From the NCBI GenBank assembly GCA_964016885.1, contig OZ024743.1, positions 232,314,001 through 232,378,000 on the forward strand: a stretch of 64,000 bases of DNA. Reading direction: 5' to 3'. The notes beneath the pieces were generated by a model, which saw only the letters and a list, made by a program, of their open reading frames with translations, did no database searches and was not told the origin of the DNA. This document shows, piece by piece, positions 1-64,000 of the stretch (within the stretch, counting starts at the first letter, position 1; each line of letters starts with the position of its first letter). A program made the position numbers and the translations under genes. Source of the DNA: Eledone cirrhosa. Taxonomy: Eukaryota.

Positions 1-59
1 CTTTTTATAACTGTCCCTAACATTTTTCACTACCAAATCAACTTTTTAAATGGAAGTTG

Positions 60-304
60 AAGTTGTAAGGTATGTCAAATCTATCTATTTATAAGACTGT
101 TTATATTGTATTTTGTCTGAAGAAGGCATACCATATTTTTAATATGATATCCCTGAAATATATATAATGAAATAAATATGGTTTTATAAATATAGTTTCC
201 ATTTATTTAATATCGTAAATATACTCCAAATACTTGTTGAGTGCTTTTATATCAGTTATAAATATTTACTCGTTGTAACCCAACAATTTAAATAAAACTT
301 TGCA
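60..304 (+). mobile_element. 3' terminal (pLTR) fragment of a Penelope-like element, same family as 7487-11040
   Basis: Near-identical to 10900-11040 and to the reverse complement of 7487-7712; ends in a (TA)n tract; contains a hammerhead motif. Confidence 0.75.
109..174 (+). ncRNA. Type I hammerhead ribozyme motif (minimal, palindromic stem III)
   Basis: tattttgt-CTGAAGA-aggcatac..gatatccct-GAAA-tatata-TA-atgaaata; stem I pairs with G-U wobbles. Confidence 0.7.
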
Positions 305-391
305 TATATATATATATGAATATCTATATATACTTATACATGATCGGTATTTCTTCTCAATTTTCGTCGACCGGATTTCTTTCTTTCACAG

Positions 392-472
392 AGCAATGGT
401 TCACCCGTGGCTACATTGGAAGATGATCACGTTTCCAAATTGCCGCTTGGTGGGCTTGAAAACATGTATCTT
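392..472 (+). CDS. Candidate host-gene internal exon (SNGSPVATLEDDHVSKLPLGGLENMYL), protein unidentified
   Basis: Pyrimidine-rich acceptor ttctttctttcacAG, donor GTAAGC, 81 nt open in phase 0/0, non-repetitive. Confidence 0.5.
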
Positions 473-927
473 GTAAGCAAAATTCCTCAGGCATACTGTG
501 ATGCCTGCGCCTGTGTCGGTGTGTGTGTGTGTGACTGGGCGCGTGAGACTGTGTGCGTGTGGCTGTGTGTCTCTGTGTGCGTGTATGTATGTGTGTTTGT
601 GTGACTGCGTGTGCAATTGTGATTGGGCATCGTATAATCTTGTCTTCTCAAAATGTTACTATATCCGTCTGCATTTACAATAAAGGTTAAAACATGCTGC
701 AGCAGATGGTCAGCCGTACAAAAGTTATCACGTGATTTTAATTTCCGTTTCCGTTTCAGCAGCTATATCTTCTGTAAGGGATGACACTCAATAAATAATT
801 GACCCTCTCTCACCAACACTTTTTGGGCACTCTATCAACGACTAACTACCTCACCTGAACCCTACCAAACCTTTTCTTCACCCCTCTCTATAACTACAAC
901 TCTCGGTTGTCTCTATCGACCCCTTCT

Positions 928-1277
<350 letters not shown>

Positions 1278-1619
1278 CTACCTATCTTTACTACTATAGA
1301 TAGCCTTGTGTTCCTGAATATACTGATTATATTCCATCTACACCTGAATTTACTTGATCTTTCGCAATCTCATCACCCGAGTTTCAATCACAACAATCAA
1401 ACCTGCAGCTATTGAATCTCAATTATCATTAAACTAAATTACCCACAACCAGATATTCTTATACCATCTAGCCATGGGGAGAGGTTAGAAGCTATGTTCA
1501 CATCTGCAACTTCTGATGCTTCTTATTTTCCTTCCTACATATTTTCTTGTCCTTATTAATGAACAACGAACCCTTTCCAAAATGCAGAATCTCTCCCCTA
1601 CACCCCCTCACTCTCACAA

Positions 1620-1685
<66 letters not shown>

Positions 1686-1800
1686 TCTCTCTCTCTCCCT
1701 CTCTCTTTCTATTTATCTCTCTAACAAATGACTTATTTATGACACTTTCAAACTAAATCACCGACTGTATAGTGTTTATACCTTGTGCTGGTGATGGGTG

Positions 1801-1803
1801 TAA

Positions 1804-1897
<94 letters not shown>

Positions 1898-1898
1898 T

Positions 1899-1978
<80 letters not shown>

Positions 1979-2057
1979 GGTGGTAGTAGTAGTATTAGTA
2001 ACAGCAGCAGCAACAGCAGTAGTAGTAGTTGTAGCAGTTCTAGTTAGTTATAGTAGT
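1801..2057. repeat. (TAG)n/(TGG)n compound trinucleotide microsatellite
   Basis: Direct inspection; source of the poly-S/V/L ORFs. Confidence 0.95.
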
Positions 2058-2204
2058 CTAACCCCAGATCAACAATGATGAAGCGTTCAAGACATACTGT
2101 CTTCACAGTGTCTCATATTCAATTATAATATATCTATGACTATCTATGAGTAAGTCATTAATTGTTTAAAATGGGAAGGTGGTGGCTATTTCTCAGAAAG
2201 TAAA

Positions 2205-2475
2205 CTACTCGACATCCTCTTGGAGGAGGCAGAGGAGCTGGCACGAGATGGCCAGCGATGGAGGGTGGTGGTGGACCTGGTGGGCGCCACGCCTAATGAT
2301 ACTTCTGGGATCACCGGCTTAGAATGACCCCAGCCTTGTCAAGCAAGAAGAAGAAGAAGAAGAAGAAGAAGAAGAAGAAGAAGAAGAAGAAGAAGAAGAA
2401 GAAGAAGAAGGAGAAGAAGGAGGAGGAGGAGGAGGAGGAGGAGGAGGAGGAGGAGGAGGAGGGGGGGGGGGGGGT
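2205..2475 (+). mobile_element. 3' end of an RTE-like LINE with expanded (AAG)n/(AGG)n tail
   Basis: Translates LEEAEELARDGQRWRVVVDLVGATP*, resembling the RTE C-terminal A.DR..WR motif; short UTR, then trinucleotide tail. Confidence 0.55.
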
Positions 2476-2839
2476 CGATAGTTATCTGAACAAATCCATT
2501 CAAGTGTTACCATATTTAAAGTAGAGAACATCAAATATCTAATTAGAAATATATTTACGCGATCAGAAAACAGCTGAATGACTAATACTGTTCGAATCGT
2601 TTTGACAAATAGATGAAACAATTCCGGATATGTTGAGGTATTATTAGTTGTCATTAGCTTAGCATACACCTCGCCGTACTTACCGATATGTAAATGTACA
2701 AGCAAATATGTAAATACTACGAACAAATGTATCTGTAAATTAGCATGATTGTTTCTAATATAGATACAGGAATATGAATTTTGTGAAAAAAGCATATATA
2801 ATTCCAGAGATACTCATACTACTTAAAGTAGATTGGGTA

Positions 2840-3184
2840 AAGAGTTAAGACCCCCTTCGCTCACGAATGACCATGGGATTTGCACCTAGAAAGTTCCCTC
2901 CGAGGTACATGTCCGGGTAAAGTTGTTTAAGGGAGACCAGCAGTCACCCATGCATACCTGCCTTCCTTCTCCACGCCACCGCCGATGTTGTCCATGGGTA
3001 AGGCAATGGCCGATACAGCTTCGCACCAGTGACGTCGCAACTCATTTTTACAACTAATTGAACTGGACCAACGTGAAATAAAGTGTCTTGCTCAAGAACA
3101 CAACGCAAAGCCCGGTCCGAGAACCGAACTCACAACCTTGCGATTGTAAGCCCGACGTTCTAACCAGTAAGCCATGCACCTTCG
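2840..3184 (-). mobile_element. tRNA-derived SINE, family 2 (full length)
   Basis: Minus strand starts ggtgcatggcttactggttaga (A box) ..gtgagttcggttctc (B box), then gtgttcttgagcaagacacttta. Related copies at about 3870-4040, 6835-6994 and 30565-30910. Confidence 0.75.
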
Positions 3185-3244
3185 AAAGCCGATTACACAA
3201 TTATAAAAATCGGAACATTAAATTGAAGTTACATGTACAGACCT

Positions 3245-3430
3245 GTTAACTCTCCCCGTCCGAAGACAAGATCGCCCACCCACTTTGGGTGGATGAGACA
3301 CGTCTTCTCTTGTGAAAATGGGTATAGCTTTTATTATGTAAATTCTCGCCATTTTTGCCTCATTTCTCCCTGTTTTGGGGCACTTTTTTCATGGTACTTT
3401 CTGTTTACGCTTTTAGAGATTGGCAGTTAT
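3245..3430 (+). repeat. Unclassified dispersed repeat (second copy at 60265-60655, interrupted by a SINE)
   Basis: cccacccactttg.g.tgg.tgaga.a.gtcttctctt.tgaaaatgggtatagcttt.attatgt.aattctc is shared by both loci. Confidence 0.7.
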
Positions 3431-3485
3431 GCATAAAGTGAACGACATATATATTAAAATATGATTTATTATTTGCATTCATTAG

Positions 3486-3702
3486 GGCACCAGATAGGCA
3501 GTATCAACAGAGCGTCCGACACTATGCTTTGTAGCATAGTGTTAAGGCCCTTTACAGTCTGAGTTCAAATCCCGCCGAGGTTGGCTTTGCCTTTCATCCT
3601 TACGGGGACGATAAAATAAAGCACCAGTGGTGTACTGAGGCTCAATTTAATCGGCTTTCCCCTCGCCCCAATTTTCTGGCCTTGTGCTTATAATAGAAAT
3701 CA
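3486..3702 (+). mobile_element. tRNA/CORE-type SINE, family 1 (octopus OR-like)
   Basis: ctgagttcaaatcccgccgagg..tttgcctttcatccttacgggg.cgataaaataaag.accagt..ctggccttgtgc. Confidence 0.75.
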
Positions 3703-3816
3703 TTTTTGCATTCATTTATAAATTCTTATACCCCTTGCATACAAGCAGTAAACGCCAAGGATTATGGAGTTGTATGTATATAGTATTTGACCAGTATTAT
3801 AATTTATCGATTTCAG

Positions 3817-3877
3817 GAATGGGCCAGCACGTTCACCACACTATCGATGTTGTCTAACGCAAGACTGATACAGCATG
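3817..3877 (+). CDS. Weak candidate exon (EWASTFTTLSMLSNARLIQH)
   Basis: tttcAG acceptor; open in phase 0, compatible with the 392-472 exon; weak donor GTAGCA overlapping a degenerate SINE. Confidence 0.25.
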
Positions 3878-4089
3878 GTAGCAGTGTTTTAGCAGCTCAT
3901 TTATTTTTCAGCTGAGTCGACTGGAGCGACAGAAAATGAAGTGTTTGATCAAGATGATATAACACGCCGCTAATTCTGAGAACGAAACACAAAAATACGA
4001 TCGTGAGTCCAGTACAATAAGCACTAAGGCACGCATCGCTCCTCATCAGTGTGTGTATGCATATATTTACCTATATATCTAAATCTCTC

Positions 4090-4191
<102 letters not shown>

Positions 4192-4918
4192 TTCGGATCT
4201 ACCTCAACCGCCGGGGTACTCACTCTTTTCCCATATATATATATATATATATATATATAGCGATAGAGAGATAGGGGGGAGAGAGATAGAAAAAGAAATA
4301 CAGATAGTGATATGTATGTATACATATACATAGATGTAGATAAGTATATACGTGCAGGTATATATTTAGCATGTAGGCGTTTTTATATATGTGTTTATGT
4401 GTTTAAAGGTATGCAAGTGTGTGTGTTCGCGTGTTCGTGTGTCAGTATTAGTAATCAATCCCACCTTTCTATATATATATATAAATTCAATATCCTGGAA
4501 TGAAGACAGCGACAACAGTTAGTTCTATTAGAACGAGTAAAATCAATAGACACCATAAAAGTTAATTTTCTGTACAACTTGCTTTGATTATATTTGATAA
4601 CAATGATATCATAGCTACGTTCCACATACATTGTATATTATGTAATGGATATCACACAACGTTCCAAAGAACAGCGTAAGATATTAAGCCAAATGAGATT
4701 GCAATCCATCAACGATTTCTTTGGTTTAATATGTAGTTCAACATTCTCCGTTCAGACTGTGTAAAAATATGTATAAATATAACCTTAATGGTAACCTAAT
4801 CAAAGTATATGTATCTTAATGTGGTTATGCTCTGAAGATTTCTGGATTAGTAAATAGATTATTTGTCTTGTGATCCTACGTTTATGAGTTTGATTGCGAA
4901 CGGTTCATTATATCCTAG

Positions 4919-5069
4919 AGCAAGGCAATTCATTTCACATACCTACAATTCACAGAGGTGGGAAGATTGAGCTGTATCTGACATTTAACAGGCCCGCTTT
5001 GTCATCAGTGTCACGATGTAATACCACGTATTTATGGAATATGCAACTAAATGAAAGTATATTCCACGA
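4919..5069 (+). CDS. Weak candidate exon (QGNSFHIPTIHRGGKIELYLTFNRPALSSVSRCNTTYLWNMQLNESIFH)
   Basis: cctAG acceptor, GTACGT donor; phase 1 start is compatible with the previous candidate; unique sequence. Confidence 0.25.
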
Positions 5070-5462
5070 GTACGTTGTTATCTTAATCAAGCTTCTGGAA
5101 CACGAATATTGGTAGTCGCAACCTACGGAGGTCCAGCACCCGCATGTTTTTGCGTGTGTAGGTGTATGAATGTGTGGGGTGCAGGTATAAACAGCCTTCC
5201 TTTCTAAGCTGATTTTTACGGACGCTTGCATTCAGAGTGCAAAGGTATGAATGAATGAGAAGGTATGTGTTACCGTGTTTGCATAATATCTGTGTAGAAC
5301 TGAATCCATATATGTACGTGAAGATATATATGTCTATTATATTACTATTCATGCCAGAAATATCAAGATCAATTCTATTAATATATTGATAATTTACCCA
5401 TCACACACACAGCAACATGCACATATACACTTACACTCGCAAAAACACACACACACGCATAT

Positions 5463-5527
<65 letters not shown>

Positions 5528-5688
5528 TATTACAAAATGTACCGTATATATATGTGTGTGTAAATCCCCAGTAAAATCGCGGGTAACCACAGTGCACAAG
5601 GTACTCAATATATTAGTAGAGTGTGATCATTATTTTGGCGTCTATAGGACTAGTTGAAGCAGTTCTAAGAATCAATTTATCAATTTCT

Positions 5689-5781
<93 letters not shown>

Positions 5782-5814
5782 TATATATTTATATTTACAA
5801 ACATTCATACATAC

Positions 5815-5917
<103 letters not shown>

Positions 5918-5973
5918 TATATATATATATACAAACTTATATACAAATATACATACATATATACAAATATACG

Positions 5974-6044
<71 letters not shown>

Positions 6045-6172
6045 ATCTACCTACCTTAATCTCCTTATATCTATATTGAACATACTTATATATACACATA
6101 CATACATTATATACGTACATACTTCATGTATATAATATGTGTGTGCGTATACATACATACATACATACTTAC

Positions 6173-6203
<31 letters not shown>

Positions 6204-6456
6204 CATAGATACATACATACATACATACATACACACACACACATATCATAAACACAGTAGTGATCATTGTGATGATAATAGAAATGATGATACTGATTAT
6301 TATCAACATGAGATATCTGGTATTCTACAAAGACCAGGAGCTACAATCAAATTCCTCTTAACTATTCTATATCTTTTAGAGTGGAATGTATGCATGCTTG
6401 TCTATCTGTGCGTATTTGGCTTTTACTTTCGTTCTTACATTATATTGAGTGCGAAT

Positions 6457-6642
6457 GGCGGTGGATTGGCAGTATCGGTAGAGGGTCGGACGCCATGCTT
6501 TGAGGCATAGAGTTACGGCCCTTTCTATTCTGAGTCCAAATGCTGCCGAGGTTAACTTTGCCGTTCATCTTTACGGGGTCCGTAAAATAAAGTACCAGTA
6601 ATACAGTGAGTAATTGCTGGCCTTGAGCCAAAAGTAGAAACA
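6457..6642 (+). mobile_element. SINE family 1, full length with 18-bp TSD
   Basis: TSD attatattgagtgc(g/a)aat at 6439-6456 and 6643-6660; A/B boxes; 3' end agtagaaaca. Confidence 0.85.
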
Positions 6643-6834
6643 ATTATATTGAGTGCAAATCACATCTACATATACCCACCCATATATATTATATATATAT
6701 AGTCTTTTAAAGACCTAGGTCATGGTGGGGCACCGCCACGCACACACATATATATATATATATTTTTTTTTGGGGGGGGGGTCGATCGACTTTCGTTAAA
6801 TCAGACCGAGGAAACAATGTTTCCGTTGGTCTTT

Positions 6835-6994
6835 CCAGTTGCTAGTACTATCTATCGGTCGCAACTTCAGGTAGAAGGAGCAACGTGAAATAAAGTGTCT
6901 TGCTCAAGGACATAACGTATCGCCCGGTCCTGGAATCGAACTCACAACCTCAAGATTGTGAATCCAATTCTCTAACCACTCAGCCACACGCCTT
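6835..6994 (-). mobile_element. SINE family 2, 5' part
   Basis: Similar to 3030-3184; tRNA-like head. Confidence 0.65.
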
Positions 6995-6996
6995 TA

Positions 6997-7489
<493 letters not shown>

Positions 7490-7617
7490 AAAGTTCTATT
7501 TAAAATTGTTGGGATACAACAAGTAAATATTTTATAACTGATATAAAGCACTCGACAAGTTTTGGGAGTAGATATACGATATTAAATAAATGGAAACTAT
7601 ATTTATAAAACTATATT

Positions 7618-7682
7618 TATTTCATTATACATATTTCAGGGATACTAAATTAAAATACGGTATGCCTTCATCGGACAAAATA
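7618..7682 (-). ncRNA. Hammerhead motif in the inverted pLTR (core CCGATGA, U4C)
   Basis: Reverse-complement copy of 10934-10998. Confidence 0.55.
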
Positions 7683-7816
7683 CAATATATAAACAGTTTT
7701 ATAAATAATTTTGACGTACCCTATTAGATGCGACCATTATTTTTGGAAGCTGTCTGGATAGTGAGATGTTTATAATTATTTTATTAGTTATAGTGTTAAG
7801 CACAGTTAGAAAAAAG

Positions 7817-9519
7817 CCTAGGAAACCCAAGATCAATATGAAAGATCACAAAAGAAACTTTGAAAATGATTTGCCAGTCACATTGATTGCACCATCAAAA
7901 TCTGACGTGGGAAAACTTAGCAAAACATTCTAGACAGGGTAATACAACAAATTAAAAACTTAAATAATTTACCTTACTTAAAGTTATGGAAGGGGACTGG
8001 TGAGGTTATTGAGTGGTTTAAAGAAATTAAATATAACTATAATAATAAGTTTATTCTGCTTGATATTGCTAACTACTATTCATCTATCACTCCTAATCTA
8101 CTGAATAAGGCACTAAATTACGCATTTAAACATACCGACCTAACTAGCAATGAAATGCACATTATATTATCGGCAAGCAAAACATTGATAGATTTTAATA
8201 ACCAACTATGGACTAGGGCAGATAGAGATAATAATTTCGACATAACTATGGGATCATCAGACTCAGCTCAGGTAACGGACCTTGTGGGCCTATTTATAAT
8301 TAATTCGCTACATAGAAAAATACCAGGTGTAACCGGAGGATTATATCGTGATGACATGCTTTTACTTATTGAAAATAATAGCTGTGAACTAAATAGAAAA
8401 AGAAAACAAATTATACAATTTTTTAATTACCTTCATCTAAAAATAGAAATAGAGAATAACCATAGAATAGTCAATTTTCTGGATGTAACACTAAATCTCA
8501 ACACATGTCTTCACTATCCATTTCACAAACTAAATGAGAACTTGAATTATGTCAATTATAACTCTAATCACCCCAGATCTGTTAAAAATACTATAGTGAA
8601 CTCTGTTCAAGAACGAATTTCAAGAATTTCATCTAATAAAAATATTTTTGATGAAAAGGCGCAGTATTACAATGAAGCGTTAGCTAGAGCAGGATATAGA
8701 GATAAAATTAAATACATCGATAATAATAAGCAAACTAACCAAAATAATAACAATTTTAATTACGGTAACAACTTTAACAACTATAATAGAAAACATTACA
8801 ATAATTCCAAAAGCCGAAAAAGAAATAGAACTAGAAATATATTATGGTTTGCCCCCCCCCCCCCCCTCCTCACTAAATATTAAAACCCATATTGCTAAAC
8901 TATTCTTTAATGCTCTTGACAAACGCTTCCCTAGAACACATAAATATCCTTCAATTTTTAATAGACACACTATAAAATTAACTTACTCGTCCATCAAAAA
9001 TTTAGCACAAAATATTAACAGAATTAATAATAGGAATTTAAAACCTAACCAAAATACCAATAATAACCCAAACAATATTCAATTAAATAACTGTAACTGT
9101 AGAAATAAATCTAACTGTCCGTTAAATAACAACTGCTTAGCTAAAAATGTAGTGTACAATTGTAATGTTAAAACTAATTTAAATTCTTTCAACTATGTTG
9201 GTTCCACCTCGACAGAATTTAAACTTCGCTTCAATAATCATAAGAATTATTTCCAGATCCAAACAAAATATCCTCAACTTCGCTATTTAGCCTACTCTGG
9301 CACCTTAAACGAGATAATGTTAAATATTCGATGATTTGGAATATTGTCTCAAAAGGTATTCCTTTTAATTCCTCATCAGAGAGTTGTGATCTTTGTATAG
9401 AAGAAATATTCTTTATATTAAAGTCCAAAAATTCCCTTAATTTAAGGAGCAATTTATTCAGTTGCTGCAGACATAGATTGAACTCAACGTTTAAATATAA
9501 ATATAAATTTAAAATGTAG
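7817..9519 (+). pseudogene. PLE reverse transcriptase / GIY-YIG endonuclease, frameshifted
   Basis: MKDHK..LIAPSKSDVGKLSK; FDITMGSSDSAQVTDLVG; GLYRDD; VNFLDVTLNL; SNHP; CNCRNKSNCPLNNNCL..NVVY..YVGST; CDLCIEE; three frames. Confidence 0.88.
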
Positions 9520-10933
9520 TATAATTAATTAAGAAATTTAGTTAATATATGAAACCTGACGATAAATCATTAGATTCCTTCACCTTTTTCTTTTTAAACT
9601 TTCTTCCTAAATATGAACAAAGATATAATAAATTACTCTAAAATGTATATGCTCCCAATGTATTAAATAAAATTTACGTAAGATAAATTTCTATACTAAA
9701 TATAAGGGCATCCGTAGAATCACTGGGTCTTCTAAATCTTTAAATTATTTTTATTTTTTATTTGTTTTTTACTCTGATAGCTTCTCATAACTTTCATATG
9801 TCTACCCTTGAAATATCTTGTTTGAGATATAGGTAGGATAGATTTCTATAATAAATATATAAAACATATAATTTTAACTTGAGATACTCTATAGTGTTTT
9901 AAAGATATTTAATGCTTTGATATTTCTATATTAATATATTGATATTTAATTATTTCTATACAAAGGCCATTTGTGTGTATTACCATGCATATAAAAGGTT
10001 TATAGGGTTTATTTATGAGTTCGTATATGTGTCTGTATATATGCATAACGATGCTGGAAAACTCACGCAGATATTTATTTATACATATGTATGTGTTTGT
10101 ATGGTTGTGTGTGTATATGTTGATGTGTGTTGCAGATATGCACAATATTAAATACATGAACGGTAATCATATATATGAAGACATGAATATTAATCGTATT
10201 TTTATGTATACATACTGTGAAATTTTTATAACACAAGAAATGTATAGAAGTGATCAAGTGAAATCATTTGTATGTCTATATTATTGACTGGAGTAGACAT
10301 AATTTTCTCTTTTTTCAGGACGTACATATGCGTGTATATATATATATACATATGTGTATCCGTATTTTATAAATAGGGTATTTTTTTAATGTTTTAACTC
10401 AGATTTTGGTATATTGACCTCAAGGTTTTAAACTAAACATATGGTCATTATTGAACAATGTTATTTTCTCATATTATATATCTATGTCCCATTCATGAAT
10501 ATTGTTATTTACATCTTTATTATTCATTTCATATGAATTGTTAATTCAACTTAATATGACATGACGTAAAGTTGTCACTATATCCTCCTCTCTCTATACA
10601 GTACTTCCTCTCTCTTGAGTTTCTCTTGAGTTTATCTCTCTGCTGCTTTCTTTTGTCTTTCTTATTTCTTTCTTTTTTTCTTTCTTTTTCATTTCCTCCT
10701 ATCTATTTATATATATCTTTCTTTTCTGCATACATTCCTTTTCTCTCTCTCCTTCTTTTTCTCTCTCCTTCCCTCTCTCCGTTTTTTCTTTCTCTCCGTC
10801 TTTTTTCTAACTGTGCTTAACACTATAACTAATAAAATAATTATAAACATCTCACTATCCAGACAGCTTCCAAAAATAATGGTCGCATCTAATAAGATAC
10901 GTCAAAATTATTTATAAAACTGTTTATATATTG

Positions 10934-10998
10934 TATTTTGTCTGATGAAGACATACCATACTTTAATTTGGTATCCCTGAAATATGTATAATGAAATA
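10934..10998 (+). ncRNA. Type I hammerhead ribozyme motif in the PLE 3' pLTR
   Basis: tattttgt-CTGATGA-ag.catacca..tggtatccct-GAAA-tatgta-TA-atgaaata. Confidence 0.75.
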
Positions 10999-11038
10999 AA
11001 TATGGTTTTATAAATATAGTTTCCATTTATTTAATATC

Positions 11039-11101
<63 letters not shown>

Positions 11102-11108
<7 letters not shown>

Positions 11109-11460
11109 GTGAGGGTTTTTTTACAAAATGAAAAATAACCGAGGTGTCCTACACGAGTGAAAGTATAAAGAAAAAAAGATGAAATCGAAAATGCAACTGG
11201 AGTCTTATTTTTAAAAATATATATATATTTATTTGGTTCCTTTACCGGTTTCGCAGTTTTTCTGCTTTTCAAAAGTTGAGATGGAGGGTCTGTGGTTTTT
11301 CTCACATCTTATGTGAGAAAAACCACAGACCCTCCATCTCAACTCTACTTTTGAAAAGCAGAATAACTGCGAAACCGGTAAAGGAACCAAATAAATATAT
11401 ATATATTTTTTTAAATAAGACTACAGTTGCATTTTCGATTTCATCTTTTTTTCTTTATAT
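11102..11460. mobile_element. Fold-back mini-element (palindrome centred near 11308) in (TA)n, with two opposed HHR motifs
   Basis: 11164-11306 is inverted at 11311-11458; a single-arm copy lies at 57929-58082. Confidence 0.8.
11348..11383 (+). ncRNA. Minimal hammerhead motif, U3-A8 core variant (mirror copy on minus strand 11240-11275)
   Basis: ctt-TTGAAAA-gcag aataa ctgc-GAAA-ccgg-TA-aag. Confidence 0.6.
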
Positions 11461-11648
11461 ATATATATATACATATATAATTATATGCGACCGCCCAGCT
11501 GTATACATGTTGCACGCTTGTCTGACATGCCTCTCTGTGTATATATATGTATGTGTGTTTGTGTGTATGTGTGTGTCGGTGCCCCAGCATGACCTCAGCC
11601 AGTAAGCTGAAATACGAAGAACAGTATATAAACATATATACATACATA

Positions 11649-12580
11649 CAATGGCGGACCGGTTCTAAAAATAGTGGTTACCAGATGAAGGGGGGCCCAC
11701 CTATACATAGATGCTATCATTTAATTTTCATAATGAATAAATAACATTTTCGAAAAATACATAAGTGGAAACAAAACAGTGCAATCAAATTTCGGCGGAA
11801 AAATATCTCATCTTCTCCAATAAAAAATATTATGTTTTTGCGAAATCCAGAGACTTTCAATTATGACCAGAAGTCGACCCTAAATATTACTAATAGCTCT
11901 AGGAAAGCCATGAACGATACCACATCTTTTTAACTTTGATTTTGAAAGTAGGTTTATATTCATTATACTTTTGTAGCTGTCTCGGTGACCGAGTTTGAGG
12001 TATCATAGACGGTGGTGAGCCTGGTCTGAAGTTCGATCCTGCTCGGGAGTAGGGTTGCCGGTAAACCTTTTCAGTCTTTTTCTATTGATTGTAAAATAAA
12101 AACTGAAAAAGCGTACATGTACTTCTTGACCAGGATTGAACCCAAGGCCAGGATCTCCACCATCTCTAGCACCTACAGCTAGGCCACAGAGACAACTACG
12201 AAAGTCTTATGAAAATTCATACTTACAAACCTACTTTCAAAATTTTCAAAACAAAATGTTGTGTCATTCATGTCTTTCTTCAAGTTACTTAAGATCGACC
12301 TTTAAATCATTTGGGTGTTCCATAAACTACATCCTCGTTTTGTTTCTCATCTATCTAGACTACATTTTAACCTGTAATCCATGTTTCGTTTCTGTTCCAC
12401 CTCAGCCCCCCTCTATGTAAATACTTACATACAATTACTGACCGAACAATATTTGGTATCAATGGGTTAAAGACATCTGTCAAATCAATATTTTTTATTG
12501 GAGAAGGTAAGATATTTTTCCGCAAGAATGTGATTGCACTGTTTTGTTTCCAGTTATGTATCTTTTGAAAATGTTATTTA

Positions 12581-12631
<51 letters not shown>

Positions 12632-12978
12632 TTGTGTGTCTGTGTCTAAATATGTATGTTTGCATGCATGAATGAATACACTAAGCTTTAGATTTAGTAG
12701 AATGTACAACCACTAATTCCACCTATTTGAATTATCATATATTTTGGTTTCTAGTAATTCCATTGGGAATTGGTTGACCAAATGCTTTGCTTGATTGCTT
12801 TATTCATTTTTTTTTAATTCTTTCTCTTAGATTTCAGGTATTTTTTTAAAGCAAAGCATTGGCCTCTAAAATACTACAGTGGGCCCTGCAATGCTACACT
12901 GGGCTCTTGCAATGCTACCGTGGCTCCCTGGGGCCAACTTGCATTGGGCAACCTGGCAACATGGCCAGTCGGCCACTG
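11649..12978. mobile_element. Non-autonomous hAT-type DNA transposon
   Basis: Imperfect TIRs caatggcggaccgg / ccagtcggccactg; perfect 8-bp TSD catacata at 11641-11648 and 12979-12986. Confidence 0.75.
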
Positions 12979-13256
12979 CATACATATGTGTGTATGTGTG
13001 TGTATACATATATATATATAAAGTTAATGTGTTTGTATGTGGATGCGATTCGCACTGAATGTAATATATGAAGGAATGTAAAAGTAAAATACGCACAGTC
13101 AGTCAAGCATGCATGCATACACCAGGGCGGTCTTATACTCCATACCACTCTTAAAGACATAGAGTAGGTAAGAGATATATGATTTTACTCTTGGACTTAG
13201 TAGAATGCCAGATACCTCATGTTGATAATAATCATCTTCGGGTTCAGGACTCTTTT

Positions 13257-13326
<70 letters not shown>

Positions 13327-13332
13327 TCACCT

Positions 13333-13406
<74 letters not shown>

Positions 13407-13410
13407 TATA

Positions 13411-13595
13411 GTAATAATAATAAAATTGAAGACTAAAATCCAAAGAGGGCTCGATAAGGATAAATATATATCAAATATATAAGAACCGTAGAGCCAGTTC
13501 TGCGTTTACAGATTGACTTTGTTAGTTTCAGAAGATCCCGTTAAGGGTCAAAGCAGCGATTCTTTGCTTAAACTTTAATCTGTTATTTAATAAAT
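13411..13595 (+). mobile_element. (TA)n-embedded mini-element with CAGAAGA-core HHR-like motif (13524-13574; G12 mutated in this copy)
   Basis: Same family as 56021-56297 and 7318-7428. Confidence 0.7.
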
Positions 13596-13696
13596 ATATA
13601 TATATATATATAGGAGGTGAGTTTTATTGTAGCACAATAAAGCAATGCAAATATCGGATAAGTAGCACTCTACAGTTTGTAGGACTGGAGTATAAA

Positions 13697-14035
13697 TAAT
13701 ATAAGATCAAAAGATGGTTAAAAGAGTTCCAAGTATTTTATTATGCACATTTCAAAAACAAATATCATCATGGGATGATATCTGCGTTCTCATCAGATAA
13801 AATAGGGAGACATGATATGAAGCTTAAAAAACACTTGTGAGCAGTGAAGTTTTAAATCAATATATCATATGTTGATTTAAAACTTCACTGCTGACAAGTG
13901 TTTTTTAAACTTCATATCATGTCTCCCTATTTTATCTGATGAGAACGCAGATATCATCCCATGATGATATTTGTTTTTGAAATGCGCATAATAAAATACT
14001 TGGAACTCTTTTACCCATCTTTTGATCTTATATTA
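13697..14035. mobile_element. Near-perfect palindromic mini-element (arms about 165 bp) with two opposed HHRs
   Basis: 13697-13863 is the reverse complement of 13868-14035. Confidence 0.85.
13928..13998 (+). ncRNA. Type I hammerhead ribozyme motif, canonical core (mirror copy on minus strand 13734-13804)
   Basis: tattttat-CTGATGA-gaacgcagatatcatc..gatgatatttgttttt-GAAA-tgcgca-TA-ataaaata; 8-bp stem I, palindromic stem III. Confidence 0.8.
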
Positions 14036-14046
14036 TATATATATAT

Positions 14047-14248
14047 AGGAAAAGAGTCCGGAACCCGACGACTGAGCTCCGGTCGTTTCGACTGCTAGTT
14101 CTGAACAGTTCAGATCTAGCTGTCGAAACGGCCGGAGCTCAGCCGTCGGGTTACTGACTCTTTTCCTATTACACACTTTACTACCCTAAGTATAGAGTAC
14201 TCTGGTGCGTTATTAGGGTCCACCTGGTTCCCTACCACACTTACGTCG

Positions 14249-14251
<3 letters not shown>
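14047..14251 (+). mobile_element. Mini-element X with terminal hairpin (14047-14168) folded at an HHR stem II
   Basis: Related copies at 31066-31228 (-), 32427-32590 (+), 56408-56495 and about 13120-13260. Confidence 0.7.
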
Positions 14252-14288
<37 letters not shown>

Positions 14289-14295
<7 letters not shown>

Positions 14296-14372
14296 AACTC
14301 CTGTGTCACATATATATATATCACAACTCCTGTGTCACATATATATATATCACAACTCCTGTGTCACACTTC

Positions 14373-14414
<42 letters not shown>

Positions 14415-14441
14415 GAGGTGTGACACAGGAGTTGTGATATA
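14289..14441. repeat. Three tandem atcacaactcctgtgtcaca units plus an inverted copy across (TA)n
   Basis: Direct inspection. Confidence 0.85.
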
Positions 14442-14964
14442 TTCGTAAAAAGGAAAAGAAAATGCTGACAAATTTTTCCCAGTGTAAAATAGTTTAATTA
14501 GGAATAAGTATAAATTAGGAATAAGTATAAATTAGTAATAAGTATTAGTTAGTATTCAGTTTTAGTTTAAAATTTTTACAGGTTGCGCATTTCTTATGCT
14601 TTTCAAAAATAATTTTGAGATAGACTGCTCGTGATTTTTGCTCTAATTTTTTCAAATATATATATATATTTGGAAAAAAGGAAAAGAATGACTTCACTTG
14701 TAGCGTTAAAAAATTCATGATTTAATATTATAATATTATGAGTTGGTAGATCCAGATTGGATCTAGTTTGGAGAGCGAAAGGGTATCTCTTGGGATGTAG
14801 GGTGGTTTAGGAAATGTGTGGTACCTAAATCACCACTGGGTGGTACTCACCAATGGGTTGTACTCACCACTTGGTGAAACTCACCACTATTGCGGAATTT
14901 TCATTTTTGTAATTGTATTGTTAGTTGTTATATGTTATGATTATTTTTACTCGTACCATTCTTC

Positions 14965-15165
14965 ATGGCATAGCGTTACGGCCCTTTATGTTCTAATTTC
15001 AAATCCCGCCGAGGTTAGCTTTATTTTTCATCCTTACGGGGTCGAGAAATTAAAGTACCAGTAAGGACTGGGAGCGATTTAATCGACCTTCCTCTCCTTT
15101 TCAAATTGCTGGCCTTGTGCCTAAAAATTAAAATAATTATTATTGTTATTGTTATCATTATTATT
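14965..15165 (+). mobile_element. SINE family 1 (5'-truncated, ATT tail); a degenerate copy follows at about 15168-15370
   Basis: ttcaaatcccgccgaggttagc..catccttacggggtcgagaaattaaagtaccagt. Confidence 0.7.
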
Positions 15166-15774
15166 AGGCAAGTGGGTTTGGTAAATTGTTAGAGAATCAA
15201 AGGTTAGAGGATTCTTTTGCAGGATTTAGGTACCATGGTTTTCATTCTGAATTCTAATCCAGTCAACTTTGCCGGTCATCGTATCGAATCAATAAAATGA
15301 TTTACTGGGATCGATTTAATCGACTTTTCCTTCCACTAAAATTGCTGCTTTTGTGACTAAATTAGAAAGAAACATTTAAAGAAAGGCCGTGTTGTTATTT
15401 CTAACAGATTAAACGACTACAAAGAATTGGGAGTTGTGTTTCCTTTGAGGTGTTTCATGTGATGGTGACGTACAATGTTAGGTTCATTCCACTAAATAGC
15501 CACGGCTTCACTATTAAAATTGATTTTTATGGCACCTACGTTCCAGATCAATATTACCTCGAGTGATTGCAAATAACAAATTAAATCATAATTGCTGCTT
15601 AGAATGTTAATTAAAAAACCATTATCAAAGCAATTTATTTTATGAGAATGTTAATTAAAATGTTGATTTCATCAGTAGACTTTAATATTTGCATCGACGT
15701 TGTGATAAAAGAAATCTTTAGAGTACACAACAATAATATATACGTCAGATGTAACTGCAATGCTAAAAATTACT

Positions 15775-15941
<167 letters not shown>

Positions 15942-16204
15942 GTGTGTGCGCGCACAGGCGTATATGTAAATATGTGAATAAGCCAAACTGACACATAGCA
16001 AGGTCCTCTCCGACATCCTCCGGGGTTCCTTTATGCCGCTTTAACAATGAATAATCCATCCGAAATATAGGGACTAATAAATATTTCCAAAGTAATATGT
16101 CCGGTTCTTTCTTTTTTACTATTTACTTCCTCTTCTCCCTTCAACCACACTTCCCTATTTTTCACCCGATTTTGTTACTGTAATATTTTCTACCTTTTCT
16201 GCAG

Positions 16205-16460
16205 TGATTTCACAATTGTGGCAAAAGAATTTGACAAACTTAAAATGTATAAAAGTTTACTCATTGAAATTGAAGAAAATGCGGTATCTTAAGGGGTTTA
16301 CAATACCAGTGATTGTAAGAGCTCTAAGAATGATCAAAAGAGAATGTTCAACAGAGAATGATCCCTGGCTTACCATCACTTCAAGAATTACAAAAAGTGA
16401 TTTAACTGGCACGGCACTTATATTGAGAAGATCACTTTCGCTGCGAGAATGATAATCATC
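16205..16460 (+). mobile_element. 3' fragment of an RLE-bearing non-LTR retrotransposon (R4/Dong-like)
   Basis: Across frameshifts reads KEFDKLKMYKSLLIEIE..MRYLK..TIPVIVRALRMI..IPGLPSLQELQKV..TGTALILRRSL. Confidence 0.6.
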
Positions 16461-16732
16461 GATGTATTTTCTTTTACATAACTTTATTTGATTATATTCC
16501 ATAATTATATAAGTCGTAAATAATAATTGTTGTAAATATGAATTTAAATAGAAAATTTGCTCATGATATACTTGTAACTATGTAAAATCGTTATATGAAC
16601 TATCTGGTGTGTTTATTTTTGTGGCTTATTATATGCAGAGAATTTCTCTGCCCTCTGTGTCGGGGAGATACTCAGCAATAAATGGAAACAAAACTGAAGG
16701 AAAAGGAATAACAAAAATAATAATTATAATGG

Positions 16733-16911
16733 TTTTTGATTTAAGCACAAGATTTAAACAAGGCAAGATTTGTAGGGAAGGGAAAGTCGATTAAATCGAC
16801 TCCAGTGTGTATCTGGTACTACATTTTATCGACCCTGTAAGGAGGAAAGGCAAAGCTAACCTCAACGGGCTTTGACGTCAGAACGTAAAATGACATAACT
16901 CTATGCCGCAA
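16733..16911 (-). mobile_element. SINE family 1
   Basis: ctggtact..ttttatcgaccctgtaaggaggaaaggcaaagc is the reverse complement of the family core. Confidence 0.7.
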
Positions 16912-17823
16912 TAGGGACTGTACAAACGACACATACAGTAAATAAAAAACAAGAAACAATAGGTAATTTACATAGCTTAAAAGGTTAAACTCAACAATAA
17001 TGTTAAATACGAAGAGATATTAAATAGCACTAACAGTACAGAAGAATAACAAGTAAAGAATTGACATAATGGTCCAATAACCACATTGTGTGACTTGATG
17101 TGTGACCCCACATACCAAAGTGGATATGAATTCTCCCATTTACTGCAAACAGCCGCATATGTATTAGAGACACATTTAGTCAAGATAAATTTTCTATTCT
17201 CAACAGTTTTCATAAAATTTACTCGATGCCAATTACCCTCGCTCTATAGCAACATATATTAACGAGGACATCTTATGAGAGAAAAGCTCTACCTTGAAAT
17301 ATTTAAACTCCGTCCACCTTCTTTCGCTACGAAGGAAGATCGTCTGCTTTTCCTTGTCAAAGAAAATATGCGTTTTGTCTTAACTTCTAGATAGACTTGT
17401 CTGTGAGCTGGGTTTGCTCTGAACGGGCAATAGTTGTTTGATATAAACCACAAAATCTGCAATTCAATGGAATTGAACGAATGCATGCCAGATCACTTCG
17501 TCAACCACCGCGTATCGCAAACTAGTTTACTTGCTGAATATACTTAATAGACACAAGGCCAGGAAATTTTCAAGAAGAGTGTAATTGATAAGTGAACACT
17601 AATACTTGACTGTTACACACGTTATTGACCACAAAAGAATGAAAGACAATGCCCAAATAGTAATGAGGATAAAGATGTAATTATCTAACATATACACAAG
17701 TATCAAAATATATAAATCACTTGTGGGGCACATATTTACCAACCTCATAAGTGGCAAAGCGAAGCCCATTTTTCCGACAAAACAATAATTGTATCAAACG
17801 CATACATATATATACATATATAC

Positions 17824-17863
<40 letters not shown>

Positions 17864-17945
17864 GGTAAACAGAAATAACAACACAATCGGTACTGTATAT
17901 AGAAAGGATATATTAGGTTAACGCTTGATATAGCAGGAAGAGGGG

Positions 17946-17979
17946 CTTAATGTTTCGGACGCTAGTCCTTCATCAGAAG
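17946..17979 (-). ncRNA. Minimal hammerhead motif
   Basis: Minus strand: ctt-CTGATGA-a-ggac tagc gtcc-GAAA-ca-TT-aag. Confidence 0.6.
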
Positions 17980-18061
17980 AAAGAATTAGAAATAAGATAG
18001 AATGAGGAGACGGGTGGTTTGGAATTTGAAAAAAATATCTTTAGATAAAAATAACAGGTCC

Positions 18062-18093
<32 letters not shown>

Positions 18094-18277
18094 GTATATG
18101 TATATATATGTATGTATATATATATGTGTATATATATATATATATGTATGTATGTATATATATGTATATATATGCATATATGTATATATATGTATATATA
18201 TGTATATATATGTATATATATGTATATATATATGTATATATATATATATGTATATATATATATGTATATATATATGT

Positions 18278-18441
<164 letters not shown>

Positions 18442-18553
18442 CAGGGAAAACCACCAGTGTATGGAATCTATAATCTATGGACGGCAGGGTAGACACACAA
18501 TAATTAAAGATATAAATAAAAATGTATATACGCACCTCTATAACTCTATAACA

Positions 18554-18634
18554 CACGCGTACAAATCCAAAGAGATCTGTTTCGCCAGGAAGTTGTTGAC
18601 TGAAATGGAATAGCCTATGGTTCATCAGCGCGTG
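18554..18634 (-). ncRNA. Type I hammerhead ribozyme motif with full stem III
   Basis: Minus strand: cacgcg-CTGATGA-acca..tggc-GAAA-cagatc tctttg gatttg-TA-cgcgtg. Confidence 0.75.
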
Positions 18635-18933
18635 CAAGACTATACATTCCAGACAACTCTAAGAGAATCTAAAACGACCGTCCAGCTACACGCGGCAGAG
18701 AGATGTCACAGCGTGTTTAGGGCAGTAAAACAGTGGTATCTGAGGGACAAGCTGCTAGAAAGGGCAGCCCCAAAACCACTCAAAGCTGTGTGCTCAACCA
18801 AACAGATGGCACACTATCTCTCTATAGTGTGTTACCTTTTCAACATATTGTATTTTAAAGAGCTCGGGATTCCTTTTCCCTTGAGCACAGTATTGACAGG
18901 TAATAACGAGAGTCTATGGCCCCGTTAATTTAT

Positions 18934-18965
<32 letters not shown>

Positions 18966-18970
<5 letters not shown>

Positions 18971-19531
18971 GTAGTTAAGGAAATCAAGACCACAAATTCA
19001 CATAGGAGACATTAGTCACAGAGTATCAACATTCAGTGCAGTTTAATATAGAAAGGGGATATTAATGTCAGTTTACAATTGTTTCACTACTCCATATAAT
19101 GTTTGATTTGGTGTAGAGAAATATAAGTAACATAGAATAATACCATACACAATGAAATTCTCCAGTGCCAAGATGCCCCATCTAGGGAGTTGCTAATCTG
19201 ACGATTCTTTACGGACACGAAACCCTCCCATTTTATTTTTATTTCATTTTTATTTTTATTTCTGCTTTATATATATAGTAATAATCTCATTATCTTTCCC
19301 AAGTTCAGAAGATCTGCTCCATAATATTATTCTATGTTACTTATATTTCTCTGCACCAAATCAATAACTTTCTTACCATCGATTAATCCAGAAACATTAT
19401 ATGGAGTAGTGAAACAATTGTAAACTGACATTACTATCCCCTTTCTATATTAAACTGCACTTAATATTGATGCTCTGTGACTAATGTCTTCTATATGAAT
19501 TTGTGGTCTTGATTTGCTTAACTATTGAATA
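18966..19531. repeat. Inverted repeat (18966-19142 vs 19325-19531) of an HHR-bearing mini-element
   Basis: Arms clearly similar by eye; left end abuts (TA)n. Confidence 0.8.
19302..19426 (+). ncRNA. HHR-like motif with CAGAAGA core and expanded stem II loop
   Basis: agtt-CAGAAGA-t-ctgctccata..tatggagtag-t-GAAA-caattg-TA-aact. Confidence 0.55.
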
Positions 19532-19700
19532 TTTCCAGCTCTGTAACCTAACCTTAGCATGAACCCAGTTTTCCAACTGCTTTCCACTGCATATTGCACA
19601 TCGAGCACCCGCTTTTAAGCTTTGGCTTCTAACACCGTCACCAATCTCTCCTATCCTACTTCTATCTATCTATTTAAGATTGGTTTACTCTTGAACTGTC

Positions 19701-19746
<46 letters not shown>

Positions 19747-19941
19747 TTAGAAACACACAGATACATGCGGACACACACATATACATGAATGCATCCACAC
19801 CCAACCGTGAGTTAAGGGTGCCAACCTCACCGATGTTGCTCAATGAAATATGCCACGAAACTACGTAGTCGAGGAATATAGGAACAGTTTAGGTATGATA
19901 CATTTTATTACTAATTATATCTAAATGTTTCTGCTCTCTTC

Positions 19942-20038
<97 letters not shown>

Positions 20039-20778
20039 GACTCTTTTCATATATATGTATATGTATGTATATACATACACATATATTTCAGTCGCTGCTT
20101 TAACTCTTTCCACGGTTTTTGACGTATTTCTCGCCAACGATAATCCATTCACAGACTTTACGGCTATAATTCTCTTTATTTTTGTCTCTCCATTTCTCTC
20201 TATCTTTTAATGTCTCACTCTATCTTCGTTTTTCGTTCAATCGCCTCCCTTATTCTTTCGCCCCCATTCGCTTCAGAATTATAACTTCTCTTTTTTCATG
20301 TCTTCTTCAGCAAGTAACGTAAACCTCACAACCGCTAATGCAAACTTCAAGCTGTAAACTCAAACTAAATTTCAGTGGTAAACACCGCTTTCCATTTCCA
20401 TTGTTTTCACAATTATATCTCAAACTACACCATCTCATTGCTGCATTCTAACACAAAGTATCATATATGTTATAACAGTACTGGTTAGGTCTGACAACCC
20501 ACGCTGGCTCGCGCATACATACACGCATTCATGTACACATACATTTATATATGCATACGTACATAGGAAAAGACCTGATATGAACACATTTGAGACACAC
20601 AACTAGATCCAGGAACCCAAACCATACACACATAAATACACAACGTGAACATACACATCTCCTAGAAGCACACCCTTCAAAATACACAATCACCTCATAG
20701 GGAGATACACATAAACACGGCACTTACATATGTACACTCTTCCACTACACATTTTCACACACATTCACACACACACAC

Positions 20779-20839
<61 letters not shown>

Positions 20840-20884
20840 TAAGCAAATAACAAATAATGCATCCATATCACAATTAGATTTATC

Positions 20885-20986
<102 letters not shown>

Positions 20987-20988
20987 CA

Positions 20989-21023
<35 letters not shown>

Positions 21024-21025
21024 CA

Positions 21026-21078
<53 letters not shown>

Positions 21079-21080
21079 CT

Positions 21081-21124
<44 letters not shown>

Positions 21125-21471
21125 TATACATACAGACACACATACACACACACACACATAGGAAATAGAAATATAGTTAAGCCTCGACCCGACCCTCACC
21201 TTACATAACCCATGTCACGCCATGACATGCTCTGCCATGCCCTCTCTTAACCTGCACTGCCACGCCCATATCATGGCATAGCTGCAACCATTTTGTCTTG
21301 TAAGATTACAGATGGCACCTCAACCCAGGTATTTGACAATATTCAGTGTTAGAATCTCAATCCTCGATTGTTAAGATACCACTTTACATTTTCAGGTGAC
21401 ATTTATTTAACATTTTATTTCTCCTCCTCTCTTTCTTCTCCCCCTCTCTCTCTCTCTCCTTCTCTCTCTCC

Positions 21472-21611
<140 letters not shown>

Positions 21612-22025
21612 GTTTGTGTGTGTTTACCTATCTGTGTGTACGTGCTTGTATATCAGTATGTCAGTGTGCTTGTGTGTCTGTGTCTGTATATATATATATA
21701 TATATCAAGGAGACAACGCACAGGGGCACAAAAAGTCTCATTAATTTCACGCATTATGTGGATAAGGGGAAAGAAAATTCGACGTGACGGGCTTAAGCCC
21801 TTCTTCAGGAGTACAAAAGAGAGAGAGGATCACATAGGAGGAACAGAAATAAAGGTGGTCCAAGTAACAAAAAAAAAAATCAAAAATAGTGTTTGTCAAA
21901 AAGACAAACCGTGAAAGTAAAACTTCAATACTCATCTTTTTCCATTTTTTAGAGGGTTTTAAACCCTAATATCAGGCTAAAATTTCTTTACTCAATAAAT
22001 ACGGCGAAAGCTTCTATTTCTAATT

Positions 22026-22604
<579 letters not shown>

Positions 22605-23057
22605 TAATAGTAATAATACTATTTATACTTATATATAGTTATACTTAAATATATAATCTATATACAACTATAAATAAGATAAGGGTAATATTTTCTATTA
22701 CCCAGTTACCAGAAAGAAAAATGAGTTTAATGTAAAATATCAGATATACTACAGAGCAGAAATACAACAATGAAAAACAAACAAATTTTTGTTTATTGCA
22801 TTTAATTACTAAATGTCGTTTCTTCCAGACAAATATCTGGATTTATCGGAGCATATACAATGTTAAAACAAATAAATAAATTCCTAATCCTTAGAACATT
22901 CATTAAGATACATTATATTTGAGAAGACTAATTATAATTATTAGTGTGAGTTACAATATACGGAAGAGAATATTATAATGAAAAGATAGTAAAATACATG
23001 CAAGGAATATTACTTAAAAATTAATATATCAAGAGTATCATACCAAGAATATAAATA

Positions 23058-23161
23058 ATTGTTTTCTACTTTTGGCACAAGGCCAGCAATTACCAAGTAC
23101 ATTACTGGTACTTTATTTTATCGACCCCGTAAGGATGAAAGGCAAAGTTAACCTCGGCAGC
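23058..23161 (-). mobile_element. SINE family 1, 5'-truncated
   Basis: Reverse complement of the family core and 3' end. Confidence 0.75.
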
Positions 23162-24955
23162 AGAGAACATGAAATAAGGTAAGATAATTATGTAGTGATA
23201 ACATTAATTTATATATATATATGAATGGGTTAGGGTGTATGTGTGTGCGTGTGTATTAGTTATAGCGATACTTTGCAATGCGTTAAAGCGTAAAACATTT
23301 CCATAGAAAATATTAATGTTGGTACAAATTGGTTTTAATTTCACGTTTGTTGGAGCGGTTTGTTACAGTATTGCTTTTATATACATATTTTATTCCCGGC
23401 AGGTCATGATATGTCGACTGTCGTTTGAAATTCTTCAGTCGTTTTATCTTATACTGTTTGTGTCGTTGATGTAGGTATGATCCTATAGAGTACAGAATCT
23501 ACATTCCGTATATATAGAATTGAATAAATGCCTTACTAAATTAATAACATCTCATCGATACATACAGGGCATACATACATATATACATGGTGGCTGCCAA
23601 CTCGTTTTCGAGTACGGCCATTACTTTATATCCATGTAGGAGAAACCCAACCGATGGGCTGAACGAGTCTGACTTTTTAGTCCAGCCAGCGACTTGAAAA
23701 CTCTGGTACAAACACTACACTTGTGACAATTATTGACATATAGTGTTGGGCCCATCGTACCATGTGACGACAAGTGCAGAGAGATCTCCAGATATAAAGC
23801 AATGCCTGTGCCGTGAAGATTTTATAGTGAGCAAAGGCACTTCACAAAGCCAGTCCCACTCTCTTAACCAAGATGATATTTACCAAAAAGAAGAACAAGT
23901 CAACATCATTGGATACCATCAGGGTTGCAGGTGTTATATCAGAGTTTTCCTTCTCCTAGAATTCTACCTTGACAAAGGTTAAGGGGTCATCTCTCCCGGT
24001 GATTTTGGATGGCCATTGACTCTTAAGTGCTTTGCCCTTTGAGAGGTGCAACCAATACTACATAGGTAGCACAATCCGACCTTTGCACATCCGGATCAAG
24101 GAACACACTAAAACCAGAGCCTCGTCTTTCCGGACACACATAGACAAATGCGGAAACAAAGACGGAAGGCCCATTGTCACAATTCTAGCGACTGAAAGAA
24201 ACGTCGGCACGTTACGTATCAAGGAAGCGCTTTTTATAAAACGCCTGCAACCGCAAATAAACAACCGATCAGAGAGAAGCGAAATGAGATGGCTGGTTTA
24301 AGCTAACAAACGATGCAGCAACACACGCACACACACACACAAACGAGACAACTACACACACACACGCACACACACACAGTAGCATTCCACCATACGAACA
24401 TACTACACTGCCAATACAGAGGAACAAGGCTACAACACACGCACACACACACACACTCAAGCGAGACAACAACACACACATACACACACACAGTAACATT
24501 TAACAAACAGGCAGAGAATGGACTGACAGCTAGCGCCACCCCACTCCCTCATTCGGCCGCTGACCTCTGCCCGACCGACCCCATTTCATGCGCACGCGCG
24601 CTCTGCCGAATACCTCAGATATTCAAAACAACAAACAGCGGAGGACGCGTTTCGCACTTGTCCGACAGATAACCTTTCCCCCACCCCGGAAAAAAAACCC
24701 AGTTGATGGATGTGAATGCGAAATATATAGGGACTATTAAATCTCTCCCAAGGTAACCCTCTCTGGTGTTGTTATTTTATTTTATCCTTTATACTCTTTC
24801 CTTCATTCTTCCACACATCTCATACACACCACGCATCTCAACGTACACCCACTTACATCTCTCTCTCCACCACCGGATCTTATTACCCGGAGATTTACCT
24901 ATTTGCATTGTCGAGGCTTCCAAACGACTTAAAGATATTTACCTATTATTCCACA

Positions 24956-27556
24956 ATGCTTCAAGCAAACTTCAATACTCTCTTATCCTTACACCTGTGC
25001 CAAGAATTGTTTGCATCCGTAAGGGAACTGTTTAGACTGTCGGAGAAATGGGCCAACGCTGGCTGTCAAATTATTTTCCTTAAACGCTGCCTAAAAAACG
25101 ATGTAATCCCCAACACCATCAAGAACATCCGCTTACCAGTAAGCCTACGTACACCAGCTTTCCAAAACACCACTAACCGCATACATCGCACGTGTATTAA
25201 ACAGATCCTGAGACATCTCAACCGCCAATTACACGTCCATAAGCGGACACTCTCAGAGCGGACACATCGACTGCCAATAGCACCCTTAAAAATCACTAAA
25301 GCAATCGACCAGTGCTACCACTCCAGAGTTCAATACCAGAAAAAACGGCTCAAGCGAAAATATGAGTGGATCTTGTCGAAACGCCACAACGAGAACATCG
25401 ACACTAACGAACAGACGGACCAGAACCACGTGGGAAACAACAACTTAACAACCGCCACCCCCGCATCCACCAACACCGAGCCATATCTCAACGATGCGAC
25501 GCACCTGGTCACCGACCTAACTGGCACTCTCACGAGCGACGAGCTGAAACTCCTACACCTCGGACCCAAGTTCATCGTCTCACAACGTCTCGACGACAGA
25601 CTCAAACTCAACATCGAGGCCAACTTTTGTCGAGCCGCTTACCAACTTAAATGGGTGACCGCCATCAACAGCGCCACAGAAAATAACAGCCCCCCCCCCC
25701 CCCCAAGTTCCCCACTTACCACCCCGACAACCCCCCCACCCACCCACCAACCACGAACTCGACACTTAACTTATCAGGCTAAAACACTCCATCTCGGATA
25801 TACTTCACAAACACACACACACAAGCGCAACACATAACCTCACCAAATCTCAACTCACCACTCTCTCCAACTTAAAATCGAAGAACCTCATCTATCTCGC
25901 CTCCGACAAGGGAAAAGAATTCTGCGTCATCAGCAGAGAGGCCTACAACACCCTGGCCCTCCAACACCTTGACGATGACAACCTCTACTCCAAGGTCACT
26001 GGAATCACTCCCGCGCAGATAGAAGAGCACATCAACGCCGCCTGGACCAACATCTGTGACCGGCGGAAGCTCCCGAAGAAGTTGAGATACAACCTCCTCA
26101 CGAGGAACAGACTACCCGTCTTCTACCACCTCGTGAAAACACACAAACAGGGACCCGACCTGAAGATCAGGCTCATCGTATCGAGCGTGGAGGGACCACT
26201 CTACAAAATTGCATGGCTCCTAGCCAGAATACTCAAACCCATCTTAGACACCTTGCCGGGACACGTTAACAGCTCCGAGGAGGTGTTGAAGCGCCTGCAT
26301 CAAATGGATCCCGACACCAGAAGGAATAACAGATATGCCTTCAGCCTTGATGTAGTCGCTCTCTACACCTCGGTCCCGGCACTCCCGGCCGTCAATATAC
26401 TGATGGAACGCGTCCAATCCACCGACCTACACGTGCTTCGGGCTCACCACCACTGACATCCACCAACTCCTATCCATCGTCGTCGACAACACCTACTTCG
26501 GATTCCTTGACCAAACATACCAACAAACCTCGGGATTGCCCATGGGATCAAGCCTATCAGGTGTGCTAGCGATCTCTTACATGGACAATCTCGAACGCAA
26601 GGCACTCAATGCCTGCCACCCCAACGCCGTAGCCTTTTTCTCAAGGTACGTGGACGATATCCTCATCCTCACATCTTCCCAAGACACGGCGAACAGAATC
26701 TATGAGACGTTCAACAACACGGACGAGAACATTGACTTCAGTGTTGAACACCCCAACGAAGACGGGTCACTTGCCCTCCTCGCCTTCCGAATCAACATCA
26801 CGGAACAGGGAAGGATCCACTGCAACTTCTACCGAAAGGCAGCCTGCAGGGACCTGTTCGTTCACTACAAGTCCGCCCTCCCTAACAGTGAAAAAGAGGA
26901 TACATCACGAACGAGATCGCGCGAATCAAATACAGATGCAGCGATCCCGCGAGTGGTGTCACTCATACCAAGCGATTCCTCGAGGTGCTGGAGACGAACG
27001 GGTACCCTACCTCGATCACAGACAGAATAGGAGCACCAGACGCAAGAGACAGAGAGGCACCCAAGGCAAGTGCTTCCTTAAAATGCCACACCTGGGCGAG
27101 AATACCACGAACGCTATCCGCAAGGCTATATGGAGGGAGGGCCTCGACATCCACCTGGCCCACTCGGGCGCCTCCCTGCGAAGATGACTCTCCAGTAAAC
27201 CAGGGAAATCTACTGACGCATGCTCCTTCAGAGACTGCCCGATACGCCATGCGAACTGTTGCCTACGCACATACGTCGTGTATATGATAGAATGTGACAG
27301 GTGCAACCAATACTACATAGGTAGCACAATCCGACCTTTGCACATCCGGATCAAGGAACACACTAAAACCAGGGCCTCGTCTTTCCGGAAACACATAGAC
27401 AAATGCGGAAACAAAGACGGAAGGCCCATTGTCACAATTCTAGCGACTGAAAGAAACGTCGGCACGTTACGTATCAAGGAAGCGCTTTTTATAAAACGCC
27501 TGCAACCGCAAATAAACAACCGATCAGAGAGAAGCGAAATGAGATGGCTGGTTTAA
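24956..27556 (+). pseudogene. PLE polyprotein (N-terminal domain, RT, Cys linker, GIY-YIG) with a few frameshifts and one in-frame TGA
   Basis: FLKRC..VIPN; LGPKF; SDKGK; FYHLVKTHK; SLDVVALYTSVP; GLPMGS; RYVDD; CSFRDCP..CC..VVYMIECDRCNQYYIGSTIRPLHIRIKEH; EALFI..PQIN. Confidence 0.9.
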
Positions 27557-27951
27557 GCTAACAAACGATGCAGCAACACACGCACACGCACACACACACA
27601 CGAGACAACCACACACACACACGCACACACACACAGTAGCATTCCACCATACGAACATACTACACTGCCAATACAGAGGAACAAGGTAACAACACACGCA
27701 CACACACACACTCAAGCGAGACAACAACACACGCACACACACACACACAGTAACATTTAACAAACAGGCAGAGAGTAGACTGACAGCTAGCGCCACCCCA
27801 CTCCCTCATTCGGCCGCTGACCTCTGCCCGACCGACCCCATTTCACGCGCAGCGCGCTCTGCCGAATACCTCAGATATTCAAAACAACAAACAGCGGATG
27901 ACACGTTTCGCACTTGTCCGACAGACAACCTTTCCCCCACCCCGAAAAAAC

Positions 27952-27987
27952 CCCCAGTTGATGGATGTGAATCCGAAATATATAGGG
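27952..27987 (+). ncRNA. HHR-like motif with CAGUUGA core in the pLTR (second copy at 24698-24732)
   Basis: ccc-CAGTTGA-t-ggat gtga atcc-GAAA-tata-TA-ggg. Confidence 0.5.
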
Positions 27988-28190
27988 ACTATTAAATCTC
28001 TCCCAAGGTAACCCTCTCTGGTGTTGTTATTTTATTTTATCCTTTATACTCTTTCCTTCATTCTTCCACACATCTCATATATAACCACGCATCTCAACGT
28101 ACACCCACTTACATCTCTCTCTCCACCACCGGATCTTGTTACCCGGAGATTTACCCATTTGCATTGTCGAGGCTTCCAAACGACTTAAAG

Positions 28191-28228
<38 letters not shown>

Positions 28229-28440
28229 GGGATAACAAGTTATCGTTATAGGCAATCCACTTAGATGTAGTCCACTTTCGCGTGCTCTGATGAAAACGAC
28301 TGGTTATAAACAAAGTATTGGAGATCGATTGACGCGAAATCAGGCGGGTAGCGAACTCTTGACATACCAGATCAAAGAAACAATTGTCAGCAATGTGAAT
28401 AAAGCCCTTATTGTATAGCGAAACATGTCACTCTTCTTTC

Positions 28441-28597
<157 letters not shown>

Positions 28598-28604
28598 GCG
28601 TGTG

Positions 28605-28713
28605 TGTTTCTACTGTTGGGCACAAGGCCAGCAAATACCCAGTACATATCTGGTACTTTATTTTATCGACCCCGTAAGGATGAAAGGCAAAGTTAACCTC
28701 GGCGGGATTTGAA
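28605..28713 (-). mobile_element. SINE family 1, 5'-truncated
   Basis: Family core on the minus strand. Confidence 0.75.
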
Positions 28714-28943
28714 TATTATATATATATATTTATATATTAGTATATGGTGGTTCTTTACCGACACCTAAGTATGCAGATTGGAGCACTCGACGAAGTGCGC
28801 AGGTTGGTTTGTTTACTCCGGGGTAATGATACCAGTTCCTCGGAGGACTAAAAACACACTCAGGAGCTGGACATATCGATGAATTGACAGAGTGGAACAC
28901 ATTTCAACAACATGTTTACCTGTTATTTCTACATTAATTCGTA

Positions 28944-28996
28944 CCGCCTGATGAGGTCACAGCCATTAATAGCTGTCACTGAAATATATATGGCAG
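28944..28996 (+). ncRNA. Degenerate hammerhead motif (cleavage-site nucleotide is G); related to 40328-40383
   Basis: CTGATGA-ggtcacagc..gctgtcact-GAAA-tatata-TG-gcag. Confidence 0.45.
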
Positions 28997-29061
28997 AGAA
29001 TTTATAATGAACGAAGCCAAATTTAACATATTTGACTTACTTATATATAATATATATATAT

Positions 29062-29062
<1 letters not shown>

Positions 29063-29150
<88 letters not shown>

Positions 29151-29155
29151 CAGAC

Positions 29156-29220
<65 letters not shown>
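29063..29220. repeat. (GATA)n microsatellite with no LINE insertion
   Basis: Direct inspection. Confidence 0.95.
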
Positions 29221-29221
<1 letters not shown>

Positions 29222-29559
29222 GAGAGAGAGGGGGGGAGAGAAAGAGAGAAAAAGAAAGAGAGATAGATGTGACTGGATTCTGAGATTTCCCCGTCTCAAT
29301 TCCACATTGAAATCTTGCTCGACTCGCGGCTATATATGAGGCGACGAGCAGCATAGATACCGTCCAGCGGGAATTAAGGCGCTATGACGTTGGTGCGAAG
29401 TGAACTCATTAAACATGCAAGCATAAATAGCAAATACATAATAAATCAAAGTTACACGCAGTGCGGTAAATAAATATATACATATACAACAGGTCCGAAC
29501 ACAAAGGAACCAAACTGCTTCCATCTCTCCCGCTCTCCCCATATCTCACCATTATGAGC

Positions 29560-29765
29560 AAATGTGGGCCCATGCGCTAGCCGCCCGCAGCCCCTGTGGA
29601 CAGAATAGAGAAGGCGTTTCCCCGGAGGGTGGCGAGGGAGACATTCTGGAAGGGTTATTCCATCTCGCGAGGCTCACACCTGCGGTTCGCCAACTCTATG
29701 TCGATGGTGGTGAGTAGGGCGGCGGCCCTTTGGCTTTGGACAACAGAATGTCTCCACTGCTACGG
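29560..29765 (-). mobile_element. CRE-clade non-LTR retrotransposon 3' fragment
   Basis: Minus strand: PVAVETF..ELANRRCEPREME*PFQNVSLATLRGNAFSILS. Confidence 0.6.
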
Positions 29766-29954
29766 GCAAAGATACACTCATTGACATATTCAGAACGACA
29801 CCGACACAATGAAAGAGACATGTCATTACAAAATATCCCATACAAGTACTGTGACATACACATGGAAGAGTCACAAGGATAAAAAATAGTGATAAGCAGA
29901 AAGAAGCACAAAATTAACCCTCTTCACGTTTGAGGGATGTAAATCACTAATCAA

Positions 29955-30290
29955 TGACGTGACGTGTTGTGATTCCTTCTCCACCTCCAGCCTTTTTGCT
30001 TCGACCGGAAACCCGAGCACCGCCACAGGCAAGGCAGAGAAGAGGATGAAACCAAATACAAGGACTTGAGAGACTGCTTTCTTTCCGTACCGGTTGCCAT
30101 CGAGACAGGACATGTACTCGGCCTCCGCACTGCAGATTTCTTTCGTAAAATCGGAAAGACAGCAGCCCGCCTGAGGAAAGAGCCTCGTGAAGTGGAGTGC
30201 TTGTTGCAGCGAGTGTCACTGTCCATTCTACGCGGCAATATATTCGTTATATTTTCCGCGAGGCTCAGCTGAAACACTTCTCAAACTGGG
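29955..30290 (+). mobile_element. CRE-clade retrotransposon 3' fragment (RLE domain)
   Basis: CDSFS..KAE..TKYKDL..VPVAIETG..GLRTADFFRKIG..EPREVECLLQRVSLSILRGN. Confidence 0.65.
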
Positions 30291-30453
30291 GTGTATACAC
30301 TCTCACCCTTTCCTGTCTTCCTTTCTTTCGTTGCTTAGTTCCTTTTCTTTTACTGTTTTTCTGATTTTCCTCTCGTTGTTTTTTTCATTATTGCTATGTA
30401 TATTTTACAGTTTTTTTTACACGCGCACACACACATACACACACACACATACA

Positions 30454-30485
<32 letters not shown>

Positions 30486-30564
30486 AATATATATATACAC
30501 ACACACACATACAATATATATATATATATATCTGTGTGTGTGTGTTAGTGTGTGTGTGTAATTG

Positions 30565-30910
30565 GTAAAAGGGTAAAGAGCCCCTTCGCTCACGAATGAC
30601 CATGAGTTTTGAACCAAGAAACTTTCGTTCCGAGGTACAACACCTGGCAATGTATTCTTGTGGACACCCACCAGTCATCCATACATATCAGTCTCCCCTT
30701 TCCTCGCCACCGACGTTGTCCACGGGAAAGGCAGAGGCTAATACAGCTTGGTGCCTATGACGTCGCAACTCTACAACTGAGTAAACTGGAACAATGTGAA
30801 ATGTAAAATAAAGAGTCATATTCAATGACACAATGCATTGCACCGTCCAGGAATCGAAATCAAAATCTCACAATTGTAAATCCAACTCTCAAACAACTGT
30901 CACGCACATT
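30565..30910 (-). mobile_element. SINE family 2
   Basis: ccccttcgctcacgaatgaccatg and downstream sequence match 2850-3180. Confidence 0.75.
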
Positions 30911-30932
30911 CATATATATATCTATATATCTA

Positions 30933-31022
<90 letters not shown>

Positions 31023-31223
31023 ATGTGTGTGTGTATGCATGTTTATATAAATATATATATATATATAACGAGGGAAGAGTGGTAAGGAACCAGGTGGACC
31101 ATAACGCACCAGAGTACTCGATACTATGGATAGTAGAGTGGGTAATAGGAAATGAGCTATTTCTGAGCTGTTCAGAAATAGCTGTCGGAACGGCCGGAGC
31201 TCAGCCGTCGGGGTCCTGACTCT

Positions 31224-31273
<50 letters not shown>

Positions 31274-31277
<4 letters not shown>

Positions 31278-31660
31278 AGGGAGTATAACTTGGAGTTATT
31301 GTAGGTTCACCCGGCTGAGAACTCGATGTTTAGGTTCACTTCCGTGTCGAGCGAGACAGAGTGTATTATAGTGAAATAAAATAACAAGGACGATTGGTTA
31401 CTCCTTCATTACGTTTATTGGTTGGTGACGCGCGTTTCGCCACTGATCAGTTCGATACAGATCGAACCTTAAGCTGACCAGTGGCGAAACGCAGTCACCA
31501 ACCAATAAACGTAATGAAGGAGTAACCAGTCGTCCTTGTTATTTTATTTCACTATAATACACTTTGCCTAGCTCTACACCTCGACACTGAAGTGAACCTA
31601 AACATCGAGTTCTCACTCGGGTTAACCTACAATAACTCAAAGTTACACTCCCTGGATATA
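31274..31660. mobile_element. Palindromic mini-element Z folded at an HHR stem II
   Basis: 31274-31450 is inverted at 31473-31660; GAAA-cgcgcg-TC-acc half-ribozyme in the arms; (TA)n flanks. Confidence 0.8.
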
Positions 31661-32122
31661 TATATATTGTTATACTTTGGGAGGGTCATGTTGCTAATAA
31701 GAAACACACGCACCAGGTGCTTTCACTTCAATTTATTATAATACATTTATAAATTTAGGAATTTATAAATTTCCGGTTGGTTGGTTGGTTGGTTCCACAA
31801 CCAGATGGTTGTTTATATATTGTCAAAGTTCGTTCGTCACACATTCTGTGACCTCTTCAGTGACTGTGGATTCTTTTCTTTGTTTTTTGTGCCTCTCCTT
31901 TGTTCTGTCCTACGCCATCTTGTTTTTGTGTGTGTGTTGTGTGCTTAGTTTGTGCATGTGTTCCATCCGGGTGTCTGTGTGTGTTTATATTCGTTTATTT
32001 ATTTGTTTATTTACATGTTACTGGTTGGTTGTTTGTTCTATGTGCATGTGTGTTTTCAATTTGTCCTTAATTGTAAGTTGTGATGTTGCTGTTCCACTCA
32101 TGTTTTTTATTTAATTTTGGTT

Positions 32123-32163
<41 letters not shown>

Positions 32164-32352
32164 GGAGTGTAACTTGGAGTTATTGTAGGTTCATTTATGT
32201 TTATTGCCTCTGTGATTTGTCTAAACATTGCGTCTTTTCTGTGTGTAGATTCTATTTTTATTGGCAACATGACCCTCCCAAAGTATAACAATATCGGTTT
32301 CAACACACGTTTTCAGATAAAGAATCTTGCTAAACAAATTCATTCAGAAACG

Positions 32353-32427
<75 letters not shown>

Positions 32428-33720
32428 GGAAAAGAGTCAGGACCCCGACGGCTGAGCTCCGGCCGTTCCGACAGCTATTTCTGAACAGCTCAGAAATAGC
32501 TCATTTCCTATTACCCACTCTACTATCCATAGTATCGAGTACTCTGGTGCATTATGGTCCACCTGGTTCCTTACCACTCTTCCCTCGTTATATATATATA
32601 TATATTTATATAAACATGCATACACACATACACACATATATATGTATATATATATATGAAAAAAGTTTGTCCTTCATCAGTGATCTTCCAACTGTCATAG
32701 GCATTTCATATATATGTGTGTGTGTATGTATGTATATATATATATATATATATATATGAGGATGAGTGTGTGTGCCTTTATGTGTATATGAGTACGAGTC
32801 TTTATATGTAATTTAGATTAAATACAAGCGATATTACTGAACACGCCTCACCCTTCTATAACTCAACCTCACCACTAAGAAACGGCTATAGTTATCATCA
32901 GTATTGATGTCTCTGCTACTGCCGCTAGCTACGTCCAAAACATGTAGTTTGGCCGACCTTCAAAATGAGATATTTATCTTGTACAACACCTCAAGCTGGC
33001 CAATCACCTTGCCAATCTTACTGACCAGACGGCTCTAAATACTATCTGATGCAGATGCCTTCCGATCCCTTACATGAACTAAACAACACACACACATACA
33101 CACACAGAGACACACGTACATACACACACATACACACACAGAAACGCACACACACCTACTTACACACACATATACTCACAAATCTAAGCATAGCCGTGTG
33201 ATTTTGCTTTCACACACTTACAGACTATGTATTTGTGTGTATGTACAGCATGTATGTATGCATATATGTATGTATATTCATGTTTATATAATAAGAGGTT
33301 ACTGGAGATAAAATAGATGCCCTATTGTAATGTAGAAATATGGGAGTGATAATGATTATGCTTTGCTTAGTCGAACACAAAATAAACATACTTAGACACA
33401 TAGCTATAGCGGTCTTGATACATTCACACACATATTTGTGACCATATATATGCTTACGGTTATACTCAGATACGCAGATATATACACATATATAGAGTAT
33501 GCGTTTTACTACCCAGATGTTGTGCTTTAATTTCTCTGGCTTGTATTCAGTAGCACCATTTTTTGTATAGTGTCAATATAAATGTTACTATAGCAAGTAT
33601 TGTAACATACAGGGCACCATATCTTCCCACGAACATGCTTAATCCCCCTCCCCCTACTTTTACCTATGTATATTTACATACAAGCATCTCTCTCTCCCCC
33701 TCTCTCTCTCTCTCTCTCTC

Positions 33721-33771
<51 letters not shown>

Positions 33772-33930
33772 TGTATATATATATATGTATATACAGTATA
33801 TATATATATATGTATATACAGTATATATATATATACTGTATATACATATATATATATACACTGTATATATATATATATACACTGTATATATATATATATA
33901 CACTGTATATATATATATATATATACACTG

Positions 33931-34030
<100 letters not shown>

Positions 34031-34034
34031 TATG

Positions 34035-34119
<85 letters not shown>

Positions 34120-34183
34120 TGTATATATATACAGTGTATATATATATATGTATATACAGTATATATATATATATACTGTATAT

Positions 34184-34291
34184 CAAATCCCACCGAGGTT
34201 GACTTTGCCTTTCATCCTTACGGGGTCGATAAAATAAAGTACCAGTAATGCACTGGGTAATTGCTGGCCTTGTGCCTAAAAGTAGAAACAA
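34184..34291 (+). mobile_element. SINE family 1, 5'-truncated
   Basis: tcaaatcccaccgaggttgactttgcctttcatccttacggggtcg..agtagaaaca. Confidence 0.78.
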
Positions 34292-34612
34292 GTATATATA
34301 TATATATATATTTATTTACATTTATATACAGATAGGCAGCTCAATCTGTCTGCCTATCTGTATATAAGCAGACTGAAAGCGGCAGAAATGATGGGGAGGA
34401 CAGATAGATAAATATAGAAATGGATACCGCCAAAATTCCCTTCCACGCGTTTCATGTCATATTGTCAAAATTTAGGACCAAAATCTTTGATAGTAGACTT
34501 TAAAATATGGGATTGAGTCAATTTCGCATAAAATGCTCGACCATGATTTCGAAAATGCTGACATTTGTTTTGTTCATTCATACGTTCAGAAGGAAAACAT
34601 ATCAGTAATTGC

Positions 34613-34856
34613 CTTTTTCTTCTTCTTCACCCACATTCCTGAGTGGGAGGTGGGGGAAGAGTTCTCAAACACTCCTTCCAGCGGGTCCTATTAGAAGCGA
34701 CCGTCTCCAAATGATCGGACTGGAACCCCTAGCCAGCCCAGCCAAGCTCATGGATTTTATCCAAGCAACTTGCTCGGGTTATACCCGTGGGTCTCATGCT
34801 GGTTAGTTTTGCCTATAAAATCTGTCTCGCGATTCTTTCTTGAGATATTCTAACCA
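34613..34856 (-). mobile_element. Short retroposon (LINE 3' end or SINE) with (GAA)n tail and TSD
   Basis: Direct repeat acatatcagtaattg at about 34597-34611 and 34856-34870; ttcttcttcttc tail. Confidence 0.6.
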
Positions 34857-36083
34857 CATATCAGTAATTGTGTAGTTGACAATATAGAGCTGTCTTCTTG
34901 ATTTTAAATAAAAGTAATGTCAATAATATCTTTAATTGAAGTTAATATGTGCTTTTTATTTAATTTATATTTTTTATATTCATTCTCGTTTTTCAACGTT
35001 GTTTCTCTCAGTACTTGCAGTTGCTTTCATTCGGCCACTCTTGAAATTTAGAGGCCTTCCTTGTTCTCTGCAACTTCTTTATGAGTACTGTTGTATTGCG
35101 GGGAGTTTGTCAGCACTCATCATGTCTGATATACTCCTACGTATTCTCTTTGACCACGCCTATCGTTATATCGACATTAGTATATTACCTGTAAACATAT
35201 TCAAGTTATATTTGTCTGCCATCTACCTGTAATGGAACGCATGAATATTATGCATTAGTTATGAATTTCTATAATTCATGACTTATAATTTCAAAATATG
35301 ACAAGAAGACCACAACGAGTGAAAGGGCTAGTGAACATGATTTATATGTAATTTATCGAGTCTTACTAACTCTGAACGAGGAGAAAGTTTAGATAGAAAG
35401 AACTTATTAATGTGAAATAATTATTCCTGCTGTTTGTTGACTCTGCTAATCTTATGTAATTAACACGTATCGTTCTGTATCACATGAATTCACATTAGCA
35501 AGACATTCTTGAAAGATACAAGACAACACTCTGACTGCATCACATTAAGAATTAATCTCCAATCTATAATACTGCAAATTTTCCCAATAATATGACCAAT
35601 AGCAAAGATGGTGTAACCATTTGAATTAAGAAACACATTTTAAATATCTTCTGCTAAATAATTACAGGATATTAAGAATTAATGTTGACACACCAAAGGA
35701 GCCAAAATTGCGAGTGGAATTCCGAAGTTGAAAACTGCGGTAATCCATCGGGGATATGTACAGGATCTTTGCTATAGTCTCAAACTGTCACTTTATACAA
35801 CACTAATAATTGGAGATTGAGTTCTTTTAAAGAACACCACTCTGTCGCAAGATTTCAGGCTAAATCTAAGATCTGAGAACAACGTCTCCCTCAAAATCAT
35901 AGGGAGTATCTTACATGAGAAATATGGTAATAAAAGAGTTAACACAATAGTGCTTATTTCATAAAGAATAAATAGATTTCTAAAATAATGTAACATTTTG
36001 AAAGCATATAATAATATAGAAATGGTAATGGTAAAACAATGCAAATATATTTCAGTAAAAAATAGAAAAAATAGGTTAGTTTA

Positions 36084-36129
<46 letters not shown>

Positions 36130-36134
36130 TAAAT

Positions 36135-36450
36135 TAACTAAAATCGCGGGTGTATAACCACACAAACTCTTTCAAGGACCGGCGCAAGAGGCACTCTACT
36201 AGGCTGGCGGACCTGGTGTGGGACTTGAAACACAAAGGCAACCTGTATGCCCTCAACTGGAGTATCGTTCGGCATGCGAATGCATATTCGGCTGGAAATA
36301 GAAAGTGTAGGCTATGCCTATCCGAGGCCATGGAGATAGTCAGACTGAAGGATGATGCGGTCAACCTGAAATCGGCAATAATCATGACGTGCAGACACCA
36401 GAGAAGGTGCACGCTCTCCGCATGGAATCCACCGGGCAGCCCAATATAAA
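36135..36450 (+). pseudogene. PLE GIY-YIG C-terminal fragment (Hydra-like), 5'-truncated at (TA)n
   Basis: KSRVYNHTNSF..HSTRLADLVWDLK..WSIV..AYSAGNRKCRLCLSE..CRH. Confidence 0.75.
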
Positions 36451-37272
36451 GGCATACGGCGGAGCGCACGCCGACCAGAGCGGCGAAACGGGTTCAAGGG
36501 ATCAGACACCATACCCTGTTGACTATATAAGCCCCGGGGGGCAAGCCGAAATAACCCAGGATGCCTACCCGACTCTGCACGTCACCCTAGGCAAAAACAC
36601 CACCTGGGCCGGGACAGGCTGACGCGGATTCCATTGATACTCAGTCAAGTGCTTTACTCCAATAAGACACTATACCTGGACCACAGTCACATACTCCAGT
36701 ATGGCCAGTCCACGCCCCCCTCCCATGCATGTGTATCTTTTCAGTAGAGAGTGCATACTCTCCAAGCATTCCTGTTTGTAACTCCTAATGTATTTTCCAT
36801 ATACAGACCCACGTGTGTATCTCATACTTCTCTTGTGTACTCTCTCATATGCATACACGTTCCTTCTTCTTGTTTTATATATATTCTGCACACATTTTCT
36901 ATGTACGGTCTGCGCATACTATTTACTGTAATACCATGAACGCACATTATGTGGCTTTACGTGAAGATTCCATACGTGGATTCCATAGGTGGATTCGCAA
37001 CGTAACAACATCTCTGTAGGCACATATAACAAGGTGCACCCTTTCATGTATAGCCCACTGTGTATATTTACGTGCCGTTATATACATATTTTTTAAATAT
37101 ATTTTTAAATATATTTTTATATTTATATATATATATATATATGAGTGTGTGTGTGTGTGTGTGTGTGTTTATATATGTATGTATTTATAACAAGATGCAT
37201 CCTTTTATGTATGACCCATTGTGTATTTTTATATGACTTTGTGTGTATATTCTTTTTATGTATATATATATA

Positions 37273-38391
37273 CTAGCAGTTTAACCCGGCGTTGCTCGGG
37301 TTTGTTCATTTGCTATGAACAGTTACATACAGGTAAACGTGGCTTGAAAGCGAATAAGCTTATCAATTAAGTGCATAAAGCAGTTGAACCGGTTATTAAA
37401 AGTTACGAACCAAGATGTGTTAATAAATAGCGAATTTAGCAGACTAAAGTTGCAAGATGGTGGCCCTGATGCCGCTGAGTGGCAAGGGGGAGTGTCAATT
37501 GACCAGTGAATAAGTAGAAAGTGAGTACTAAGTAAGTTGTATGAAGAATGCACGTCAAATAGTAGGTCAAACCTGTAAGCCAAACCCGTCTGAGTTATAG
37601 CACAAAAGAGCGTAAACAGGGGCGATATTTTTGAGCACACTGGAAAATAAATCATTGAAATCAGATGTTCCTGGAAAAAGTTTTCATTATTTTTTTGTCT
37701 CATATTGCGAAAAACAAAGAAAAAAATTACAAAAAGAGTCGTTATGACTATGTTTGTTGTATAAATTGATGTGTTGCTTAGTTATCAAAGTTTATTTCGC
37801 GTTCCTGAACGAAGAGGCGGAATGATCTATTATAGAGAGAGGGAAGAGCGACGGAGAGAGTGAAGCTAAGAAACCATAAGTGAGTAAAGCAGTTAAATTA
37901 TAGAGAGGAGGAATAATCTATTTTAGAGAGAGGGGAGAGCGACGGAGAGAGTAAAGCTATGTTTGTTGTTGTATAAAATGATGGGTTGCATAGTTTTCAA
38001 AGTTTGTGTCGCGTTCCTTGAAAAGAAATTTTGTCGCTGCTCTAAATTGTAATGGTGATAGGGTAGTAGACGGAGGCAGTAACCTTTTAAAGAGAGTTGC
38101 AAAGGAGATTGAGGGGCAGTAGAGGGAGTGATGAACCTTTTTAAAGAGAGTTGCAACATGTATGTAGTTTCATAGATTGTTGAGGGTAGTAGTGAGAGTG
38201 AATAAGCATGTATTTAGGTTTATCGATTTTTTTCATAGAAGCAGGAAAGATTTGGCAAACTTTATTACGCGGTGATCATCCTTGGTAAATGTGGAGCACA
38301 TTGGAAACATATCATCAAAATCGGTAGAGAAATGTGGAAATGTATAAAAATCATACACAGACAGACATCTTCCGTTTTATATATATAGAGA
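37273..38391 (-). mobile_element. Non-autonomous Helitron
   Basis: Minus strand begins A|TCTCTATATATATAAAA and ends with hairpin cccgagcaacgccggg followed by CTAG|T; no TSD. Confidence 0.8.
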
Positions 38392-39114
38392 TATATATTT
38401 TTATATTTTTTAATGCGTGCGCGGATAGGTATATCAATATGCGCATATTTGTAAGAGTGTATATGAACCAGTGCGTGTGTGTTTGTACAAACACCTGTGT
38501 AGGGAAAGGGCTTGTTTGTGTGTATATATCTGTGTTTGCGAGTGAGTGTGTATCTGTGTGTGCATAATATGTATATGGGTACGTTTATATATATATATAT
38601 ATATGTGTGTGCGTGGGTGGAAGGGGAGGTCTATGTATATATCTGTGCTTTTTTGTGTGTACGGGTATATATATATACGCGTATGCATGTGTATGCACAT
38701 GTGTGTGTGTATGTTGATGTATATAAGCATGTGGGCATGTGTCTGTGTATGTAAGTGCTTCTCTGGATGCATGTACGCGTATGTTTATGTGTTTATATGT
38801 TCTCCTTAAATATGTGTGTATAGCGAGCGTCTATGCGTACGGCTGTCGTTATCTATGTGATTGTGTGTGTGTGTGTGTGGCGCGCTCGCGTGGATGTGTG
38901 AACTTACAAACACAGCAGTAATTCCTTGAAGTGTAGCATACATGGGACAGCTAACGCCCTGATGGTCGGCGGACTGGTACCTGTGGTCAGAATTATGATA
39001 ACGTAGACATCCAGCAGCCGATCACGGGACGCGCGAAGAGGATGAAGTTTTTGACGGTACTGGCCTAGAGGGTTAGATAGCCCAGTGAGAGATTATGCTC
39101 CGAAATCATTAGAC

Positions 39115-39202
39115 GTGTCCGACGAACCTGCAGGTCCAGAATCAGACAGATGCACACACTGATCGCGTCCCGAGCTGTGCGCCGGCGAAACAATTGTAAC
39201 AC
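39115..39202 (+). ncRNA. Degenerate hammerhead motif (CCGACGA core, long stem II)
   Basis: gtgt-CCGACGA..gccggc-GAAA-caattg-TA-acac, 45 nt before (TA)n. Confidence 0.45.
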
Positions 39203-39245
39203 ACAATAAATTGAGTTCAGATGCATCACTGATTTGTTTGTTTTC

Positions 39246-39322
<77 letters not shown>

Positions 39323-39560
39323 ATCAGAATGACTTGTATTTTAATTTCACTGTCCCAACTTCTTATATTATGGAAAAAATATATGTGTCTGTATGGACAT
39401 ATATATATTTGGAGGTCATTTCTCTGTGTGTGGGTGTATGTATGTGTATATGTGTGTGTGTGTGTATGTATGTGCGGGTGTGTGTGTATATATATATATA
39501 TATATGTGTATATGTGTGTGTATGTATGTGTGTATCTGGATGTATGTGTATGTATATATA

Positions 39561-39593
<33 letters not shown>

Positions 39594-40064
39594 GTGTGTG
39601 TATGTGTATATATGTGTGTGTGTGTGTATGTGTGTATGTATATGTATGTGTGTGTGTATGTATGTGTGTATATGTATATATATATATATATATATGTATA
39701 TGTATATGTATATGTATGTATGTGTGGATGAAGGTATGTGTGTATATATAGGTGTAAGTGCACTAAATCCCTTTCTATCACGCTCCACTCTCCTACCCAC
39801 CACAGGAAGATATGTGTATGTATATTGCTTCCACCCCCTCACTGACCAGCAGCTGGCCAGTTGGCCATTGCTAAATCTGACCTTTATAAAATAACCCACA
39901 CCCCAAATAACTCCTCATTCACTACCAGAAAGGGACACAGCAGTCAATCTGTTGTTGCTACCTAGATGAAAACTACTATGAAATCCCACAATATATTTTA
40001 TACTTGAATTTTCAAATCTCAAATTTTAACTCTTCATATTATTAATTTTTCTTAATATTAATCA

Positions 40065-40110
40065 ACATTTGAAAAGATGGCTTTTGCAGACCCATCGAAA
40101 CCGGTCATTT
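40065..40110 (+). ncRNA. Minimal hammerhead motif, U3-A8 variant
   Basis: at-TTGAAAA-gatgg..ccatc-GAAA-ccgg-TC-at. Confidence 0.55.
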
Positions 40111-40243
40111 TTTATACCCTTTATTATTTCCTTACCTTATAAAATTATATGTTTTTTCACAAAAAAGTATTCTGTCTCTTATATATTCCATGTGCCAACC
40201 TCAATTTTCTCTATAACCTTCGTTTTGTGTAGAAAATTACACT

Positions 40244-40287
<44 letters not shown>

Positions 40288-40327
40288 GCGAAACAAGTCA
40301 ATTGCATGAACTCATAATCCTTTATTT

Positions 40328-40383
40328 ACTGTTATATATATTTCGAAGATAGCCATTGAATTGTTATGACCTCATCAGGCAGT
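40328..40383 (-). ncRNA. Hammerhead motif
   Basis: Minus strand: actgc-CTGATGA-ggtcataac..ggctatcttc-GAAA-tatata-TA-acagt. Confidence 0.55.
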
Positions 40384-41559
40384 TAGTCAGTTCTTAGATA
40401 TGCCAGCTCTGTGTTTATGGTGTTGTTGGTATCAGAGCCTTGGGACATATGAGCTTGTTAGGAATAATTGACTGTTGTCTTAATTCTCATTGGTCAGTTT
40501 GTAGATGCTAGTAGGGTTGGTATTTGGCCTCAAAGAAGCAGGTGGTGTTGTAAAGTTCAAACCGTCAGGCAAGATGGCAATAGTTCCATATGACTGATTT
40601 TCACAAAAAGCATTCCTGGTCAGATATATATTCAATTAAGGTTAATAGTATGAAATTCGATACTACAGGTCATTCTTAAATTGAGGAATTTATGTTGAGT
40701 GGTGCTACTGAAAATGATAAATAAAAGGACTTTAGTAGGTTGACTTGCACATACATTCACAACCACTAACACAGACATACACACACATCCAGACATACAA
40801 ATTGAGGAATTAATGTGGGGTGGTAATACTGAAAATTATGGTCAGAGTCAAATACTTAGAAAGTTTCGAGATTTTAGAAATAAAAAGATTTATGTTGATT
40901 GACTTGTACATACACTCACACCTACCCCCTCAGACACACACACACATCTACACACACAAATCCATACAGGTGTGTATATACATACATGTACGTACAAGTG
41001 CATATATATATATATATATGCAACAGAGGCCCCCATGTCCAAGTATAAGGAAGACATAAAACTAGGTGGGTGTTATTTTTAAAGAAAAGTAAAGTGGGTG
41101 TTTGGAAAAGTTATTGTTAAGACTAGACAAAAGTAGAGTGTGATATATATCTTCACAGCAATAGCTTGGGGCTTTGGAGCTTAAGCGAATCCCTTAGTAC
41201 AGACATATATACCCACCCACACTTTTATACTTCTGGATGCGCGTGCATGTCTATATACACATGAGCACTGATACAAGAGAGCATATACAAATATACTCTT
41301 AAGCATACATTCATGCGTATAGGGTTAGTACCTTGGGATAATTGTTCTTCCTGTGTGGGCTACTCCCGGGCGGGAGGGGTACTCAGGTTCAATAAACGTG
41401 ATTTTGTTGACTCCTAACCAGTAAAGGATCCGGTGGACAATCCACCGTAGGGACCACAAACTATGGGTGGTTGTTGTTGTCCATTGGTCATTGGTACGGG
41501 GTGTAGGGGACCTACAGGGGGGGGGCCTTAACCGGGGTTTATCCATATAGCTTGAGGAA

Positions 41560-42258
41560 AGTTCCCGTCCTTAGGTGTCTGCAGGCGCCGAATAAATCGG
41601 CCCTTCAGTTTAATAGCTTGGTTCCACCATGAAGTATCTCGAGTGTCTCACTAAGACAGAGGTTGCAAATACCAGACCCGCCTCTGTCTGGGGGAACCTT
41701 TCTAACCACGGACTAGACCAGAGTACGGGGTATTTTCAAGTTTGAGCTTCCAGATCAATTCAGAAAGGGCCGTACATTTCCTCTTTTCTATTCTGTTAAA
41801 GGAATGGCGATGGTTATACCACCTATCTTTGAAGCTCGTGGCCGTGGATCCTATGCAGTGGTGCTCCGCGTTAGGGTTTGTGACCTTGCACCTGTAGACT
41901 ACGTTTTTCGTCATGCATTCATTACTAAGGGGGCATAGTGATGGGTCTCTGCAATTGCATGAATTCTTAAGTCCTAGCACATGTACCGATTGGTTACCAT
42001 CACTCGGGGTTAGCTGGGTAGCCGCCGCAATCAGCACATGGTCGTTGGGTTCCGGTGTGCTAGTTGGGCCTGTCCGGGGTCTGGTGCGTCCCGCGTGCTG
42101 GTTCCGTTGAGTGGGTCCGGGATTTACGGTGGTATTAGAGGCAGTGAGCCTATTCCTATTTATGCCGGCTATGTGCTAGGCTACGGAGCGTGTGGCTGAG
42201 TAGAAAAGCATCACCGTGTGCCTGTTGAATATTTTATGGTACTTGTTGGCCCTAGGGA

Positions 42259-42260
<2 letters not shown>
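41560..42260 (-). pseudogene. PLE endonuclease region (Hydra-like), degenerate, truncated at (TA)n
   Basis: KYHKIFNRHTV..; CNCRDPSLCPLSNECMTKNVVYRC..IGST..FKDRWYNHRHSF; CNLCLSE. Confidence 0.78.
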
Positions 42261-42293
<33 letters not shown>

Positions 42294-43021
42294 GGGATGG
42301 TCAACTCTATTGTCCAAGCATAAAGCATAAATTAGGGGTAGTATTGAGGCCTGTTGAAACTCATACTCTGCCACCACCACTAGGTTCGGTTGACTGCCAC
42401 TGGCAGGGCGAATAGCAGTAAACTTTAACCGTGTCATATTACCGGCCTGGATGGGGGTGGATTGATTTGGTTGAGGGTGGGAGGAACTTGCCTAGGCTAG
42501 TTTAGTTGAGTTTGGGTAGTGGATGGTCCCTTCAATTTTTGCGCCTGCGCAAAGCGGCGGAGGGGAATTGGGGCTCATATGGGAACGGACGCAGATAAAA
42601 GAACACACACCTTGTCACTTCCCTTGTCGTTTCACTTTGGATTGCTTCTGGAAGGTAACCTTATTATGTAAGAAGCTGTCTGATGATGTCATGGCACTGG
42701 GTATACGGAATCGTGTGGATGGCGTGCTGCGTTATTGCGAATGTGATGCACATGAATTAAAAAATAAAGCAAGAAGCCAGGACTATCCATCATCAGTGAT
42801 CTTCTGACCATCATAGGTATTTCTTCGCATTAAAGATCAGGCCAGCGCGAGCAATAACTAAAATAAGTTATTGGGATAAAAGGAATTGGGTGGAGAAAGA
42901 GAGACATGTAAACAAACAAGAATGGTGAGGCAACGTAAAGAGTGGAAAATGAGAAAACAAGTCAGTGATACATGTGAACATAAGATCTAGCGAATCATAT
43001 ATATATATATATATATATATA

Positions 43022-43078
<57 letters not shown>

Positions 43079-43316
43079 ACGGAGTTAAAAACTCACGTTA
43101 ATCCCCTATAATTTAATGAGCGCAAGGATAGATTCCGGGCTCTTTATAAGACAGTATAAAGAAAAATTCACAAAGAGGTATGGGTTCAATTATAGAGGAT
43201 AGAATACCACCAGAGTGAAAACCATATTGTCTACGAACAGAATGGAGAATACATATCAATTAAAAGAATAAATTAAAATGTACAGACCGTTCGTTAATAG
43301 TTATATCTCCTGGACA

Positions 43317-43381
43317 TCCTGTAACCATGTTTCGCCACTGTTAAAGTATAGAATCATACCGTTGACGCCTTATCAACAGGA
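43317..43381 (-). ncRNA. Hammerhead-like motif, UUGAUAA (U3-A8) core
   Basis: Minus strand: tcctg-TTGATAA-ggcgtcaac..ttaacagtggc-GAAA-catggt-TA-cagga. Confidence 0.45.
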
Positions 43382-43717
43382 GAATCGACAATCCGATCCA
43401 CACTCCTAAAAATATATCAGATAACTAGCAAAACATATCAGATAACTAGTATACGCATCTGGTGGAAAGAGAAAACATGCAGGCTATACAGTCCATGGTG
43501 GTGTGAATGGACCAAAAGATCGCTAAAAATAACAGCTGAGAACCATCCTACTTATGAAGTTCTACTTGTATATATAAATGTATAAAGAGCCAATATATAC
43601 CCTGGTGTATTTTTCTATATATAACATAATTTTCTCTGAATAACATATAAACAAAGAATTGTGTAGATAGATAGATTGCTAAATAGATAGATACATGCAT
43701 AGATAGATAGATATATA

Positions 43718-45500
43718 TTTTTTTTTATTAGCTACAGGGGCACAAAGAAGGGTACAAATACAAAGGGGGAAGTTTACAAACAATAAAAACGTGTAAAATA
43801 CTATCACAAATGCAATTTAAAAATTAATCGATTTTCCCCAATAGAAGGAGACATTACATATGGGTAACACATACCCCGAACAAATACGCAACCATCATCT
43901 CTAGGAGTACGAAGAGTGAGTACCCCTTTTCTCTCTTCTTCTTTTTCCTCAACCTACAGGTTGATATAGAGAGAAGGCCCATTAAATCGGGCCATTATGG
44001 CCACTTTCACCCACCTTTCATAAAACTTGCTGGGGTACAGCACCTCTCTCTCCATCCAGATTCTTCTTCCAAAGTGGTATTTGAAAAAAAGAATCAGTTG
44101 TTGGCCGGAGAGAAAGGTGTCTGACCTCAGCCCTTTTAACCTCGTCCACCATAAAACCTCTTTCGCCATAGCTATCACACAAAGGAAAACCACCTCTCCT
44201 TCGTTTTTGAAGGAGGATGGCGGTTTGATCATGACAATGGACTCGGTGGTCAACCGGATTAGTCCCACCTGCGACAATAATCGTTCTACATAGCCCTACA
44301 GGTCGGTAACGCCCGGGCAGTGTACGAATGCGTGCGTGACGGTTTCTTCGTCTCGCACGCATCTCGGACAGATATTTTTCGAAGGGTCTCTGCCCGGGCG
44401 CCCATATCTGTAGAGCTTGTCTCGAACTGGTAGAGCTCCTCGGTAGCACTGACAGGCCAGGGACTTTTGGAAGTTGTCCATCGGTCCCGGGCAGAAGGTC
44501 CTACTGAACAGACTGGCCAGTTCGTCTTCCTCTACGCCTAGAGTTTCTCCGAGCGCGTCCTCGCACTTGCTGCGGACCAACCCTCTATAGAATGACGAAG
44601 TGGAGTCTCCGCTGATCGCCGGGTCCGCCTGCCAGAGGGCTGTGAGCGCCTGAGCACATTCGATGTGCCAGTCGCCCATTTTCCTCGGTCTTTGCTTGAC
44701 CCAGGACTGCAGCTCGGTCAGCGGGACGAGTCGTGGGAAGGCTCGCCTCACGAACGGGGCCCACACCGGTTGTCCCGTGAGGAATACGTGGAGATGCCGC
44801 AGCTTGAGCGCGTGTTTGCGCATCGTTAGCTACGGTATCCCCAGCCCTCCGTTGGAAGGGTGTTGGCAGCAGATGGATAATCTCACCAAAGGAGCCCGCT
44901 TCTTCCAAAGAAATTGGAAGAGCGCCCGCTCCATTTTGGTGAGCGTTTTGGCTAGACAAGGCAAGACGGTCAAGCGGTAGTAGATGGCAGACGTTATAAA
45001 GTTGTTCGCCACCTTCGTTCGACATTTCAAGAATAGTTTGCACTCGGCCCACTTCTGGGTGAGTGCAAACACCTTGGCCGTCACCTCGTTCCAGTTCTTC
45101 TCCATCTAGAGGTCCGGACCAAACCAGACCCCGAGCAGCTTCACTGATCCTTCCGTGCAGCGTCCGACGACGCCATCGGAAGAAATCGGTTTGCCTCTCC
45201 ACGATCCGAGTTGCAAACCGATGGACTTTTCCCGGTTCAGCTTCGCTCCTGTGAACCTTTCGTATTCCTTCAGTAGGGTACCGACTTCTTCGATTTGCGA
45301 GGTGCTCGACACCATTACTCTCACGTCATCGGCGTAGGCCGACGCCGCTTTCCGCAGTCACGGTTCCAGAGAGATGCCCTGCAATATCTCCAACTTTTGC
45401 AGTAGTGGCTCGAGAGTCAGTGCGTACAGAAGGGAGGAAAGAGGGCATACCTGTCGGATGGATCGCGTGATATGGAACGGCTCCGAGAGGTAGCCGTTCA
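43718..45500 (-). mobile_element. L1/Tx1-type LINE copy A, 5'-truncated and degenerate
   Basis: RT C-terminal half and zf-RVT (CPRC..EETVTHAFVHC); AATAAA plus A-tail; GATA-rich tracts on both sides. Confidence 0.88.
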
Positions 45501-45511
45501 TAGATAGATAA

Positions 45512-45543
<32 letters not shown>

Positions 45544-47070
45544 ATTTGTTTATTAGCCACAAGGGCACAAAAGAAGGGGACAAATACAAATGGGGAGTTT
45601 ACATACAGGTATATGAAAATAAAACTATTAATAAAATAACAAATAACAATTGATATCCCCAATAGGGGGAGGCGTTACACAGGGGTTGTACACACCACGA
45701 AAAAATGTACAACCCTCATCTCCAGGAGCACCAAGAGTGAGTACTCCCTTCCTCTCTTCCTCTTTTTCCTCAACTTACAGGCTTATATAGAGAGAAGGCC
45801 CAATCACTCGGGCCATCTTTGCCACATCCACCCACCTTTTATAAAATTTGCTGGGGTACAGCACCTCTCTCTCTATCCTGATTCTTCTTCCAAAATGATA
45901 TTTGAAAAAAACGAATCAGTTGCTCGCCGGAGAGAAAGGTGTCTGACCTCAGCCCTTTTAACCTCGTCCACCATATAACCTCTTTAACCATAGCCATAAC
46001 ACATATGAAAACCCCCTCTCCCTCGCTTTTGAAGGAGGGTGGCGGTTTAATCATGACAATGGACTCGGTGGTCAACTGGATTGGTCCCACCCGCAACAAT
46101 AGTCGTTCTACATAGCCCCACAGGTCAGTAACGCCCGGGCAGTGTACAAATGCGTGCGCGACGGTTTCCTCGTTGCGCACGCATCTCGGACAGATGTTTT
46201 TCGAAGGGTCCCTACCCGGGCGCCCGTGTCTGTAGAGCTTGTCTCGAACAGGTAGAGCTCCTCGGTAGCACTGCCAGGCCAGGGACTTTTGGAAGTTGTC
46301 CATTGGTCCCGGGCGGAAGGTCCTACCGAACAGGCTGGCCAGTTCGTCCTCGTCGACGCCTAGAGTTTCTCCGAGCTTGTCGTCGCACTTGCTGCGGACC
46401 AACCCTCTATAGAATGTCGAAGTGGAGTCTCCACTTATCGCCGGCTCCGTTTGCCAGAGGACTGTGTGCGCCTGAGCACAATCGATGTGCCATTCGCCCA
46501 TTTTCCTCGGTCTTTGCTTGACCCAGGACTGCAGCTCGGTCAGCGAGACGAGTCATGGCAAGGCTCGCCTCACGAACGGGGCCCACACCGGTTGTCTGGT
46601 GAGGAATACGTGGAGGTTCCACAACCTGAGCGCGTGTTTGCGCATCGTCAGCCACGGTATCCTCAGCCCTCCGTTTGAAGGGTGTTGGCGCAGATGGATC
46701 TTCTCACCAAAGGAGCCCGTTTCTTCCAAAGGATTGGAAGAGAGCGCGCTCCATTTTGGTGAGCGTTTTGGCTGGACAAGGCACGACGGTGGTGAAGCGG
46801 TAGTAGATGACGGACGCTATAAAAGTGTTCGCCATCTCCGCTCGACCTTTCAAGGATAGTTTGCACTCGGCCCACTTCTGGGTGAGCGCAAACACTTTTG
46901 CCGTCACCTCGTTCCAGTTCTTCTCCACCTGGAGGTCCGGACCAAACCAGACCCCGAGCAGCTTTACCGGTCCTTCCGTCCAGCGTCCGACGACGCCATC
47001 GGAAGGCATCGGTTTGCCTCTCCACGTTCCGAGTTGCAAACCCACGGATTTGTCCCGGTTCAGCTTCGCT

Positions 47071-48744
47071 GAACAAACCAAAACAACACAACCAGCGGCA
47101 CCAGCAACAAAAATAACAACAATGCTATGAACGAAAACACAACTTCACAAATGAATTCCGCAACGACAGATCAAGCAATTGAGAACTACAAAAACAACAA
47201 CAACAACGACAACAATGACAACAACAACAATAGCAACAATGATGACAACAACAACAACAGCAGCAAAAATAATGACAACAACTCCACAAACAAGGAAAAA
47301 AATGTTTGCACAAACTGTCCAAAAGACAGAACTATATACACAGATTGACATCTCTAATGCCGGAGAATCGCTAAGAGATGCCAAGCAATATAACTTCTCC
47401 CCAAGAATTGCGTAGAGGCACTGTCTTGAAAACCATAGTTTTTAGGACAATCTCAAATACCACCAGAAAACCAGCTCAATTAACTCAAAACGAAAATGAG
47501 CTGATTCTAAGAAACTCCATGAAGGACATTACCTTCATACAGAAGGGAAAACTCTTCGGGAGTTTATCAATAATAATGAAAGACCAATTGACGGCACAGA
47601 AATATTCTGTGTCCCCCATCTACACCTTTTCCCCCACATATATGGGAAAGGGACCCAAAAAATAAAAGTAACAAATATCACACCAAATGTAAACATCTGG
47701 TGGATATTAGCTGGTTTCATCAATGTTGATGAAGATACAGTAATTTCGGTAGGAAAGTCCTCCAGGGGCATATTCAACGGTACAAGCTTAGAAGTTCTGG
47801 TCCAAATGAGACCAGAACGGATAGCTAGAATACCACGACGAGTGCCTCTGGATGGAAATTCCTACATAAACATTTTTGTTGAGGGTAGGCGGCCTTCATG
47901 TTACCACTATTTAAGCAGTGGTCACCTGAGGGCTTCCTGTCCACAATTAACTGCATTAAAAAAAGGCACTTCTGCCGACATCCAACACAACAACACAACC
48001 ACCACAACAACAACACACAAAAACAAATAAAACTTCAAACACAGTCCCACCCAACAGCTCTCCACCTAAAACAACTCCAGAAACACCCACACACATAACA
48101 GCTCCCCAAAATGTACCCCTTCCCAACAACACGGATGAGGCCTCATCATCGTCACCCAGTGACGATGAGGGAGAGCTTTTCCGACCAGTAAAAAGAAAAA
48201 AGAAAAGACATACAACAAACAAAATGCAACAAACACACATACACCAATACAACCGACGCAAACAGCACAAACAAAAACACCCCCTCCTGAAAACAAAACA
48301 CCTACTACAAAACGTAAACACACACAAGAACCACAGAAAAAAACCAACACAACACAACAAAAATGTTACACCTACATAAATACTAACAATAAAACTTTAA
48401 CAGACACAATATATAAAAATCCTTCGGTGGAGACCGAAGGGAAAACTTTTACACACTCTTCGGAGAATCCTAATCTTAAAATGATTAGGATCTCCATGGA
48501 CACACATAAATAGTTAAAAGAAAAATTTCCTAACGACGTAGGTAACCCCTGCGTCAAACCCTATAACCGCGTCCTTTTGAAACGTTTCCCCTCCCCAACC
48601 CCAGACACCCTCACCCCACCTGACACCCCCTCCCCAACAAACATCTCCGTCCACACCCCGCCAGAGACCACCACCCCACCAAACAACCCCTCCAACACCA
48701 CCATGGAAATTGTGCAGCCTGGTCCCCAGGAGATGAAGAGTTGA
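47071..48744 (+). pseudogene. LINE ORF1 (gag-like) remnant with zinc knuckle
   Basis: IFVEGRRPSCYHYLSSGHLRASCP (CX2[C>Y]X4HX4C); directly upstream of the ORF2 ATG. Confidence 0.7.
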
Positions 48745-48784
48745 GTGATTTTTTTCCCTCTTCTTTTAACTTTTCAGCACCAAC

Positions 48785-49772
48785 ATGGCCAATATAAGAG
48801 TTGGATGTGTGAATGTACGCGGCCTGGGGATGCTCTGGAAACAGGGCAAACTCTTAAACGACCTCAGGTCGCACAGTATGGATGTAGTAGCCATTTGCCA
48901 GTCCAGAATCCACAGCAACCGACAACTGGCCCCCATCTTCAACCACTTTGAGATCTACGCATCTCTCTGTCAGCCGGTAGGTGGGGGTGGGGTTGTCGTT
49001 TTGCTGCGGAAACACCTGGACCTCGTAACAGACGTTACATCTGGACCCGGAGGGTCGACTGGTGGTCCTAGACGTTGACGGTAGTGAAGGTGGCGCCTTC
49101 AGGCTGGTGGCCGCATATGCCCCATCCGGGACACCGCGGCCAGACTTCTTCAAACGTCTAGAGACTATTCTGGGAACCTCCCGCTCCCTGCTGTTAGTGG
49201 GGGACTGGAATGGAATCCTAGATGCACGTTGGGAAAATGTGGGAGCATGTCCCGATAGAGGGGTGTGTGACAACCTCAGAGACTTAAACGGCCGATTTGG
49301 CCTAGCCGAAAGATGTCGACTAGATTTTCCGATTTTGCCACTGTGGAGGTGGACTAATCGCAGCGGAACATCTAGATCGTACCTAGATAGGGTTCTAGTT
49401 AGAAAGAAGGATAGGGACATGTTAAGCTGTCCACAAATGTTCATGGTTGCCTATTCAGATCACAAATTAGTGACCTGCTTAGTCAACCTTGACAAAACCC
49501 ATAGACGAGGACCCGGCTACTGGAAGCTGAACTTGTCGTTACCGACATGCAAAGCCTGCAGTAGGCGGATTAGCACTTTAGTTAAGCAGCACTTGACGCG
49601 GCCAATTGTCAACAACAGATGGTGGTACTCTCTCAAGAGTGCAGTTAGATTAGACTCGATAGATTTTAGTAAAGAATTCGTGTTAGATAGAAATAAGACC
49701 GAAAAGGAACTGGTAGATAAAGTAGAAGAGGCACTTAGGAGTGGCAACGTAGCCGGCGGGCTAGCGACGTGA
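48785..49772 (+). pseudogene. LINE ORF2 N-terminal APE endonuclease, frameshifted
   Basis: NVRGL; AAYAP; VGDWN; SYLDRV; SDH; GPGYWKLN. Confidence 0.88.
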
Positions 49773-50196
49773 TAGTAATGGTGTCGAGCACCTCGCAAAT
49801 CGGGGAGACGGCACCTTACTGGAGGAATACGTCAGGTTGTCGGTCAGCAGGTGGAGAAAATCCTTTCTCTGGCTGACATTTGTCTTTGACATCTGCTACA
49901 ATGACAGTGGCAGGGGGAAGCTGTAAGCATATCTTCCCCTTTCCTCTTTCGAAAGTTGGTGAAGAAGCTTCAGGCATTTTTTTTTAAATGTTAGCTTTTC
50001 AAAAAAAACTTTTTGTGAACTATTTCGCCTAAAGGCGTAGAATATTTTGAGAGACTGACCAGATCAAAATTTGACCTGGCAGTCCCTCTACAAATTGGTA
50101 TAAAAATAAAGGTTTACAGTTAGGAATTTCTATAGAAATTTAGGCAGAACTTACCCAGCAAGTTTCACGCGTGTGTCCATCCCAGATAGATAGATA

Positions 50197-51240
50197 AGTT
50201 TCTTTTATTTGCCACTAGGGCATCAAAAGTGGGACAAGTACAAAGGGGGGAGTTTACACAAAAAGGCGTCCTCAATAAGGAGGAGGCAATAACAAAATAT
50301 AAAAATAAAATAAGATATAACAAAAAATAAAATTTTTAACAAAATCCTCAATAGAGAGGAGGCGCCTTGGGGGGTCGCACACACCCCCGAAAAAAGTGTG
50401 CAACCCTTTTCCTCAGGAGCACAGAGAGGGGGTGCTCCCTCGTTCCTTCCTCTTTTCCACCTACAGGCTTATGTAAAGAGAAGGCCCATTCACACGGGCC
50501 ATTCTCGCCACTTTCACCCACCTTTCATAAAAACGACTGGGGTGCAGCACCTCTCTCTCCATCCTGATCCTTCTTCCGAAATGATATCGGAAGAAACGGA
50601 CCAGTTGTTGGCCAGAGAGAAAGGTGCCTGACCTCAGTCCTTTCAGACGCGTCCACCATACAACCTCTTTCGCCATGGCTATTACGCACAGAAACACCGC
50701 CTCTGCTTCATCTTTGAAGGGGGTAGGCGGCTTGATCATTACAATAGACTCGGTGGTCAACCGGATCGGTCCCACCCTTGACAGCAGTTGTTCGACATAG
50801 CCCCACAGATCGGCTACGCCCGAGCAGTGTACCAATGCGTGTGCAACGGTTTCCTCGTCGCACACGCATCTGGGACAGATCTTTTTGGCGGGGTCCCTAC
50901 CCGGGCGCCCGTGTCTGTAGAGCCTTTCTCGAACGGGTAAAGCCCCTCGGTAGCACTGCCAGGCCAGGGACTTCTGGAAGTTGTCCATAGGTCCCGGGCT
51001 GAATGTCCTACCGAACAGGCTGGCCAGTTCGTCCTCCTCCATGTCTAGGGCTTCTCCGAGGGCGTCGTCGCACCTGCTGCGTACCAGCCCTCTATAGAAT
51101 GTTGCGGTGGAGTCTCCACTGATAACCGGATCCGCCTGCCAGAGGGCGGTGAGCGCCTGGGCACACTCAGTGTGCCAGGCGCCCAGTTTTCTCGGTCTTT
51201 GCTTGACCCAGGATTGCAGCTCGGTGAGTGAGACGAGTCC
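50197..51240 (-). mobile_element. L1/Tx1-type LINE copy C, 5'-truncated
   Basis: ORF2 C-terminus open (50461-51240); GATA repeats on both sides. Confidence 0.88.
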
Positions 51241-51308
<68 letters not shown>

Positions 51309-51319
51309 GGATAGGCAGC

Positions 51320-51371
<52 letters not shown>

Positions 51372-51372
<1 letters not shown>

Positions 51373-53416
51373 TTCTTTATTTACCATAAAGGCATAAAAA
51401 GAAGGGACAAATACAAAGGGGGAGTTTACATATAATCGAGTAAAAAGGGTGTAACATGAAAATAATCGAAAATAACCTCAAAAGGGAGGGGACGTGATGG
51501 GGGTTGCACACACCCCCGAAAAAGTGTGCAATCCTTTGCCCGGGGAGCACATGGAGAAGGTGCTCCCCTCTCCTTTACTTCTTTACCTACAGGATGGTAT
51601 ACAGAGAAGGCCCATTTACACGAGCCATTCTCGCCACTATCACCCACCTTTCATAAAACTGCCTGTGGCCAAGCACCTCTCTCTCCATTCTTATCCTTCT
51701 TCCGAAGTGATATCGGAAGAAGTAGACCAGACTATGGCCAGAGAGGAAGTTGCCTGACCTCAGACCTTTCAATCGTGTCCACCAAACAACCTCTTTCAAC
51801 ATGGCTATTACGCACAGAAAAACCGCCTTTGCTTCCTTTGTGAAGAGGGGAGGCGGTTTGATTGTCATCACGGACTCGGCGGTCAATTTAATCGGCGCCA
51901 CCCGCGACAGCAGTTGTTCGGCGTAGCCCCACAGATCAGCCACGCCCGGACATTGCACCAATGCGTGCGCCACGGTTTCTTCGTGACGCACGCATCTAGG
52001 GCAAATCTTTTTTGAGGGATCCCTGCCCGGGCGCCCGTGTCTGTAGAGCCTCTCTCGAACGGGTAGAGCCCCTCGGTAGCACTGCCAGGCCAGTGACTTC
52101 TGGAAGTTGTCCATTGGTCCTGGGCCGAAAGTCCTACCGAACAGGCTGGCCAGTTCGTCTTCTTCCATGTCCAGCGACTCTCCAAGGGTGTCATCGCCCC
52201 TGCTAGCCACCAGCCCTCTATAGAATGATGAGGTGGATTCTCCACCGATGGCCCGGCCCGCTTGCCAGAGAGCCCTGAGCGCCTGAGCACACTCAGTGTG
52301 CCAGTCTCCCAGTTTTCCGGATCTTTGTTTGACCCAGGACTGTAGCTCGGTGAGTGAGACGAGTCTCGGAAAGGCTCGTTTCACGAACGGGGCCCACACC
52401 GGTTGACCAGTGAGGAATACCTGTAGGTGCCGTAGCCTTAATGCGTGCCTACGCATCATCAACCACGGCATCCCCAGCCCTCCTTTCGAAGGTTGTTGGC
52501 AGCAGATGGATCTTCTCACCATAGGAGGACGCTTCTTCCAAAGAAATTGGAAGAGCATGCGTTCCATGGTGGTGAGTGTTTCCTTAGGGCAAGGCACGAC
52601 AGTCAGGCGGTAGTAAGTGACGGACGCTATGTAAATGTTCGCCACCTCCGCCCGGCCTTTTAGGGACAGCTTACACTTGGCCCATTTCTGGGTTAGTGCA
52701 AACACCTTGTTCGTAACCTCGTTCCAGTTCTTTTCCACCTGGAGGTCCGGTCCAAACCAGACCCCAAGCAACTTTACCGGGCCCTCCGTCCAGTGTCCGA
52801 CGACACCGTCAGGAGGCATCGGTTTGCCTCTCCACGTTCCGAGTTGCAGCCCGATGGATTTTTCCCGGTTCAGTTTCGCTCCTGACAACCTTTCGTACTC
52901 CTCCAGTAAGGTACCGATCGCCTCGATCTCCGAGTCGGTTGATACCATTACTGTTACGTCATCGGCGTAGGCCGACACCGCTTTGCTCAATCCTGGTTCC
53001 AGGGGGATACCCTGCAACAACTCCAACTTCCTCAGTAAAGGCTCGAGAGTCAATACGTACAGAAGGGAGGAGAGAGGGCACCCCTGTCGAATGGATCGTG
53101 TGATTTCGAACGGCTTCGAAAGGTAGCCGTTCACCTTGATCCTAGAACAGATGTGGTTGCTATGTAGGGCAGTGATCCAGCCTCTGAAAACAGGACCGAA
53201 CCCAGCCGCCGCTAGCACCGCATCCAGGTAACCATGGTCGACCCTATCGAAGGCCTTAGACTGATCCAAGTTGATCAGGGCCCCACCGAAGCCGGGTTTG
53301 TTGCCAACCCTCTCTATGATGTATCGCATGAGGTGGAGGTTATCGTGAATGGACCTGGATGGGATAGCACATGTCTGCGCATCTCCCACCAGGCCACCCA
53401 CGACAAGCGCCAACCA
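51372..53416 (-). mobile_element. L1/Tx1-type LINE copy D, 5'-truncated
   Basis: (GATA)n at 51241-51371 and 53418-53448; 3' UTR similar to copies A-C. Confidence 0.92.
51587..53413 (-). CDS. Uninterrupted 608-aa partial ORF2: reverse transcriptase plus C-terminal zf-RVT
   Basis: RSIHDN; LDQSKAFDRVDH; IRQGCPLS; YADDV; KLLGV; LSLKGR; GGLG; CPRC..ETVAHALVQC. Confidence 0.9.
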   Translation of the reverse strand: MALVVGGLVGDAQTCAIPSRSIHDNLHLMRYIIERVGNKPGFGGALINLDQSKAFDRVDHGYLDAVLAAAGFGPVFRGWITALHSNHICSRIKVNGYLSKPFEITRSIRQGCPLSSLLYVLTLEPLLRKLELLQGIPLEPGLSKAVSAYADDVTVMVSTDSEIEAIGTLLEEYERLSGAKLNREKSIGLQLGTWRGKPMPPDGVVGHWTEGPVKLLGVWFGPDLQVEKNWNEVTNKVFALTQKWAKCKLSLKGRAEVANIYIASVTYYRLTVVPCPKETLTTMERMLFQFLWKKRPPMVRRSICCQQPSKGGLGMPWLMMRRHALRLRHLQVFLTGQPVWAPFVKRAFPRLVSLTELQSWVKQRSGKLGDWHTECAQALRALWQAGRAIGGESTSSFYRGLVASRGDDTLGESLDMEEDELASLFGRTFGPGPMDNFQKSLAWQCYRGALPVRERLYRHGRPGRDPSKKICPRCVRHEETVAHALVQCPGVADLWGYAEQLLSRVAPIKLTAESVMTIKPPPLFTKEAKAVFLCVIAMLKEVVWWTRLKGLRSGNFLSGHSLVYFFRYHFGRRIRMEREVLGHRQFYERWVIVARMARVNGPSLYTIL

Positions 53417-53448
<32 letters not shown>

Positions 53449-53755
53449 GAACGGAGAGATAGAGTGGACTTTAAACGATGTGGAGGGCGGAGGAGTAGAT
53501 AGACTTAATGAGCGAGATATATTTTCCATAAATACAGATATATAGAATGATAGACAATATTACGGGTAGAGAGGAAAGTAAAAGGGGGAGGGGGAAGAGG
53601 AGGTGGGAGTACAGATGTCTTTTATTTTTAATTAGATTGTGATGAGGATAATGTAGAATATTTCAAGAATGAAGAATTCTACTATCAATTCCATTAAAAT
53701 TTAAAATGAAGATTTCAACCAATTATATTATACAGCCTATTTTCATGGTTTCTTT

Positions 53756-53815
<60 letters not shown>

Positions 53816-54766
53816 GTGTGTGTGTGTGTGTGTGTGTATACATATATATATTCTGACTTTCAACAATTTCCCGAAAACACTAGAATAAATCAGTAACATG
53901 TACCTTATATATACAGATATATGCATAGTGTATATATATATATATATGTTTGTGTGTGTGTGTGTGTATGTGTCTGTGTGTGTATGTGTGTGTATTTAGT
54001 CATATATATATATATATATATACGTATACATACGTTTAAAAAATTGTATATAAATTGTGAATATGTCAACACATAATTTTTCTTTTGCATTACTTTGGAT
54101 TATTTTCTATATATATTATTAAATATACATTTTGTGTATTTCCTTTGTTTTTCTTATTTTGCCTGGTGTAAAATCTTTTGCATGACATATATTGTCCATG
54201 AATCATTGTGAGTCATATTAAAAGAGAAATACCAACATTTCTTTAGTGGGTAGGCTAGGATGATGTGGAGGGTTAATTCTTGTTCTGTTCTTTTCTTTAC
54301 TCGCCTTTCCTTTTCTCTATTTCTAAACAAAAATTTCTAAGAGGAAAGTAAAATTTTAAAAGAAATTTGGACAGAGGAGGGAAAGAGCCGCAATATCATT
54401 AATCGAAACAATAATATAAAATATAAATACCCTACAAATATAAAGAATCAACCCAAAAGTGCAAAATGCTAACGAAATTTCTTTCTAATGTCTTTCAAAA
54501 GCTGACGGCTATCATTAAAGTTATTTGCATTCTACACTTCAAGACGAAGGTGTTTTTAAGGCTTTTCGCGATATGGTTTTCAGATGCACAGCTCCCTTTC
54601 CCTTTGATTGTTATTTTTGTTATTACTGTTGTTATTCTCCTTGTCATTGTCATCATTATTGTCATCACTGTTCTTATTATTGCTGCTGTTGTTGTTGTTG
54701 ATATTGTTGTCTTGTTGCTGGGAAGTCAACGTGGCTTTTATATTTAAATTTATTTTTACACACAAG

Positions 54767-54831
<65 letters not shown>

Positions 54832-55990
54832 GGTGTCTTCTATTAGAATGCTGTTGAAGTGTGTATACATTTTGGGGGGACATCCTGTATATATGTGTAT
54901 ATATAAATATATGAATAAATATATATAGGGGTGTATAAATATATATACACACATATGTATGTGTGTGTATGTGTGAGTGTGCCTGTGTATCTTTTTTTTA
55001 ATTGAGACGATGATCAGATACTTTTGAAGAAAGGCAAAAAGTTAAGAGAGCGATATTCTTCATCCGTTTTCCGTTCTTTTCTGGAGGCTTTTCAAAACAT
55101 CAATAATGTCTGGAGTGACTTGGTTCCACCTCCAGGTGTGACTTTATAGAAATCGTATCTTCGTTGTTTTTTATGTTACAGAAGTGTTGTCTCCTGTCTC
55201 TTGTCGTATGAATCAAGGAACACTTTGCCTTAAAAGATATACCATTATTTTAAAATGTCTAGTGTAATAACGAGTTCCCAAATTGACACAAAGTGATATA
55301 TTTGTAAGGAAATGGTAAACCCCATTACATCGACCTCTGTGTATAAATTATACGTATCTCATCGACTCTGGGGGGGATACAGCATCGTTGTCAACTCCGA
55401 TGGGATTAGAACCTAGAAAATACATGATATATCAGTCAAATCTCATTGATATCAGACCCCAAGCTGTTTGAAAATAAGGAAAAGTTGCATGAGATAAGAT
55501 AACCTTACATATCCTTTAAAAAATACAGGTCTTAGCTAGAATGGTCACGTGACTGCATGATCGGAGTTGCCCTGGAACTAAATAACAACGACAATAATTA
55601 GAACGTAGGCGAAACTTGAAAGGACACTTCGCAGACTTTGAAGGTAAATGGACAGAACTAAATATTCTTTGCTATTTATTCTTCGACGGCTTCAGCTACT
55701 TTCGTTATTGTAGCAGTCTCAACTAGTAGTGAATTGTAAACGATTCACTGGTCAGCGAACCGGACTACAATTCACATTTGTCATAGCTTCGAATCCTACC
55801 GAAGCGTGTTGTCCTGATACCCCAAAATACATTCAATTCATAAAGTGCCCTATCGACTTATCCGTGCATATATATCACAGGCTCATGGCAAAACACATTA
55901 AATTCTATGTTGTGTGCTATAAGTTTGGTTAGTTTTCCCATTTGCTTAGAGTGCAGAACAGTGCACATATCAAATCTGATTGAAAAAAAA

Positions 55991-56020
<30 letters not shown>

Positions 56021-56024
<4 letters not shown>

Positions 56025-56294
56025 ATAATAATAAAGTTGAAGACTAAAATCCAAAGAGAGCTCGATAAGGATAAATATATATCAAATATATAAGAACCGT
56101 AGACCAAATATTACTTATTTGCATAGGGAACGTTTCCACGAACCAAAGTATCGTCTTCCTGTCTTCCTCCGGTTGCAACGTTTTTTGAAATATCCACTTC
56201 TGCGTTTACAGATTGACTTTGTTAGTTTCAGAAGATCCCGTTAAGGTTGAAAGCAGCGATTCTTTGCTTAAACTTTAATCTGTTATTTTAAGAA

Positions 56295-56297
<3 letters not shown>
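56021..56297 (+). mobile_element. (TA)n-embedded mini-element (longest copy) with CAGAAGA-core HHR-like motif at 56224-56274
   Basis: agttt-CAGAAGA-t-cccgttaaggt-t-GAAA-gcag cgattct ttgc-TT-aaact. Confidence 0.7.
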
Positions 56298-56365
<68 letters not shown>

Positions 56366-56837
56366 AAAATGTTTTCCTATTACATTGTTGTTTTCCTATT
56401 ACAAATGTTTTCCTATTACCCACTCTACTACCCTAAGTATTGAGTACTCTGGTGCGTTATGGACCATCTGGTTCCTTACCACACCTCCTTCGTTATATAT
56501 ATATATATATGTGTTTATTCAAAAATATAGACTAGCATAAAATAAAGTTTAATATACATTATGTCAACACCATAACATGCTAACCATCCAAACAGATACA
56601 TACATACACACACACATAACACCTTCTATTTTAGAAAATAAATACCAGAACTAAATAAACCTTAACATACGTTAATACTTTAACACCTTAACATGCTAAC
56701 AACACCCCACACACACACATAACTCCGTCGCCCATTTCTATTAACGGATTCATTTTCCTACACACAAACACACAACATATATATATATTCTCTCCATCTT
56801 AACATGCTAACCATACTCCCACACACACAAACACACA

Positions 56838-56941
<104 letters not shown>

Positions 56942-57074
56942 CACGCACACGCACACGCACACCCACACACACCCACACACACACACACACACACCAGCAC
57001 ACAAATAAACATACATATTTCTACTTTCTTTATTTCAATAGAAAGTCTGAATTTTGTCACCCCAGCACTCCACC

Positions 57075-57630
57075 CATATTCACTGAACCAGAACAATTCT
57101 CCCCATCCCGTTTTCTTTGACCATTATCTTTTGTTTGGCACAACATTCTCTAAAAGGCTACAAAATAAATTCCCAAATACGGGCGCGAAATTTAATGTAC
57201 TTGTTCACGTGACAATCATAATTTCATTTATAACCAAACAAATTACATTTCACCACATCAGTCATACTCAGAACAACACTCTCCATCCCTTTTTCTTGAC
57301 CATTATTTTTTGTAAGGCGGTAGATTGGCAGTATCGGTAGAGGGTCGGACGCCATGCTTTGTCGCATGGAGTTACGGCCCTTGCCATTCTGAGTTCAAAT
57401 CCCGGCGAGGTTATCTTTACCTTTCATCCTTACGGGGTCGATAAAATAAAGTACCAGTAATGCACTGGATAATTGCTGGCCTTGTGCCAATAGTAGAAAC
57501 AATTATCTTTTGTTTGGCACAAAATTCTCTAAATGGCTACAAAAAAATTCCAAAATACGGACGCGAAATTTAATGTACTTGTTCACATGACACTCATAAT
57601 TTCATTTATAACCAATCAAATTACATTTAT
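57075..57630 (+). repeat. Local tandem duplication of about 180 bp, second unit interrupted by a SINE
   Basis: 57121-57250 matches 57301-57313 plus 57502-57628. Confidence 0.75.
57314..57501 (+). mobile_element. SINE family 1, full length with 12-bp TSD
   Basis: TSD attat(t/c)ttttgt at 57302-57313 and 57502-57513. Confidence 0.85.
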
Positions 57631-57928
57631 AAAAAAAAAAAAACCTTCGTGGGCCACCTTTTTTTAAAGTAAAAAGAAATTCAAACACAAACTGGCGCGA
57701 AAGCTGATGTGCTTATTCACGTGACTCCATCAACCAACCAAACTTCACTCATATATGAATATAACAACCGGACCCCCCCCCCCTCCCTTTTTTTTAAAGG
57801 CAAATATAATAAGAACTTTGTAACGCAAACTGGCACGAAATTTATTATACTTATTCACCAACCAAATTACGTAGCATTTCGAGCAACTATTTTCCATATA
57901 AAACAGAAGTAACGTTCAAACACCAACC

Positions 57929-58082
57929 AGATGTGAGAAAAACCACAAACCCTCCATCTCAATTCTAATTTTGAAAAGCAGAAGAAATGCGAAACCGGTA
58001 AAGGAACCAAATAAAAAGACTCCAGTTGCAATTTCGATTTCATCCTTTTTTTTCATTTTGTAAAAAAACCCTCACTTTCTAA
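57929..58082 (+). mobile_element. Single-arm copy of the 11102-11460 mini-element with U3-A8 HHR-like motif (57969-58003)
   Basis: Sequence match; ends in (TA)n. Confidence 0.7.
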
Positions 58083-58641
58083 TATATATATACTGTATAT
58101 ATATATATATATATATGTATGTGTATATATGTATATATATATATATATGTGTGTGTGTGTGCGTGTGTTCGTATATATGCAAGCAAACCTTTCTTTTGAA
58201 TATGTATGTGTTGTTAATAACAAGATTATCTTCATGTTACAATTTCTTTATTAGAAACCTTCTCACGATGTCTAATAAGATCTCTATAAATTAAACAAGG
58301 TTTCCAGACCCTCGCAGTCTCATCATCAGGAGTATTCATGATTTACTTCTACTGCCTGTTTTATAAAACTCTAATGAAAAGCAGAAAAAAAGCCAAATGA
58401 AAATCAAGTCAAAAATAAATTTTGTAAGATTTCCTAAAAATGGGTGAACATAAATTTTAAAACATTTTACTCGTAGGGTTCTTTACAACTGTTGTAACAG
58501 TAATGCTGGTAGTGGTGGATGACAACGACGAGAAGAATTACGGTGAAAATTATGAAAATTGTCATGATAATGATGGTGCTGATGTTGATTATAATAATTA
58601 TGATGACTATCATAACCAATATAACATTAAACGTCATCATC

Positions 58642-58690
<49 letters not shown>

Positions 58691-58755
58691 ATGCACATAT
58701 ATGTGCATATGTATGATGTATACGTATATATATATATGTATATATGTATATATAT

Positions 58756-58803
<48 letters not shown>

Positions 58804-59819
58804 TGATAGACATATATATATATATATATTGATAGACATATGTATTTATATATATATTGATAGACATATATATTTATATATATATATATATGTATTGATA
58901 GACATATATATTTATATATATATTGATAGACATATATATTTATAAATATATATATGTATTGATAGACATATATATATATATATATATTGATAGACATAAA
59001 ACCAGAAACAGGTACACATTATACACACAGACTTTATTTAAAATTTATAAAAGTGACAGCAATTTCTGGGATATTTTCGCCATTTTGTTTCTTTCTAATG
59101 GTTATTGGGGGGGGGGGGGTCGGATAGTTTTCATATCGATAACAAAATTTACAGGAAGTAAAATATAAAAGGTAAAAAATATTATATAAAAACCAAAATC
59201 AAACACAGCGGACAGAAGAAAATAAAGAAGAAGAGAGTGAAAGCGTGACTAAAAAGTATAGACCAGAAATAAAATATTATTCTTTCTTTTTTTTTCTTGG
59301 TTTCTGTCTTTATTTTCGTCTTCATTTCCTTCATTTTTTTTCTTCCCAGAAAGTCAAGTAATTTAATAAATATCGTACTGTCTCAAAAATGTTAATTTAG
59401 TTTATCTTTGCCAATAATTGATGTAAAGTGCAATACGATGTATGGTGCGTGTATGTCATTCTACGACAATTTATTTCAATTTCCATTCTTGTGTATTTTG
59501 TGATGAATTGGTGAAATCATTAGAGCGTTGGAAAAGAGGCCTTGCGGTATTTGTTCCAGTTCTTTACGTTCTGAGTACAAATCCCATCGGAACCAATTTA
59601 ACTTTCATTCCACGATCGATTAAATTAAGTAACAGGAAAATGGTGGGGTCGATTTCATCGACTTTCCCCTCCCCTAAAAATGATTGGTCTAGTATCTAAA
59701 TTAGAAACCATTATACACAAATTGTATATACCCTTTTTTTTTTTCGGTATCTACAAAATTGTTTACCATATAAACATAACGTGTTAAAGCATCCGCTTAT
59801 TATTGGTGCTAGCTTACTA

Positions 59820-59990
59820 ATGGTTGATACTCGCCACCGTAGGCGCTGAGCTGGCCAGCCGCAGGTGTGAGCCTCGCGAGATGAATTGGCTCTTCCAGCG
59901 CATCTCCATTACTATATTCCGGGGAAACGCCTTCTCCATTCTGTCCGCCGGGGCTGTGGAGCGGCCAGCACGTGGGTACATTTGCTCACT
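59820..59990 (+). mobile_element. CRE-clade retrotransposon 3' fragment
   Basis: GAELASRRCEPREMNWLFQRISITIFRGNAFSILSAG. Confidence 0.65.
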
Positions 59991-60367
59991 ATACAGAGAG
60001 ACGGGTGGCCCGAGAGAGATGGGGGTGAATACGAGGGAGGTTCGGCTCTTCCGCATTCAGACACATTGCACTTGTCAAGAGTGTATTTTCATACTTGTGA
60101 CGAACATTGTAAATTCCTATTTATAGTTTGATTTATAATTATCAATGGTATTGCAAACCTCAACACTCTTGTTTTCACAACCTCACATACTTCTGTGTAT
60201 TGAGTACTTTATTTCTCGAATAACATGTGAGAAACAGCATCCCAAACAATCAACAGGCACGACAACTCTCTCCGTCGGACGGGGAGATGTCCCACCCACT
60301 TTGCGGTGGGTGAGAGATGTCTTCTCTTATGAAAATGGGTATAGCTTTCATTATGTCAATTCTCCCA

Positions 60368-60555
60368 GGGCGGTGGATTGGCAGTGTCAGTAGATGGTTG
60401 GACACCATGCTTTGCAGCAAAGAGTTACAGCCCTTTATGATCTGAGTTCAAATCCCGCCGAGGTTAACTTTGCCTTTCATCGTTACGAGGTCGATAAAAT
60501 AAAGTACCAGTAATACACTGGGATAATTGCTGGCCTTGTGCCAAAAGTAGAAACA
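60368..60555 (+). mobile_element. SINE family 1, full length with 18-bp TSD
   Basis: TSD attatgt(c/a)aattctccca; paralogous empty site at about 3334-3352. Confidence 0.87.
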
Positions 60556-61074
60556 ATTATGTAAATTCTCCCAATTTTGCCTCATTTCTCCCCGTTTGGG
60601 GGCACTTCTTTTCATGGCATGATAATCCCTGTTTGAGTTTTTAGAGGTTAGCAGATCTGCATCAATCCATTCTATATTTTAATATATTTCTACTGTTTTT
60701 AGTTTTGTCGACTATTATTGGACCTTTATATGAACCACTTTAACATTCGTTTTGCTGTGTTGAAAACAATTTGCTACATTTCCAGATTCTTATTTATTCT
60801 CTGTGATATTAATTTTAGATTCTAGTTATAATGCGGGAGTGCAGGTTATTGATCTGTAGTTGTTGGGGATTGTGGTCTCCTTAATCTTGGGAATTAAGCC
60901 AATCACCTGTTGCTACCGTTCCTATGAGTATCATTCTTATAAATCATCCTTATTAGCATGCATCTCTGATATATATATATATATATATATACATACACAT
61001 ATATAACGGCGAGATTTTTTATATGAAATCGTGTTGTGAAACAAATATTGTGATACTTGAAACAAAATATGCTC

Positions 61075-64000
61075 AAAATGAATGCAATAGACATTTCAAT
61101 AAGAAATTAGGATGGATGAAGAAGAAAAAAACAAGAAGAAAGGAAAATGGAAAATTTACAAAAATACCCAGATAACATCAACAATATCCCTATGACAGAT
61201 GTAGCATTACCGGCAGAATTTACCAAAGACCATACAATCAATATTTATGAGAACACTTTAATCAATTAACAAGAACAACAGGCTCTACAGCTCCCACCGA
61301 AATTTGCTATCTACAAAAAGATAAATCCAATCGAGTGTAAAACGGAGCTGGAAAAGTGTTTCACAAAAATACGTTTAAATGAGAAAATAAACAACAACTA
61401 TACGGTCAACAACAATAATAACGATAGAAGTAATATAAACAATAACTCTGAGTATAGAAATAACAGCTATAATAGTAAAAGTCATAACAATAACAATAAT
61501 ATGAGAGTGAGACATAGTAATAATAATAATGGTAATAATATTAACGATAGACAGAACAACAACCACAATAATAATAATAATGGAAACATTAACGACAGAC
61601 ACAACAACAACAACAACAACAACAACAACCACAGTAGTAATAATGGAAATAATACGAGTAACAACATTAATGACAGACACAACAACAACAACAGTAGTAA
61701 TAATGGAAATAATACGAGTAACAACATTAATGACAGACACAACAACAACAACGACAACAGTAGTAATAATGGAAATAATACGAGTAGCAACATTAATGAC
61801 AGACACAACAATAACAACAACAACAACAGTAGTAATAATGGAAATAATACGAGTAGCAATATTAATGATAGACACAAAAACAACAACAACAAAAACAAGA
61901 AACATAATAATAAAAGTAACAACCACAATGGGATAAATAAGAGTAACAACAAAAATAACAATAGAGAAAACAACAGCAATATATCTAACAATCATAACAA
62001 TAATAATAATGTTAATGGTAGGAACAACGACAACCATAATAACAATAATAGCACACACACAACTATGACGATAGATATAATGACAACCTCTTAGAGAAAC
62101 TATTCTTCAACCCAGCTGACAAATCATATCAGATGAGTAAAATTTATCCTACGAGGTTACCCTTTAATAAAAGGGTTTGTATACCACAACAAATAGATGA
62201 CGAGACAGAGGCACAGTTCACCATGGCTAGAAATAAGATTAAACAAATAGTAGACCGATATACTAAGAGACAAAGCAGGCCAGAGGTCCAACAACTTGGA
62301 AGGAAACCTGTAGAAGGCTTAGTTAGCCTCAAGCAGCGCACAAGGGATGGTGAGGTAGTATGTCTACCCTCAGATAAGTCTGGTAGCATGTCAATAGACA
62401 GCATGCCGAACTACATCAAGGCTATGCAACACCGCATCACCAAACACGAGCGAAATTACACAACAAACACACGAGGAGAGAGAGAAGATCCTCAACGCGC
62501 ACATGATGATGTAGACCGACATCCTAAAGCAAGCAGTCGCACTGCCAACAATTTCCAGGCGTCTAACAATGACATACCACCCTTCTATGGGCTCCGCAAA
62601 GACCATAAGACAGTCGACGACCCGAAAACAGAACCACCAACAAGACCTGTATGCGGAGTCAATATCGCTATCAACTACCGGATCTCCTACTTCCTCTCAA
62701 TGGTTATACGCCCCATAATGAAGATGTCCCCAGATGTATGTGACAGTACAGAGGACCTCCTCAGCAGAAACAGTGAGTGCAACAAAAACAAAGACCTATC
62801 CAACTGCATAATAGGCAGTATGGACGTGGTATCCCTATATTCCTCCATTAACATTGATTTTGCGGTGGAAAAATGTGTGGAGATGATCAGTGAGAGTGAG
62901 GTGGTGTTCTGCGACATTGACACAGATGATTAATCTGGGCCTCCTACTTAGACTTATCTATGAGACCAACAACCTAGACAGCCATGGCCTTAGCCGTTTC
63001 TGCCCCAGTAGACCCATAAGAGGTAGACCCTCCACCCCCCACCATAACCTCAATGGCAAAAATGACTCCCGTGGGAAGGTGGTTGGGTGGACCAAAGCCA
63101 TACGGACCCCCCAAAACAATGATCAGGTAAGAAAAATGTTCACGCATACAATAGGGGCTAGTATTAAAACTACGCTAAAGAGCCACATATTCAAAAGATC
63201 TACACCCAAAATGAGGGAGCAGCAATTGGCATCAGCATAGTTGGTGACGTTGCTAAACTTTTTATGGTATGGTGGGAAAGGAGACTCAAAGATCTCCTTG
63301 ATGAGAGGTCCATAGATCTCCTCATGTACTCTCGTTACGTAGACGATATTAATATATTAATAAGGACACCCCCACAAGAGAGTACTAACAAGTATGAGCT
63401 AGAATGTTGCACAATGGAAAGCATCCAGCAGATAGCTAACTCCATACACCAGAGTATAACTGTAACTATCGACTATCCTTCCAAACAACCTAACAGTAGA
63501 CTACCTGTATTAGACACAGAACTCTGGATTAACACTATAGACGAGAGGGCCCAAATTCTCCACTCACACTACACTAAACCCATGGCCTCCAAATACCTGA
63601 TACTCAAAAACTCAGAAATGTACAGTAGTGCTAATTTAATATTCTGATCGCAGACTTGGTACGAGTGATGAAGAACGTGTCCCGCATGTGCGACCCAACA
63701 GAAATGGAAAGACACATCCAATACTTCATCAACCGCATGCAGTACTCTGCCTACAACCAAAGAGGCAGAATCAGAGTATACAAAGGAGCCACGGAGAAGT
63801 ATAAGACCCGCATAGAACTGGACATGAAAGGAATTTGCCCATTATACAGGAACAAATCATGGAATAGCTTAGATAGGGTTAAACATAAGATAGGGAAAGC
63901 CACCTCATGGTACGACAACCAGAGATACCAGAGTGTGATGTTCGTGGAAGCTACCCCTGGAGGGAAATTCGATAACCAGTGTAGAAAGGCCCCGAGAAAG
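61075..64000 (+). pseudogene. Penelope-like element RT (Nematis/Neptune-like), frameshifted, running off the window
   Basis: LPPKFA; PSDKSG; FYGLRKDHK; PPTRPVCG; GSMDVVSLYSSI; GAAIG; YSRYVDD; LPVLD; HYTKPMASK; VMFVEATPGG. Confidence 0.85.
61515..61900 (+). repeat. In-frame Asn-rich minisatellite (units of about 54-66 bp) inside the PLE ORF
   Basis: Repeated NINDRHN(n)SSNNGNNTS. Confidence 0.85.

What the first reader, a model, noticed from the sequence alone, without database searches (positions are those of the whole stretch)
43665..53448. Same-orientation array of four L1/Tx1-type LINEs at (GATA)n: candidate microsatellite-targeting family
Seen in sequence: four related but clearly diverged copies (A 43718-45500, B 45545-49842, C 50197-51240, D 51372-53416) all have their 3' ends on the minus strand and different 5' truncation points. 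All four 3' ends and three of four 5' ends abut GATA repeats, including the outer 5' end of D where no further element follows. No junction uses the far more abundant long (TA)n or (CA)n tracts. Established: some Tx1-clade APE elements are sequence-specific for microsatellites (Kibi for TC, Koshi for TTC). Inference: these are independent, oriented insertions by a (TATC)n-specific endonuclease; I do not know of a described GATA-specific Tx1 family.
Basis: partly seen in the sequence, partly recalled or inferred. Interest (0 to 1): 0.72.

Follow-up and report, generated by a model that had tools for sequence, protein, structure and literature searches.

The report
Octopod LINEs stacking in GATA repeats
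Four copies of a jumping gene, of different ages, lie head to tail in one GATA repeat in what is likely an octopus genome; elsewhere in that genome the family lands mostly in GATA repeats in one orientation while a close sister lands in ATT repeats, likely because each one's DNA-cutting enzyme reads its own repeat, which is likely a new target for an already known strategy.

Summary
The array is real and the targeting holds genome-wide. A, B, C and D are 78-88% alike but 93-99.9% like separate genome-wide subfamilies, so they are not a segmental duplication. One correction: B is full-length (45545-50186) with an internal inversion, so all four 5' ends abut GATA.

Of 80 other copies picked by their 3' ends, 60 have TCTA repeats just upstream, none in the opposite orientation. 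The figure is 21 of 39 for truncated copies with no family neighbour; background is 0.4%. Where a target-site duplication is readable (11 copies, mostly 15-21 nt), it starts at the TAT after the element's last two letters. No poly(A) tail was seen. A sister family (ORF2 67% identical) sits in (ATT)n instead: 19 of 20, none in TCTA.

Nicking by the endonuclease is inferred; pairing of a read-through RNA tail with the target is not excluded. Tx1 membership could not be tested against reference elements. Microsatellite-targeting LINEs are known (Kibi, Koshi, crocodilian Tx1); ten literature searches showed no GATA target. The scan has reported this family before on other DNA.

The parts
43664..43717 (-). 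Degenerate (TCTA)n tract on the 3' side of the array, with the two letters that follow the end of A
43718..45500 (-). Copy A: 5'-truncated ORF2 (RT to C-terminus) and 3' UTR; the most diverged copy (93.1% to the nearest fetched relative, 4 stops)
45501..45544 (-). (TCTA)n spacer between B and A, with the TT that follows the B-type end
45545..47070 (-). Copy B, 3' part in sense orientation (95.0% to the nearest fetched relative)
47072..49841 (+). Copy B, internally inverted block: ORF1, APE endonuclease, a deletion of about 1.07 kb at 49766-49772, then a short RT piece
49843..50186 (-).
50183..50196 (-). 3' copy of the likely 14-nt target-site duplication of C; includes the first bases of B
50199..51239 (-). 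Copy C: 5'-truncated, young (99.9% to relatives)
51240..51371 (-). (TCTA)n spacer between D and C with one interruption; 51240-51253 is the 5' copy of the likely duplication of C
51372..53415 (-). Copy D: 5'-truncated inside RT, frame open, young (99.8% to relatives; 608 of 608 residues identical to an intact ORF2)
53417..53448 (-). Outer (TCTA)8 tract on the 5' side of the array

Best explanation
This is a stack of four separate insertions of an L1-group (Tx1-like) LINE family that lands mostly in (TCTA)n/(GATA)n tracts in one orientation, likely because its APE endonuclease nicks the GATA strand between two GATA units. Shown: a two-ORF APE-RT element of 5.8 kb; fixed orientation and phase; 3' end AATAAA-GAAA plus two subfamily-specific letters, then TA(TC) and no poly(A); duplications mostly 15-21 nt that start at that TAT. 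Inferred: target-primed reverse transcription from the nick; a transcript that runs into the downstream repeat, so that its UAUC units pair with the nicked end and copying starts upstream of any poly(A); a second nick about 15-20 nt downstream. Each insertion leaves target repeats on both sides, so later copies can land in the same tract. Here the likely order is A, B, then C and D.
For: Upstream TCTA (8 nt or more within 30 nt): 32 of 40 D-type, 12 of 20 C-type, 16 of 20 B-type; 0 of 80 in the opposite orientation; 35 of 54 without a family neighbour; 21 of 39 truncated and without one. Background 0.42%. Copies picked by their 5' ends: 30 of 30 and 28 of 29. TA runs upstream: 1 of 80 against 6.1% background. 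After the two variable letters, TA follows in 80 of 80 and TATC in 73 of 80. Duplications of 12 nt or more that depart from the pure repeat: 14 of 80, or 11 of 77 after dropping three tandem copies, against 40 of 6320 mismatched pairs. Perfect runs are alike on both sides (medians 14 and 13.5 nt, p=0.59), as expected for insertion inside a tract. Adjacent family pieces: 50 same orientation, 0 opposite. Sister family: (ATT)n upstream in 19 of 20, TCTA in 0 of 20, and ATT in 0 of 80 GATA-family copies. Sequence-specific APE cleavage as the main determinant is the view stated in PMC4494074, PMC3812793 and PMC8869645 (passages).
Against: No biochemical test of the endonuclease. 20 of 80 copies lack the upstream run; some sit in TA-rich or near-unique DNA with only a short TAT/TATC match (L044, L064, L110, L115, L129), and by eye about 11 show no clear duplication. 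In one host repeat, 19 LINE-free paralogues carry at most about 3 TATC units, while six occupied ones carry about 3-12, so long tracts may partly arise with or after insertion. Full-length copies could carry TCTA at their own 5' end, which weakens the 5'-picked counts. The ATT/TCTA contrast is also what RNA-directed pairing would give.
Confidence: 0.72

Rival explanations
1. The target is chosen mainly by the RNA. The transcript reads through into the repeat at its source locus, and this tail pairs with any nicked or slipped repeat of the same kind; the endonuclease is only weakly specific.
For: No poly(A) after any of 179 distinct 3' ends. The polyadenylation-like signal lies about 6 nt before the repeat. 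Pairing of a read-through 3' end raises R2Ol insertion from 12% to 96-98% (PMC6530143, passages). It predicts the same TCTA/ATT contrast.
Against: Duplications cluster at 15-21 nt and start at a fixed phase, as for enzyme-made staggered nicks. Four subfamilies up to 22% apart keep one target although some copies land in (TA)n (L107, L115), which under this model could seed TA-targeting lines; none was seen among the sampled sets. The APE domain is intact in many copies.
Confidence: 0.18
2. TATC is only a self-encoded tail; the element inserts anywhere, and arrays arise because tails seed repeats.
For: All 80 3' ends continue with TA and 73 with TATC. LINE-free paralogues of one host repeat have only short TATC runs. 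20 of 80 5' ends lack the run.
Against: 5' flanks of truncated copies with no family neighbour carry TCTA in 21 of 39 against 0.42%. Duplicated stretches begin with TATC and continue into locus-specific letters. In L125, L129, L044, L107 and L115 the letters after TA are not TC, so the fixed tail is at most TA.
Confidence: 0.04
3. Passive accumulation or duplication: insertions are random but survive in GATA tracts, or the array is a segmental or tandem duplication.
For: A few arrays elsewhere hold near-identical full-length copies with identical spacers (L046/L047), which may be tandem duplications. Passive accumulation was proposed for Drosophila Waldo (PMC3812793, passage).
Against: The window's copies are 78-88% alike with four different 5' ends and separate subfamilies. 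Copies 99-100% identical to each other already show the bias. Survival would not fix strand and phase or avoid the far more abundant (TA)n (8238 against 156 bp in 200 kb).
Confidence: 0.04

Closest known systems
Kibi ((TC)n) and Koshi ((TTC)n) of teleosts; crocodilian Tx1 families in (TTCC)n/(TTTC)n (PMC4494074 passages and section 15; PMC3812793 passages)
   Same: APE-type non-LTR retrotransposons of the L1/Tx1 group that insert preferentially into a microsatellite; this family far exceeds the 20% flank criterion of PMC4494074 for calling a family target specific.
   Different: Target is TCTA/GATA, not a pure pyrimidine/purine repeat (TC runs upstream in 0 of 80). Host is likely an octopod. 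In a quick RT tree the family groups with unnamed metagenome proteins, apart from the vertebrate proteins including one auto-named TX1; Kibi and Koshi themselves were not available.
Waldo (ACAY), Mino (AC) and Dong (TAA) microsatellite-targeting elements (PMC3812793 passages)
   Same: Insertion into simple repeats; Dong's repeat is the same class as that of the ATT sister family found here.
   Different: Different clades (R1 for Waldo and Mino, R4 with a restriction-like endonuclease for Dong: recalled, not tested here) and, for the main family, a different repeat.
SART1Bm at (TTAGG)n (PMC7265360, abstract only)
   Same: Phase-specific insertion into a short tandem repeat, needing only a few units.
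   Different: Telomeric target, and it needs a long poly(A) tail, whereas no poly(A) is seen at these insertions.
L1-Tx1 repeats annotated in Octopus vulgaris and other coleoids (PMC13282606 first third and passages; PMC8967140 passages)
   Same: Recently active L1-Tx1 families are listed in octopus (13 families, 421 insertions).
   Different: The main text of PMC13282606 has no occurrence of 'target' or 'insertion site', and the passages of PMC8967140 give no targets. Whether this family is among them was not tested.

Membership tests
L1-group APE-type non-LTR retrotransposon | ORF2 with N-terminal APE endonuclease and central RT | tested here: met
   Intact 1145-aa ORF2: PF03372 33.2 bits (cut-off 24.5), PF00078 95.2 bits; best solved relative human L1 ORF2p, E 1.5e-50.
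L1-group APE-type non-LTR retrotransposon | C-terminal zinc-binding motif (zf-RVT) | tested here: met
   PF13966 27.8 bits in window copy D (cut-off 27.5); 26.9 bits, just under, in the full protein.
L1-group APE-type non-LTR retrotransposon | Two ORFs, variable 5' truncation, target-site duplications | tested here: met
   ORF1 626 aa plus ORF2 1145 aa; lengths 358-5842 nt and 11 readable duplications.
Tx1 clade | RT groups with reference Tx1, Keno, Kibi, Koshi in a rooted tree | tested here: inconclusive
   No reference elements or L1 outgroup were available. Quick, midpoint-rooted tree of 41 rows; 41% identity in the RT region to an alligator protein auto-named TX1.
Tx1 clade | ORF1 with CCHC zinc knuckle rather than Transposase_22 (PMC5203782 passages) | tested here: inconclusive
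   One CX2CX4HX4C motif at residues 311-327, Pfam 11.6 bits, under the cut-off of 20.8; no Transposase_22 or RRM hit.
Tx1 clade | Target preference (over 20% of flanks of one type) | tested here: met
   60 of 80 5' flanks and 63 of 80 3' flanks.
Kibi / Koshi lineage | Target (TC)n or (TTC)n | tested here: not met
   TC runs of 12 nt or more: 0 of 80 upstream, 1 of 80 downstream; TTC was not counted separately, and the printed junctions show TCTA.
Sequence-specific APE LINE | Endonuclease nicks the target sequence specifically | not testable with these tools
   Needs a nicking or retrotransposition assay.
Twin-primed (5'-inverted) LINE insertion, considered for copy B | The inverted segment forms the 5' end of the insertion | tested here: not met
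   The 5' UTR lies outside the inverted block in sense orientation.

The most novel reading that the evidence does not exclude
An invertebrate radiation of L1-group LINEs that switch microsatellite targets (TCTA, ATT) mainly through the repeat that their poly(A)-less read-through RNA picks up at the source locus, so the target is remembered by RNA rather than by the enzyme, and that lengthen and multiply the tracts they depend on.
Probability: 0.15. Interest if true: 0.72.

Novelty: new variant of a known kind. Interest (0 to 1): 0.42.

Why it matters
How APE-type LINEs recognise microsatellites is called 'not well understood' in PMC3812793 (2013, passage). This genome holds two young families with intact ORFs and the same 3' signature but non-overlapping targets (TCTA and ATT; ORF2 67% and APE 60% identical), plus four TCTA subfamilies. 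That is a ready natural pair for endonuclease-swap and RNA-tail-swap tests. It also means that GATA tracts in this genome often flank a high-copy LINE, which matters for marker design and repeat annotation. The strategy itself is known.

Tried and rejected
Twin priming for copy B: my first reading, dropped when 49843-50186 proved to be its 5' UTR. Empty allele: contigs of four runs laid on L064 gave no clear joint across the insertion (one weak joint with 21 letters on its short side), so polymorphism is not shown. Expression: no RNA holder listed. Raw reads of organism B: none laid from about 1 in 100 of the run. Metagenome scan for flanks of the nearest outside relatives: the 80 loci kept were only 25-40% identical to the query, and I did not analyse them. 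Tree: the careful search did not finish; 41 of 107 eligible rows were used (every third unnamed row plus named ones), and six named hits, including the Argonauta protein, fell out for short coverage. One-sided expansion of the 5' tract: not supported by run lengths, not excluded by the host-repeat paralogues. Papers not held: PubMed 12949131 (Kojima and Fujiwara 2004) and PMC85248. Supplements of PMC4494074 could not be read, and the target labels of its Fig. 3 are not in the text; either could list a GATA target. Repbase could not be searched.
Full report
Setting. The window is G000:C4:232314001-232378000 in a 3.0-Gb assembly. The closest named relative of the RT region is from Argonauta hians (68% identity); vertebrate hits are 28-41%. 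The host is therefore likely an octopod (inference).

Observation. Four related copies lie on the minus strand between GATA tracts, 77.7-88.4% identical pairwise. A, C and D are 5'-truncated. B is full-length: 49843-50186 has 40 scored genomic matches at 92-100%, which continue into the sequence at window 47072 and are preceded by TCTA in 28 of 29 other copies read. The block 47072-49841 is inverted, with a 14-nt stretch at 49829-49842 matching both the 5' UTR and the RT piece, and a deletion of about 1.07 kb at 49766-49772. So 4 of 4 5' ends and 4 of 4 3' ends abut GATA. A microhomology-mediated rearrangement after or during insertion is my inference.

The element. All 40 scored matches to the last 429 nt of D are 100% identical (963 candidates). 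Full-length copies are 5.8 kb with ORF1 (626 aa, one CCHC-like motif) and ORF2 (1145 aa: APE, RT, zf-RVT). Of 150 scored matches to a 200-aa piece of ORF2, all are identical and, by my count, 125 lie in a 1156-codon open frame. C-type copies also have intact ORF2 in 4 of 6 checked. Recent activity is inferred from this; no RNA or empty allele was seen.

Sampling. I read 40 of 40 D-type hits, every second C-type hit (20 of 40) and every second B-type hit (20 of 40), all picked by element 3' sequence without the repeat. These are best hits, not a random sample; D and C hits come from contigs C1 and C2 only. Seven 5' boundaries were set by hand after inspection (L063, L102, L104, L108, L117, L125, L136), and B-type boundaries rest on alignment to a reference about 80% identical. 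Background was 20 stretches of 10 kb at fixed positions.

Flanks. A TCTA-phase run of 8 nt or more within 30 nt upstream: 32 of 40, 12 of 20 and 16 of 20; opposite orientation 0 of 80; downstream 63 of 80. Without a family 3' end directly upstream: 35 of 54; truncated as well: 21 of 39. Background is 242 of 57000. Copies picked by 5' sequence: 30 of 30 D-type (six overlap the first set) and 28 of 29 B-type (two share flanks). TA runs upstream: 1 of 80, CA and TG 0 of 80, although AT tracts hold 8238 bp against 156 bp of AGAT in the background. Free GATA tracts exist: 5 of 7 in the background adjoin no family piece, nor does the tract at window 29050-29220.

Junction anatomy. The element ends AATAAA-GAAA plus two letters that follow the subfamily: TC in 38 of 40 D, CT in 16 of 20 C, TT in 19 of 20 B, mostly CA in A-type (where 15 of 19 continue with TATC by eye). 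Then come TA in 80 of 80 and TATC in 73 of 80. None of 179 distinct 3' ends found by motif is followed by a run of six A; that set includes a few ATT-type relatives. Duplications of 12 nt or more that depart from the pure repeat were found in 14 of 80; three (L046, L047, L059) are artefacts of tandem copies, leaving 11 of 77 with lengths 12, 15, 16, 18, 18, 18, 20, 21, 21, 21 and 39, against 40 of 6320 mismatched pairs. Counted from the TAT they are mostly 15-20 nt, and the letter before them is C in 14 of 18 sites listed, one of which was mis-called. This places the first nick on the GATA strand between two units (inference). Perfect runs upstream and downstream are alike in 54 copies (medians 14 and 13.5 nt, p=0.59).

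Results against a strict reading. 20 of 80 copies lack the upstream run. Some have a short duplication starting with TAT or TAC in TA-rich or near-unique DNA; by eye about 11 show no clear duplication. In a host repeat hit several times, 19 LINE-free paralogues (six are one duplicated locus) carry at most about 3 TATC units, while occupied ones carry about 3-12. Either long tracts are strongly preferred or tracts grow with insertion; I cannot tell which.

The array. Nearest fetched relatives are 93.1% for A, 95.0% for B, 99.9% for C and 99.8% for D, so the copies differ in age. Both flanks of C read TATCTATCTATCTG; the last letters are not C-type sequence and match the conserved start of B. 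C therefore likely inserted at the 5' edge of B after B. The departure from the repeat is only one or two letters, so this is suggestive. Stacking is common: 41 of 80 copies have a family piece within 400 nt, with 50 such pieces in the same orientation and none opposite. Reads of another sample and a contig under another organism code show the D-type end joined through GATA units to a further family copy (table 5c).

Sister family. One background stretch (L152) holds an intact relative, ORF2 67% identical (764 of 1145), APE 144 of about 240 identical, with the same AATAAA-GAAA end. Of 20 further copies (hits 2-21 of 40), 19 have (ATT)n upstream and 18 downstream, none TCTA; the one miss upstream is an internal deletion that I left uncorrected. 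Background for ATT is 0.26%, and 0 of 80 GATA-family copies have it. 18 of the 20 are full length at the mapped boundary, so the truncated-copy test rests on one case here.

Mechanism. Best reading: endonuclease-directed nick, helped by pairing of a read-through UAUC tail, then target-primed reverse transcription. Structure, phase, orientation, duplications and the lack of poly(A) are shown; the nick, the RNA end and the second nick are inferred. That cleavage for polyadenylation falls 10-30 nt past AAUAAA is recalled. RNA-directed choice is the main rival, and genomic data cannot separate the two.

Comparison and novelty. It works like Kibi, Koshi and the crocodilian TTCC/TTTC Tx1 families (PMC4494074 passages and section 15; PMC3812793 passages). 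It is not filed under Kibi or Koshi (target not met), and Tx1 membership is likely but inconclusive. Ten searches (listings and abstract starts) and passages of PMC13282606, PMC8967140, PMC8869645 and PMC6530143 showed no GATA-targeting LINE; the founding paper, one figure's labels, supplements and Repbase were not seen. The scan's own notes describe this family from eight other stretches; they are not independent support. Verdict: real, a new target variant of a known kind, interest 0.42.

Noticed in passing
L152:2824-8848 (G000:C2:125002824-125008848): Intact sister LINE, 6.0 kb, ORF1 about 697 aa and ORF2 1139 aa, flanked by (ATT)n on both sides; young (20 further copies about 99% identical), often stacked head to tail.
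   Followed up: yes
L045:2500-2672 and L192-L220: A dispersed host repeat that ends in short TATC, TC and TA runs; hit by the GATA family at L041, L045, L047, L065, L085 and L210. Its own nature was not worked out.
   Followed up: partly
L048 and L138, 3' flanks: A D-type and a B-type copy sit at the same TATC run of another repeated sequence (596 nt, 96% alike): separate insertions at paralogous sites.
   Followed up: no
L117 (oriented 6453-7501): Chimeric copy: about 190 nt of B-type 5' UTR joined directly to a C-type 3' end, preceded by (TCTA)n; template switch or deletion.
   Followed up: partly
L046, L047, L091-L093 (G000:C1:348.91-348.93 Mb): At least three near-identical full-length copies with identical spacers; tandem duplication or assembly repeat rather than separate insertions.
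   Followed up: no
L129, L143, L219, L229: Older relatives with the same 3' signature followed by ATT-type repeats.
   Followed up: partly
window 24040-28194: RT-coding element (PF00078 at 26404-27027) between two 900-nt direct repeats (96.7%); Penelope-like by recall. Further RT-like or GIY-YIG-like frames at 7921-9331, 41705-42175 and 61270-63644 had no Pfam hit where tested.
   Followed up: partly
window 29050-29220: A 170-nt GATA tract with no family copy beside it: an unoccupied target 14 kb from the array.
   Followed up: yes
P0006-P0084: A large group of unnamed metagenome-derived ORF2 proteins, about 50% identical in RT, is the sister group of the octopod elements in the quick tree; host and targets unknown.
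   Followed up: partly
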